This document shows, in pieces, positions 1-64,000 of a stretch of 64,000 nt of DNA. The stretch is from contig CM102285.1 of the NCBI GenBank assembly GCA_046563655.1, forward strand, positions 15,128,001 to 15,192,000, read 5' to 3'. Below the pieces are notes generated by a model. That model was not told where the DNA came from. It saw only the letters and a program-made list of their open reading frames with translations, and made no database searches. Position 1 is the first letter of the stretch; every line of letters begins with the position of its first letter. A program made the translations under genes and the position numbers. This DNA comes from Yuukianura sp. NJ FZ-2021. Taxonomy: Eukaryota.

Positions 1-519
1 AATGTTTTGACGCAGAGAAAGTTTTCCAAAAACTTTTTTTTTGTTAGTTTAAGATAAAAAACTTTGTAACTTGCAAAAAAAATCGCAAAAAAATAACTCA
101 TTTTTTGATCAAAACAAATTGCGTAGATGCTCCAGGAAGAGAGGAAAAGAGAAAAGACTCCTGGAATTCGCTGGACAAAGTTTCAAATCGCTGGGAAAAG
201 GCCGAAATTTCTGGAAAAAGGTCTCAAATCGCTAGAAAAAGATGAAAGAAACTCAAAGAATGTTAAAGATTTAATTAATTGCATTGCCGGATCCTCTTGT
301 CTTTTGATCCAAAACCACCCGCAGCATCCAGCATCTTTTCTCTCCTCCAGCATCCAGCATCTGCTCTTTCTCCACTTGAGTTGAGTGGAATCTAATTGGT
401 TGTTTTGGCAATTAGGCTCGCTTTGAGGTTCCTAAGTTTACTCTTCGTTAGGTTAAGATTAGGTTGGTTAGGTTTAAGCTCCGGCTTTCCCAGAAACCTA
501 AAATGTTTTCTGTTTTCAG

Positions 520-3500
520 TTGGATACAGAATCTGGTTGCATTTTGAAATCTTCGAGGTTGGAGAATCAGCCGGAGGACATGAGGGAGAGGAAGGTGGAA
601 ATTCTGTTCTGGAAATTCCTGGAGAAGTTCCTGGAGAAATTCCTGGAGAAGGAAACAGTTGTACAGAGGGAGATCATGTGGTGATCAACCTGTTGAGTGA
701 CACAGACTCTCTTGAAATGAGAACTCCAAGGGGACGGAGAGGTGACCTTGAGGTCAACACCAGAAATTCAATCCTCCTCTGTGGCAACTTGACCTCACTT
801 CCGTTCCGAACGTCGTTCGTGTCATCGGCCGAGAAGCTCCGAGTCCAACTAATTTCCAAAGAGGGACGTCGAGGAAGAGGATTTCTGGGAAAATTTAAAG
901 CAGTTTCAACTGGAAATTCTCCAGGAATCCAGGAAAATTTAGTCGTGAATCTCCAGCCCAACACTTCTCTCGTCCTCACTTCACTCAACTTTCCATTTCC
1001 ACCGCCCCCTCTAGTGAATGTGACGACTGTTCTCACAACTCCACCGAACTACATAGTTTCAGTGGAAATTAGGGGCGTGGTCACCCCCAACTGCCAGGTC
1101 AAGGTCAACTCTTTCCTGGTCATCCACGATCCCTATGTTGGAACAAATGGAACTTCTTGGATCATTTGTAACCCCAAAGTCATCTCATTTGGAAACTGGG
1201 ATGGTGGGGGGTCAGGGGAAACTGAGAATTATGTGCTGGCAGCATCCAGTACTTCGGATGTGCTGGTGAGGTCAAGAAATGTCCGCAGAGCACAAGCATC
1301 CAGTACTTCCTTTCACTCTACTTTCAACCGACTAGAGATTACGCAAGTATACAAAGGTCAAGGCCCAAGGACCAAGTGGAACGCACAAGTCTACACTAGC
1401 CTAGGTTAGTTTATAAAAAATAAAATCAAAATTTTGAAAAATTCCAAAATTTTGAATTTCAAAAAAAGCTTAAAAATTTTTGTTCAGATGAAAATTTCTT
1501 GGCGAAAGTTCGTTCCGGTGGAGATCGACTTCTACTGCTGGATGCTTGTACACCCAATCCATGCTTGAATGGAGGAAAATGCATTACCGATGGAGACAGA
1601 CACATTTGTAGATGTGCCTTGCCTTATACAGGTAAACTTGAATGGAACATCATAGCTCAATGGTTAGAGCTCTTCCCGGATTGAAGAGATACGGGTTCGA
1701 GTCCTCTCCGGTGATTCTTTTTTCTTCACTGCTTTTCTTTGTCTCTCAAGCCGTGTGGGTCCGCCTTAAACCCCAGATTGATTAATCGATTCTCTTAATT
1801 GATTAATTAACAAAATACTTACATTTTAAACCATTTTGATCCATCTAGGTCCATTTTGTGGTCTGAGTGTGTGTGACCTGAGTCCCTGTTTGTTTGGCGA
1901 CTGTTTTGTGGAAGACACTTCTTACCGATGTCAGTGCTACCTTGGATATGCGGGTGACAACTGTGACCGAAGGGCCAAACCGTGCATGCGTGACAGCAGA
2001 GATCGGGAAGACAAATGTAGTGGACGCGGAGAATGTGTTGAAGTGAACGATACGACGTACAAGTGCCTCTGTCATGCTTTCTGGGAAGGTGAAACCTAAT
2101 TGTCCACTTTTTACTTGGAGAGGTCAAAGGTCACAAGGTCAAAGTTGGATTTTTGTGATTTAGGACCAAGATGTGAAAGTCGGATGCAGAACTTTCCATT
2201 TCGGCCGCTTTCTGAGCGGATGCTTAGAGATCCATTTTGGTTGGGGATCATCACGGTGGGAGTGGTGCTGGGAGTGATTGGATTGGCTTGGTGTCTCAAA
2301 CGCCACTTTCCAGAAAAACTGGAGAAGTTCCTCAACGACGACCTGGACAAAAACAGAAGAATTTCATGGGGTACGGTCTAAAAACTCTAATTGGAATTCC
2401 AAACTTAGGCAAAACGTAAAAAAGTTCCATTTTTGTGCCATTTTTCAATGTGAGTTGCAAATTTTCAAAAAAGTTGCTGTTTGCTTTTGCTTTCTTTCTC
2501 TCTTGTTCTATCGATTTTTGTCTTAACTGTGTTTAGTTTTGTGAGTGACACGAACAAAAATACTGTCTAAATTAGGTTTTGAAATGCTGGAAGTATTTTT
2601 TGGAGATGCTGGAAGCATTTTGTGCAAAGTATCTTTTCTCCAGTAGTCGTTCCAGGTGGAATGAAAATAAACGCTGGAAAAGACTTTCTCTCTTTTACTT
2701 TCTCTTTTTCTCTCTTTTCTCATTTCCGAATTTGGAATTTTCTCTGGAGAAATTAGTTTTGGAGTCTGGATGAATTAACTTTTAGTGGGACTGACAAGAC
2801 CTAAGCTGCTTCACACAAAATTTCACGCGTAGTTACTCCCTCCACTTCCTAAACTTTCTGCCAAGCGGATAAATTTACTACTCTTACACTTTCCTTCTCT
2901 CTTCATAAAAATCCACCACATCAAAATTAGTCTTTATTGAATTTGCGAGATTAGGAAATTTAGTTTAATCAAGAAGTGATCATTTCTTTGCGCATCGCTG
3001 CTTAAAGTGCCTTCTTTCACAAAAAGTAATAAAACGTGACAGCTTTTTGCTACACCAAGTGCATCATGTGCTTTGATCTCTCCAAATGAATCTGCTTTCT
3101 GCTTCGCTTGAGCGTTTTGGCTCCATGTCTCGTCTGTTTTGTGTTTGTAATGAAACGGAAGCGATTCCAGCACTCCAGCACCTGTTGAGGCACTAGAAAG
3201 TTGACCTCTGACCTCAGGGTCATTGACCTCTTCACAATGCCGCTTGAAACGTTGACCTTTGACCTCTGGAGTCGACCTTTGAAGGGTCAGTGACCTCTGG
3301 AGCATGTCCTCATCAATTCCTGCTGGGATGACGAAGCAGTGAAGTTGACCTTAAGTTGAGGCGTGACCTAGCGTGACGTTGACTAATTAAATTTGAAGGA
3401 ATGATTTGATTGGTTGTTGGGTGTTTAGTGTCCTCAAGATCTCCTTCGTCTTTCCGGTTAGGTGGAGGATGTTCATATCATGGAGTGAGGGAGGCTGCAG

Positions 3501-6500
3501 TGGCTGGATCTTCACAACAACCAACCAGTCCTCAAACTGCAAGATCTTTTCTCGGAAGATTCGCCATCCGCAAACCATCTCTACTTTCACTCTCATCTGC
3601 CACTTCCGTGTCTGCTGCTGCCACGAGTCCACACACCTACGAAAACAGAACTTTCAGCCTCGATGATCTACTCAGACCATCCAGAAGCAGCATGATGAGT
3701 AAGGCAACACAATTTAACACAAATATTTCCACTTTACTTTTTAAAAAAGATTTCACTTTTATCCAGAAACTCCCGACTTTCACTAGAAACCGCTTTACTT
3801 TTACGCCACTCACTTTTTTTCTAGTCCAAAAACTCACTTTTCCCCCCAACTTTCAGTTTCTTTCATGATGAAATTCCCTATGCACAGAAAACTTCTCTTT
3901 CGAACAATTTTAGGACAAAAATCAACTAGACGTGTTTAAAAAAAAATTAAAAACCATTTCAATTTCACCATTTGAGCCATTTCTCAAGCGTCAAAATTTT
4001 TGAAAATGACGCACAGCTATTTCACTTTGTCCTATGTTGATAGTTTCCAGGGATCTTCGACATATTTTAAAGTTTAGACTGGAAAAAATCGGAATGATGA
4101 ATGACTTTTAACTTCTGAATTGTGAATTTTCTTAAAAGCTGTAAAGTGACTTGAAATTTTAGTTTCCTTGGACTTGAAGATGTTCAGCAGTGAAAGTATT
4201 ATTTTTCGAAAGTGTGTGCCTAAACTTGTAATGGAATTCAATTAACAGAATTAGTTTAACGTTAAAAGGAAAAATGGAAAGTGATTGTTGAACTTTCCAA
4301 TTTCCACTACACCCATTTTCATTACAAAGGAAAAAATAACACAAGGGAATTGGAAGTTACAAAAACATGCCCAATTTGTACCACTTTCTCCCACATTCTC
4401 TCCACGTCCACTCTCATTTCCAAACTCCATTTTAATCAACTCTAAATGCTACTTTTTACTTTTACTCTTTTAAGTTTCACGTTTTGTACTTTTACTTTTT
4501 ACTTTACTTGCAGGAACTCCGAGTCCACATCGAAGACGGAACTTCTCCATCCACTCCCGCCGTGAAATGCCTTCGAGTGAAAAGCAACAAATTCTGCAGC
4601 AACTCGTTTCCTCCGGAGCCAGCGTGTCTCTGGATGGAAATGAATCAAAACCATCCACTCCCAAACCCACCATCGCAGAAATTATTCAGATGAGTGAAAA
4701 GAGACTTCGTTTGGCCAATCTCGGATCTTCTATGCAAAATGAGCCTTCGACTTCTTCTTTTTCAATTTTCATGGACAAAGCAGTAGTTGAAAACGAAACG
4801 AGTTTTAGCAACAACCCGGGGAGCAGTGCCACCCAAATGAGTTTAAGTGCTGCAAGCAAAGCAGAGAAAAAAGTGACATTTGCCCGACTCATGGACAAAT
4901 TGACGGCGCATGACATGTCGTCATCTTCATCTTGTTCAGATTTGAGTTGTGCCGAAGATAACACAAGGACGATAGTAGTTAATCCGAAACCACCGAAAAA
5001 AGACCGAAAAGGGAGACTGAAGAGGAGTAAAGCTTGGAGCAGAGGACGAAACAGCGAAACGGATCAAGACGGGTTCGAAATGTCGAGTTCCGATACGACT
5101 CCGGATCCGATCTGTCCGCCGCGCTTTCCGTCCAGAGTTTGTGTGAGTCCGACCGGACTGTCAGTGTCGGCCAACAATTCACCAAGTTCCAAAACTAGTG
5201 GGAAGTCGATACCGAAAATGGCCAGTGCCGATTCACTTTTGGCACTTTTTAGACGGTTTTCTGGATCCGGTTCGGCTCCACCGAGTCCCCAGTATTCGGA
5301 AAACGAAGAATCCTCGGCAGGTGGTAAAAGTACATTTCGAAAAATTTTTGAAAACTTGAAAAAAAAAAATTTTTTTTGAAAAAGTTTTGTGCCGTTTGGG
5401 AACAGTAAACGATTTATTGGATAGGGACTGATAGCTCAAAGGTTAAAGTGATTCTCGGATAGAAGAGACATGGGTTCGAATCCCACTCTGTACATTCTTT
5501 TTTACACTTTCGTTCTTTCTCTCTCAAGCTGTGAGTCAACCTCACAATTTTTCTAAAATTTCGTATGTGTTTTTAGGAGCAACGCCTCTGTCTACTCCAA
5601 GTTCCCCCCGGAATTCCGCCTTGTCTCTGAATATTCGGCCTCCAGCGTTTCTCATCACAACTCCGGAAGGATCCGTTGACGCTTCGACGTCTCCAGGTCA
5701 CGACCAAAGTGGAGCCCCGGGGTCATGGAGGTCACAGGCACAGAACATGAATGTCATCAGCCTTGAAGTGCCCTTAAGGGAACACTGCTTGTCACCAATC
5801 CACGAAGTACCCACTCCCTTACCAACGCCTTCGCATTCTCCAGCACATTCTCCCATGATGCACAGATCCAAAGAAGAAGATTCCAGTGGCCACTGTCACG
5901 GTCTGCCCATGATCAAGCTCCAACCAAGTTCGGATGTCGACGAAGACGAAACAGTGACCGAAAAACAGAAAAAACAGAAAGCGGACAAAAAATTTCCACT
6001 AGTGATTCCCAAAATTTCGATTTCGGAGGAAGGTGAAGATTGCATGATTCTGCTGACGGATCCGGATCCAATACCGATACTACAAACCGATACGGATCCG
6101 ATACCGGTATTTGATGACCGCAGATGGACGAATAAGTGCCAAGAAACGATTCCGGATGTCCTGATCCATGGTCCATCGGAATTACCACAAAGATTCAGTT
6201 TCGATGAAGGCGAAATGTCACGAGCCGATCCCGGTTCGTCCCCGATTCGGACCAAAGGGCGTCCACCACCTCTGATTTTTGCAAATGAGATTATGAGCGA
6301 AACGAAAACGGATCCGTTCAAAACCGAAACTGTTTCAGACCGAAGTGACCGATCCTTGCCCATGAGCATTCCAGTAGTCAATGTCCAGGATCCGACACCT
6401 ACCGGTACTCCTGCAATGACACCCATCCAGGAAGAGTTACCGATCCGTTCTGATCCGATCGGATCGAAACCGATCCCGCCCGACATCACTGCCTTTGCTG

Positions 6501-8923
6501 TCATGGTGAGTCCAAAACCGTGGGACATTCAGAGCATGCGCCAAACTACGTCACATGTTCCACTCCTCCCGCCCATGATCATGGTCAACCAAAACTCAGA
6601 ACCGGAATCAGACAGCGATTCGACAATCAGGAAATTAGTCAGTCGCAAACCGAATTTAGCATTTCTGAGTCCTTTCGTCGGAACAGCGGATAGAGTTCCG
6701 TCGGAATCCAATTTAAGTACTTCCGGCTACTCGTCCATGGCCAGTCCATGTCCATCGAGGTGTCCATCCGTGAGTCCACTCTGTCCAGACATGATGGACG
6801 ACTATCATGGGACAGGTCACCACCATACGTTCAGAAGGTCATCGTTGGTCACTCCGGGGTCATCCAGAAAATCTTCGTTGACCTTGACCCCCCGGAGACT
6901 TTCTCTCAATGCGACATCGCCTCTGGTGTCGTCATTTGCGTCGAATCTGCTTGGAATGGGATCTGCTTGCGGAATTTCAAGTTTTGGAGAAAGCATGGAA
7001 CTGCTGGAAACCGATCCGGATCATCCCACGACCGAAACGGAACCGGAAATGGCCGACAAAAAACCGAGAAACCGAGAAAAAGAGGATGAGACTCCGGAAC
7101 TTGCCGAAGAATTTCAGTTTCAGCAGTTGCTGCAAGTTCCGAGAAAAAATTTACCGAAAAGTCGGAGTTTGGACATTCCCGAACGGGGTATCGGCGGAGG
7201 TCAAAGGTCAAATTCAGGAGCCAATCAGGGCGGGGTTAAGAATCAACCAATCAGGAAAGGCGATAGTTTGGATTCGAAATTAAACAGTTGCTCTGGAATG
7301 CCGAGTTCTTCCGGATTTCCAGCACTTGAATTTCCTTTGACTAAAACTGGAATCGCTGAAATCGCTGGAAACTCGGAAAGAAAGAGACTTTCTCCAGTGA
7401 GTTCCAGAAGTGACAGTAGCATGAGTGAACTGAGCGTGATTGGCTTAGTTGGTGGCTTCACTTCGCCAATGACAGACTCAGATGGAGTCTACGACTGCGC
7501 AAGTTCGGAAGTCCAAAGTGGAACCGGGAATTCCCGGGAAATGAGAAAATGCTATGCAAATTCTCTTTATTTGAGTCCCTCTCAACAAATTAGAAGAAGC
7601 GGCAGAAGAAAAAACAGGAGGAAGATGTCCGCGGGCGGGAAGAAATCAGTTATATGTTCTCCAGTTTCAACGGTTTTACCTCTGCAAGATGATAAAAATC
7701 GAGGTCAAGGTCAAGGTCAAGATAGTGACACGACTGAAATGAATGTGTCCAGACTTGCGACGCTTCTGCGCCCAGCGCTCCTCAAGAAAACGCCAACTAG
7801 TTCTACGAGTCCCAAGAGACGAGTTCGTGCTCAAACTAATTTAGATGTAACTTCGTCCTCTTCGGAGAGCCTCAATTCTCTGAGGTTGGTCCAAACTTAA
7901 ACTTTTCCCCACTTCCATTTAGTTCTTGTTGTTTTTAGAAAAGTAGAAAAAAAATAGTCCAGAGAGCAGCGTTCGAACTGGCGACTACTAATTTTTGGTT
8001 GTGTTTCCAGAACATCTCGCAGTCGTCTCAGCTCCCCATCTGCTGGATCTCCAAAATTGAGTAAACCCAGCACACCAAAAAGTCCAGTAGACGTTTCTCC
8101 AGAAAAAACTGACCAAAACCTGGACAGTGTGGACAATAAAAGCGTTTCGGTAATTAAAAAAATATAAAAATGACTTACTGTGTAACCTTTTTGTTTTTGT
8201 TCAAAACTTTGACAATTTAGACGCCATTTGCACCAGTTTCGGCTGAAGTTCTGCATGTAATGTACATTTAAAAAACAACGGCGTCAAACAACTAAGCGTA
8301 TGAAGTTTTCCAAAAGTTAGCGTCATTTCTACTAACTTTAACGTGCTGCCTAACCACTGTTTAGAAAGTGTGTTCGTCTTAAAAAATCAAAAATTAAAAT
8401 GTTACAGTTGCTTTTTTGAAGATTTATGGGAAAATATTTCATTTTTGTAAATTTCAACAACTTTTTGAATCTGTTTTGCAGACGTTGCCGCTACACTCTC
8501 CGTCTCCAGGTTCAGAGCGAAGAAGAAGCAGTCGGGACAGAATTATTTCTCCAATACCTCGTTCACGTCATCGCAATATCTCGCGCTCACGACTGCGCAC
8601 AATCAGTTTACAAATCAGGTACTAAATTATAATAATTATTACAAATAATATATAATAGATAATTATTAATTTATAATTAACAGCTTGGTTGAAACAAACT
8701 TTTCCCGTTTTTTAGATTTCTACGAAGATTAGAACGGAGTTTGATCCGAAAACGGGAAAAGTTGAATTCCGGCGGGTCAGTGCGAGGTCAAAGTGGGTCA
8801 AGTGAGAGTTGCAGCAGTTGTAGTCTCTGCTCCACTTCCTCCTCCTCCTCCACCTCCTCCTCCTCCGAGGAAGAGGAGGAGGGAGGCGAAAGGTCACGAC
8901 TTATGTCCACGTCAACCAAATGA
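520..8923 (+). CDS. CUB + EGF-repeat type I membrane protein with a ~1300-aa Ser/Pro-rich cytoplasmic tail; 5'-partial, starts upstream of the window
   Basis: Phase-consistent GT-AG exons: 520-1404, 1488-1631, 1849-2088, 2164-2370, 3429(or 3462)-3698, 4514-5323, 5577-7884, 8011-8149, 8482-8618, 8716-8923(TGA). CUB-like motifs (GYRIWLHFEIFEV...LCG; LTSLNFPFPPP), three EGF repeats (CTPNPCLNGGKC, CDLSPCLFGDC, CSGRGEC), and a TM segment FWLGIITVGVVLGVIGLAWCL followed by KR. Confidence 0.85.
1644..1757 (+). mobile_element. tRNA-derived SINE-like element, copy 1 (intronic)
   Basis: Pol III A box TAGCTCAATGG (1653-1663) and B box GGTTCGAGTCC (1694-1704), then a T-run and a tail ending in ctctcaagccgtg. 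No pairing acceptor stem. Colinear with the copy at 5424. Confidence 0.65.
3200..3370. promoter_or_regulatory. Intronic cluster of nuclear-receptor half-sites (two IR1/EcRE-like, two DR1)
   Basis: GGGTCAtTGACCT 3217-3229, GGGTCAgTGACCT 3284-3296, TGACCTcTGACCT 3202-3214, TGACCTtTGACCT 3253-3265, plus further TGACCT near 3346 and 3364. Confidence 0.4.
5424..5537 (+). mobile_element. tRNA-derived SINE-like element, copy 2 (intronic)
   Basis: A box TAGCTCAAAGG (5432-5442), B box GGTTCGAATCC (5473-5483), T-run and tail ctctcaagctgtg; same layout as 1644-1757. Confidence 0.65.
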
Positions 8924-9252
8924 AGACAAATGGATGGCCACTGGTCAGAAATGAGAAAAAGAAGACCATGAATCTGCGTTAATCGTTGCCTTTGCTTTTC
9001 TTTTCTCCTTTGGAATCGAATTTTCATCGCATTTTACAAATAACATTCCATTTTCCATGATCAAATTCGCATCTTGCTCATATCTCTTCATAAAGCACTA
9101 ATTCAAATACTAAACAAATACTATCAAATGCAATCCAATAATACGAAAACGTACCTGTCACGTGGGATTTTCACTTTGATTGATTTTGATTATTTTTTGG
9201 TAACTTTTGAGATGCAGAGTTTTAAATCTTTGGTCTAAAAAGTGTAAAAATT

Positions 9253-11977
9253 TTAGACACGTTTGTTGAAGTGACCTCGATTAGTAACTTTAGAAGGCTT
9301 GGGGGTGGGAACTTTTTCTTTGGTGGTCCCACCGCCAAACCACCCGCTGAACCACCCTCCTCCGCTGGATTTCATGCCGTGATTCTCCAGTGAAGCTGTT
9401 GTTTGAATTGCATCACTCGAACTGAACGTTTGGGACTGAAATTCAACATTTTTATAAAAGTTGAAGTTTTTAGCATGCTCAATCTTTTTTTTCATTTTTG
9501 GTAGAATTTTGTTTTTTTCTCACCTCCAGTAACTCGTGAGCTCCAATTTGATTTCCAAAGACGTTTCGACGAGTGACTTGGTTGAACACGGAATCGTTGG
9601 CCAGTTTGGCCCGAATTTCAGCAGCGTTATTTGTACCGCCAATCTCAGCAAGAATTGCTTGTTTACTGCAAATCATCAAGCAACAATCAGTTTTGCACTT
9701 TTTTTTTGAAATTTTGAACACCAAAATATTGGACTGACTTGAAACTGCCGTGAGTTTTGTTGTACTCTCGCATGACCTTGAGATCTTCCTTCCAAAATCG
9801 GTTTACGTTCTGTCGTGTTGTGTGAGGCGCAACCTCCTTCAACTAAACAAAAATAACGTCAAACCATGTTTTTAAAATTTTTGGAACAACTTACCTTCAA
9901 AATGAGGAATCCACTGATGAGAATGAGTATAACTGTGGAAAAATTTAAAGTTTTAAGGATTTCTCTCAACTTTTTGAATTCAAGTGTCAAGTTTTTGGAA
10001 TTTATCACTCACTGTTGACAACCGTAAGTCCTAAACTGACGATTCCGAGGAGGCCGTACTCCATGACGACATTTTTGCAGTAAAAATCCGGAACGTCGTA
10101 GCCTTCACGCGTGAGTCGGAAGAGATGATCTGATTTGTTCCCGTCTCCAACGTAACTGTCACAAGGAGTCGCATATGGATTGTAGCCAGCCAATTGAAGT
10201 TTTACGGTAATCACGGCACTCATTCCAAGGAACATTCCCTAGAGCAAACAATAAAAACTATAAAACTATAAATTAAACTATAAAATATGTTATTTTATAA
10301 GCAAAACTTATACTACTTATAAAATAAATCTTACACAGTTGACTGCTGGAGGAAGAAGAGACGCTGAAATGGCCACTCCTACAAGCGATCCAGCATTTCC
10401 AGCCAGAATCGATAAAGCGACACCAGCACCCGACGGAATGGCCACGAAAGCACCAACGGCAATACTTCTGATCTTTCCTCTTCCAAGCATTTCATCGGTT
10501 GGCCAATGTTTCAGTGAAGCCCATGGACCTACGATTGAAAAGAGAGATTCAACTTTTTAAAAAACACAACTGACGTAAGTTAAGTTTTTTACCAGCAAAC
10601 GGCGCAGAAGTTACGCAAACTCCAAAGATGAATCCAATTAACAAGCAAATTGACAAGCCAATCAGTTCACTCACGACTCCAATTTTCACCAACTTCTTAT
10701 CCCGAACGACTGATCCAAAACAGCCAGCCATGATTGGTCCCTGGTCAAATTCAAAAAACTTTGAAATCAAAATTTCAAAAATTTCGAAATTTTGAAAGTG
10801 TTTTTTTTTTACCATGAGAGGAGAAATCAACATGCTGGCGACAATGTTGACTGAACTGTTCTCCAGTAGACCAAGAGCCGCAATTGTTGCAGCGATACAC
10901 AGGAGCAGAATGTAGTCAAAAGTGATTATGGCATTGGCTTGAACTGATTGCACAACTTGCGCAACGGTGAGTCTCGATTTGATGGAAGCGATGAACTGCT
11001 GACCAAACGAAGACGCATCTCTTTTTCTAAAAAACGTTTTCGAAACGTTGAGTTAAGCAAAAACGTTTTTCTAGAAAATCAACAGTGTCTTACTCCTCCA
11101 TTGGACTAGTCTCTTGCTTGTTCGGATTGTAGTAAATTGTGGCTGAACAGACACTGAAAAGCAAAAGTAATCAAACAATTTGGCTACGTTTAACATAATC
11201 TAATTAGTAATTGGTTACGTCAAAGTTGAGTCATATTTGGTTCCAATGCCAAGGTTGAGTAGGAAGTTGATGATACTTTCAGTACGGAAGTCTTGGACGG
11301 TGAAGGATATCTGTGAAAAGTTTCCGTCAACGGATTGACCCCACGTCGCATCATAGATCAAGAACGCAGTCAGGGCATCTTCAACGTGCTATTTCAAATC
11401 AAAAACTGCAGTTTTATAGTTTTAAGTTGTCAATTAGTAATTGGTTACACTAAATAGTTTACCTTCTCCAGAAACGTATTTGCAACGTTTTTAACCGGGA
11501 GTGTCCCGCCAACTGGAGACTGTTTCCTGTCCTTGTCATCTTTGCCTCCCCTGGGATAAATGACCATTGAATCCTGTGACACGACGATGTTGGCCTTCTC
11601 TCCATTGACCAATGCTTCATACACGTCCACGGTGGAGCCAGTGGTGGATCCAATGCTCCCTCGGTTGTCACTGGCCCCACCACTCCCTGCTCCGCTATCT
11701 TTCCCATCCGAATCCTTAGAACCCACACTGGTCCTCTCTTTGCCCAAACGAGCATCAGAAATCTGAAGATGGGAGGCTAGGAGATCCTTGGTCCTAATAA
11801 TACAAACACAACGGGTTAATTTCAGTTAATTGATGTTAAAATCAATTAATCGGTGAGTCAATTAACTTAAACTTACACATTGTCAACTTCCTTTTCCACT
11901 TTGATTTGAAGGGCCCTCTGTCGCAGAATGACTTCATACTCTCTTGTGGGAACGTTAATGTAAAACAGTGAACCCAT
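9253..11977 (-). CDS. DUF389 domain multi-pass membrane protein
   Basis: 12 phase-consistent exons: 11977-11877, 11793-11463, 11388-11219, 11153-11094, 11026-10813, 10740-10593, 10528-10335, 10238-10013, 9932-9895, 9842-9739, 9665-9524, 9435-9253. Motifs IAALGLLENSSVNIVASMLISPLMGPI, WPTDEMLGRG and SLVGVAISASLLPPAVNCG are typical of DUF389. Confidence 0.88.
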
Positions 11978-13850
11978 AGTTCATACAAGCACAAATCTAC
12001 TATGCATAACAATTAAAAAATTAAGTTTTAACATGAAAAGGTCATAAGGTCAGAAGTGAAGGTAAAACAACACGAATTTAGAAAAAAGAATATGAGAATA
12101 AAAAACTTTGTTTGTAAACAAACATTTGAATTTGGCGCGCTGTCAAGGAAAAGTTTTTTCATTCATATTTTCTATTTTGGAGTGCGCATGCTCTTACGCT
12201 AAGCAGGAATTTGTGGAATGTTTTACGCACGGCTAATGAATGAGTGACAAGTGCCATTCATTCACTCAGGTCAACTCCCACGCTTTCACTTTTTCAAAAA
12301 TTTAACAAAATTTTCGTTTTTTTTTAACTTTTTATGAATTTTTTCTTTGAAAAGTATGAAACTCAGGCTTTTGAACTTTTGAACAACAATTTAATTGGTG
12401 CTCGTGCAGAAATCGCAGTCTTTAATTGTGTCTTTGCAATAAAAATTGATTTCAAACAAAAGTCAGAACTGGAAATTGCGTGGACTTTGAGCACTATGTA
12501 GTACTTATTAAAATCATAATTCAAGATTATCTCTTTCAAAATCCAGTTTTTTATGCAAAATCAACCAAAACTCGTTTGGAAATGTGAATGTAGAGGACGA
12601 TTTAATCCGGTTTGGATTGGTTGATCTTGAACTCTCGCGGAATTACAGTCGTAATTTAAACTGAACAATGACTATCATTCACAAAATCTAATTGGCAACA
12701 GACACAACTTCTTTTGGGTAGGTGAAGGTCAGGGATTTCCACACAAAATGAGCAACAGTCAAAAAGAGCCACAGTCAAAAAGAGCAACAGTGATTCTCAC
12801 CCACAAGGAATTTATTCCTATATTTACGATTTTACAATTTTTAGTTTAAAACAATGAAGAAGCTTTCAGGTTTTTTTAAGGATTGTAAAGACACCGAGAT
12901 ACTGTTATGTTTTGGGCTGAAGAGTAAAAAGGGGGCCCTTAGAATGTAACACACCCGTGTTTACTCCAAATGTTCAAGTGAGACCCTTGGCCACTTTGTT
13001 TGACAAGGGTACAAGGGCCCTTCTGTTCTTACTCAAACGCTTTCTAATTTCCCTCTCTCTTAACTTCAATGGCTCCCCTTGTCAACTTCTAAAAGCACTT
13101 TACAACTTCCCTTTCAGAATAATGAACTCAACTCCAGGAACTAAACAATGGCAGGTCTAAGGGCCCCCTCAAGTGGACAATGGGCCCTTTGGACCAGAGA
13201 TCACTTTTCATAAGGGTCTTGATGGACGATAGACGGACGTTGGTTAAGGGACTTTTCAAAAGGTGGAACTCCAGGGCGGAGTTTGATCTGAGTCACTCCA
13301 GAAGGGCTCAGGGCCCTTAAAAGTTGACCATTTCTGAGAAGGATGTTGTTGGTAGTAAGTGATGGCGGGGGTACTTTGAAGGACGCTGGGGGGACTTGGT
13401 GCCAAGAGTCAAGTAGAATCTATTCTTCCGTAAAAGTTGTAGACGGACCCTTTGCAGTCCCTGGAGCCCTTAGATGGATGAGGTATTTGGAAAACACCTT
13501 TGGAATCAAGACCTGTCATTGACTTGAAGGGCCCCTCCACTTGAGGAGATAAAATATACCGTAAGATCTCAAGGGCCCTTGGTCCCTTGAATCCATTGTT
13601 CTCCTTCAATGGACTTCCAATAAGTTGACGCCACTCATCCTCCCATTCTTCTCAGACAATCCAAAGATCAACTCCATCATCATTTTCTGCTTCAAGGGCC
13701 CTCCGCCCCCTTTGCCTTTTAAAAAGTTAGTTCAAACTTCACAAAAGCTTCTTATTTTAAAAATTTCAAATTCAAAACCCTCAAAACTTCAAATTTTGAT
13801 TTCAAAAATTAAATGAAAATATTTTTGGTTTTATTTAAGTAATGGAGTTG

Positions 13851-13947
13851 GAAATGCTGGAAATACTGCAAATGGGCTGGAAATGCTGGAAATACTGCAA
13901 ATGTGCTGGAAATGCTGGAAATACTGCGAATGGCTGGAAATGCTGGA
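13851..13947. repeat. Minisatellite, ~29-bp unit x3.3
   Basis: Unit gaaatgctggaaatactgcaaatg(g/t)gctg starting at 13851, 13880 and 13909, with a partial copy at 13937. Confidence 0.9.
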
Positions 13948-15161
13948 GTCAAGGTTTGCGTAATGCTGTTTACATAAAGTCTGGAATTATTTGCAAAGTA
14001 AAATAAGTGTAAAATGCAGGCTGCTTCTGTTTACAAATTGTGAAATGCTAAATCCCAGATTTTGCGCCACAAAAGAACAATGGAAACACCAAAATCATGT
14101 TCATTTTGACGAACAAGTGAAACGAGCCCTTGACAAAAAACTGAAGAGGACTTTGGTGTTACCCTGATGATGTTTATTGAAGTCCTTCCAAGGGCCCCCT
14201 CCCCTTCCAGAACAGTGGACACGTCTCTTGTTAAGGCGCCGGCGACATGGTCCACATCATCTTAAAAAAGAAACCGGAGATGACGCTACAAAATTCTTGT
14301 TCTTGTTTCTTTTGAGCTGAAAGATGAGCCATTCCAAGCATGTCGAGGGAAGACTTTAAGTCTAAGGGCCTCTGACAGTAAGTCCCCTCCAGCCATGTGG
14401 CTTGGGGGCCCTTGGGAACTTTGTGGCAACATACCGACGTAGCCATGTGTTCATAATGGATTTGGCTACTTTTCTGAGACAGCCTCAAGACGTAGTAAAA
14501 ATTCCTAAGGCGCCCCTCCTTTGAAGGGGAGGGGCCCTTGGAGGGAGGGAGATCCAATTCCGGAATCCGAGTATGTTGATCCTCAAAAGGGGAAAACCTG
14601 TTGCATAAGCTTAGTTTTTTTTTAATGTTAGGTGCTCAAGGGCCCCCCTAAGGGCACCTTGTTAGGGTGAAGATGTGAATTGAAGTGAGTAGAGTGGAAT
14701 GTCCATTGTTGTCCGAATTCTTGGCACTCTTTAATTGTTTTTCCCCACAAGGCAATGTAGGGAGTGGATTTTCTGGAAGTTGGACATGATCTCTCCCCTG
14801 CTCAGTCTGCATTTGACGCCTCTTGCATCAACATCTCCAATTTCTAGTGCTCTTAAATTTTAAGTTCCAAACTTTCCAAAAAACGAGTTTTAATTTTTTG
14901 ATCTTCAATTCAATCACGACTTAATTATTGCCTCCTCAGTGAAACTTGTTTCGCACAACAAACATAAATTACTCCAAGATCCGGCTTGGCCAGAGTCCAC
15001 AACAGTTAAATTGTTGTCTCCCGGCATTTGACCTTAACAAGGTCAACTTTCTACTAAAAGTGTCACAAAAGTGCATTTTAAACAGTGACAACTGAAAGTG
15101 GAGTGACGACGGACACACGGTTCAATCAACTTCTAATTTCAGCTTGTCAAGGGAGCCGAAA

Positions 15162-15207
15162 TACCCTATTTATCGGCGTATAAGGCGCACTCGCGTATAA
15201 CGCGCAC
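15162..15207 (+). mobile_element. Solo terminal fragment of a Tc1/mariner-superfamily (Tc2/pogo-like) DNA transposon or MITE
   Basis: ta-ccctatttatcggcgtataaggcgcactcgcgtataacgcgcac resembles the recalled TA-CCGTATTT...CGTATAAGnCGCAC terminus, including the subterminal direct repeat. No partner end was seen. Confidence 0.5.
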
Positions 15208-15254
15208 TGAAATATCGTTTCCAATCTAATCTGTACAACAATATTTGGTAAGAC

Positions 15255-15358
15255 AAACGTTTTTGTTATACGTTTGCTAAACGTTTTTGATATACGTTTG
15301 TTAAACGTTTTCGTTATACGTTTGTTAAACGTTTTCGTTATACGTTTGTTAAACGTTT
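15255..15358. repeat. Minisatellite, 24-bp unit x4.3
   Basis: Unit aaacgttttcgttatacgtttgtt; it explains the TFNKRITK repeats of ORF 15147-15437. Confidence 0.92.
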
Positions 15359-18300
15359 GATTGGCTCGTTTTTGCTTACTTGAACTCTGTAATTGGTCAA
15401 ATGCCGGTTGGACATGCATCATGTGACATGATGTCACCGTCTTAAAAGTTTAAAACTGACTTCTTTGTTCAGTTGACATCCTGTGTCGTTGTTTTTCTTG
15501 GCTCCATGTCACAATTTTGGTCATAAATTTAGTCATTTGAAAAAAAAAACAATTCCACCCAACTAACAAAACATGTTTTTCTCAACTGTTTTTTAAAACT
15601 TAAGTCACGAGTTGGCAATTTGAGAAGCAAACAACACTTAAAACAGGCAAAAAATCAGTGACATCTCCAAAGTTCAGTTGTTTATGTCATTCTTCTGTTC
15701 TCGTTTTGACCTCTGAAGTGACCTTGGAATTCCTGCCATTCCTGAAAGATCCTGAAAGATAAGAAATATTGTTTCCGCCTTGTGCCAAATTTTTAAGACT
15801 TTTGTTTAAAAGTCGTACGACCCAGACAACCATTGACGTTGAAACGGTGATTGGTTGGAGATGCAGAAAAGGCTCAACTGTATCTAATCTTGTACTTATC
15901 TCTGTTCGTGTTAGAATAGAAAGTGATTAGTGAATTTGTTTGATTAGTTATGAAATGAAGTCATTGTTGGAAAGTTTTCACTCTTTGATAACTCCCCACT
16001 TCAAATTGGAATTCAATAGTAATTCCACTGGAATTATGTACAAATAACGACTTCATAAGCACCACTGGCTATCACTCACTTAAGCCCAACACTCAAATAC
16101 TCCTTGCTCACGAATTCCCAGTAATTAGTGATTGTTCTGAGGAAATTCTGGTGGTTTTACGACTTTTCAAAAAAAAAACTGGATTGTCGAATTATTAAAT
16201 CAACTTGTACTTTATAAAATTTTTTATTGCGCACTTGAACTTGTTGATTTTCATCAAAATACAGAATTAGTAGTGCAGTTTTATAACACAAGTCAACAAC
16301 TTACCTAACTTGCTATCAATCAAAATCTTTTTCTACTCCAATGACAAACTGCGTGTAATTTAAAAACTTACGACACTAACTGCATACGTAAATCACATTA
16401 CGTTGTATCTCTTTTTATGAAAAAAAAATCAATTCAAAATTGCTTTAAAAAAAATTAAATCAGCTCGCTGTTGAAAACAGCTTTCAAAAATTACAACCAA
16501 TTATTAACGTCATGCTTTTCTATTCTCACGTAAGCAATGCAAAAATAAAATTTCTTTTACTTGATTAAATTTTAAACAGTTGCATACTATAAAATACAAA
16601 AATTAAAAATCGTTTTTACACAAAACGGGAATTTCGTAATCTCCACACATGAAATACATTTTTTTGTGGCTCGGGAGAGCGATGCATCTTTTTTTGATAT
16701 AAAATGATGTATATTTAAATTAGAAAATACTTTGAGCGGCGTTGAAGTTTTTTATGAAGATGAACTTCGTTTTTACGAGGAGAGGAAATGGAATTGCGTC
16801 TGTTTGAAAATAAGTTCTTGGAAGTTGAACTAAGGGGTTGATTGTGTTTTTGTACGTGGAAGTGCTAAGTGGTTGGAAGGCGGAAGTGGTGATAAAGACA
16901 AAGACAGTTGAGTCTCTTCTAAGAATGACTCTTAGACGTGACTAATTGACCACTCACTTGGTTCCATTGACCTTTCAAGTCCACTTTCTGTTGTCACACG
17001 CCACTTTATTGCGGTTTGACCCCCTTCTGTCTTATGTTAGTCATGTACAATCAACCAATTCACAGATTTAGGTACCCTTCCGAGAAATGCACAAACAGGA
17101 TATGCGTTTTCACAGTTTCTAGATTTGCGTAAATTCTTTTCTCCGAATTTGACCCACTTGTCAACTCCAAAAAAAATCGGGTAACTTTGTTTCTTGAGGT
17201 GCAAGGAAATTATCAATTTTTAAAAAATGAAAAGATTTAAAGCCGGTAAAAAAGCTTCCGGATTTGACGCTATCAACTCAATTTGGATTTTGAAAAAGTT
17301 CACAGTTCCAATATGTGCCAACCAAAATTCAATTTTGAGTTTTTGGAGAAATGATTGTGATTTGTGGAATTGAATGATTGACCGAGGTCAAGAGGTCACT
17401 TCGGCTGACACACAGAGTGACATGACTGAATTTTGTTCTAATTGCGCTCACATGTCACCCGTCTTCTGGAATTTAGAGGAAACAAGTCTATTTACTCTCT
17501 TGTGCCGTCACCAGTCACTTTTGTCACCAACTTTCACTGCGCTGCGCAGTGAAAGCAAAGATTGCTCAAGTTTTCAACTCAGACACATCTCAGGTCCACC
17601 GGCATTTCAGTCTTGTGGAAGTTGGCACGGGAAGTGGTTGTGCTCCTCACTCTCTCACTACTTGTTAGCATATTCAATTTTTAACTTTTCAACTTTCATT
17701 TTCAACTTTCAAAGTTACGAAAATTGGCTTATTTTAGTTTGGGCTTATTTGGGTTTTGGAGAATTGTTAACTTTTGGCATCTGTGATTGTGACTAATTTG
17801 TGGTTTTTTGTACTTTTGCAGATTCCGCCCACAGTTGAATTGTGGGATTGACCTTGACCTTTCTGCCCACTACAGAGAAGAATTAGTATTGAAAATTAAG
17901 AGCAAGGAGAAGCCATTTGAAGAGCAACCTTATAGGTGGGCATGGAGATTTAGTTTTGAAGTGACTACAAAAGGAGTTACGAAGGTAAAGTGTGTTTCAC
18001 AACTTGGTACAAAAGATTAGGTTAACTTTTACTTTTTAGTTGTTAAGGTTAGGGTGAATGGAAAGTGAAAGTGTTGAAAGAAAAGAGAAAGAGCCTTTTG
18101 ACATGGCATGTCACAAACACATTTCCATAACTCCATTTCACTTCTCTAAAATCTCAAAATACATTTTCAAAAGAAAGGTCACGTCACCACCCGAGGTCAA
18201 ATGCAACATGTGGCAACAAGAATTAAAAACCAACGCAAATCAAATCAAACAATAAAAAGTTGCATAACTTAGACGCCGCTCAAAAATTAATCACATTATG

Positions 18301-21300
18301 AAGAGGAATTTTCAAAATTGAATTTCAGTTATTCCTTAGTTTACATTGTGCTTAAGCTATCCGCGTTTAATTAAATTTGGATTTGACCTTGAGGTCAAGT
18401 GACCAATGGCTCCATGAGTTCTGAGTCTGCGCGTAGGCAGCAATGCTGGATTTTCCTGTTTTAGTAATTTTTGGAGAGCTGAGAGACGAAGGTCAACCAA
18501 GGTCAAGAACAAGAGTTGCCCAAAATAGGAATTGGCTTTCTCTAACTTTGTTGAGAATGAGAAGGCAGAAGGGAGTAACTAATTTGAGGTGTGAAGTGAG
18601 TAATTAGCAACTTGGTTTTAACTGTTCCAATTGTGGAAAGTCGTGCTCAATGGGTTAAACGTGTGTGGATTGACGTAGAGGTGGGAGTGGATTGTGGAAT
18701 AAGTTTGTGGTTAAGTGGATCGTAAGTGGAGTGGCCTTGACTCCACAACTCACTTGGACTTGAATTCATTAAGGAACTTCAGTCATTCATTCACCCCGAC
18801 ACACACGATCCACCGCCAGAATCCATTTCACTCATTAAACTAACTTCCAGTCTCTACTTTTAGACGTGATTAGGTTAGTTAGGCTAAAACACAAAATGTT
18901 AGGTTAAAGTTAGGCTAGGATTTAGTTAGATGTTGGTGTTGTGGAGTTAATGTGGATTTATGACTGTGGAATTGACGTTATTGGACTCTTTGATTCTAGT
19001 TTCAGCAAAACTGTCCGTTTTTGAAAGAGAAAAATCGCTGAGACTGTAAAAAAAAGGGACATGTGAGGGATTTTATGTGCCAAGAAAATTGTGCTGTGTG
19101 AAGCTGAACTTTTACTTGGCGGAGAAAACTGTTTTCTTTGAGACAAAAAAAAAGTGAAAGAAAATTGTATTTTTTTTTTGTTTTTCCAAAGGAAAATGCT
19201 TTTTACTAAGAAAATTTCCTGAAAACATGTTTTTTCTTCAACATTCATTTTGTATTTTTTCTTTGGCCAAAACCAGTTTAGTTGAAAGTTATGTAAGGTT
19301 AGGTTCTTAGAAACTATGTTATGTTGTGGAAGTTAAGTTTATGTTTTTGGAAAGTTAACCTTAGGTTATGAAGTTGTTTCTAAGAAAATAAGAGAGTGAA
19401 AGTTGGAAAAGCGAGAGTGAAAGTAATATTTTGTTGGAGTTTGGTTCATAACGTGAAAGTGTAATGTGAATAACGTGAGTAATGGCGGAGAGAGGAAGAT
19501 GAGGGGATGAGAATATAAAAATAGCATAATCTCATATTCACTATCGACCACTTTCTCCAGACTACAAAAGAAGAGGTTGCCTAAGTTAATAACTGCACGT
19601 ATAGCACTCAACTTTCTCTTTTCAAGTCACTCAAGCGGAAACGTCAAGGAAATTGGGCAGGAGAAGAGATCAAAGGGAATTGGCTCAGTACAACACGTTT
19701 TATTAAACAACCACTTTTAACTTCCTTTTTTGCCTTACTTTTTGCTTTTTTTGCTGTCTCGTTTGCTGTTTGTCGTAAATACAGCGCAGGGAGACACATT
19801 GAGGACTAATTTTTTAATGAGTAAATTTTGAAAAGTTGAGCACGCTCCTTTTCATTCTTTCATTTTATTAATTTTAAGTTGGAAAGTTAATTAATTAAAC
19901 TTATTTCATGAACTTAATTAACAAAAGTTCCAGGTAGAGAGTAATGTCTGGTGTTTTTGGCACGTTGAGACAAAGTGGCTGGAGACAAAGTGGAAAGTTC
20001 AAATTTCTGTTTTTTGAATGGCGGGAGGGTGAAAGTGGCACGAGGAGATGCAATAATTGGGATTCAAAGGAAGTCTGAGAGGAATTGAATGTCAATAGCC
20101 TGCAGTGTGTTTGTGGAGTTCAGTTGCAAGTGAAAACAAAAGTGAAGTTTTTAACAAAGTTTTAACATTAGGTTGGATGAAGTGAAAAGCGACACTTTTT
20201 GAAGATGTCTGGAGAGAAAAGAGAGGAGACAGTTTTTTGTGTGTCTGGATGAAAAGTAGTTTTGTGAAGGTGTCGTTGATCAAAGTGTAACTCAAAACTT
20301 GCAATTTCCGCTTAATGGTCGCATTTTGCAGTCTGAAGGTCATGGGAAGTTGAGCTGTCGTCAAATCTTGCGATGCGAAAACTTTAAAACTTTCTCCTCC
20401 TTTCTCCCCTCTAAACTTACTAGTCTCAGTTCAGATTTCAGCAGAATTTGGACCATTCATACTGTTCTCATAGAAAGTCAAAGTTTAATATTTTTTGAAC
20501 TTTATGAAATGACTTTGACCTTGAACTGGTTTGACCTTTGCTTAGGACCTTTGCTTGTGAAATGGAAGTGGAATGACGTACACATGTTGTGTTTGTGGAA
20601 CGGAGTGGAGTGGATTTGTGGAAGTGTGTTGTTGTTGGTGTGCTGTTACTTAATTAGTAGAAATTGGATACGTAGAGTGTAGTTTTGGTGGGGTATAATG
20701 AGACTTTCTGGTCGAAAGTTAATCCTCTGTTGGGCTCTAACATGCTTTCTCCAGTGACTCGCACACTCCAAACACACTTTCCACTTTTTCAACCTTAATC
20801 CTGTCGCTGAGGAACGTGGAGCGTACTAGGAAATGTGACATTTGTGGTGAAAGTGGATTTGTGGCAGTTGGATTCCATTTCCTGTGTTTGCTCAGTGGGT
20901 TTATCTGTTTGTGTATTGTTCAGTTGGGAAACAATGTTAAAACAAGTGGAACAAACCACTTGAGTGTCCAGGACCAGAATTACATCTGGAGAACAAAGTT
21001 GCATTGATTCTTCCATTGCTGCCTACAGCCACCAACTTACTCTCAGAAACTAAAGTGTTTGTCGTGTTACGTGATTTCCGGCCACTTCTGGACCACACTG
21101 TGCTTGAGCAGTTCTGCGTACAATCTACGTGAGCAGAGGGTGGCGGGGGGATTATGTTCATTGATGCGTGGGTTGAATGGAGCGTGATGGATGGAGACTC
21201 TAGCCTAACCTTACGTAAATCCTACCCTAATCCTAACACAACCCATAGACTTTGAATGAAAAAAGAGAAAGTGGTGAAAGTTGCCTTGGAGACGAACGAC

Positions 21301-23519
21301 GTGTGAGGAAATGGATTTTTTGCTTCTAGTTCCTCTGGGGAACGGGGAATCTACAGGTGGATTTGGGAGAAAGCAGCACAAAATTACATCAATACACTCA
21401 TGGATTTTCATTTTCAAAAACCTGTTTCAAAATTTCAACATTGAAAACTACACATGGTTGTTTCTCTAAAAATGGAAATTAGGAATTCATGAAAATTTTG
21501 ACGTAATTCGTGGAGAGTCGATGATTATGTGAGTTGTTTCAGGAATTGATTAAGGTTAAAGTGAACCCCCACTGTTGATTGCGTAATAATTGGAGTGTCA
21601 TTTGCGAGTGTTTGAGTGTTGTGACATGGTGTTTGATGTTTTAATTAAAACTGACGTGGAGAGAAGTGAGTGGAGAAAGGGATAAATCGATGTTGTTTAC
21701 TCCAACTGACCTTATTCAGAACAGAGGAAGTCACTACACATAATGGACTCTCTTTAATAATTTCCAGGAATAAACAGTTTACTTTTAAACATTTAATAAA
21801 CCTTGTTTAAAAGTCCATTTCAAGAATTGAGTAGTAAATGGAGTAATGAGCGTCACAGGAAGCGATGAATTTTGAATCCACTTTTCCTCAAGCGTCCTTT
21901 TATTGATTCCCGATTTGAAATGGAACCATTTTGGAGTAACAAGGAAAACCTTTTGTGGTCCAACCAACTTATTAATAGCAACTTTTACTTAAATTTCAAC
22001 AAAAACTAGGCTGGGGATGAATTTTAAGAAAGTTAGAAAGTGCCACGAGGAGAAAGCTGAAAAATTTTGAGTTTTGGTTCAACGCCGGGTGAATTAAACA
22101 TTGAAATTCAGCAGGACTAAACATTTTTTTTAAAAAAAAGTTGGAGTTTTCATTTTTTTCTTTGGAAATTGAGTGCTAAAAAGCGTTTTTTAGAAACTTG
22201 ATTTTAGTTTTTGTTTTGAACGAAGTTTTGTGATGGTGGATTTGATAAGTTGTTGTTTTTAAAAAGTTGTAGTTGAGGTGTTTAGTTTTTTTTCTTTTGA
22301 AATTGAATTTTTGACTTCTTGTTGTTTTTGATTTGAAATGGAAAAGAAAACAAGAAAAGGAAGCCAAAAAAAATTAGTTGAGTTTGAAGGTTTTATTGGG
22401 AAAGGGTAGGGTTAAAAGTGCAAAATTGCGAAAAGATCAAAAGTGCAAAAATTTTGCAACGAGAAAAGTGGAGGAGAAGCGATAGTTGATCTGAATTTCA
22501 ATTTCTTAAAGGGGAACTGGAAATTGTTAATTCTGATACTTTTGACTAGAAAAAAATACAAACTGCAACTTTTTTTGCTTTCTAGCAGTGAGTCTAGTTT
22601 GTACTTTTGTGTTTGAGCGATGATTTGCTATGAGTTAGTTCTCTTTTGCTCTTGTCAGGATTAGGACGTCTTTTTGGCACAACTTTTGGCACATGCGAAT
22701 TCCATGTGCATAAGTCTCTTTGTACTGCACAAACTTTGTGATTAAAAGTTTACTTTTAATGGTTTTCATTCCTACAAAAGCTACAAAGTTTTGATTCACA
22801 AAGGAAAAACTTTTTCAAAAGTTTAGAATCAGACAAAAACATCTCATTTGATTGTGTTGTTTGAAAAGTTTCAAAAATTAAATTCTGGACTATCGCATAT
22901 GGATTCGTAATTGAAGGGTCTGGAACGTAAGTTTTTAAATTGTTGTTTCTAAATTGTTGTTTTTAAATTTCTACGTGAAATGTTGCCTAATAATTATTTC
23001 AAACTAAAAAGTGAAGTTTATGTAAAACTATGAAGTAATGCGAGTTTTGAACTGTCTTAACTTCATTTTATCATTTTCTACTAGTAAAGAAATCAAAATT
23101 TTAAAAGCGGTGGGTAGACTTGACATTGATTCTTGTACTTGTTTCAAACTGGGAATTTTTTTTTCTTTTAAAGTGGCATTAAATTTTAATGGTTTGATTT
23201 AAAAGGAGTTGCAAAATCTTGCAGGACGAGACGGCGAGTCGCCTTTTTGTGAAAAGTGAATCATCGCTGCTTTTAAGATCCGCAATTGCGAAATTGTTTG
23301 TGACTGGATTAGATTTGGCAAAGTGGTTGAGACTCTGCCAAACAGAGACACTTTTTAACATTCAGCATAGCAGAGATGTTAAAGTGGAGACTGTCTCTGG
23401 AGTTGAAGATTGAGCTCCAGAGATCAAGTTCCTTTGTCACTTTGCCCCTAGCAACGCATCTCCTTCTCAATCACTCTCAAAACATCTCATAAAAAATGAA
23501 ATGTTAAAAAGAAAGATAA

Positions 23520-23762
23520 AAAGTCTCACAAAGTCTGAAATCTGAAATACTAAAAAGTCTGAGATCTGGAAAACTGGAAAGTTTGAAATTTAAAAAAGTG
23601 AAGAGTCTAAGACCTGAAAAAGTGAAAAGTCTGAGATGTGACAAACTGAAAAGTGTGAAATATTAAAAGCTGAAAAGTCTGAGATCTGGAAAACTGAAAG
23701 TTCGAAATCTGACAAAATTAGAGTTTGGAATTTCCAAAAACTGGAAAGTGTGAAATGTGAAA
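23520..23762. repeat. Degenerate tandem repeat
   Basis: Recurrent aaaagtctgagatctggaaaactg / aaagtgtgaaat variants. Confidence 0.65.
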
Positions 23763-25531
23763 GAAGTTTTTATAAAGTTTTATAGTTGGTTGATGTTGGT
23801 TTTTTTATAAGTTGGAGGAACTGTGTTGCACTTTTTAGTATTTACTCTATCGCTGACACTTGACTTTGACATGACACACACTTGGAGCATGACAGGATAA
23901 GCCATTCACTTTTTACTTGTGACTGGACACTCTTCCTGGATGAAGAGGCAAATTGAATTGTGGAAAAGAGTAATTGGTGACAGAGGTCAAAGGTCAAAGC
24001 GGGTAGTTTGTCGCTTGGAGAAGTGAGTTTGTGGTTTCACTTTGATCAAGAGTTGTGCTAAGAATTGAGGCCACCAGAGTCCAGAGTTTGTAAAAGTTTC
24101 CAGTTGACCTTTGCGTGGAGTGTGACCTTTGACATGGTTTGGCAACTCCAACTAATCTTCATCAAAAGTTCAGTCGAGGAACTTCAAATCTACAAAGGTC
24201 ACAAAACTTCAAATCACAAAAGTTCAATCTCAGAAAATGGTGGAAACCGGATTGAATCCGGACTGTGATTGGAAAAGTTCACTCGACTCATCCTCACTTT
24301 CAAAATAACTTTTGTAATTATTTAATTAACACTTCAACTGGTTTTAATTAATTAACATTTCAATGTTTAAGTACTAGACATGCAGTTAGGCACGATTAAA
24401 ACAAATGTTTTAAACCGAAAACAAAAACAGAACAACGACGCCGTTTGAAATCTTTGTAGAATTTTCTTACCTAAAAGTGCATTATTTACAGGTTCTTTGT
24501 GTTAAATGGAGCTTAAATTCGGAACGGAAAGTTGGTGAAAGGTTAAAAGAGTACACTGATTTGAAAAATAAAATATTGAGTATTTTTAAAATTTGAAAAA
24601 GCACTTGGTCCATTCTCCATTGGTTTTTTAAAAATTTGAACTTTCGGAAACAACTTTTTGAAGTTTTAGGCTTTTGTCACTTGCTAAGTTGTAACTTAGA
24701 ATTTTCTATTTTTGGTTTTGTTGTTCATGTTTTATGTGCGTCACGCAAGTTCTGGAGGCGGAAATAGGCAAGTTGGCATTTCATGTCAACTTTTTAAATG
24801 CTAAAAACCAAGTTCCTCTGCTCACCAACCCACAATTTGTAAATATCCCAATAGACTATAACATTTTTATACTCAACTAAACTAAAATATTTAAAAAAGT
24901 ATAAAAAGAAACACTCTAAGACTAAAATTAGACTAAAATCACTGCTATAATTTCCAAATTTCCACTTTTAGTCATTTTAGAAACGTTTCAGAGAAAATTT
25001 CGACTTTCTCTTGCAAATGATTGTTTACTTTTGAAAAAGAAACCTAAAATGAAAGTTAGAATTGGCAGGAATTTACAGAAAACGATCGATCCATAGTGGA
25101 CACAAATCTAAAATTATTAAAGTGTTCCGGATTCCCATTTTCGAAACTTGTTTTTCAAAAATTGATTTTGAAAAGTGAAATTGAAATGAATTTTTGAAAA
25201 GCGGATGTCTAGAGAGAAAGTTGGCTTGAAGGAGAGCAATGTTCGGACGGTTTAGAGTTGAAGGACGAAATTTCCCAAAAAGTGACATTCACTGACCTTT
25301 TGGTTTTTGCAAAAATCTATTTTTGCACAACTTCTCTCTCAATCTCTCAAGAATCTTGGCTCAACTCTCGTCTCTTTTAGTATCTATTTTTAGTCTTCTG
25401 AGAACTGAGTCACGGTGCTCCAAATTGGCACGACCTTTCACGTTTTTCACTTTTAGACGTTTTTTTTGTTGAAATTCACTCTTTCAATTGATTTTTTTTG
25501 ATTTTTTACAGTTTGTGAATTGGATCGAAAG

Positions 25532-28500
25532 ATGATTTCTGCCAGCTCAATGATTCCCGGAAAAAACGGACCGCAGCCACCTCCGAGTCACGGAATCCTC
25601 AAAACTGCCATTCCACTTCACAGTCTGCATCCAGCAGGTCACGCAGGTCACGGTCACGCAGGTCAAGGTCACGCAGGTCAGACAATGGACAGTCGCATGC
25701 GCATGGACAGTCAGAAGTTCCTCGTTCCGTCACTCCCGTTAAGTGGACCTGCCAGACACGAACCAAATGTCGGAGTTTCACTCAAGCGCAGAGACAGGTC
25801 ACTTTTGAACGGAAACTTAAGTCAGGACAGAGAAAATGGACGGAGGTACGACGCACAGACACGGTTGACCTCTCAAGGTCAAGGTCAAGGTCACGGTCAA
25901 GGTCAACAGCACAGTCCGAGACAGAGGGAGTCCATGTCACCCTACAGTGACCTTGTCATGCACCATCCATATCAAATGTCGCCCAATCCAAGTTACCAAA
26001 TGTCGTCGTCCACTCCGTCGCCAAATGCTTCGCCCAAGGCCATGTCGCCGCCAAACAAAAGTACCCCCAGGGGGTCCTTTTCCCCGGGGGGTCACGGGGG
26101 GCCCTTAACCTCGGGGGGTCACGCGGAACTCAACCTCAGTGGTCGGCTGTACCCCTCAGCACATTCCACCAACGGATACCACACATTGGGCATCCAAGGT
26201 CACCACGCAGCGTTCTTCGCAGCCGCATCCGCGTATCCGCTTTTTGGTGGTCCCCCGTCCCACTACGCTGCTGCTAGTTCCTACCTGGACAGTTTCCACT
26301 CAGGAATACTTGCTCAACAGATGAAGGCCACTGGCAGCATCAGTACTGGCAGTATCAGTACTGGACCAGCATCCAACTACTTGAATCCACACTTGAGAAT
26401 TCCATACCATCCACTCGGAACTTCCACGACGTCACTCCATCCAAATCTGATCGAATCCTCCAGTGAATCCAGGTACAACACGCATGTCCACCATCCTGGA
26501 ATTCCGAGGAATGGGGAGTACCTCATGTCAGTGCCCAAAGGTGAACCGACGCATGCGCAGAAGAAAATGTCAAATGGACATGAAGGGAGTGGCCAAAGGA
26601 GTTGGAGTGACAGGGACCATGTCACGCCGTTGTCATATGGACGCCAGTTTCCCAAAATGTCGGAGGAACCGAGCCAGTACGAGCCGATCCGAGCGGATCC
26701 GAAGCGAATCTACCCGAATCGGGACAAAGAAATGTTTAGACAGCGATTGGCCAAGCCGATCCAGGAGTCGGGTGACGAAGCAGGGTCAAAGGTCAAGGTC
26801 AAACAGTCCAGCATCTTCACTTTTCCGCCTGAAGTACCCCTGGCCCTTCGGAATGGCCATGGACAGGATTTGCACAAAAGTGACCTCGGTCATGTCCAGA
26901 ATCCGTTTCAGCCGCCCGAAAGTCCGAAAAAACGAAAAGTTCCAGCCGAACTTTCCTGGAATTTTTCCAATCCGCAGTCAATTTTGACGAAACAGAGCCA
27001 GAAATCGGACCTTAAGTCCCCCCCTCTCGTGCCAAGGTCACCCTCTTACTACAAAGTACCCAAGAGCCCTTCAGTCACTTTCAAAAGTACCCCCAAAGTA
27101 CCCCCCAGTCCAAAGAAGGTGCTGCAGAACCACAATGAGAACGCAGTCAACTCAAGGTCACTCTTGCTAGCTCCGATTCCGGTGGAGCAGATGCCAGTAC
27201 TGGCAGCATTTCGTCAGGGGTCACTCATTCAGTTGGCATCGGGAGAGGTCAAGTCGGTGGAGAATTTGTGTGGAGAGGACTTTACGCATTCGGCTGCTCA
27301 GATGCTGGATGCTGTCAGCATTGTGTACTGCAAAGTACTGGCAGTACAGCAAGTATTCCCTCCCAGCACAAATGAGTCCACCACCAAGCCGTTTTGCAAA
27401 ATTACACTCGGCATGGAGAAGCATAAACAGCAGGTAAACTTTTCACAAATTTTTAAAGAAAAAGAACATTTACTCTTCCTTAGTTTTTTACTTTTGGGTT
27501 TTGTAAAACTCGATAATTTAATTTGCAATTTTTTTTTTGCAAAATAAAATAAAATTGCGAAAAAATGAAATGTTTGTTTAGAGAATTAGCGCGTGTGTAG
27601 GGCGCAATTAGAAATGCAAAGAAAGGTGCTAAAAGGAAAAACCGCGAATGGGAAATTGCCAATTTTGGAGAATTGCAGAAACCTTGTGTTTGCTTTCCGC
27701 TTGGCAGAATTTGCGTTCCATTGTTGTACGAAATCTGAGCATCTGCCTGCTGCCGCCCATGCAAAAAATTGGCGGTCAGTTCGCAGAATTTCAGAGTTTC
27801 ATCTTCTACTTCTGCAATTTATTCGCATAAATTGAGCTGGACTTCCTGTCTCACAACGTGAGTGTGACACACAGACGGATGCAGACTACTTTTTTTGCAA
27901 ACACAAAAAAAATTGGCAATGTCAAAAAAAGTGTGGAGAAAACGTAAAAGTCAAAAGGAAGCCAAGTAGTATTTTTTTTGCTAAGTTGATCTAAGATAAG
28001 AAGCCATGACTGCAGAAATTTGCAAATTTGCCAATTCTCTTTGTCTGCGATTTTATTGCAAAATGATTCCAGGAAATCGACCTTGTACTACAATAAAAAA
28101 AGAATGACAAAAACACCGATTTTTATGAAATTATGAAAACACTGATTTAATTTTTTATTTTTGAAATTGTGCAAAAGCTGAATTTTTTGTTTTAAATTGA
28201 GGAAAAACTGATTTAATTTTTCTTTGAAATTCTGGAAAAACTAATTTGAATTCTTTTTAAATTGTGGAAAACCTAATTTGAATTTTTTTTTTAAATGTTG
28301 AAAAACTGATTGAAATTTTGATTTTGTCGTAGGTCGTTCTGGATGCAACGCTGGAACAACCATTTTTTGTGCTGAGTCGTGGCTGGTCATCTTTGAGTCC
28401 AGAAATGAGCAAAAAGCTGCTTGAGCTGGAGTGTTCGTCGCTCCAAGTGGGTGACATTTGCATGACGCTGGCACGGTCACCAGGGAAACGAACTGTCCAG

Positions 28501-28863
28501 GGATCCAAACCCAAAATCGCTTCAAAGGGGCCTGGAACTGACTTCCAGGAAACAACTTCAAACAACCCACAAATCGCTTCAAAAGTTCCAGCATCCAGCA
28601 GCTCCAAGAAGATGCTGGAGACGGATGCCCATGACAACAGCGTCACCCAGCCAACGAAGTCCAGCGACAAGAAGTCAATCGCTGCTGAAGCGTCTAAGCC
28701 TCCAGTAGACTCACTTTCTGAAATTCCTGCCAATTCAGCCGATTCGTCTGCCCCTCCAAGTCCCAAGAAGCGTCGCTTATCCAGTCCAGAGGAGGTGGAA
28801 AATCAGCAGAATAAAGAAACCAAAACTGGTGAAACGCTGCCAGAAGAAATTGAAGTGGACTGA
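25532..28863 (+). CDS. ATXN1: Ataxin-1 family protein (AXH domain), ~810 aa
   Basis: Exons 25532-27433 (acceptor at 25511 implies upstream non-coding exons) and 28333-28863, joined in phase 0. AXH signature FRQGSLIQLASGEVKSVENLCGEDF...Q|VVLDATLEQPFFVLSRGWSS...LQVGDICMTL; C-terminal KKRRLSSPE. Confidence 0.92.
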
Positions 28864-30181
28864 ACATGTTCAAGAGCTCATTTCAAAACAGAATTCAAAA
28901 TTCAAAATTTTGAAAAGTTGATTTTTGCTAAGAATCCCCCTTACTTTTGATCTCAACGGATTCCTACAACTGAAGGTGTGGCAATAGAGACTTTTGGAAT
29001 CGGATGGAATCAAAGTACAATCGGATCAATTCAAAATGTTAGGTTATTAACCTTAAATAATTTAAGAATTCCTCTAAGTTAGGTTATTAACCTAACTTAA
29101 TCTATGAATTAAGCGACGAATCCACTGGAAATGACTCAAGTGAAGACAAATTGTCATGCCATAAAAATCGAGCTTTAAACTTTTAGCGCACAGAGTGAGC
29201 ATACTTCCGTAAGGTTTAGACAAAATAGTTACTCCCTAACCTGTCAAAGAAAAATTTCACTCCCTCTGAATGTAAATTGTGATAAATCAATCAGAAATCA
29301 TTTGTTGGTAGCATTAGAAACTTTAGTGTAGATTTAGTTTTTTTCTGAGATTGGGCATGACTGAACAGTAAACGTGGACATCCAAAATTGTGTGATCTTT
29401 AGGATTAGAAAGAAATAGAAAAAAATCAATCAGATTTAGAATTTTCGAGGGCGAAACCCCAAAATCTGAAAATTGGTGCTATTTTAGATTTTGAAAAGAA
29501 TTCGGCTAAATTGATATTTTTAAGATTGTAGCAAACTTATTCGAATTGTTAAAAAGAGCGGCAGAAATTGACTGTAATTGTAATACGTCCTTCCCCTCCC
29601 CTTTTTAAAGTAACTTTTTAGTTTTTAGTAAAAATGAAAAGATCAATGTGATACTTTGACTCGAAATCTAAAAAATGTTGATGTTAATAATAAACTAACT
29701 CATGTAAATTTTAAGAGGGTGAATTATAACAAGTAAGTTTAATTGGATTAATTGAGAAAAATAAGAACCTTGTACCTATTTATTTTAAATTTTGAAAAAG
29801 AGGAGTAATAATTTAATTTGTGGTCGCAAATCCCAATGGAATTGATGTACCTAATTAATAAAAGTGTAAATTGTAACAATTATTTTAAAAATTTAAGACA
29901 CAAGAGTGTTACTTTGTCCTCACTTCAACCTCAAAACGACCACAACAGGACTTGTGTCCATCTGGAATTGATTTTGTGTATAAAATTCTAAAATTTCCAA
30001 ATGAAATTAATAAAAACCAATTCAAAATTAGTGAATTTTTGAAACGATGAATTAAAAGGAGAGGAGTTAAGTGAATTTAATGTGGATCTTCTGAACACAA
30101 CCACATTGTCCAACAATTTACTTTCGAAGTATCTTATAATTTGGTACATACATGAGTCAAAAGTTGTAGTTTTTAGTCCGA

Positions 30182-31450
30182 TTATTTTGCTGCTTTCCTT
30201 TGTCGTGGACTCTGTTTCGGAGATGAGTTTCCTGGATAAGATCAAATTACAACTTTAACAAAAAGTTTTTGTGAAAAACTTGTAAGGTTTAATTGGAAAA
30301 GTGAAGCTTACGGGAGATCTCTCGGAGTGTTTCTTTTGGGAGCCACTCAAAGTCCACATCGTCAGATTGTCCTGTTCCTCGTTCGATCGTTTGTTTCCTG
30401 GAGCTGGTTTTCTTACTAAAGGAAGTGAGGAAGTGTTGTCCAACAACCAGCAGAAGTACAATTAAAGCGGCAAGGAAGATGTAGAGGAAGAACGTTTCTC
30501 CGTCCAAGCCCTCCTCAAACTCAATCACGGTCACTGTCTGGTTGTACACAGCCTCTTGGTATGGTTTTCCATCCTGCAAATAATCAAAAGTGAGAATATG
30601 TTTTACAGTGCTCAGTTTTTAGTGTACTGTTTGTAAACTTACAACATCTCTGTAGGCAAGGTTGACAGTGAGACCAAAGGGCCTTCCGGCAAACGATTCG
30701 TCAACGTAGAATCTGTAGCTGAACGTCGTTTGTTCCTTTGGTTTGACAACTTTGCTGTAAGTGGCACTTGTGAAGTTCTGGATGTGGAATGAGTAATCCT
30801 GCGGATATCGGAACGAAGCGTCCAAGTTTTCAACTGTAAATGCCTTCTCGCCCTTGTTCACGAACCCAACCAAAAATTCCACGAGTTTTCCAGCATGTAG
30901 TTCTGTAAACACAAATGATCAAATTAAAATCATCAACTACAACGATCGATGTTTGAGTATTTTTAAGAAATTGATCAGAGGTTCCTTAGAAATAGATGAG
31001 ATCATTAAAGATCAGGATTTCAAGATGTGCATCATTTAAAACTACACTTGATCTTAAGAAATTAACTCTAGAAATGATCTTACCCGGTCCGTGGGATCCG
31101 GCAAGACCCGGAGCTGGTTTGAAGAACAGAATGCTTGTTTCAGCGTATTCAGATTTCCCTAACCCTGTCGCATCGCCGTCGTCTTCTAAAACCCCGTCGC
31201 TGTCAATCACATCTTCAGCACCGTGGCTCTCAATTGTGTCATCGTCCTCATCAGCAATGTCCTCTTCCTCTTCGAGATCATCCTCCGCAGATACTGTGTA
31301 ACCTGCAGTAACAAAGTTTAACTTTAGTAATCAGATTCTTAGAAATTTAGTGGAAAGTAGTGATTTGTTACCTTTCTGGGAGATGAGTGTGACAATGGGT
31401 AGTGCAAGGAGGACGACGAGCAAGAACTTGTTCCAATTGAACAGCAGCAT
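30182..31450 (-). CDS. SSR1: Translocon-associated protein subunit alpha (TRAP-alpha), 289 aa
   Basis: Exons 31450-31372, 31302-31084, 30902-30643, 30573-30312, 30231-30182. Signal peptide, acidic N-terminus, LDASFRYPQDYSFHIQNFT, GLDGETFFLYIFL TM segment, DVDFEWLPKETL, and C-terminal SPKQSPRQRKA. Confidence 0.96.
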
Positions 31451-31900
31451 GACTGTATTTTCTAATTTACCAGTGTATTTAATCAATTGAAGTTAACTGT
31501 TTCTCAGCTGTGTTTCGGTGGAAGTGATGTTGAGAACTGACGTTTCACGAGTGGGGTAAATGAGGAACTTAATTAGAATCTGCGTTAGCTGACGATAGAC
31601 CAACTTGCAGTTGTTTTTGGAATGACGATACCCTAGATCAGATGTGAATTGGCCAACGAGGTGTGAAGTGAAGTCGAGGCCGGCTTTCTGACAGACAACT
31701 CAGACGATGTGGCAAAAATAAAACAAGGCGCCAACTTTAAATTCACAAACAAACAACCACAGCTGCGCCTTTTAGCTCGGCGGAATAAAATAAAATTTAA
31801 AATCAAATCATCCGCACCACACAATTATTCAAAGCTTGATTTTGAATTTTGATATTTTGAAAAACAAATTTTTGTCAATTTAAATTTGTCCAAAAGCTAA

Positions 31901-32123
31901 ATTACAGTTGAATTTTTATCAATTCAACCACATTCAAAAATTAGATTATAGGTGAATTTTTATAAATTCAACCACATCCAAAAATTGGATTATAGTTGGA
32001 TTTTTATCAATTCATCTAACAATTAAATTATAGTTGAATTTTTATAAATTCAACCACGTCCAGAAGTTAGAGTACAACTGAATTTTTGTCAATTCTACCA
32101 CGTAAAGGTGAATTTTTCTCAAT
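31901..32123. repeat. ~44-bp tandem repeat (about 5.5 copies) with an internal inverted repeat
   Basis: Unit attatagttgaatttttataaattcaaccacatccaaaaattgg; the core GTTGAATT...AATTCAAC is self-complementary. Confidence 0.85.
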
Positions 32124-32209
32124 AATTCACATAATATTTACAATAATTTGGCGCATGAATAATTTACATGTATGAGGAGAGTTGCTGAAAGTTTGACAAC
32201 AAAACCTGT

Positions 32210-32218
32210 GGCGCGAAA
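32210..32218 (-). promoter_or_regulatory. E2F-like site upstream of TFB5/ZNHIT1
   Basis: GGCGCGAAA (reverse complement TTTCGCGCC) about 140 nt upstream of the TFB5 ATG. Confidence 0.35.
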
Positions 32219-32356
32219 ACAAATTAAAAACTTACATTTTAATTTGAAGTTTTCAATTCCAATTCGCAATCGCAGGAAATAAATAAAATTTGTAACATTT
32301 TGCGTGCTTAAACAATTAACAATTTGTGTAAGTTTGTTCTAATGTTGTAATCAAGT

Positions 32357-32651
32357 ATGGTGAATGTTACAAAGGGGGTACTGGTCGAATGGTAAGTTGC
32401 GGTAGTATAAGGTAAAACGACACCTAAGCTTCTGTGTGCTTTTGAAATAAATTTTGTGTTTTTTTTTGAATGGCAGTGATCCAGCTATAAAACAGTTCTT
32501 GTTGAACTTGGATGACACTTACGCTCTTGGTCGGAAATTTGTGCTGCACGACCTTGACGAAAAGCATTTGTTTATCGAGGCTGACATTCTGAAGACGATT
32601 CAAGACAAAATTGATGAACTCCTGGAGAAAATGAGCGTTCGAATTGAATAG
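32357..32651 (+). CDS. GTF2H5: TFIIH subunit p8/TTDA (TFB5), 69 aa
   Basis: Exons 32357-32391 and 32477-32651 give MVNVTKGVLVECDPAIKQFLLNLDDTYALGRKFVLHDLDEKHLFIEADILKTIQDKIDELLEKMSVRIE, the Tfb5 signature. Confidence 0.96.
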
Positions 32652-32774
32652 ATTCATTTTTGGACAGCGTTATCATCGCAATAAACATAATTCGGCTCAT
32701 TTCCACTATAAACCAATCATCAAGCACTGCTGCCACTTTACTTGTCAATTGTTGTTACTCCTTCGTTGTGAGCA

Positions 32775-33368
32775 ATGGCGGCGGCAGCTCGAGCAAGAGA
32801 AGTTGGGAAGATCCTGGACCAAGTAGCGAGGTCACGGAGACAGAAAAAAGCTTTGGAAGCACTTGAGCAGGATAACTTTCACGATGAACCACACGCAGAT
32901 CTTGGTAAAAACTTAGACTCTAAATTCTAAACAAGTCTCAATGTTGTTTATTTTGCAGTTATGAACAAAAGGGCCCCTAAGTTCCAGGAAGCCCTTGATC
33001 CCACCAAGGGTACTTCAAGAAAACGAAAGTTTCGCTCAGCTGATCACTACAAAAAGTAAGTTCTTAGTCACAAAAACTTCAACTTTTGTGTCCTAAGTAG
33101 ATAACTCTGAAGTTCGCTAATTCTAAATGTTTCCAGATACCGAAAAAATATCCCGCAGATGATTGAAGAGGACATTCAGAAGAGACCAGACGGGAACTGC
33201 CCTTACGTTTCTGCTCAAGCGCCGCCTTCGAAGCTTCCTCCCCGCCATTTCTGCAATGTGTGTGGATTCCCCTCTACCTACACTTGTGTCCAGTGCGGAG
33301 TCAAGTACTGCTGTTCAAAGTGTTACAAAACGCATCAAGACACACGCTGCCTCAAGTGGACAGCCTGA
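32775..33368 (+). CDS. ZNHIT1: Zinc finger HIT domain protein 1 (SRCAP/SWR1 subunit, Vps71/Swc6 homolog), 152 aa
   Basis: Exons 32775-32904, 32959-33055, 33137-33368. LEALEQDNFHDEPHADL, and the zf-HIT motif PPRHFCNVCGFPSTYTCVQCGVKYCCSKCYKTHQDTRCLKWTA. Confidence 0.95.
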
Positions 33369-33601
33369 AATTACACTAATTTTGTAAAGTTTCTCGTTTT
33401 ATTCAGGGAATCGCTTCACTTTTGTATCAAATCTTCCTAAAAGTTTCTAATTATAGTTCTCTCTTTGTTTAAGATTTGGAATTCTGGCGTATTAAAACCC
33501 TCTTCTGAACTCTGTAACTCTTGAACTTCTTCACGTACTGGCCTTGTTCAAGTAAACTTTAAACTGAAAGTTTAAATCTTTGTACTAAGTAAATCTGTGC
33601 A

Positions 33602-35692
33602 TCACGTTAGGTACGGACTGTCCAGTGCACCAGCCCCGACCACCACTCCACCTTCGTTTGAAGTATTTTCTTTAGATCGGATCATGTGCCCAACTTCTTG
33701 GTTCAGATGGATAGTGTCAGCATTTCTAAGAAACAGAACCAACATTTTTAAAATGTCACTTTCAAAATTCAAAATATCAAAATGTCATTTTCAAAAGTCA
33801 AAATCTGAAATTCCGTTTGTGTAACTTACCCGATAATGACACCGAAAACTCCGAGTTCACTGATGAGGTCCGTGTACAAAGCGTCTTCATGTCCAGGCCT
33901 GACCAAGTAGTTCTTCTGTGTCGGTGCATTGATCTTGTCCATCAGAATCCACCCATGTCTGTCCCGAGAATGTCGGATTTTGGTCAGATGAGTGGCAATG
34001 TCACCATCATACAGATTGTTGCCACCGCCTTCTCGTTGTGGCTTCAGCACAAACTTGGATGGATTTTTAATCGCCAGGTCAATCATGGCTTCTGACTTGG
34101 GGTCATTCTGAGGTCAAAGGTCAAACAAAAAATGTCAACCTTTAAAAAACCAAAACATGATATTGTTTAGAAAAATTTTTAAATCCTTACAACATCCAGC
34201 GAGTAAAGTCCCGTAAAAACTTCTCTGACGGCTTTGATCTGCTCAGGATCACTAAGAAATCTCTCCAGAATTCCTGGACGGGCCAATTCCTGTTGAATTT
34301 TCTTGGATCCAGCGAGATGGTACTGGACAGAAGGGCACTTGATGGCCTTTGACCTCTCGATCTGCACACGCGCTTGCCACTCTACCTCAGAATGGTAAAA
34401 ATCAGGAACATAACCAGATCGATAGTAAACCACAGCGATTTCAATGTCGTCTCTGTTCAGAAGAAAAGTAGAATTTAGTAATCGCTGATTCCAGAATTTA
34501 GTAATCGCTGATTTGGAGTTTATCGCTGCAACTTACAGGAATAAGCGTCGCTGCGCTCCGAGATGAAAATGATTTCCGATTTCAGTCAACGTTCGACGCA
34601 GTACTCGGACGTGAGGATTTTTAGCTTGGATTTCAAATTCGATGTGTCGCTGATCTCCGAAATTGAACGACTTGTCTTCAACTACGAACAAAATGGCGGA
34701 GCTGAAATAAAAAATGGCAATGATTTTTTTTTCAAACTAAAACATTTGTAATTTTTGAAAAATACTTCTTTGAGGTCTTTTTTGCGTTATAGAGAGCATA
34801 GGCTGCCAGTAGAGCGTCAGCGAATCCTGGAAGCGTTTGACTTGTTGGGATATTGGCGTTAGCTCCAGCGTCGAATTCCTGTCCACGAGATGCTACGGCG
34901 TACCTGAATATTTAGAAAATTTAAAAAAAAATTTAAAAAATAAAATTTTAAGTTTTAAAAATGTTTTTACACATTTTTTTTTCTACTCACTTGTGCCAAT
35001 TGGGAAGGAAGGAAGTGAGAGCTCCAAAACTGGCAGCGATTGTGTTGAATTCGACTTGTTTGATTGTTCCGGATTCAGAATCGACCATGTAATCGGATCG
35101 GAACAGACCCAGTGACCATTTCTAAGTAATCGATTAATCAATTTCAGTAATCGATTAATTTCAGTTTAACATTTTAGACAGTTTACCTGTGCCACACCCT
35201 CCGTCAGAACTTCTTGGTAAATCTGAACAAGTCTGTGCAGGAAGGGGTCTGCGTCACACGCTCTAAAAACGATTTGCAATCGATTAATTTAAGTTTTAAC
35301 CCAATTACTAATTAGTAATTGTGTGACACTTACTCTAGCAGAGTCTGTCGGATAAACTGGTCATCGTAGGCCACTCTATGCATAAGTTCGTTCAAAGTGC
35401 GCTGAAGATCCTTGGCCTTCTGGAACTCTGACCTCGGGAACTTGGAGGGAAAGAGGACAAAGGGAGCAAAAGTAATCGTTTCACGGGAGAAATGTTCTTT
35501 ACTTCGCATTCCAACACCTGAAACAAAAGCAAAAGAAACGATTCGAATTAATTTTCCTTTTTCATGTTGTTAATTGATGAATTAAAGTGACTTACCGTGA
35601 AGAAGTGCCCAGTCCCTTCCCTTCTCTACGAGTTCCTTCAACTGCTCGTCCTTCTCCACTGGCAACGGAATGTAATCGTTCTCTGAAGTCAT
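33602..35692 (-). CDS. GSS: Glutathione synthetase
   Basis: Nine exons: 35692-35596, 35517-35334, 35262-35187, 35121-34991, 34903-34766, 34701-34537, 34452-34191, 34107-33830, 33725-33602. Motifs [65 protein letters not shown]. Confidence 0.96.
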
Positions 35693-36323
35693 TTTGATTT
35701 CAGATTTTAACAATTGAGCTTCCGTTTCCGAATGACTCCGGACAGCGGTCGAATGACAAGTGACAGATCCAAATCTGCTTCCTTTGGTAATAAACCTACA
35801 ATTCCATTAAGTGTGCATTGCTAAGTAATTTTCCTCACAAGATAACAGGATGACGCAACTAATCAGCTTACTTATCAAAGCTCTTCAGAGGTCAAGGTCA
35901 AGGAGGATGGGCCATTGGGCGAGGCGAATCGGATGATGGAACCTTTGTTCTAAGGTGGAGCTGGACCCGGACTTGGAGATAGTTGCTAAATCCAAAATGT
36001 AAGCTAAAACGTCAATTGAAAAATTGATGAGCTAATTAACTACAAAAACAAGCGTACCGGAGTTGAGTTGAAGGTGAAGCTGATGATCCGAACCGGGAGC
36101 TGCAAACCGGTAAATTCTGGACACTCCATCAGCTGATTTACTGATTCTCTTTTGGTTTTTGTTTACACGAGGAGAACGCGGAGGGAGGGCGGAAATCTCT
36201 CTCTCTCATACCTTTTGTTTCTTCAATTCAATTCACCTTTCAATTAACACCGACGGAGCTGCTGCGTACACTGGAAGGATTTTCTGGATACTGGAACCAA
36301 TTTAACTTAAACGTAACCCAGCA

Positions 36324-37522
36324 ATGATCATGTATTCACGCATGGTTAGTAGTGACAACTTGAGTATCTTGGTATTTAGACATTCATTATTCAATTGATT
36401 TACAGAATTCCATCATGTGGCAGTGGCGGGGATCACCTATTGACGGAAGTTGGTGGGGAACGGATAACGAAGAAGAACGATCAGAAAACGTTTACGACGA
36501 AGACGATGAATTTTCCATCGAAGAGGTTGTGAGTCCACAGAAGAATCGGGGTTCCGGCCGGACCGGTAGTTCCGGTACTCAAACCGGTACCGGTAGCCAA
36601 AGTTCGGAAGACATCTTATCATGCAATTCGGAGCCTATGAATATCAATTCCAATCAACATGAAAGGTCAACTGAAACACTAAAACTAATATGATTTTCAT
36701 TTCAATTGGTTTGATATTCGTGATTATCTGATTAGGAAGCGCAAGAGGTCACCCTCTCCGAAGAGGGGAGATGCAAAACGGACTCAGAATTCAATGAAGG
36801 TGGACGAAGACTTTGACATTGAAGAAATCGACGACGATGATCCCAATCAGTCAACCTCCTTCAATACTTCTGCCCTTGCCAATTTCCAGGACAGTATGTG
36901 TACCATGACAGTGAACACAGAGAACGGAACGGCACATCCACATCGTCGTCCCAGTTTCTACGAAACCATTTCTTACAATCTGACCAACACGAGGACACTG
37001 CGCAAGCAACTGGACAACTTCATGCCAGCCATTCATCTGGACATTGTCTGTTTCTACTGTTGGCAAAACCAGGACGGGGGCCCTTGGCAAGCCTTGGTCA
37101 AAGATGCTGACAATACTTTTTCAATCATCGAGTCATTCGCCTGTCCTCAAAAAAATGGAGCTCCCTTGGTCACCGGTCGTCGGTATCGATTTGAAGGACT
37201 GATTGTCCTTCAACATGTGATTTTGCCATTGTAAGAACCAACCATGAAAAGTAAAAATTCAAAAAATTTTAAAAAGTTGACTCAAAAACTTTTTTTTTGT
37301 AGATCGTCTCCGATTTTCCAAGTTTTGAGTTCAGTTGGACAGAACCAAATCGACTACTTTCGTCTCTGCGTCACTCCAGAAACAAATTGGACCGAACTCC
37401 CGTCCAACATCATCGCAATTCCGTTTGAACCATTCGAACGTCTTGGATTTCCGTCACACTTTTTCCAGCGTCTGGAAAATCTAAGATTCTCATTCACCCG
37501 GAACTTCTTTGTTCCAGATTAA
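36324..37522 (+). CDS. Uncharacterised ~331-aa protein: acidic disordered N-half with NLS-like RKRKR, beta-rich C-terminal domain
   Basis: Phase-consistent exons 36324-36344, 36406-36665, 36736-37230, 37303-37522 join ORFs 36415, 36794 and 37244. The start could instead be the ATG at 36415. AATAAA near 37716. Confidence 0.7.
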
Positions 37523-40500
37523 AAGTCGACGTTTTGAAACGAAAACGACACAACAACGCTTTCTGGATACCATTTTGAGAGGGAGACTGTTCAAAAACTT
37601 CCAAACTATTTTCTAAAGATCTCTGTTAATCGAAAGTCTCAAACTTAACTCTATTTTTGGTATAAGTTTTGTTTAAAACACGTCGTTGTTTAATTGAGTT
37701 TTTGGTATTTTGGCTAATAAAAACGAATTTGTTTTTGAATTTGTCAAATCCAGCACAGGAGGAATTAATTACAAAAATTAATTTAACTTCGAGGCTTCAT
37801 AATTATTTTGAAAATTAGAACTTGTTGAATACAACTGCTAAAATTCGATTCAATTTTCCTTTAGCTTTTCAACTTTTGATAAAGTTTATGAACTTTTGAA
37901 TTGAAAAGAGAAAGAAGCCCGTGAAAGAAACCAATTCCCTCGAAAGAATTAACTGGAAAGGTGTCTATTGTTCTGGATCCAGAAGAAACTAAAGTAATCC
38001 TTAATTACTTTCCACCAAATTATAAATTAACAAACAACTTTTTGTTAGATTAATCTAAGATTAATAAGTTCCGTTTTTTGACATTTCATCCCCCCACCCA
38101 CGCTAAACTGATGACATAATAGTTGAACAACCCCTTTTTGTTTTTCTGGATTGTGGATTGAGGGAGGGGGGCTGAATCTGATCTTAATTAAGTGAGAATT
38201 GGGACAATTTGTGAAGCAGTAGTGGAATAATTAGTTACAACGGATGGGGGTTGTGAGGGGGGCTAAGGGGGGGTTGGACTAAAAAAGAACGTGCAGCCAT
38301 GCAAGGAAAATGAAACTCACTTTCTCTTTCCTCATTCCTAAGAGGGGGGGTCTATTGTGTTCCTTGTGTCATCCCCCGCCCCCCTCTGAGATCATACTTT
38401 ATCTAACATGCCCCCCTCCCCCTCCCCCCATTCAATTCATCCTCAAAACCTACTTTTGAGCAAATCCAATTATATAACACCACTTCTCACACTTCTTTTC
38501 TTATTTTCCTACTCAAGTAGCACGGAAACTCAATCTTACATTCAAACCCCCCAATTTGGGGGGCTCGACTATTTTATTACTTAATTTTATTATTTAATTT
38601 CTTAACATTTAATTAAAACTTAAAAAGTAAAGTTAAGAAGTGATTGACATAAATCACTTAACTTGACCCAAAGTGCCCTCAAAGCGTTTCCCACTTCCTC
38701 GTCCCCCCTCTGTGGGTGGGGGGCTGAAGGGGGGCGAGGGGGTATTTAGGTCAGGTTTGTTGACGGAATTTCCTCGCCTCAAGCACAAGCAGTTTGCTAA
38801 AATTATGCAACGTTGATGCACATGAACATGACCGACGCAGGGAGACCGTGCGCCCTACTTACAACCATTTCCAAATTTTATTTGGAAAAAAAATTCGAAA
38901 TTTCTTTCAAAGAAAATTTCAAAATTTCTGGACAGAAATCCCGAACTGATTTTGAAATGATGAAAATTCTCACGTATTTTTTGCACCAACTTTTTTGGAT
39001 AAGGAATTATTTACGGTTCGTATTAAAATCCAATAAAGGATTGATGACAGGACCCCAGTTATACAAGGTTGATTCAAAATTTACTTTTTCAACTTTTTAA
39101 AAAACTTTTTTTTGAAGTTGTTTTTCGAAATGACTTTTGACCTGGACGTAGATAAATGTCACATAAATATTTTCGTGAGAACTTTGTCCTTATTTCATGG
39201 ACTTCAAAAGACCTATTTAAATCCCATTACAATCCGACCATTTTTCAACTCAATTTCAAAAATTCCCTTTCACTTTCAAAATAAAATTTCAAAATTTTTC
39301 GAAAAAGTGAAATTTTTGTTGGAACCAAGAAAATTTTTGTAGTTACTACTGAGATTGTTTGTATTTTTGTTGTTCCAGGAGCCCACTAAGAGCATAAGAC
39401 TCTGGGACCCTTCAAGGGCCCCCCTTCCCCTCCCTGGTCAATGGGCGCCTATAAATATTTTGAATCTGGGCGCCTTTGTCTCTGGACCCTCCGCTTTTGT
39501 CCTTCGGACGTGAATTAAACGCTGACATTCATCGCTTTCTCATTATCCACTGCGATGCTCTTTTTCAACTTCCAACCCCTTCAAGGGCTCCCTGCTAAAA
39601 GTTTTTATTAAGTTTTAAGTTTTAGTTAAATGCTAAACTATTTAAATTGTGATTAAGTTGAAATTAAGTTTTGATGAGTCATGTATGAGGTAAGGGGGTC
39701 ATAGGCCTCATTTCCTTGATTTTCCCATTGTGTCATCAGTTGACCTCAAATGAAAGTGACCACACTCTGTCTGCGGTTGACACTGAAAACTTCCCCATTC
39801 ACTTCATTCAGCATAACTTTAACTTCAACCACAACTTGACCTCTGACCTCGCTCAACTCAAAACACAAAAGACAAAAAGAGAAAAGACTCAAAGAATAGA
39901 AGAAAGCTCAAAGCCAACATTTTTAATTCAGAATTTGTTTAAAAAGTCTGTAGTGTGCTAAAATCACAGGTTTATGGCATATAAACTGGCTGAAATTTCG
40001 GAAGTTCCAAATTTTGAAAATATGGGAATTTCACTTTTTGAAAAACGTTTTTGAGAGTAGTGTGGTGGATGTGCGGTGGGTCACGTGGACCCACCCTCAG
40101 TGTCGTGTGTTGCATAATCCAGTGTGTAATACGCCCTAGTTCTTGAAAATTTTCTGCAATCGTTTCCCTCTCATCCAAAGACCAATGGCATTGGGGTCAC
40201 TTAACCCCTTGAGAAGGGGGGCCCTTAGACCCCTTAACCTAATCCCTTAACCTAGCCTCTCTTTGTTGAGTCATCCTCACCTAGAGACTTGACTTACATT
40301 TGGCAACTCCAGGAAGTCCCCACTTGCTCTGCCCTTTGCAGTGACCACTGTCCCTTACGCAACAAAACTACTCTTTAACATACACAAAATAATTAAGTGA
40401 TCAAATTAGGCAATTTAGCACACAAATTCAAAATTACTTTTTAAATCAGCCAGAAATCTACACTTTAAACTCAACACGGCCTGTAAAATGTTGTTTCCAA

Positions 40501-41489
40501 AAAAAAACAACGTTTTTTTTTTCAAACGTGTCCAGAAAATTCATAAAACACTTAAAAAAGCAGCAGGCTTTAGAACAAATTGGGAAGTTAAAAGTCAAAG
40601 TATTTCCGTTTTTATGTTTTTATGACACTCAAGTGTCTTCCGCATAAATTTTGTGGACGAGGTCACTGACCTCTGCTGGAACAGAAAAAAAGAGGGCAGG
40701 ATTCCTTAAAACATTTTCAAAAAAAAAATTTTCAAAAAAAAAATTTATGTAGCATCTTTCTGCCGAAGCAATTTTTTAATGTTTCGTGCTTGAAAAACAA
40801 TCCAATTTGGAGCGTAATTTTAGTCGAGTGGCGTTTTGAGGAACAGCGGCGTTTGTTGAAGAATGAAGAAGCGATTATTGTTGTTTTCCGTCGGTAGAAA
40901 GATGATTGATTGGTTGAATTTGTTTCAATTAGGTTTAAGTGAGAACCTAATGGCCAACCTAACTAACCTAATTGCATCTTCTCCAATTCCGACTAAAAGG
41001 AATGTCGGAGCAGAGATCACGAAAAGAGAATGATTGTGCGTGGTCAATTTGAGTAGATTGTTAGAATTTAATTGTGTTGAACAATGGGAGTTTGCATGAC
41101 TTTGGTTGACATGTTCCATTGTTCTACCTGACCATTCCACGGGATTTCCCTGGAGACGAATCCATCCAGTGTTGTCACTTCCAGACCAGACTCAGGTGGA
41201 AACAACACAATTTCAAACAAAACAGCTTCATCATCCCTCTTTCCCCCAAAAACATTAAACTTTCACTCAAAATTCACTTTTTCCACATTTTTATGATTTT
41301 TTTTTAAATGTAGATGCCATGGTAACCGTGCTGTCAGTGCAAAGCTTCTCATAGGTCAAAGGTCATAAAGCTGCCCATTTTTTTTCAAAACTGGCAAGAA
41401 GTTGAGTTTTTGGCGGCGGTCGGTCATCTCATCTGTCCATTTCCAAATCTGTTTTTTTTTTGTTTTCTCTGCGCAGATCTTAACACAAA

Positions 41490-41972
41490 ATGGACAATCT
41501 TTCTGGAGAAGAAGAAGATTCAGACCCAAATGAAAACAGCGAAGAAGATTCGGACAGAGATGAAATGATGGGGGAAGAAGAAGATTCGGACAGAAACAGT
41601 GAAGAAGAAGAAATGAATCCACCCACCACTTCCGCCGCTGGAGATGCTCCACCTCCACCTTCAAGTCAGCTGCAAAACCAAAAGTTAGCCAAAACTATTT
41701 CAATTCAAAAGTTATGTTATGTTAACTAACTAATCCTAAAAATCTAAATTCCTTTCTAATTGTTTAGCAACGCTCAAATGCCTCTGCCCTGTGCCAATCC
41801 TGGTCCATCCAGATCAACCAATGCCCAATCTTCATCTTCCTCCAGTGAGCAATCTCTTGTGGACCAGATCAAGGCCGCAGTCAACCAAGCATTTGAACCT
41901 CTGCATAACGCAGCACAAATTGAGCGTCAACTCAGAGAAGTTCAGGAGAGGCGCGCAAATCAAGGGAGATAA
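41490..41972 (+). CDS. Putative small acidic orphan protein (~132 aa)
   Basis: Acceptor at 41475 just before caaaATG 41490. Exons 41490-41683 and 41768-41972 (the donor choice is uncertain; a donor after 41664 gives a different C-terminus). Internal EEEDSD repeats and a predicted helical C-terminus. Confidence 0.45.
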
Positions 41973-44900
41973 CTAACCCAACCAAAACGAAAGTGAAAGC
42001 TTTCTGGAAAAAGTCAACAAGAATTTTAAAAGCAAAACCGAAGTTAAAAAGTTATTTGGACAATGCTTGTATTTTATTATGAATGTATATTTGTAATAAA
42101 CTTTAGTATTTTGAGTACTTGAATGTATATTTGTGATAAATGTGTGTAGAAAGTGTAAGATGCTTTGCCTGAACTTGATCTTTTGTTGGTGTGTGAATGG
42201 AGTAGATTGAGCAATATTTGTTCCGTTGTTTGAATATTCAAAAGGAGAGTGACTGGGTTGTGCAATTGGAGTTTTTTAAATCCGATTTCCTCTCCTGATC
42301 ATCACTCAATGGATCTATTGACTACGTCCAAGGAGGTTCCAGTTTCATCTTTACTTTTCTAGGTCACAACCTCAGTTAGGCTAAAAACACAAGTTAAAAA
42401 GTGTAAGTAGCCATCTTCCCACGGCACTCTTCAAAGCACTAATTGTTCTCTGGACACTCATTTCTAATAAGCAGTTTCACAAGACGCTTTTCAAGCATAC
42501 AAGAATCAATGGACACCCAGGTGTGGACATTTGAACACAAATTCAAACACCTCGTCAACCACAAAACACTTTTTAAATTTCTAAAACATGTTTTCTAAAA
42601 CTTCAAACATGCAGGAACTGGTTGAAGTTTGAAAAATTATGAAAATTCATCAGCAATCCAGCAGGAGAAAGTTTTTGGATTTTACGCCATTTGAAAATTT
42701 TGGTTTTGCTGCTATAGTCCAGCGAGGGTGAAAGTTACTTTCTAGTTATGTCATTGACAAAAATTATGCCTCATTTTACAAAATCTAAAAATTTCGAAAT
42801 TTTGAACTATGAATTTTTGAATTTTGAATGGATGATGAAGTGAAGCTGGAAGGCTTAAGGCTGCTTAATTTTTGGTAGAAATGGTTTTTTGGAGTAGTGA
42901 AGCTTATAAAAATGAAGTTCATTTGAGGAGCCCTTGACAGTGTTGATTCCTCTGGTCCTTAAGTACCCCTTTGTTCCTTCAAAAGATGTCCAGCTCCAAG
43001 CCATGTCAGAAGTGGAGGTCAGTGGACTGGAACAGCCCAAAATACACTTTTTATTTATACTTATTCATTTTTTAAAATATGTTAAACAATTGGAATTCGA
43101 GTGGATTTGTGCCTAACAAAAGTGGAAACCAGTTTCACCCCCCACCCATGAGCACCCTGTGCTAAAAACTAACCTAACATTTCATCAACCTAACAATTCC
43201 CACCACTTTTCCACAAAACGCTCGAGGTCAATCAACAAATTAAAACAAATTTTCCTCAAAGATAGCATCTTCACAGTAATAAAGACTTTAATTTTCAAAT
43301 AAATTGCCATCAATTAGCTAAATACTCACACTTAAACAGGCAATTAAATGTTTACAACAATAGTAAAATTATTATTGTCTTAAAAATATTTGAAATGATG
43401 AAAAGTGTAATTTTTGTGAGTGGATGAGGATGAACCATAGCCGATAGTCATTTAAGGATTAGGATTAAGAATCCAGTGATGTAAAAGCACTTTTTAAAAA
43501 GCGTTTTTTAAAAACTGAAAAGTATACTTTTTTAGAATGCGTTTTGTTAAGTCCGACGGAGGATGAAAGTGTTTCAGTCGGCAAAAGTCCAAGTACAGAG
43601 AGACCAACCAGTTTTTGAAAACTTTTTTTTTTAAACTTTTAAAAAAGAGAATCTTGTTCTAAAAAGTTCTCATGCTGATGTTGAAATTGGTTTGGAGGAG
43701 CAAAGTGTTTGTGTAGTTGACCATTCAGTCATCTCATTATTGTCATCCATCCATTTAGCTACGCTTCTCATAACTCCTACTTAACCTCTGCATAAGGATC
43801 ACTTCCAAAACTAGTCTTTTTAAAAATAGGCTGTTCAAAATTTCATTTTTTAAATCAATTTTTAAAAAGTGGACAAGGACACTACTCTCTTTGAGCCTCT
43901 AAGAATGAAAATGCTTTCAATTCTTTTTTAATTTTCAATTTCGTCTTCTCATAAATCCCGACTCCGTTTTCGCAATAATCTTCTTCTTCCAAGGCCCAAT
44001 CCAAATCACACTTTTTATTTGAACAAAACTCATTCAAAAAACTCTTTTTTTTTCTTTTTTTTTTTAAAAAAGTACTATTTTTTAAAAGTATTTGAACAGG
44101 AACATGAGGAAACTGAGACAAAATAGAACATATATTATGTCCAAAAATTAATATTTTCTCAACGACGTAAATTTGGACAATTTAAATTTTAGATTATTAA
44201 CTTTTTCATTGGATTGGGTGAACTTTGACCTGATTTAATTAAATGGCGGGAGAATTTAAGAGTAAATAGAGAGCAGTTTTAATTGAATAGTTACTCCCTC
44301 CACTCAGTGAATAGTTACTCCCTCCACTAGTTCAGCCAGAGACCTTATCATTTCTATCTGGATTTGGGCTTTGTTCAAATAAAAGTGAAAGTTACTTCTT
44401 CTATCTCTGTTGACATCTCTCTCTCCAGTTGAGTCCACATAGAAAGACTCTCAGCAAACAACAAAATCAATTGACCTCCACCAATTACTGATAAAGTCAC
44501 AGCACAAAACCTCTTTTTCAAAAAAGTGGTTTTTGAAAAAACAATTTTTGAAGAGGTGACATATTATTTTGAAGTGTTAATTAAAATTAGGGTTTTAATT
44601 AAAAGTTGACATGGGAAGATTAGTTTTGGTTCTTGGTTGAATTATTGATGGTTCAATTGACACCTCTACTTGGCCAATTAGAGAAGTGACAATTTTCACA
44701 CCTCGGAGTGACTAATTAAAACGCCCACTTCATGCAACTGTTGTGTCTGTATGTCTATGTGTTGTGACTGATGAAGAGCTGGATTGATTTTAGACACTTT
44801 TTGATTAAATGTCTTATCTCACACGTGGGTAAATACAAAAACAATGGCAAAAAGCAGAAAAAAATGAAAAAAAATTTTGTTCTTAACTGAATTAATTTTA

Positions 44901-45755
44901 GATTATGTCAAACACGCTCACTTTTTAGTGCCGCTAATCTTTTAATTTTCACCGATAAAAGTTTTATTTCAATTTAAAAAATATTTTGCAAAATTGTCTC
45001 ACGCTTAATGCCCACTAATAAAAAAATTTTCTAAAATTTTGGAAATGTTGCGTTATAAAAAGTAGGTTCAGAATTTTAGTAAAAATTGAAATTTTTTTGG
45101 GGAAAAAGTGCTTTTTTTTGGAGAATAACAAAATCTTTTGATCAGAAAGTGGAATCTGCACGCGAAGAGAAGTGGCTGTGTATTGTTTTAATCTGATGCT
45201 GCTCGTCTTTGAACTTGGATGTTGAAGGTTGATTTTCAAAAAAAGAAATTAGTGTTTTTTCCCATCCTGACACTTGACCTTGACTTTTGAATCACTCTGT
45301 ACATTTCAATGGGAAAAACATTAAGTTTTTAACATTTAAGAGGAAAAACTCCAGTTCTAATCCATTTCATCTCAACAACTCAACAAACTGCCAATTTAAA
45401 AATGAACAGATCAAATCTCAACTCAAAATTCAAAATAAATGGAAACAAAAATACGCGGATTTACATTTTTCTCATCCGAACATGCGTCACTCAGAAACTT
45501 CCTGTCTGATGAACTAAAACAAAACAAAAAATGATTTTTTGATAAAACATTTTATAAAAGTTTTCAAAATATTGTTAGTTTTACTTTTTGAAAGCCATTA
45601 ATTTTCCTATTTGAAGTTGATTTTGATTGGAGATAGTGAAACCGCCACTTACTGCGTTGGGGGATGAAAAGTGTAATTTTGTGCCTTCACTCATGCATTA
45701 AATACTGGGAGAAAGTGTTTGTCTGGACTTTCTCCGCCCATGTCAATGCCTCTGA

Positions 45756-45838
45756 GTGTCCAGAAGTTCCTGGAAGAATGCTTTTTGGTGTCCAGAAGTT
45801 CCTGGAATGTTGCCTGGAGTGTCCAGAAGTTCCTGGAA
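45756..45838. repeat. Three identical 20-bp units separated by 11-12 nt
   Basis: gtgtccagaagttcctggaa at 45756, 45788 and 45819. Confidence 0.85.
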
Positions 45839-48800
45839 GTGCCCAATTTCAAAATAGACTCACTTTCATATCACAGACGGATATCTTTCAGTTCTAAAAC
45901 TTGAAAAGTTGATTGCCCTTCCACAACAATTTTTACTTCCAAGTTGTCACCCGAATTTTCACTGATAAAAAAATGCCATGAGGGGAGAAAAATGACATTT
46001 AGGCTATAATTTTTTTTTTCAAAAATAATAATTTCAAAACGACAAAATTTATTTAAAAGTGGCAAAATTTTGAAAAGTGAAGTTCCTTTTTTGATTATGT
46101 ATTTGAATTAAGGTTAATTGGATGTAACTGTTTACGTAACTGTGATTGGGGACAAGAATGAAGGTTTTTGGGGCAAAGAGAGTGAGAGCGGAAGTGTTTG
46201 TTTTGGGTTGATTCGCGTGGTTAAGGCCCAGTGACTGGGGTGAGACAAGGTGTCAATTGCATCATTTGAGTAATTAGGGGGACTTAAGGGCTCTGAGTGG
46301 AGTTGTGGCATACTAAACTTGAAAAAGAAAGGAGGGGATGAGGGATGTTTGTCTAATTACACTTTCCCTCTCCTTTCAATCTCAACACAACTCATTTCCA
46401 TTTGACCCCATTTTGCTTTTTACAACTCAAAGAAACCACTAAACAAAAATACCAAAAATGCAACTCACAAATTAAAACTCAACTAGATGAAAAATGTAAA
46501 GTCACCACACTAGGGCTCTTCAATTTTCAAAAAATATCAAATATTTATTCGTCTTTTTTTTTCAAATATGCTTTTAATTCAGTTTTAGTTTTTTCAAAAT
46601 ATGTTTTTAGTTTAGTTTTTGAAAATGTGTTTTGGTTTGAGTGTAGTTAATGTAGGTGTTGAATATTTAGATGATGATGAGTGAAACTGTTAAGTGGGTA
46701 AGTGGGGTAAAGTGATTAGAGAATCACTCTCACTTCCTAGTGCATGAGGGGGGCCCTTACATAAGACATGAACCTGAACTGAAGGGGGGGACTGACCCAT
46801 TTCCAACTCACGACTTAAGGGCCCCCTTCCCTGGGAATCTCAGATCCAATTGACTAAAGGAAATCAACAGTAATGTCCCCTAGCCCCCCTCTGACCTACT
46901 TCCCAACAACTCTTTTTAGTCTTTTGTACAGAGGGGGATGAAAGGGAAAGTTTGCCCTATTTGGACACTCACAACAACATTCAACAGTTCCAAATATTCA
47001 AAATACACTCAACTTTTTAAAAAACTTGAATTTAGAAACTGAAATCAAAAAAATAAATATAAAAACTGAAATTAGTAAATTTTAGTCACAACCAAAGAGA
47101 CGTAGAACCTGACATTGTGTCCAGGTTTACTTTGACTAGATTTTAAGTTGAAAATTGAGCGGGAGTTTGTTGATGTGAAGGGAAGGAGTGATTGTTTGTG
47201 GAATTGCGTCAGTTTCCTTTGTGCCTTGGTGGATTTGTGCGTATGGGGAAGTAGAGCGTGTGCTAGTTGAGCAGCAGACGAAGACGAAGGAAGCACATGG
47301 CGTCTTCATTGCAACATCATCTCTGTCCGAAGTAAATGTGGACACTTCTTACAGATGGAGAGATGAGGGTGCTAATTGTGAGATGCATCTCCCTCCAGGC
47401 CAAACTCACCCCATCATCCCCCACTTTCACTCTCTTTTGTACACAAATCACTCAGAACAACTCTGCACAATCAACATAACTTGTTGTGCATAATTCTTTG
47501 CATAATGTCCACAATGCACATCTTTAAATTGTGTACTCAAATTAATATTTTTTGTGAACAATAATGATTAGTGGACAGTCTAATTCCAAATTATGGGAAC
47601 ACACGGGCACAAAAACAAACAAAAATAACTTCAACGCCACACGAAACTTTTAAGTCCTAATCATTTGGACTAAAAAATTTTTTTTCTAGGTCTGTGGTGC
47701 TGGTGTTTGGATTAAAAATGCCCAGGTTTTTGCAAATTAATTTTAATTTTGTTCTGTAAATGTTACTTTAAAAAATTTTGAACTAATGACACAATGGTAG
47801 CAGGCAATTTTAGAAGACAAAAAAAAAATTGGAAAGAAAAAGAGAAAAAAAAATTAGAATTAGATACGAGAACTCACTTTCGTTGCAAATTGAATGCGGA
47901 GAGGCAGGAATAAATGGAAATCTAAACTCCAAGTAATCGTTCCGCATCATCTTCAAATCTCGCATAAAATTGCAAAAAAATAGAAACCAAAAGACGAAAA
48001 AAAAGAAAAAAAGTTTAGTTCTTTCCTCAACGAAACGTCCAGTTGTTGCTTGAATCTAACTTCTTGAATGCAAAGAAAACACAAAAACATAATGTAATTT
48101 TTTGTTTAACTTATGCAAGACGATTGACAAAAAGTGTGTTTGAATTTGGTTTTTATAAATTGAGCATCTGCTGCTTTTGAATTGACTCAGGTTGCTTGTG
48201 GACGCGTGTTTGGCAGAGGCGGAAGTCAAGGGCACAAACTGTTTGCTCTGATTTCCATAATTTATGATTCCGACGAACCGAGATCACTCTCCAGATCACT
48301 CCACAAGGTCAGAGGTCACTCACCCCCTCAACACACACAGGAAGAGGGCCCTTGGACCATCCAAGGGGGCCCTTGGACCAAAGTTCAATCAAATCCTGAT
48401 TCTAAGGGCACATGTTCCCATGAGAAATCCAATCCACTTTCATCATGAGTCATTTAATACTCATTTGCATGGACGAACCAGATGAACAAAAGAACAAAGG
48501 GGTACTTAAGGGCCCTTGCTAATCAAAGTCCTTTTCAAATGCTGGGAAGACTTGAGCAACTTCCTTAAGAAAGTGCCGTTAGATCCAGAAGGTGGTCATG
48601 GGCCCTTGAAGGGGTCATTAGCCAGTTGACAACTGGATGACATTGTGGATGCGGTTTGGGACAAAGAGGGTAATGACACAGAGAAGACAAAGGGAAGGGA
48701 AGTGAGCCCTTAAAAAATAGTGGGCCCTTAAAAAGTGTCACCAAAGGACCCACTCCCCAGATCACATTTCACCCCAACCAAACCATTTCTTTTCTCCTTT

Positions 48801-51800
48801 CACTCAACTTTTCTCTTTTTCTAAATCTTTTTTAAAAAGAGGACAAATTGCTGTTCCAAACAACAAGGATATTCATTCCACTCCTCAACTTTTGTCTTTG
48901 TTCAACTCAATCTCAAATTCTAAAAATATTCTACTTTTTTGAATTCTGAAAACAAAAAATTCCGAGATCAAAGTTTGGAACGTCATGGAATTTTTAGAAT
49001 CGACGAACTTGACGCAGGTTAACACCGATCACAAAAAGGGACACAAAATTCTACGTAAACTTAAGCTACCTAAACTTCATAGTTAGCTCGCTGAACCCGT
49101 CTGTGCGTATTGTTTGGCTTAATATAAATAAATATTAATAATATTAAAATAATAAAATATTAATACAAATAAATAATAATATTCAGTTTTAGTTTGATGA
49201 TATTTGTAGACTTTGACCTAGTTGTTCTCAATTAATGAAGAAAACCAAGCCATTTTTTGCAGAATGATTTTCGGGATAGAATTTCAAAGTTTGTTCCAAA
49301 AGTTCAAGGCTCTTGAGCCAATTAGATCCTTAAATTTCTCCCAATTTATCCAAATTCAGCTATAAATTCTATTTCAAACAGTTTTCAAATGGTTTAAAAA
49401 AAAAGTGAACAACTTTGAAACTGGATCTTCCCGTTCCTCCATTTTGTGGGGGAGAAAATTCTGCAATTTCTCCATACTTTTCCGAATTTAGATCGTACGT
49501 CAACTCATTAGAATTTGTTACTAATGACACACTTTCACTCGTCATTCCTACCGTCTCTCTTCTCAATTTCAAACTGTTTAAAACAACAAATTCAAAAAAT
49601 GTCAAATTTGAAAAATTTAATAAAAATTGTTTGATCGTGAGAGAGACGAGCTTGGACGATCGAATGACAATCCGCCTCCTGCGGTCCGCTCTTCTGAAAT
49701 TGAAACTCCGAACGTGGGACTCTGAACGCTTTTTAAAAAATCCACTTTTTAAAATTCTGAAATTAAAGGCTCTTTGGCCGCAACAGAGTCCGAAGCAGCC
49801 CTGGGAGTTCACATATCGCAATCCAGAACAACTTTCATTTTTTCAAAATCCACTTTTTTTAAAAAGTTTTTTAAAAACCTGTTTGAACAGAGTCCCAGGG
49901 TGGAGATGGAGGGAGGGGGACTGAGTTGATGATCTTTTAATTAGTGGACTCGTGTCTTTTGTTTGTGCACAAATGAATTAGTCACTCTCTGTTTGACCTC
50001 TTGTTCTCATTGGAACTCATTAGGTCAAACAAAGGGAGGTCACAATGTCTAATTGTCTAATTTTCAAACACTGTTCTAAATTTCAAACAAACACATTTCC
50101 AAAGTGGAACACTTAACTAATACTTAATTAGTTTAAATTTTAAAAGTGGACAACTGAGGTCACATTGAGAAATTTTGTCAATTAGGAAAATCTGAGGGAA
50201 AAACTGTTGCTAAACGCCAGAATTAAGACTCCAAGGTTTGAATTTTTTTTTTGAAATTTTGGAAAGAGGAAATTTCCTGTAGCTATTAATGAGGTGTGAA
50301 GTGACCTCGGTCACTTTGGAGTTTCCGAAAGGTCAAAGTGTTGGTCAATGTGACATTTTAGTGACATTGGACCTCGCACGCAAAAGCATCAGTTGACCAA
50401 TCCAAAAGTTCTGGGCAAAGCATCTCACAAATTAAACAATCGACCTTTCTCCAGGGAACTTAAAAAACTTCCTTTTAAATTTTGGATCGCAATTTAGATT
50501 CACTTTTTAAGTTAAAACTAAAATCATAGTTAAAAGGTTTAACTGTGACTTTAGTTTTAAATATTTGAAGTTGACTTGACATAGGTCTTGGAGTTGGTGG
50601 TTGGCCATGGCCATGACTAAAGTTTGCATGAGTGGAGGTTTGAGGAAGAAGCACCACAAAGTCTCAATTGAAGTTGAGATTTGGAGGTCAGAGGTCACAA
50701 GGAGAACACGACCAAAGGTTATCCTCCTCCAATTAACTCCAAACCCACTTAACTTACACTTTTTAATGCTCACTTTTAACTTCTTATACATTTGGATGTT
50801 TATTAACAAAGGAGTGGATTGAGCACAGGATCGGAGTGTGAATGGTTTTGGAGGGAGTAACTATGTGGGAAAGGGGGCCCTTGAAGGGGCCTCTGTCCAG
50901 TTCGCAATGAAAAAATGGGGGCCTTATTGAATGGAGTTGCCAGTGGATGATTAATGGACGGGGTCCTGGGAAATTGCAACAAAGTGATACAATTCCAATA
51001 CAGGATCCCACGATCCCATCTAACCAAATCAACACTCTTTTCAATACAACTTTAACAAAAAATTTAAAGTTTCAAAAATTAGCAACTTTTTTCAGCAGTT
51101 TAACTTCTGTGCCAAACACAAAATTCATTCCTGAACCTGAGTTGAATAATTTTTTGTCTACAGTTCAATTCTTTGCGGATCAGTGGATGGCTTAAAAGTT
51201 ATTTAAACAATTCAATTTCATAGTTTTCGTTTGTAATAAACTTGAATCTGCTCAAATAAAATTTTCAGAATGTAAATTTTCAAAATTTCAGTTTCTTGAG
51301 GAAAATCAGAACGTTTTCCAAGATTTTTGCACGAATTTGGAGACGCTGAGACGCAGATTCCCAGGTGTAGAACTTTTGTATTTTTTCGTTTTTTGCAGAG
51401 CGTAATCCTTTGGTTCTTTGAATGGATTTTCCTTGGGCGTCCCTTGAAGGGCCCACTGCCAGAGAGTGACCAGGAAATTGTAAACAACCTACGGAAGAAC
51501 ATCCCTTAAAAGTCACCATTCTCAGAACAATTACGGGGACTTACCAGGAACCAAAAGAAGCAAAAGTTACAAAAAACGGAAAAAGAAGTTTATGGTCTCC
51601 AAGAATTTTAACAAAAGAGCAGTTTTTACTCACATCTTTTTTCAAACGCTTTACGTCGACGCCAGCAGGATTTTCACGAAATTGATCGGTTACAATTTAT
51701 TAAAACTGAAAGATCATTGTTGATGTCATGTCATGAATTTGGACAAATTGAAAACCCAAGATTTTGGTGTGAAAGTTGTTTAATAATTAAAATTTAAGAA

Positions 51801-54800
51801 TTTTCCAAATTCCATTAAAAAGTGCAAAAAATTCCGATTTCTTCAATTCAGTTAGTATTTCAGCGTTTTTGCGTCGTTTTGACTTTGCGTTTTTGCGCTG
51901 TTTTGAATCGTATGAGACGAAACCCTTTTCTGTTTCTGAGAACGAAGGGCTCTCCTTTGCGTCTTTTCTTGAAAGGGGCCCTTTGTAAGTTTTTAAGGGC
52001 CCAGGAGCATGTGTGGTTGAAGTTTTTGTACAAAGTGGTGCATAAGTCCAAATTCAACCATGGCCATAAAGTTATGTTTGATGTTTGGTGAACTGTGACA
52101 GCTGAAATGGGGCAGTTTCAAAGGATCCCTTCCAAAGAAGTCCCCCCAGAGTCAGGGGGACCCTTAGATCTGAGGAACAAAAGAAGGTGCAGAATAAGGA
52201 AACTCTTCAAGGGACCAGGGGACCCTTGGACCAAAAAAAGATTTCGGCACGTGGCAAAATCCTCACCTCCGTGTGTCATCTCAGAGATCACAAAGATTCC
52301 AGTCTAAAACAATCCAAGTTCAAACCCTCAATCATACAAGATCAATTTCACAGGAAGAGCAAACTGCGTCATTTCCACTTAAAAAAAATGAAACAAAAAG
52401 CATCAAATTTTGAATTTTATTTTTAGAAACACCTCTTTTCAGAATTTAAAGCACGAACAATCGTTATCAACCTTTGAAGTAAAAACTCAGAGAAGCCTAT
52501 TTTTGGAACCCAATTTGGATTTTTCCAGAAACAGTCAAAAAAGATAAACCAAAATTACTTTTTAACAAAAATTCAGGTGAAATTTCAACTTTTTAATTTT
52601 ATTTGTGCATCATGTGATAATGGCCGTGATTTTTTAGTGGAGTGGGCATTGACCTTGTCTGGTGGGTTTTAGTGAAGGCCATGCTGGCCGAAAGTGAAGT
52701 GGGCACGGGTTTGTGTGAAGTGCTTCCGTGTTTCCAGCACATCCAGATACAAACACAAAACAATCACAACTTATCACTACGAAAGATTACTTTTAAAACC
52801 CAAATTCAATGTTCCCCACGGGACGACCTTGTGATGGGGAACTATCACAAATTATACTACTTTTTAGGTTTTTAGTACCAAAAGATGCTGATTCTGCTCC
52901 AGTGCAGATGACACACGACACTTGCTCAAGTCCAGGAAACGATCCTCTGCATTTTAAAACACTCTAACACTTTAATCGACACTTTAAACAACAACATTCT
53001 CAAACATTGTCTCATAAAATTCTAATATTCCCACACTATTGCCACAATTTATGACCTACAAAGAGTCGTCTTCCGACGATCAGGAATCAGGATGTGTCAA
53101 TTCCTGATGCATAGTCACTTCATGTGTCATCATCACATGACCTTCCTATTTTAATGGCAACATCCCCCTCAAGGTCACTCCAAACACTTTTACATAGTTT
53201 CATTTCCAAAAATACCATGAGGGGGTAAGCATCTCACAAAATTTCAATTTTTCCATGAGGGGAAAAAGTTGCAAAATCCAAACTGGATTTTAGCGGAGAT
53301 AGAGGAAAATAAATCGGAGTTAAATATTTTGAAATTAAAAAGTGAATTTAGGTAGAGGGTTTGGTTGTTTGAGAAAACAATTGTAAAAATACAAGTGTTT
53401 TTTAATTGGAGTTTGAATTATTCCATTAGTCCTCTGGTCGGAAGAGGATTAGAGGAGGTGAAAACGCCTGTTTTTAGAGATGAGCGGATGAGAGGGAGGC
53501 TGTGATTGGTGGATTTGTGGGAGTATGTGGCTCATCTGGACACAAGTCGAGGTCATGTCATGTTCAAATCCAGATAAAGTCTTGTCTCTTATTTTTGTAG
53601 CAACTGGTTTGGGCGCCTACATTAGAAAAGCCATTAGAAAGTTAGCTAAAGTGATAGTTAATCTGTAGGTGTATGGCAGTTGTAGGTTTATCTGTAAGTC
53701 AAAGTCACATGGACATCGTGAGACGCAGAAGAAACGACGCAGGAGGAGCAACAGTCGGCATGACGGCGTCATTGGACTTCTGTGCGGGTGTGGTGTGACC
53801 CGTGACATTTGGACTTCGCTTCAATTCACAATTCAGACCATGTCTCTGCCGGATCCAAACTTCACTAATGACTTTTTCCTAATCACTTCTCATTTTGTAA
53901 CCTATTTAGTCTAAATAATAAGCTTGGAATCTTTGGAGGCGGGGCACTTCATTATGTAAAAGAAAATTACTGTAAATTGCAACGTTTTTATCCCCCATAA
54001 TGAAAGTAAAACGGAAAATTTTTATCTTGGAAAAACGGTAACCGGCGTTCAACTTGAACTTTTTAAAATTCAACTCCGATGTTTTTAAAATTCAAAATTT
54101 AAGTTTTCTTTTTTCGTTTGATGTGAGGAGTGGTTTTTAATTAATTGTTATCTTCTTAAGCGTGTATGTTTGAGAGTATCGAATTCCCATAAGTGGCTGA
54201 GGATATTTATCTCCAGGAGAGATAAGGATAGTCTCAAGTTTCTTTTTCCATCGTGTGTGCTGAGCCCTTGAGGTCAGAGAAAGGTCAAGGAGTTGGTTCT
54301 TTGATTTAAATTATCACTTTTCAATAAATTAGACTCCACTTATCTCCAGTTGCTAAGGCTGGCTTCTCTTTTTAGAGATGAAAGATTCCTCCAGAATCAA
54401 GGATTTCTATTTATACAAAACAAACAGCTTCCCCTTCTCTCTGGCTGTCAAATGTCGATTAAAACGATTAGAAACTTTGTGCGTCTTTTCATCTTTTGTC
54501 ACTCACCACCAAAAAACAAAAGCAGAATCAAGTATCAACTCATTTTTCACAAGGATCCGAGGAATAGTCATCTCTGTTTCTTCAGTTTCGAAGCGTGAGG
54601 CCCTTAAGGGCTCCCTCGGATTTGGGGTACTTGATGCTTTTGGAGGAGAGACTTTGATGGTGTGGACCAATGGGAGGCTGTGGGAACATGATCTTGTGTT
54701 CTCTCGCAATCTAATCTCCTCATTTCAAACTACTTCCAGATCGTTCTATTTTTAATTCCAGGAGATAACCAATTAACGCAGTTAATTCTAAGTAATTAAG

Positions 54801-56926
54801 CACAAATTAGTGTTTTCCACAACCTTCTAGACAATTCCGCATTATTGTGTCATTGTATGGCTCAAAGCGGCGTGAGTGTAAGATGAAAGTGAAAAGTTAT
54901 GATGCTGGATGGTTTTAAATATTTGTACTTTGGAAGATGTACTTTGTAAGTGTTGATTAAAAAGTAATGAGGAAAAACATTCCTCTCATTCTGCTGATCT
55001 GTCTCAATTTCTGCCACTTTTTATGACGACCTTCAACACAATTACTAATTCAGCAACAATCCCAACTTTATCATTCTCTTCATTGTTGTGAAAACATTTT
55101 AGTATTTTCCAAAAGTCACCTAAAGTTTTTAATTGTATTTTGTGAAAAGAAAGTCGTAAAATCCAGTTGTAAGAGGGAATTGTTTGGAATTTGTTTGAAA
55201 TTTTTTTTTTATGAAATTTGAAATTTAGTTTTTAGTGTTTCAGTTTCTATTTTTGTGTGATGCTCCACCCACATATCTCATGCGTTTGACCCGCTTGACC
55301 CCTATGTGTGTGTGCGAAATTGGGTCAAGCGATGAGTGTTTGGCAGAATTTAGCACAAAAATAATGTAGTTCCAGCTGGTTTTTAGCTAGAGTTCAACGT
55401 CACTAAACTTTTCATCCCGCATGACATAGTGAAAATCAAAAACTGCAAGATTGTCGACGGCTTTTCAGGTTTTATTTGATTTCTAAAAGTTATTTTTATT
55501 CTAAACACAAATAACTTACACTCTTTGGATAATTTTTTAGTAAATTGACAATTGACATGTTCATTAAAAGCAGAAATTAAAATGAGCCAAGAACTTTGTT
55601 TAAAATTTAAAACCATGAAGGTGAAATTTAAAAAAACTGAATGAGAGTAGCTCAAGAGATTTTATAATCTAGATGACCTTCACACTAAAAAAAATTAAAC
55701 TTTCCTTAACTTTCCTTTTAACCTTAGTTTTTTTTAAATTAAAGAAAGTTATCACAGTTGTCCTACCCTTTTCTAAACTTCTGTTTTAAAATTAACTCTA
55801 ACAATTCCTATAAATCGTTACTTGGAAACACAGAAAACTGAAATTTTGAAATTCTGAAAACTGAAATTTTGAAAGTTGGACTGACTTTTTAATGTTGTTT
55901 GAGTAGACAATTGTTGAGACAAGTGTTCCTCCCTCTGTCAACTTTTTAAGTTGGAGTGACATTAATTGACCCACGAGTGAAAGGTGACAACTTTCCTCCC
56001 ATTGTCTTAATTGTAATTAAAACTCTCATTAAACGGAAATGCTTTACTTTAATTAACTCTTTAGAGTTAGTGATTAAGGGAAACACACAAACTACTCCTA
56101 TGTTTCATAATCTAACACAAAACTACTTTTTAAATAAAAATAAAATAGTTACAACTAATTCGTCCCAAAATAATATTTTAATACAACTAATTAAAACTTA
56201 AACACTTAATTGGAAACAGGAGTTTCTACACATTCTAAAAGTTACTTTCTAGAATAAACTTTGGAATAGTGGACTCGGATGCCAAAGGACGTCGGCCTCT
56301 GGGGCGACATATGTCGCCAATGTCGCCGTCAATCTACGACTACAATAAACTTTGTTCTGAGATAAACTGAAGACTCCCTCCGCAACACACTCGTCAAATG
56401 ACTCCTTCGCTCTCCAACTTCTTCATCTTCCTAACATCCATCACTGCAAACTAAAAAACCAAAACACTTTTTAACAACTTTTTTCAAAACGTATGATTTC
56501 TTAAACTTATTTTTTTTTTTTGAAATTTGCTTTAAACTGAATGAATCGCGGGGTGAAAGAAGTTCGAGTTGCGGTTTTTCGTAATGTTGTGTCTGGTGAT
56601 GGTTTTACACACTCATGACACATCGGAAAATCGGAAATTAAAACAGAATGGGGAATCCTCCAAACACGAGGAAAATTTAAAACTGGGTCAAACGTTGACA
56701 CCTTCAACAAAAAAACGCAATGGATATTTCCAAAAATTGACTTTTCGAAATCAAGTTTTTCGGAAAAGAAGTTTGAAATCAAGAATTTTGGAATGAACTC
56801 AATTCAACCCCTCATCAATGTTAAAAATGACAGGAAATCAAATTTTGCTAAATTTTTTTGTTGGAAGAATGAAATTGAAATTTTTGTGAAGGGTGAAATT
56901 TTTTTTTGAAAAAGTGAAAAGCTTTC

Positions 56927-58027
56927 TTACTGAATTCCGTTTTGGATGTGATGATGCTGGAAGGTCTCTAGGTGTTTGTTGAACTCTCGGTGGATTTGCT
57001 CCGGAAGTCCGCCCACGTTGGAGAAAAATGACCTCAGGAAGGTCAACTCCTCCGTCAAAAGTTCAATTTTCTTCTGGAGTCGGTCATTTTCTTTACATAA
57101 AATTTTGACCCGCTCCTCCGTTTCTTTGGACCGAATTTTTGCCTTTTCGCGTGATTTCCTCACGGCAATGTTGTTCCTCTCCCGACGTCGCTTGTATTCG
57201 TCACTGGCCTTGTCCACATTCTTCATCTTCTTGGAGTGGTGGTGACCATGGTGACCATGGTGCAGATTTTTGTTGAAGGTCAATGACTTGGTGACGATGA
57301 GGTCATGACCTCCGTGACCTGGGAGAAGACTCGGAGTGAGTGCGTGGTGGGTGGGGTGCATGTAGGCATTCGGAGAGTAGCCTTGACTACTGCTCGAACT
57401 GGGCGAAGTGACATTGGACAGAGGGTTGGAGTAGGACGAAGAGCCATAAGATGAAGAAGAAGCCTGCTCAGAAGAACTGACGCCGTTGCCACCAAAGTCA
57501 CCACCGCCGTTGCCACCGTTGCCGCGGTGACCTTGGTCCATCGGCTCCTCTTTGACTGTGACATCTTGACCTCCATTGGCCCCACCTTGAGTCCCGCTCG
57601 TGGTGGAGTTGACATTGGTGGTTGAGGAGGGGTTGAAAGTGGAGCCACCATGGACAGGTTGTGGCATGTATGCTAGTGGGTTTCGAGTGAAGGAGCCACC
57701 AGTGGCCCCACCATTGGTGGAGTGGACATGGTGGTGCTGATGTGGGGCAGTTCCGTTTCTGAGCTGGGAGTATTCGAGTAGAGATGTTTTGTGGGACAAC
57801 AACGCTTGGTGCTTCTCGTGGAGCAGTTCGGGGAAAAGTCCGTCGCTGACCTCGAAGTTGGGGTCATCGATGAGTGCCTGGAGGTCAAGTGACAATTCTG
57901 GGTTCTCCAGGTCAGCCGGGTCAACTTCACTCGTTGACCCGTTGAGGTAAGAGCGAACCTTGACCGTGATGGCCGCTTTTTTCAAGGAATCCAGTCCAGA
58001 GTCGTACATTTGAGGAGAAGAAGCCAT
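56927..58027 (-). CDS. C/EBP: CCAAT/enhancer-binding protein (canonical C/EBP, slbo-like), intronless CDS
   Basis: bZIP VDKASDEYKRRRERNNIAVRKSREKAKIRSKETEERVKILCKENDRLQKKIELLTEEL; N-terminal SPQMYD; ELSLDLQALIDD...LFPELL activation/Tribbles box; VKEEP SUMO motif. Start at 58027 (aacATGg) preferred; an in-frame ATG is also present at 58045. Confidence 0.95.
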   Translation of the reverse strand: MASSPQMYDSGLDSLKKAAITVKVRSYLNGSTSEVDPADLENPELSLDLQALIDDPNFEVSDGLFPELLHEKHQALLSHKTSLLEYSQLRNGTAPHQHHHVHSTNGGATGGSFTRNPLAYMPQPVHGGSTFNPSSTTNVNSTTSGTQGGANGGQDVTVKEEPMDQGHRGNGGNGGGDFGGNGVSSSEQASSSSYGSSSYSNPLSNVTSPSSSSSQGYSPNAYMHPTHHALTPSLLPGHGGHDLIVTKSLTFNKNLHHGHHGHHHSKKMKNVDKASDEYKRRRERNNIAVRKSREKAKIRSKETEERVKILCKENDRLQKKIELLTEELTFLRSFFSNVGGLPEQIHREFNKHLETFQHHHIQNGIQ

Positions 58028-58041
58028 GTTCCCGGAAATTA

Positions 58042-58056
58042 TCATTGTTCATACAT
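58042..58056 (-). promoter_or_regulatory. Short uORF (MYEQ*) just upstream of the C/EBP start
   Basis: Minus strand reads ATG TAT GAA CAA TGA, ending 14 nt before ATG 58027 and overlapping the in-frame ATG 58045. Confidence 0.55.
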
Positions 58057-58174
58057 TCACTAATTACACAAATTAAAAATTAACACGGAAGGTCAAAGGT
58101 CACGTACCTAAACACTCAGTTTTCTAAAAATAGAGCACCATGCACTGTAACTTTAAAAAAAAGTGTCAAACAGT

Positions 58175-58270
58175 GTCACTTTTGCAAAAATCTTGGAACA
58201 TTTGGGAATATTTTGCAAAGTAGTCAAATTTTGTGACTTTTGCAAAAATCTTGGAACATTTGCGAATTGT
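58175..58270. repeat. Direct duplication (~57-nt period) upstream of C/EBP
   Basis: acttttgcaaaaatcttggaacatttg occurs twice. Confidence 0.8.
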
Positions 58271-58867
58271 TGTGAATATTTTTGGGAATTGTTGCGATTT
58301 TGTTGCAAAGTAGTTAGTGTTTGTAGAACGAGAGTGAGATGATGTCTGAGTGTGATAAGTGTTAGATAAGTTATTGTTGAAAGTAGGCCACTCAGTTTCC
58401 CTTTCGTTGGGGACTCGCCTGAGGCCTTCCTGCGTCTCTTCCTTGTGACAGATGAAGAATGCTGGGAAGTATATTGAGAGTACTGGGAAGTATCGAGTAG
58501 TACTGGGAGTTGAGCAGTGACTGTGCGGAGTCTCAGACGGGGAATGAGAAAGTGGTGAGGTAAGAGTCTCAATATATTCCACTCCCAGGCACAAACCCTC
58601 CCTTCGCCCTACTTCCCTCTCCATTCCAAATACTTCCACCCTCTTCTATAAAATAACACAAAGTCACTATTCCAGCACTGGAACTCACTTTTCTGGAAAT
58701 TTCGCTAAATTTCGCTAAAATTAAGCCTGGAAGTGGCCTAGGTCAAGCGATGACCTCAACGGTCAACTACCAATGATTTGTTAAAAGAAATGACCGGCTT
58801 TCAAGGTAATTAGAAAAATAAAAGTCACCCCCGAATTTTGTTTTCTACAATTTTGTCAAAACAGCCT

Positions 58868-58996
58868 AAAAAAAATTTAGCGTTTTAGTTAAAAAAAATT
58901 AGCGTTTCATCCAACTTATTTAGCGTTTTATCAAAAAAATTTAGCGTTTTAGTCTGAAAATTCAGCGTTTTAGTCAGAACATTTAGCGGTTTAGTG
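58868..58996. repeat. Minisatellite, ~21-bp unit x6
   Basis: Repeated aaatttagcgttttagt variants. Confidence 0.85.
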
Positions 58997-61227
58997 AAAA
59001 TTTTTGAAGAAAGTCAACTTCTGTTGTCTAAAACTTGTGCTTGATGCTGGAGATGTTTGATAATGAAAGTGAGATGATAGAATTGTTGTGTTTGAGTGAC
59101 AATGGGATCATTTGGTTCTTATGTAATGTGCTTAAAAGTGAGTTTTGAGTTGTGATTGTTGGAAATGCAGTGGCACGTCCACGGTGGAGTCCAAGTTGTG
59201 ATTTAGTTTTGGTTTTCATGGCCTAATTGCTCTTCTCACCTGTAGTCCCCCCACAGAACGTGACAAAGTGCCTGTGCTGGGGAGATGTGTGGGTCGTTTT
59301 GCAATTGGGGTCAACATTTGCACATTAAACACGGAAACGGATGGAGTAGTTGCACTTTGCCAAAAGTTATAACACTGCCACACACAACAACTTGTACCAA
59401 AACACTCACTTTTTAACATTTCAATCCACTCCAAGCACACAGCATCCCCACTTTTACTCAACTGGAAAAGCACAATTTAAAACATTTTGAAAACATGAAT
59501 TTCATTGTCTCGTCTGTGCGAGACGAAAACAGAAAGTGCAAGTGTCGCTCTAAAATTGCACAACAGCAAATTGAAACTTGGCAAACTGCAAAGGAATTCA
59601 AGATGCACTTTCAAACTGTTCAAAATATTTTCAAAAACAAAGTACAGGATGAGCAGCAATGATCAAAGTTTAAAATTACGGACAGTTGTCCTTCCACCTT
59701 TCACTTTCTAAACGTTCAATTTCAGAGAAAGGAGTTTTTACTTTTTAAGAAGAAAAAACAGTATTTTTTTCATTTTGGACTGGTTTTGTGTGAATTTGGA
59801 CTTTTTAAGTTGAGTAGATGAAAAGTATGTAAGTTTATTATGAAAATAGTGGAGAGTAGCTCTGTATTTTGTGAAGATAAAGACAATTAAGGGAGAGATG
59901 AGCGTTGAATTGGGAAGTTACTAACGTAGTTTGTAGTAGTAGTGAACAACGCAGTTGATCCTGTTATCTGCATGACACTGGACACCAGTCGGAGTGGAAT
60001 TAGGAGTGACATTGATTCATAAGCTTAATCACCACCATCATCACAAACTAACTTCTGCCAACTAAGCTTTTTAATAAACATCTTCCATTCAACAGGTTAA
60101 GCCACGCTTACTTTTTTCCAATTTGGATTTTTCAACTTCGCCAATCTTCACTCCTAAAAATTGCTCTGCAAAAAAGGAAAAAAAGCTGGGTGTGGAGCGT
60201 CATTTTTTAAGCATTTAAAAAAAAGTAAAAACAGTGATCCGAGAATTGAGAAGATAATAATTTTTTTTTTCATAAAAATTTTGTTAGATTTGAATTTCCA
60301 GAGTATTTGAGGATTGGAGCACCACGCCACTAGTACTAACCTAATCAGTTTTTGAAGCAAGTTTCTTTAAAAAGTTTCTTTGAAGTTTGAATCGCCTGCC
60401 CTCTTTGTCGTGACCTTTGACCTTGCTCTGAGTTCTGGACTCCGTCTGAAGGTCAGGACCAAGTTGGAAGAAATGAAAAGTGAGTTCCAGTGCACTGGAG
60501 TCGCAGATAAGCATTTTTGTGTCTGGATTTGAGTTTTAATGTCATTTTGACTAAGTTTTGGGCTGATTGAGGCCTCTCGGTAGAAAACAAAAGAGAGACG
60601 TGACGCTGTGTGTGAATTTTGGAAGAGACGGAACAGGAGACGCTTGGATTTCTTTGTGATGCATTGATTTTAACTTTTTAAACGGTGACCTTTGTCTCTT
60701 CGTCTGCATTTCCAAGCTGTCTGCGTCTTCTTCACTGTCGGACATTTTTGAGACACAAGACGCTGAATTTTAAAGTAGGCGGTTCCTCCGTTGCACAAAA
60801 GATGAGGAGACATTCAACTTTTATAAGATGCACTTCCACATGCATCCAGGGGTCCAATTTGCCAATTGTTTTTCACTAGTCCACAAATCTGACATGAAAA
60901 GATGTCAAAAGTCCACGGACTTTCACAAAACACTCCCAACTCAAGTAGCTTTAATTAAAAAAATTTTGAAATACAACTAAAAATGATTTCTGGGCAACCA
61001 AAAGTTTTAATTCAGAATCTCTCAAACACGCAAAACTTTTAAAGTATTCGCACTCTTCGATTAAACCAAAACTTTAAAATTACTCTAAAATATTTAACAC
61101 AACACAAGTCAGGATATTAAGATAAGGAAATCGGAAAAACTTTGCGATTCTCGTCAGACTTTTGGAACTTGTGTTAATTTTTAGAATTTAAAAAGTTAGC
61201 GTGGGTTGTTTAAAAATTGTGACTGCG

Positions 61228-61245
61228 TGGCGCCATCTAGCGGTG
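61228..61245 (-). promoter_or_regulatory. CTCF-like binding motif
   Basis: Reverse complement CACCGCTAGATGGCGCCA matches the CTCF core consensus; a weaker, oppositely oriented TAGATGGCG lies near 61267. Confidence 0.6.
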
Positions 61246-61293
61246 GGAATTTTGAATTCAAAGTTGTAGATGGCGGTAAAGCTTAGGAGAGAG

Positions 61294-61334
61294 ATTTCGC
61301 AACTCAGCTGATTGCAAAATACTCATGACGCAAT
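61294..61334. promoter_or_regulatory. Cluster of C/EBP and C/EBP-ATF composite-like sites in the C/EBP-gamma promoter
   Basis: ATTTCGCAAC 61294-61303, ATTGCAAAAT 61311-61320, ATGACGCAAT 61325-61334. Confidence 0.5.
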
Positions 61335-61555
61335 CTGCATCCGTTTCCTCAAGCAAAAGAGAAAGTTTACTCACTTGGGTGGGATCTTAACGTTAAATTG
61401 TCGATTACTAATTAACTAATTAACACATTCTTAACTTTGTCCATTCACCGGTTTGAAATTGCGGACTCGGGTAAGACTATATCGGTTAAAACGTTACATT
61501 TACGTAAAGTATAAAAAAAGTTTGTATAAGTTAGGAACGTTACAATTTGTGAGAA

Positions 61556-61670
61556 TCTTGAATCAAGAGTCTTGATTCAAGACTCTTCGCTCGATGAACA
61601 AATGAATCAATAGTCTTGATGAGTCACGTGAATCAAGAGTCTTGATTCATTGGATTCATTGTTGATTCAT
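61556..61670. repeat. Palindromic tgaatcaagagtcttgattca repeats in the first intron of C/EBP-gamma
   Basis: tcttgaatcaaga-g-tcttgattcaaga is a perfect 13-bp-arm inverted repeat; a second copy lies near 61629-61649, with further partial copies. Confidence 0.75.
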
Positions 61671-61720
61671 AATTGATTGTATCTGACACTGATCTAATTG
61701 TTTTTGTAGAAGAAGACGAG

Positions 61721-62290
61721 ATGGGGAAGAAGTCGCAGTCGAAGGAAGTGGACAAGGATTCTCCGGAGTACCTTGAAAAGAGAATGAAGAACAATCGAGC
61801 TGTTAAGAGAAGTCGGGACAAAACGAAAGCCAAAGCAATGGAAGCCACGACCAGAGTCCAAAGACTTCAGACTGAAAACGAACATCTTCGCTCCACTGTG
61901 GACAACATGACGGCAGAGCTCAAGTACCTGAAGGAAATGCTTATATGCCAAGCAGGTACTACAATTCAATCAATTAATCAACAGTTGTTCCCTTGATAAG
62001 TTCAGGTTAACTAAGTATTGTTTTTGATGGCAGGTACATCGGAGTATCTGAGTCCCGGAACAGAAGCGGACATTGAATATCTTCTTCGTGATGATACCCC
62101 AACAGACTTGGAGAAGATATCGAATGTACTGGCTGAAATGCGGAGGATACAAAGTGTACAGCAGCGCGGTGACGAACATCCGCCAACAGCACATTCACAT
62201 CACCACCTTGGTGGATTGCCAGCACAAACCGGACCATCATCAGACCCCAATCACATCAACTACCATCAACTCCATCCTGTCCACTTTTAA
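61721..62290 (+). CDS. CEBPG: C/EBP-gamma (Irbp18-like) short bZIP protein, 163 aa
   Basis: Exons 61721-61955 and 62034-62290, with an upstream non-coding exon (donor 61471, acceptor 61709). bZIP DKDSPEYLEKRMKNNRAVKRSRDKTKAKAMEATTRVQRLQTENEHL...ELKYLKEML; no N-terminal activation domain. Confidence 0.85.
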
Positions 62291-64000
62291 ACAATCATCT
62301 CCAAACAATCTGTTACCAAAACCATATTTTTAGTGTAGTGCTGCAGAACAGCAAATGTTAATCAGCAGCTACGTTTTAATCGATGTTAAACATTGCACAG
62401 TTTCTGTTCAGAACATGTTAGCGATAGTCCAGTGTTTAGCTCTATACTCAAAACGACGTAGTGTTTTAGCCTTATTTTTGTAACTCGAGAGCCACTGTTA
62501 TTCACATTTTGGCATTTGACCTGGACCTGCTCGTTCTTTTAATAATCAATTGCTTTTAATCCACTTTAATCAATTTTAAGCTCCACAGACTGTTAAGCGT
62601 TTTCTTTTTAGCATCTAATAATCGTGGATATCCGCTGTTTTTTGTACCTTGGTAGTTTTGAGTTTACTTGATTTTTCGGGTGAGAAAAGGATTAACGACC
62701 TTAGTTGTACCCGCACAGTGTACTAGCTATAGGCACTAAAAATGGTACTACGCCATTTTTAGTGGCTATACCAGAGTGGTAACTTAGTAGCCACTAACAT
62801 CACTCTAACCTTAAGCGGCAACATAAGCTGCAACGCAAAGTGTAGCGTGCCATTGTAACATCTCAGTGTTGCTAGATATCCACTTTTTTGAAATTTACTG
62901 AAATCTACTGAAAAATTATTTCATCCGGTTTTATCCGGAGGGAATGAGTGGTTACCAGTGTATATTTCCACCTAATTTGATGTGGGTGGAAGAAATAGTT
63001 TATCCAGTTGACAACACTGTGGGCCACTAAAAAATTAGCGAAGTGACAACACTGTGAGGCTACAACGACAATCGTTAAACCTTACGCCAACCGACTTTTA
63101 AGTTTAATAGGTGAGTCATAATCCCAAAGTCCAATTTTAAAAATAACAGATTTTTAAGTTTTTGTTCCTTTTTAATGTTAATTGAGTTAATATTAATCGT
63201 GATTGGGTGAGTAAACCTGTTTGCCCAATGAAGTAAAGAGAAGAAGGCGACAGTGAAGCTCATATCCAGAGAGGCCAGTCGAGAGGTATAGGGATCTTGT
63301 GTGTCTAGTGTTTAGGGAGGCGCTGGCGCTTTGCAAAAAGCCAGAATTCGCATTCGCACAATTTTTTTTTGCGAAAATTCACCCATCCATTTTCCGTTTG
63401 GAGAAGGGAGTCGGCGGAGGACGAATTCTTGACTTTATCCTTGGTCTGGTGTATCTCTGGTTCTCCAACACACAAGGACACACCAGTCCAATTCTTAGAT
63501 CCACTCAAACGACTTATCCTCCCACCCACCACTTCACTCTACCAATTAATAATTAACCTCACTCGCAATTTACTAATTATTCACTTTACTCACTCCAGCA
63601 ACAGATCCCTGGTCATAGGAACGACATGAGCAGCCCTGCTTGAAGTCACTGAGGAATCACAACGGCTGGAACCATCCTACACTCCAAATGAGGTCAACAT
63701 AAACCTAAAGTCTAAGGGTCAACTTGGGAGGTCAAAGGACGAGCAATCGACTGAGTCAGTGTCAGCTCTAACTTGTAACGTGTCAGCTTAGACCACCGTC
63801 GTCAGCTAAACCAGCCTCTCTTACGTGGGCTACTTGTGTTCAGAACGAAAGGTAAGGAACACATTTGAAGAATAGTAAGTACTATCGTGCTAAGTCGGAC
63901 AATCGTTGTTTACATTTGGATTTGTTGATTTTAGAGCGGACATACCCTAACTTAGTACGAATCTGTGATTGGAATTTGAGAAGGTGCTAATGAAAATATC

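What the first reader, a model, noticed from the sequence alone, without database searches (positions are those of the whole stretch)
32328..33368. TFB5 and ZNHIT1 may be one transcription unit, with the whole TFB5 CDS removable as an intron
Seen: only 123 nt separate the TFB5 stop (32651) from the ZNHIT1 ATG (32775), leaving little room for a promoter. A perfect donor GTAAGT at 32328 lies 29 nt upstream of the TFB5 ATG and is not used by the TFB5 model. A plausible acceptor (ttcatttttggacAG) ends at 32667, 16 nt after the TFB5 stop, and there is no ATG between 32668 and 32775. AATAAA sits at 32680-32685. Inference: one promoter yields either a TFB5 mRNA (upstream donor ignored, early polyadenylation) or a clean ZNHIT1 mRNA (32328-32667 spliced out), or else a dicistronic mRNA. 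That would couple a TFIIH subunit to an H2A.Z-deposition (SRCAP) subunit.
Basis: partly seen in the sequence, partly recalled or inferred. Interest (0 to 1): 0.75.

Follow-up and report, generated by a model that had tools for sequence, protein, structure and literature searches.

The report
Known two-gene arthropod messenger RNA
Two small nuclear-protein genes, TFB5 and ZNHIT1, very probably share one messenger RNA in this springtail-like animal, an arrangement already published for fruit flies, and the proposed splice that would cut the first gene out finds no support.

Summary
All coordinates are right. The genome is an arthropod, probably a springtail. One transcription unit is very likely, but it is known: Drosophila Tfb5/p8 and CG31917/p18 (ZNHIT1) share a dicistronic mRNA, listed by FlyBase as 'all di/polycistronic'. 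TFB5 lies directly upstream of ZNHIT1 in 19 of 80 related loci, 5 of them intron-free in both ORFs. The new part, splicing 32328-32667 to delete TFB5, is unsupported. The donor is usable but ordinary. The acceptor scores below all 161 inferred acceptors, and 62% of spacer shuffles match it. None of 8 relatives has an upstream GTRAG, and 4 of 19 spacers contain no AG. No RNA run was listed, so a lineage-specific minor isoform is not excluded (about 10%). Best model: a capped dicistronic mRNA, with ZNHIT1 reached by reinitiation across an ATG-free spacer (inferred). Side finding: in copepod-like loci ZNHIT1 follows TRAPPC6 and ENY2 instead, with spacers as short as 1 nt.

The parts
32209..32218 (+). 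E2F-like motif in the probable promoter; the start site itself is unknown
   Evidence: the motif name is recalled, function not tested
32328..32333 (+). GTAAGT, candidate unused splice donor, probably in the 5' UTR
   Evidence: score 5.5, 28th percentile of 161 inferred donors; no GTRAG upstream in 8 of 8 relatives with the TFB5 ATG
32342..32350 (+). two-codon upstream ORF in weak start context
32357..32391 (+). TFB5 (GTF2H5, p8) coding exon 1, start codon with A at -3 and G at +4
   Evidence: N-terminus matches full-length P0001
32392..32476 (+). TFB5 intron, 85 nt, conserved position in codon 12
   Evidence: donor 57th and acceptor 57th percentile; donor TGGTAA invariant in 4 of 4 aligned loci
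32477..32651 (+). TFB5 coding exon 2 with stop TAG
   Evidence: Pfam PF06331, E 3.5e-17; 95% to P0001
32652..32774 (+). 123-nt intercistronic spacer, no ATG, no unusual structure
   Evidence: folding z-score +1.22
32654..32667 (+). candidate splice acceptor ending at 32667 (weak)
   Evidence: score 2.3, below all 161 inferred acceptors, no YTRAY at -45 to -9; matched by 62% of shuffles
32680..32685 (+). AATAAA, possible early poly(A) signal for a TFB5-only RNA
   Evidence: 3.2% in shuffles; present in 2 of 19 related spacers
32707..32712 (+). TATAAA in the spacer, possible weak internal promoter for ZNHIT1
   Evidence: 3.9% in shuffles; in 1 of 12 related spacers
32775..32904 (+). ZNHIT1 (Vps71/Swc6/p18) coding exon 1, G at -3 and G at +4
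32959..33055 (+). ZNHIT1 coding exon 2
33137..33368 (+). ZNHIT1 coding exon 3 with HIT zinc finger and stop
   Evidence: Pfam PF04438, E 1.4e-10; 87% to P0006
33491..33496 (+). ATTAAA, candidate poly(A) signal of the full transcript
   Evidence: use not tested

Best explanation
One promoter upstream of about 32300 makes one pre-mRNA. The three short introns are removed and the RNA is polyadenylated after ZNHIT1, giving a mature dicistronic mRNA that keeps both ORFs. This is the springtail-like orthologue of the Drosophila Tfb5/CG31917 dicistronic locus. TFB5 is translated first by cap-dependent scanning. ZNHIT1 is most likely reached by ribosomes that finish the 69-codon TFB5 ORF, resume scanning across the ATG-free spacer and reinitiate (inferred: about 55% reinitiation, 30% internal entry, 15% leaky scanning or minor monocistronic RNAs). 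Shown: gene order, gene models, ATG-free spacers, intron-free two-ORF contigs in relatives. From papers: the fly transcript. Inferred: that this species makes the same RNA, and the translation mechanism. The 32328 donor, 32667 AG and AATAAA are most likely incidental.
For: Fly orthologues are on one bicistronic transcript (PMC9514664; PMC7013941); FlyBase File S1 lists both as 'all di/polycistronic', 54 nt apart (PMC4528330); the pair is on ESTs out to Bombyx (PMC2276209). TFB5 is directly upstream in 19 of 80 ZNHIT1 loci. Both ORFs are intron-free on one contig in 5 of the 19 (L006, L010, L011, L019, L027; three lineages by my reading); L004 and L008 look partly spliced. The nearest full-length proteins share contig count and longest-contig length: P0001/P0006 4 and 1100, P0002/P0007 1 and 1619; that they share contigs is inferred. 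Spacers are 12-163 nt; 4 of 19 have no AG. 0 ATG in 13 representative spacers (975 nt) against about 12 expected, and 11 ATG in 799 nt of 3' UTR control. Both start codons have a purine at -3 in every locus where they were seen. TFB5 keeps 4-7 internal ATGs in 5 of 5 intron-free relatives and 5 here, which argues against leaky scanning.
Against: No RNA data for this species. Short-read contigs can join separate overlapping RNAs: L004 also carries a spliced glutathione synthetase on the opposite strand. The contigs of the closest relative (P0001/P0006) were not among the 80 loci. On mechanism: a P-element in the fly p8 coding sequence left the partner's expression intact (PMC7013941; p18 level unchanged in p8-null testes, PMC5090060), which fits poorly with strict coupling to TFB5 termination; reinitiation after 69 codons is usually inefficient (recalled). 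An ATG-free spacer is also expected under every rival. The expected ATG count is somewhat inflated because in-frame ATGs would be read as the ZNHIT1 start, and I chose L043 for a group of five similar loci of which one (L041) has a spacer ATG.
Confidence: 0.8

Rival explanations
1. One reading: the 32328 donor joins the AG at 32667, removing the whole TFB5 ORF (340 nt) and giving a clean ZNHIT1 mRNA, as a real main or minor isoform.
For: The product would have no ATG before ZNHIT1. The donor is within the range used here (28th percentile; modelled donors with T at -1 in neighbouring genes). One acceptor supported by homology scores only 2.7, close to 2.3. An AG lies 8-19 nt after the stop in L005, L019, L033 and L045.
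Against: Acceptor below all 161 inferred acceptors, no YTRAY, another AG 16 nt upstream (12% of inferred acceptors have so short an AG-free zone). Shuffles match the acceptor in 62% and the donor in 48%. No GTRAG upstream in 8 of 8 relatives, only 5 of which have 77 nt or more; no spacer acceptor beats its shuffles (p 0.14-1.0); 4 of 19 spacers have no AG. The intron would have to pass a much stronger acceptor at 32476 (9.9). FlyBase lists no monocistronic form. Limits: the splice model is self-trained on introns of 45-110 nt, and the relatives are too distant to align in non-coding DNA.
Confidence: 0.08
2. The 32328 donor is used, but with the strong TFB5 acceptor at 32476 (149-nt intron). 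This removes the TFB5 start codon and leaves three short upstream ORFs (26, 6, 6 codons) before ZNHIT1, switching TFB5 off by alternative 5' splice-site choice.
For: Acceptor 32476 scores 9.9. None of the three ORFs overlaps the ZNHIT1 start. The methionine at residue 16, present in P0002-P0004 and in 5 of 5 intron-free relatives, is isoleucine here and in P0001, so no truncated TFB5 would start there.
Against: The annotated donor 32392 scores higher (6.8) and gives a typical 85-nt intron. The upstream donor has no counterpart in relatives. No reads. The Met-to-Ile change may be neutral.
Confidence: 0.08
3. Two mostly separate genes: TFB5 ends after AATAAA 32680, and ZNHIT1 has its own promoter in the spacer (TATAAA 32707, initiator-like CCACTTT about 28 nt downstream) or inside TFB5.
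For: Both motifs are present and correctly spaced. FlyBase says monocistronic forms of dicistronic loci usually arise this way (PMC4528330). Fly p18 persists when p8 is disrupted. Contigs can merge overlapping RNAs (L004).
Against: TATA in 1 of 12 related spacers, AATAAA in 2 of 19, both on read-through contigs. Spacers of 12-13 nt in L049 and L039 leave no room. FlyBase lists only dicistronic transcripts for this pair.
Confidence: 0.1
4. A nematode-style operon: the AG at 32667 is a spliced-leader trans-splice site and AATAAA ends the upstream RNA.
For: A spacer of about 100 nt resembles nematode operons (recalled). Trans-splicing occurs in copepods and amphipods (PMC7986045).
Against: The genome has TTAGG arrays including a contig end and no TTAGGC array, and ZNHIT1 groups with two springtails at 95/95. 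The same paper calls trans-splicing absent from insects and does not mention springtails. Here the AG precedes the AATAAA, the wrong order for such an operon. The acceptor is weak.
Confidence: 0.02

Closest known systems
Drosophila Tfb5 (Dmp8) / CG31917 (Dmp18, ZNHIT1) bicistronic transcript (Herrera-Cruz et al. 2012, PMC3460457, not seen; cited through PMC9514664, PMC7013941, PMC5090060; FlyBase table in PMC4528330)
   Same: Same two genes, order and strand, short spacer, small TFB5 ORF first.
   Different: Spacer 123 nt against 54 nt; probably a springtail, not an insect; this copy has an extra GTAAGT upstream and AATAAA and TATAAA in the spacer, of no shown function; the RNA is not observed here.
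Conserved-peptide uORF / main ORF pairs of dipterans (PMC2276209), where TFB5 is the 73-aa uORF of CG31917
   Same: TFB5 acts as a long conserved upstream ORF before ZNHIT1 on one RNA.
   Different: That study traced the pair on ESTs to Bombyx; here it is seen in a springtail-like genome and in branchiopod-like loci (L008 groups with Lynceus at 100/98).
FlyBase dicistronic loci with alternative monocistronic transcripts made by splicing (PMC4528330)
   Different: The Tfb5 pair is not in that class in the fly, and no junction is shown here.

Membership tests
Arthropod TFB5-ZNHIT1 dicistronic locus | Upstream ORF encodes TFB5/p8 | tested here: met
   Pfam PF06331 E 3.5e-17; one locus in G000
Arthropod TFB5-ZNHIT1 dicistronic locus | Downstream ORF encodes ZNHIT1/p18 | tested here: met
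   PF04438 E 1.4e-10; named hits are ZNHIT1; tree; one locus
Arthropod TFB5-ZNHIT1 dicistronic locus | Same strand, TFB5 first, short ATG-free spacer | tested here: met
   123 nt, no ATG; 12-163 nt in 19 relatives, 18 ATG-free
Arthropod TFB5-ZNHIT1 dicistronic locus | Host is an arthropod | tested here: met
   TTAGG arrays at a contig start (motif assignment recalled); groups with Allacma and Orchesella at 95/95 on a short single-gene tree
Arthropod TFB5-ZNHIT1 dicistronic locus | Mature mRNA carrying both ORFs in this species | tested here: inconclusive
   No RNA holder listed; only relatives' contigs
Arthropod TFB5-ZNHIT1 dicistronic locus | Both proteins translated from the same molecule | not testable with these tools
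   Needs reporter or ribosome-profiling data
Dicistronic locus resolved by ORF-skipping alternative splicing | Usable donor upstream of the first ORF | tested here: inconclusive
   28th percentile, chance-level, start site unknown
Dicistronic locus resolved by ORF-skipping alternative splicing | Competent acceptor in the spacer | tested here: not met
   Score 2.3, below 161 of 161 inferred acceptors; rough self-trained model
Dicistronic locus resolved by ORF-skipping alternative splicing | Both sites conserved in relatives | tested here: not met
   0 of 8 with upstream GTRAG; 4 of 19 spacers without AG; relatives are distant
Dicistronic locus resolved by ORF-skipping alternative splicing | Junction reads | not testable with these tools
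   No run listed
Spliced-leader operon | Spliced-leader RNA genes in the genome | tested here: inconclusive
   RF00198 found nothing, but the controls were silent too
Spliced-leader operon | Poly(A) signal upstream of the trans-splice acceptor | tested here: not met
   AG 32667 precedes AATAAA 32680

The most novel reading that the evidence does not exclude
In this springtail-like lineage the ancestral dicistronic mRNA has gained a splice switch: the 32328 donor joins 32476 (deleting the TFB5 start codon) or 32667 (deleting the whole ORF), so one promoter can make a ZNHIT1-only mRNA and set the TFB5:ZNHIT1 ratio by splicing, unlike the fly locus, which is annotated as dicistronic only.
Probability: 0.12. 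Interest if true: 0.5.

Novelty: new member of a known kind. Interest (0 to 1): 0.2.

Why it matters
The dicistronic link itself is published, so this locus adds a springtail-like example and little else. The comparative data are of more use. They show the pair across several pancrustacean lineages with spacers down to 12 nt and free of ATG. They also show that in copepod-like loci ZNHIT1 stays last but follows TRAPPC6 and ENY2, which qualifies the review's 'all arthropods' and suggests that the downstream position of ZNHIT1, more than pairing with TFB5, is what persists. How a cellular mRNA translates an essential second ORF behind a 70-170 codon first ORF is open, and these loci make it testable.

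Tried and rejected
RNA runs: no RNA holder listed, so no reads were laid; this is no evidence either way. The primary paper (Herrera-Cruz 2012) is not held. Rfam SL1 search of G000 was blank with silent controls. Earlier scan findings: nothing by place or by words. Donor 32328 to AG 32355: 28 nt, acceptor score -1.0, rejected. Donor 32392 to AG 32667: gives a 77-codon ORF overlapping the ZNHIT1 start out of frame, rejected as a route to ZNHIT1. Structured internal entry site in the spacer: folds worse than 186 of 200 shuffles. Conserved spacer or 5' motif: none in alignments of 5 and 4 loci. Nematode origin, first suspected from the short introns: rejected. A glutathione synthetase exon search gave mostly arthropod named hits without placing the species. 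The TRAP-alpha query was in the wrong frame, so upstream synteny was not tested. No complex prediction was run. Four fly gene symbols, recalled, were not found in FlyBase File S1.

Full report
Observation. All coordinates hold. TFB5 has two coding exons (32357-32391, 32477-32651; 69 aa), and exon 2 hits Pfam Tfb5 at E 3.5e-17. ZNHIT1 has three (32775-32904, 32959-33055, 33137-33368; 152 aa), and the last hits zf-HIT at E 1.4e-10. Each has one locus in the 98.7-Mb genome. The spacer is 123 nt without ATG. GTAAGT (32328), the AG (32667) and AATAAA (32680) are present. Neighbours are a divergent TRAP-alpha gene and a convergent glutathione synthetase.

Organism. TTAGG arrays, one at the start of contig C4, and no TTAGGC array point to an arthropod (motif assignment recalled). 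In a 57-row ZNHIT1 tree the protein falls with Allacma and Orchesella at 95/95. That is one short gene, so 'probably a springtail' is the right strength.

What is known. [quoted passage not shown] PMC5090060 (passages) recalls a p8-p18 interaction and reports unchanged p18 in p8-null testes. PMC2276209 (passages, part 1 of 2 of one results section, supplement passages) lists TFB5 as a conserved 73-aa upstream ORF of CG31917, on ESTs out to Bombyx. PMC4528330 (passages; File S1 rows; supplementary file 1 could not be searched) lists both genes as 'all di/polycistronic', 54 nt apart. The primary paper, Herrera-Cruz 2012, was not seen and may say more on isoforms and on which arthropods were checked. 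Searches (listings, with the passages above) showed no TFB5-skipping splice and no springtail case.

Related loci. One metagenome scan with a ZNHIT1 alignment confirmed 154 stretches and returned the best 80. TFB5 lies directly upstream in 19 of 80. Another 15 have TRAPPC6 and/or ENY2 there; the other 46 have neither and include truncated and apparently non-arthropod records that I did not classify one by one. In 5 of the 19 both ORFs are intron-free on one contig (L006, L010, L011, L019, L027; three lineages by my reading), while the codon-12 intron is present in the genomic-looking loci; L004 and L008 look partly spliced. The nearest full-length proteins share contig count and length in pairs, which suggests spliced two-ORF contigs in the closest relatives, but the P0001/P0006 contigs were not returned. 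One caveat is real: L004 also holds a spliced glutathione synthetase on the other strand, so assemblies can join separate overlapping RNAs.

The proposed skip. I trained a rough splice model on 264 kb of this genome (161 inferred introns of 45-110 nt); several of its glutathione synthetase introns fall at breaks between homology matches. The 32328 donor scores 5.5 (28th percentile) against 6.8 for the annotated donor. The 32667 acceptor scores 2.3, below all 161, against 9.9, 11.5 and 5.5 for the three real acceptors of the locus; it lacks a YTRAY (as do two of those three and 75 of the 161) and has another AG 16 nt upstream. One homology-supported acceptor scores 2.7, so the site is at the bottom edge, not impossible. 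Shuffles match the acceptor in 62% and the donor in 48%; the exact hexamer appears in 4.6%. None of 8 relatives with the TFB5 start has an upstream GTRAG (5 have 77 nt or more), while the true donor is invariant in 4 of 4 aligned loci. Four of 19 spacers have no AG, and no spacer acceptor beats its shuffles, although L005, L019, L033 and L045 have an AG 8-19 nt after the stop. The relatives are too distant to align in non-coding DNA, so a recent, lineage-specific switch is untested. If the donor is ever used, the strong acceptor at 32476 is the likelier partner; that removes the TFB5 start and leaves three short ORFs that end before ZNHIT1.

How it most likely works. One promoter, three short introns removed, polyadenylation after ZNHIT1, and a mature mRNA with both ORFs. 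TFB5 starts in strong context and keeps 5 internal ATGs here and 4-7 in 5 of 5 intron-free relatives, which makes leaky scanning unlikely. Spacers are cleared of ATG: 0 in 13 representative spacers against about 12 expected, and 11 in a 3' UTR control from 12 of them (of the 20 spacers, seven near-duplicates were left out, one of which, L041, has an ATG). So ribosomes probably scan the spacer. With spacers down to 12 nt, reinitiation after TFB5 is my best guess (about 55%), internal entry second. The fly P-element result counts against strict coupling. The spacer has no unusual fold. PMC10275272 (passages) was read for background only. All translation steps are inferred. A TATAAA at 32707 with an initiator-like site about 28 nt on, and the AATAAA, leave minor monocistronic RNAs possible; neither motif is common in related spacers.

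Side finding. In 14 of 80 loci TRAPPC6 precedes ZNHIT1 and in 6 ENY2 lies upstream; none has TFB5. L018 and L031 carry all three ORFs without introns (L017 too by tblastn), with spacers of 6 and 13 nt in L018; L029 has 1 nt between the TRAPPC6 stop and the ZNHIT1 start. One TRAPPC6 clusters at 90% with an Acartia fossae protein, and the six loci and three proteins of this type in the tree form one clade (100/97). PMC7986045 (passages) says polycistronic mRNAs had not been reported in copepods as of 2021; searches (listings only) showed no report of this trio.

Verdict. The single transcription unit is very likely and already described in flies; this is a new, probably springtail, member. The intron-skip is unsupported and at most about 10% likely. 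No RNA run was listed, so the decisive test remains open. Interest 0.2.

Noticed in passing
L018:174-1461, L017:125-1409, L031:196-1880, L029:13-979, L053, L056 and others: In copepod-like loci ZNHIT1 follows TRAPPC6 (14 of 80) and ENY2 (6 of 80) rather than TFB5; intron-free three-ORF contigs with spacers of 1-13 nt in several suggest a tricistronic mRNA with translational coupling. Possibly unreported and more novel than the finding itself.
   Followed up: partly
L038:2478-3435: ENY2 lies upstream of ZNHIT1 with no TRAPPC6 match between them.
   Followed up: no
   Followed up: partly
window 32478-32492: The methionine at TFB5 residue 16, seen in the other relatives examined, is isoleucine here and in P0001.
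   Followed up: partly
window 31889-32101: Tandem array of 44-nt units, 5 copies, between the divergent TRAP-alpha and TFB5 starts.
   Followed up: no
window 31728, 32149, 32209: E2F-like motifs (name recalled) in the region shared by the two divergent genes.
   Followed up: no
L004:1-149: The sequence before TFB5 exon 2 looks like a retained intron; one frame resembles a transposase helix-turn-helix (recalled, untested).
   Followed up: no
L027:1-125 and L011:1-40: These similar contigs differ upstream of an AG about 35 nt before the TFB5 start, suggesting a 5' UTR intron in that lineage whose donor could in principle skip TFB5.
   Followed up: no
G000:C5:2222940-2223144: Long internal TTAGG array away from a contig end.
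   Followed up: no
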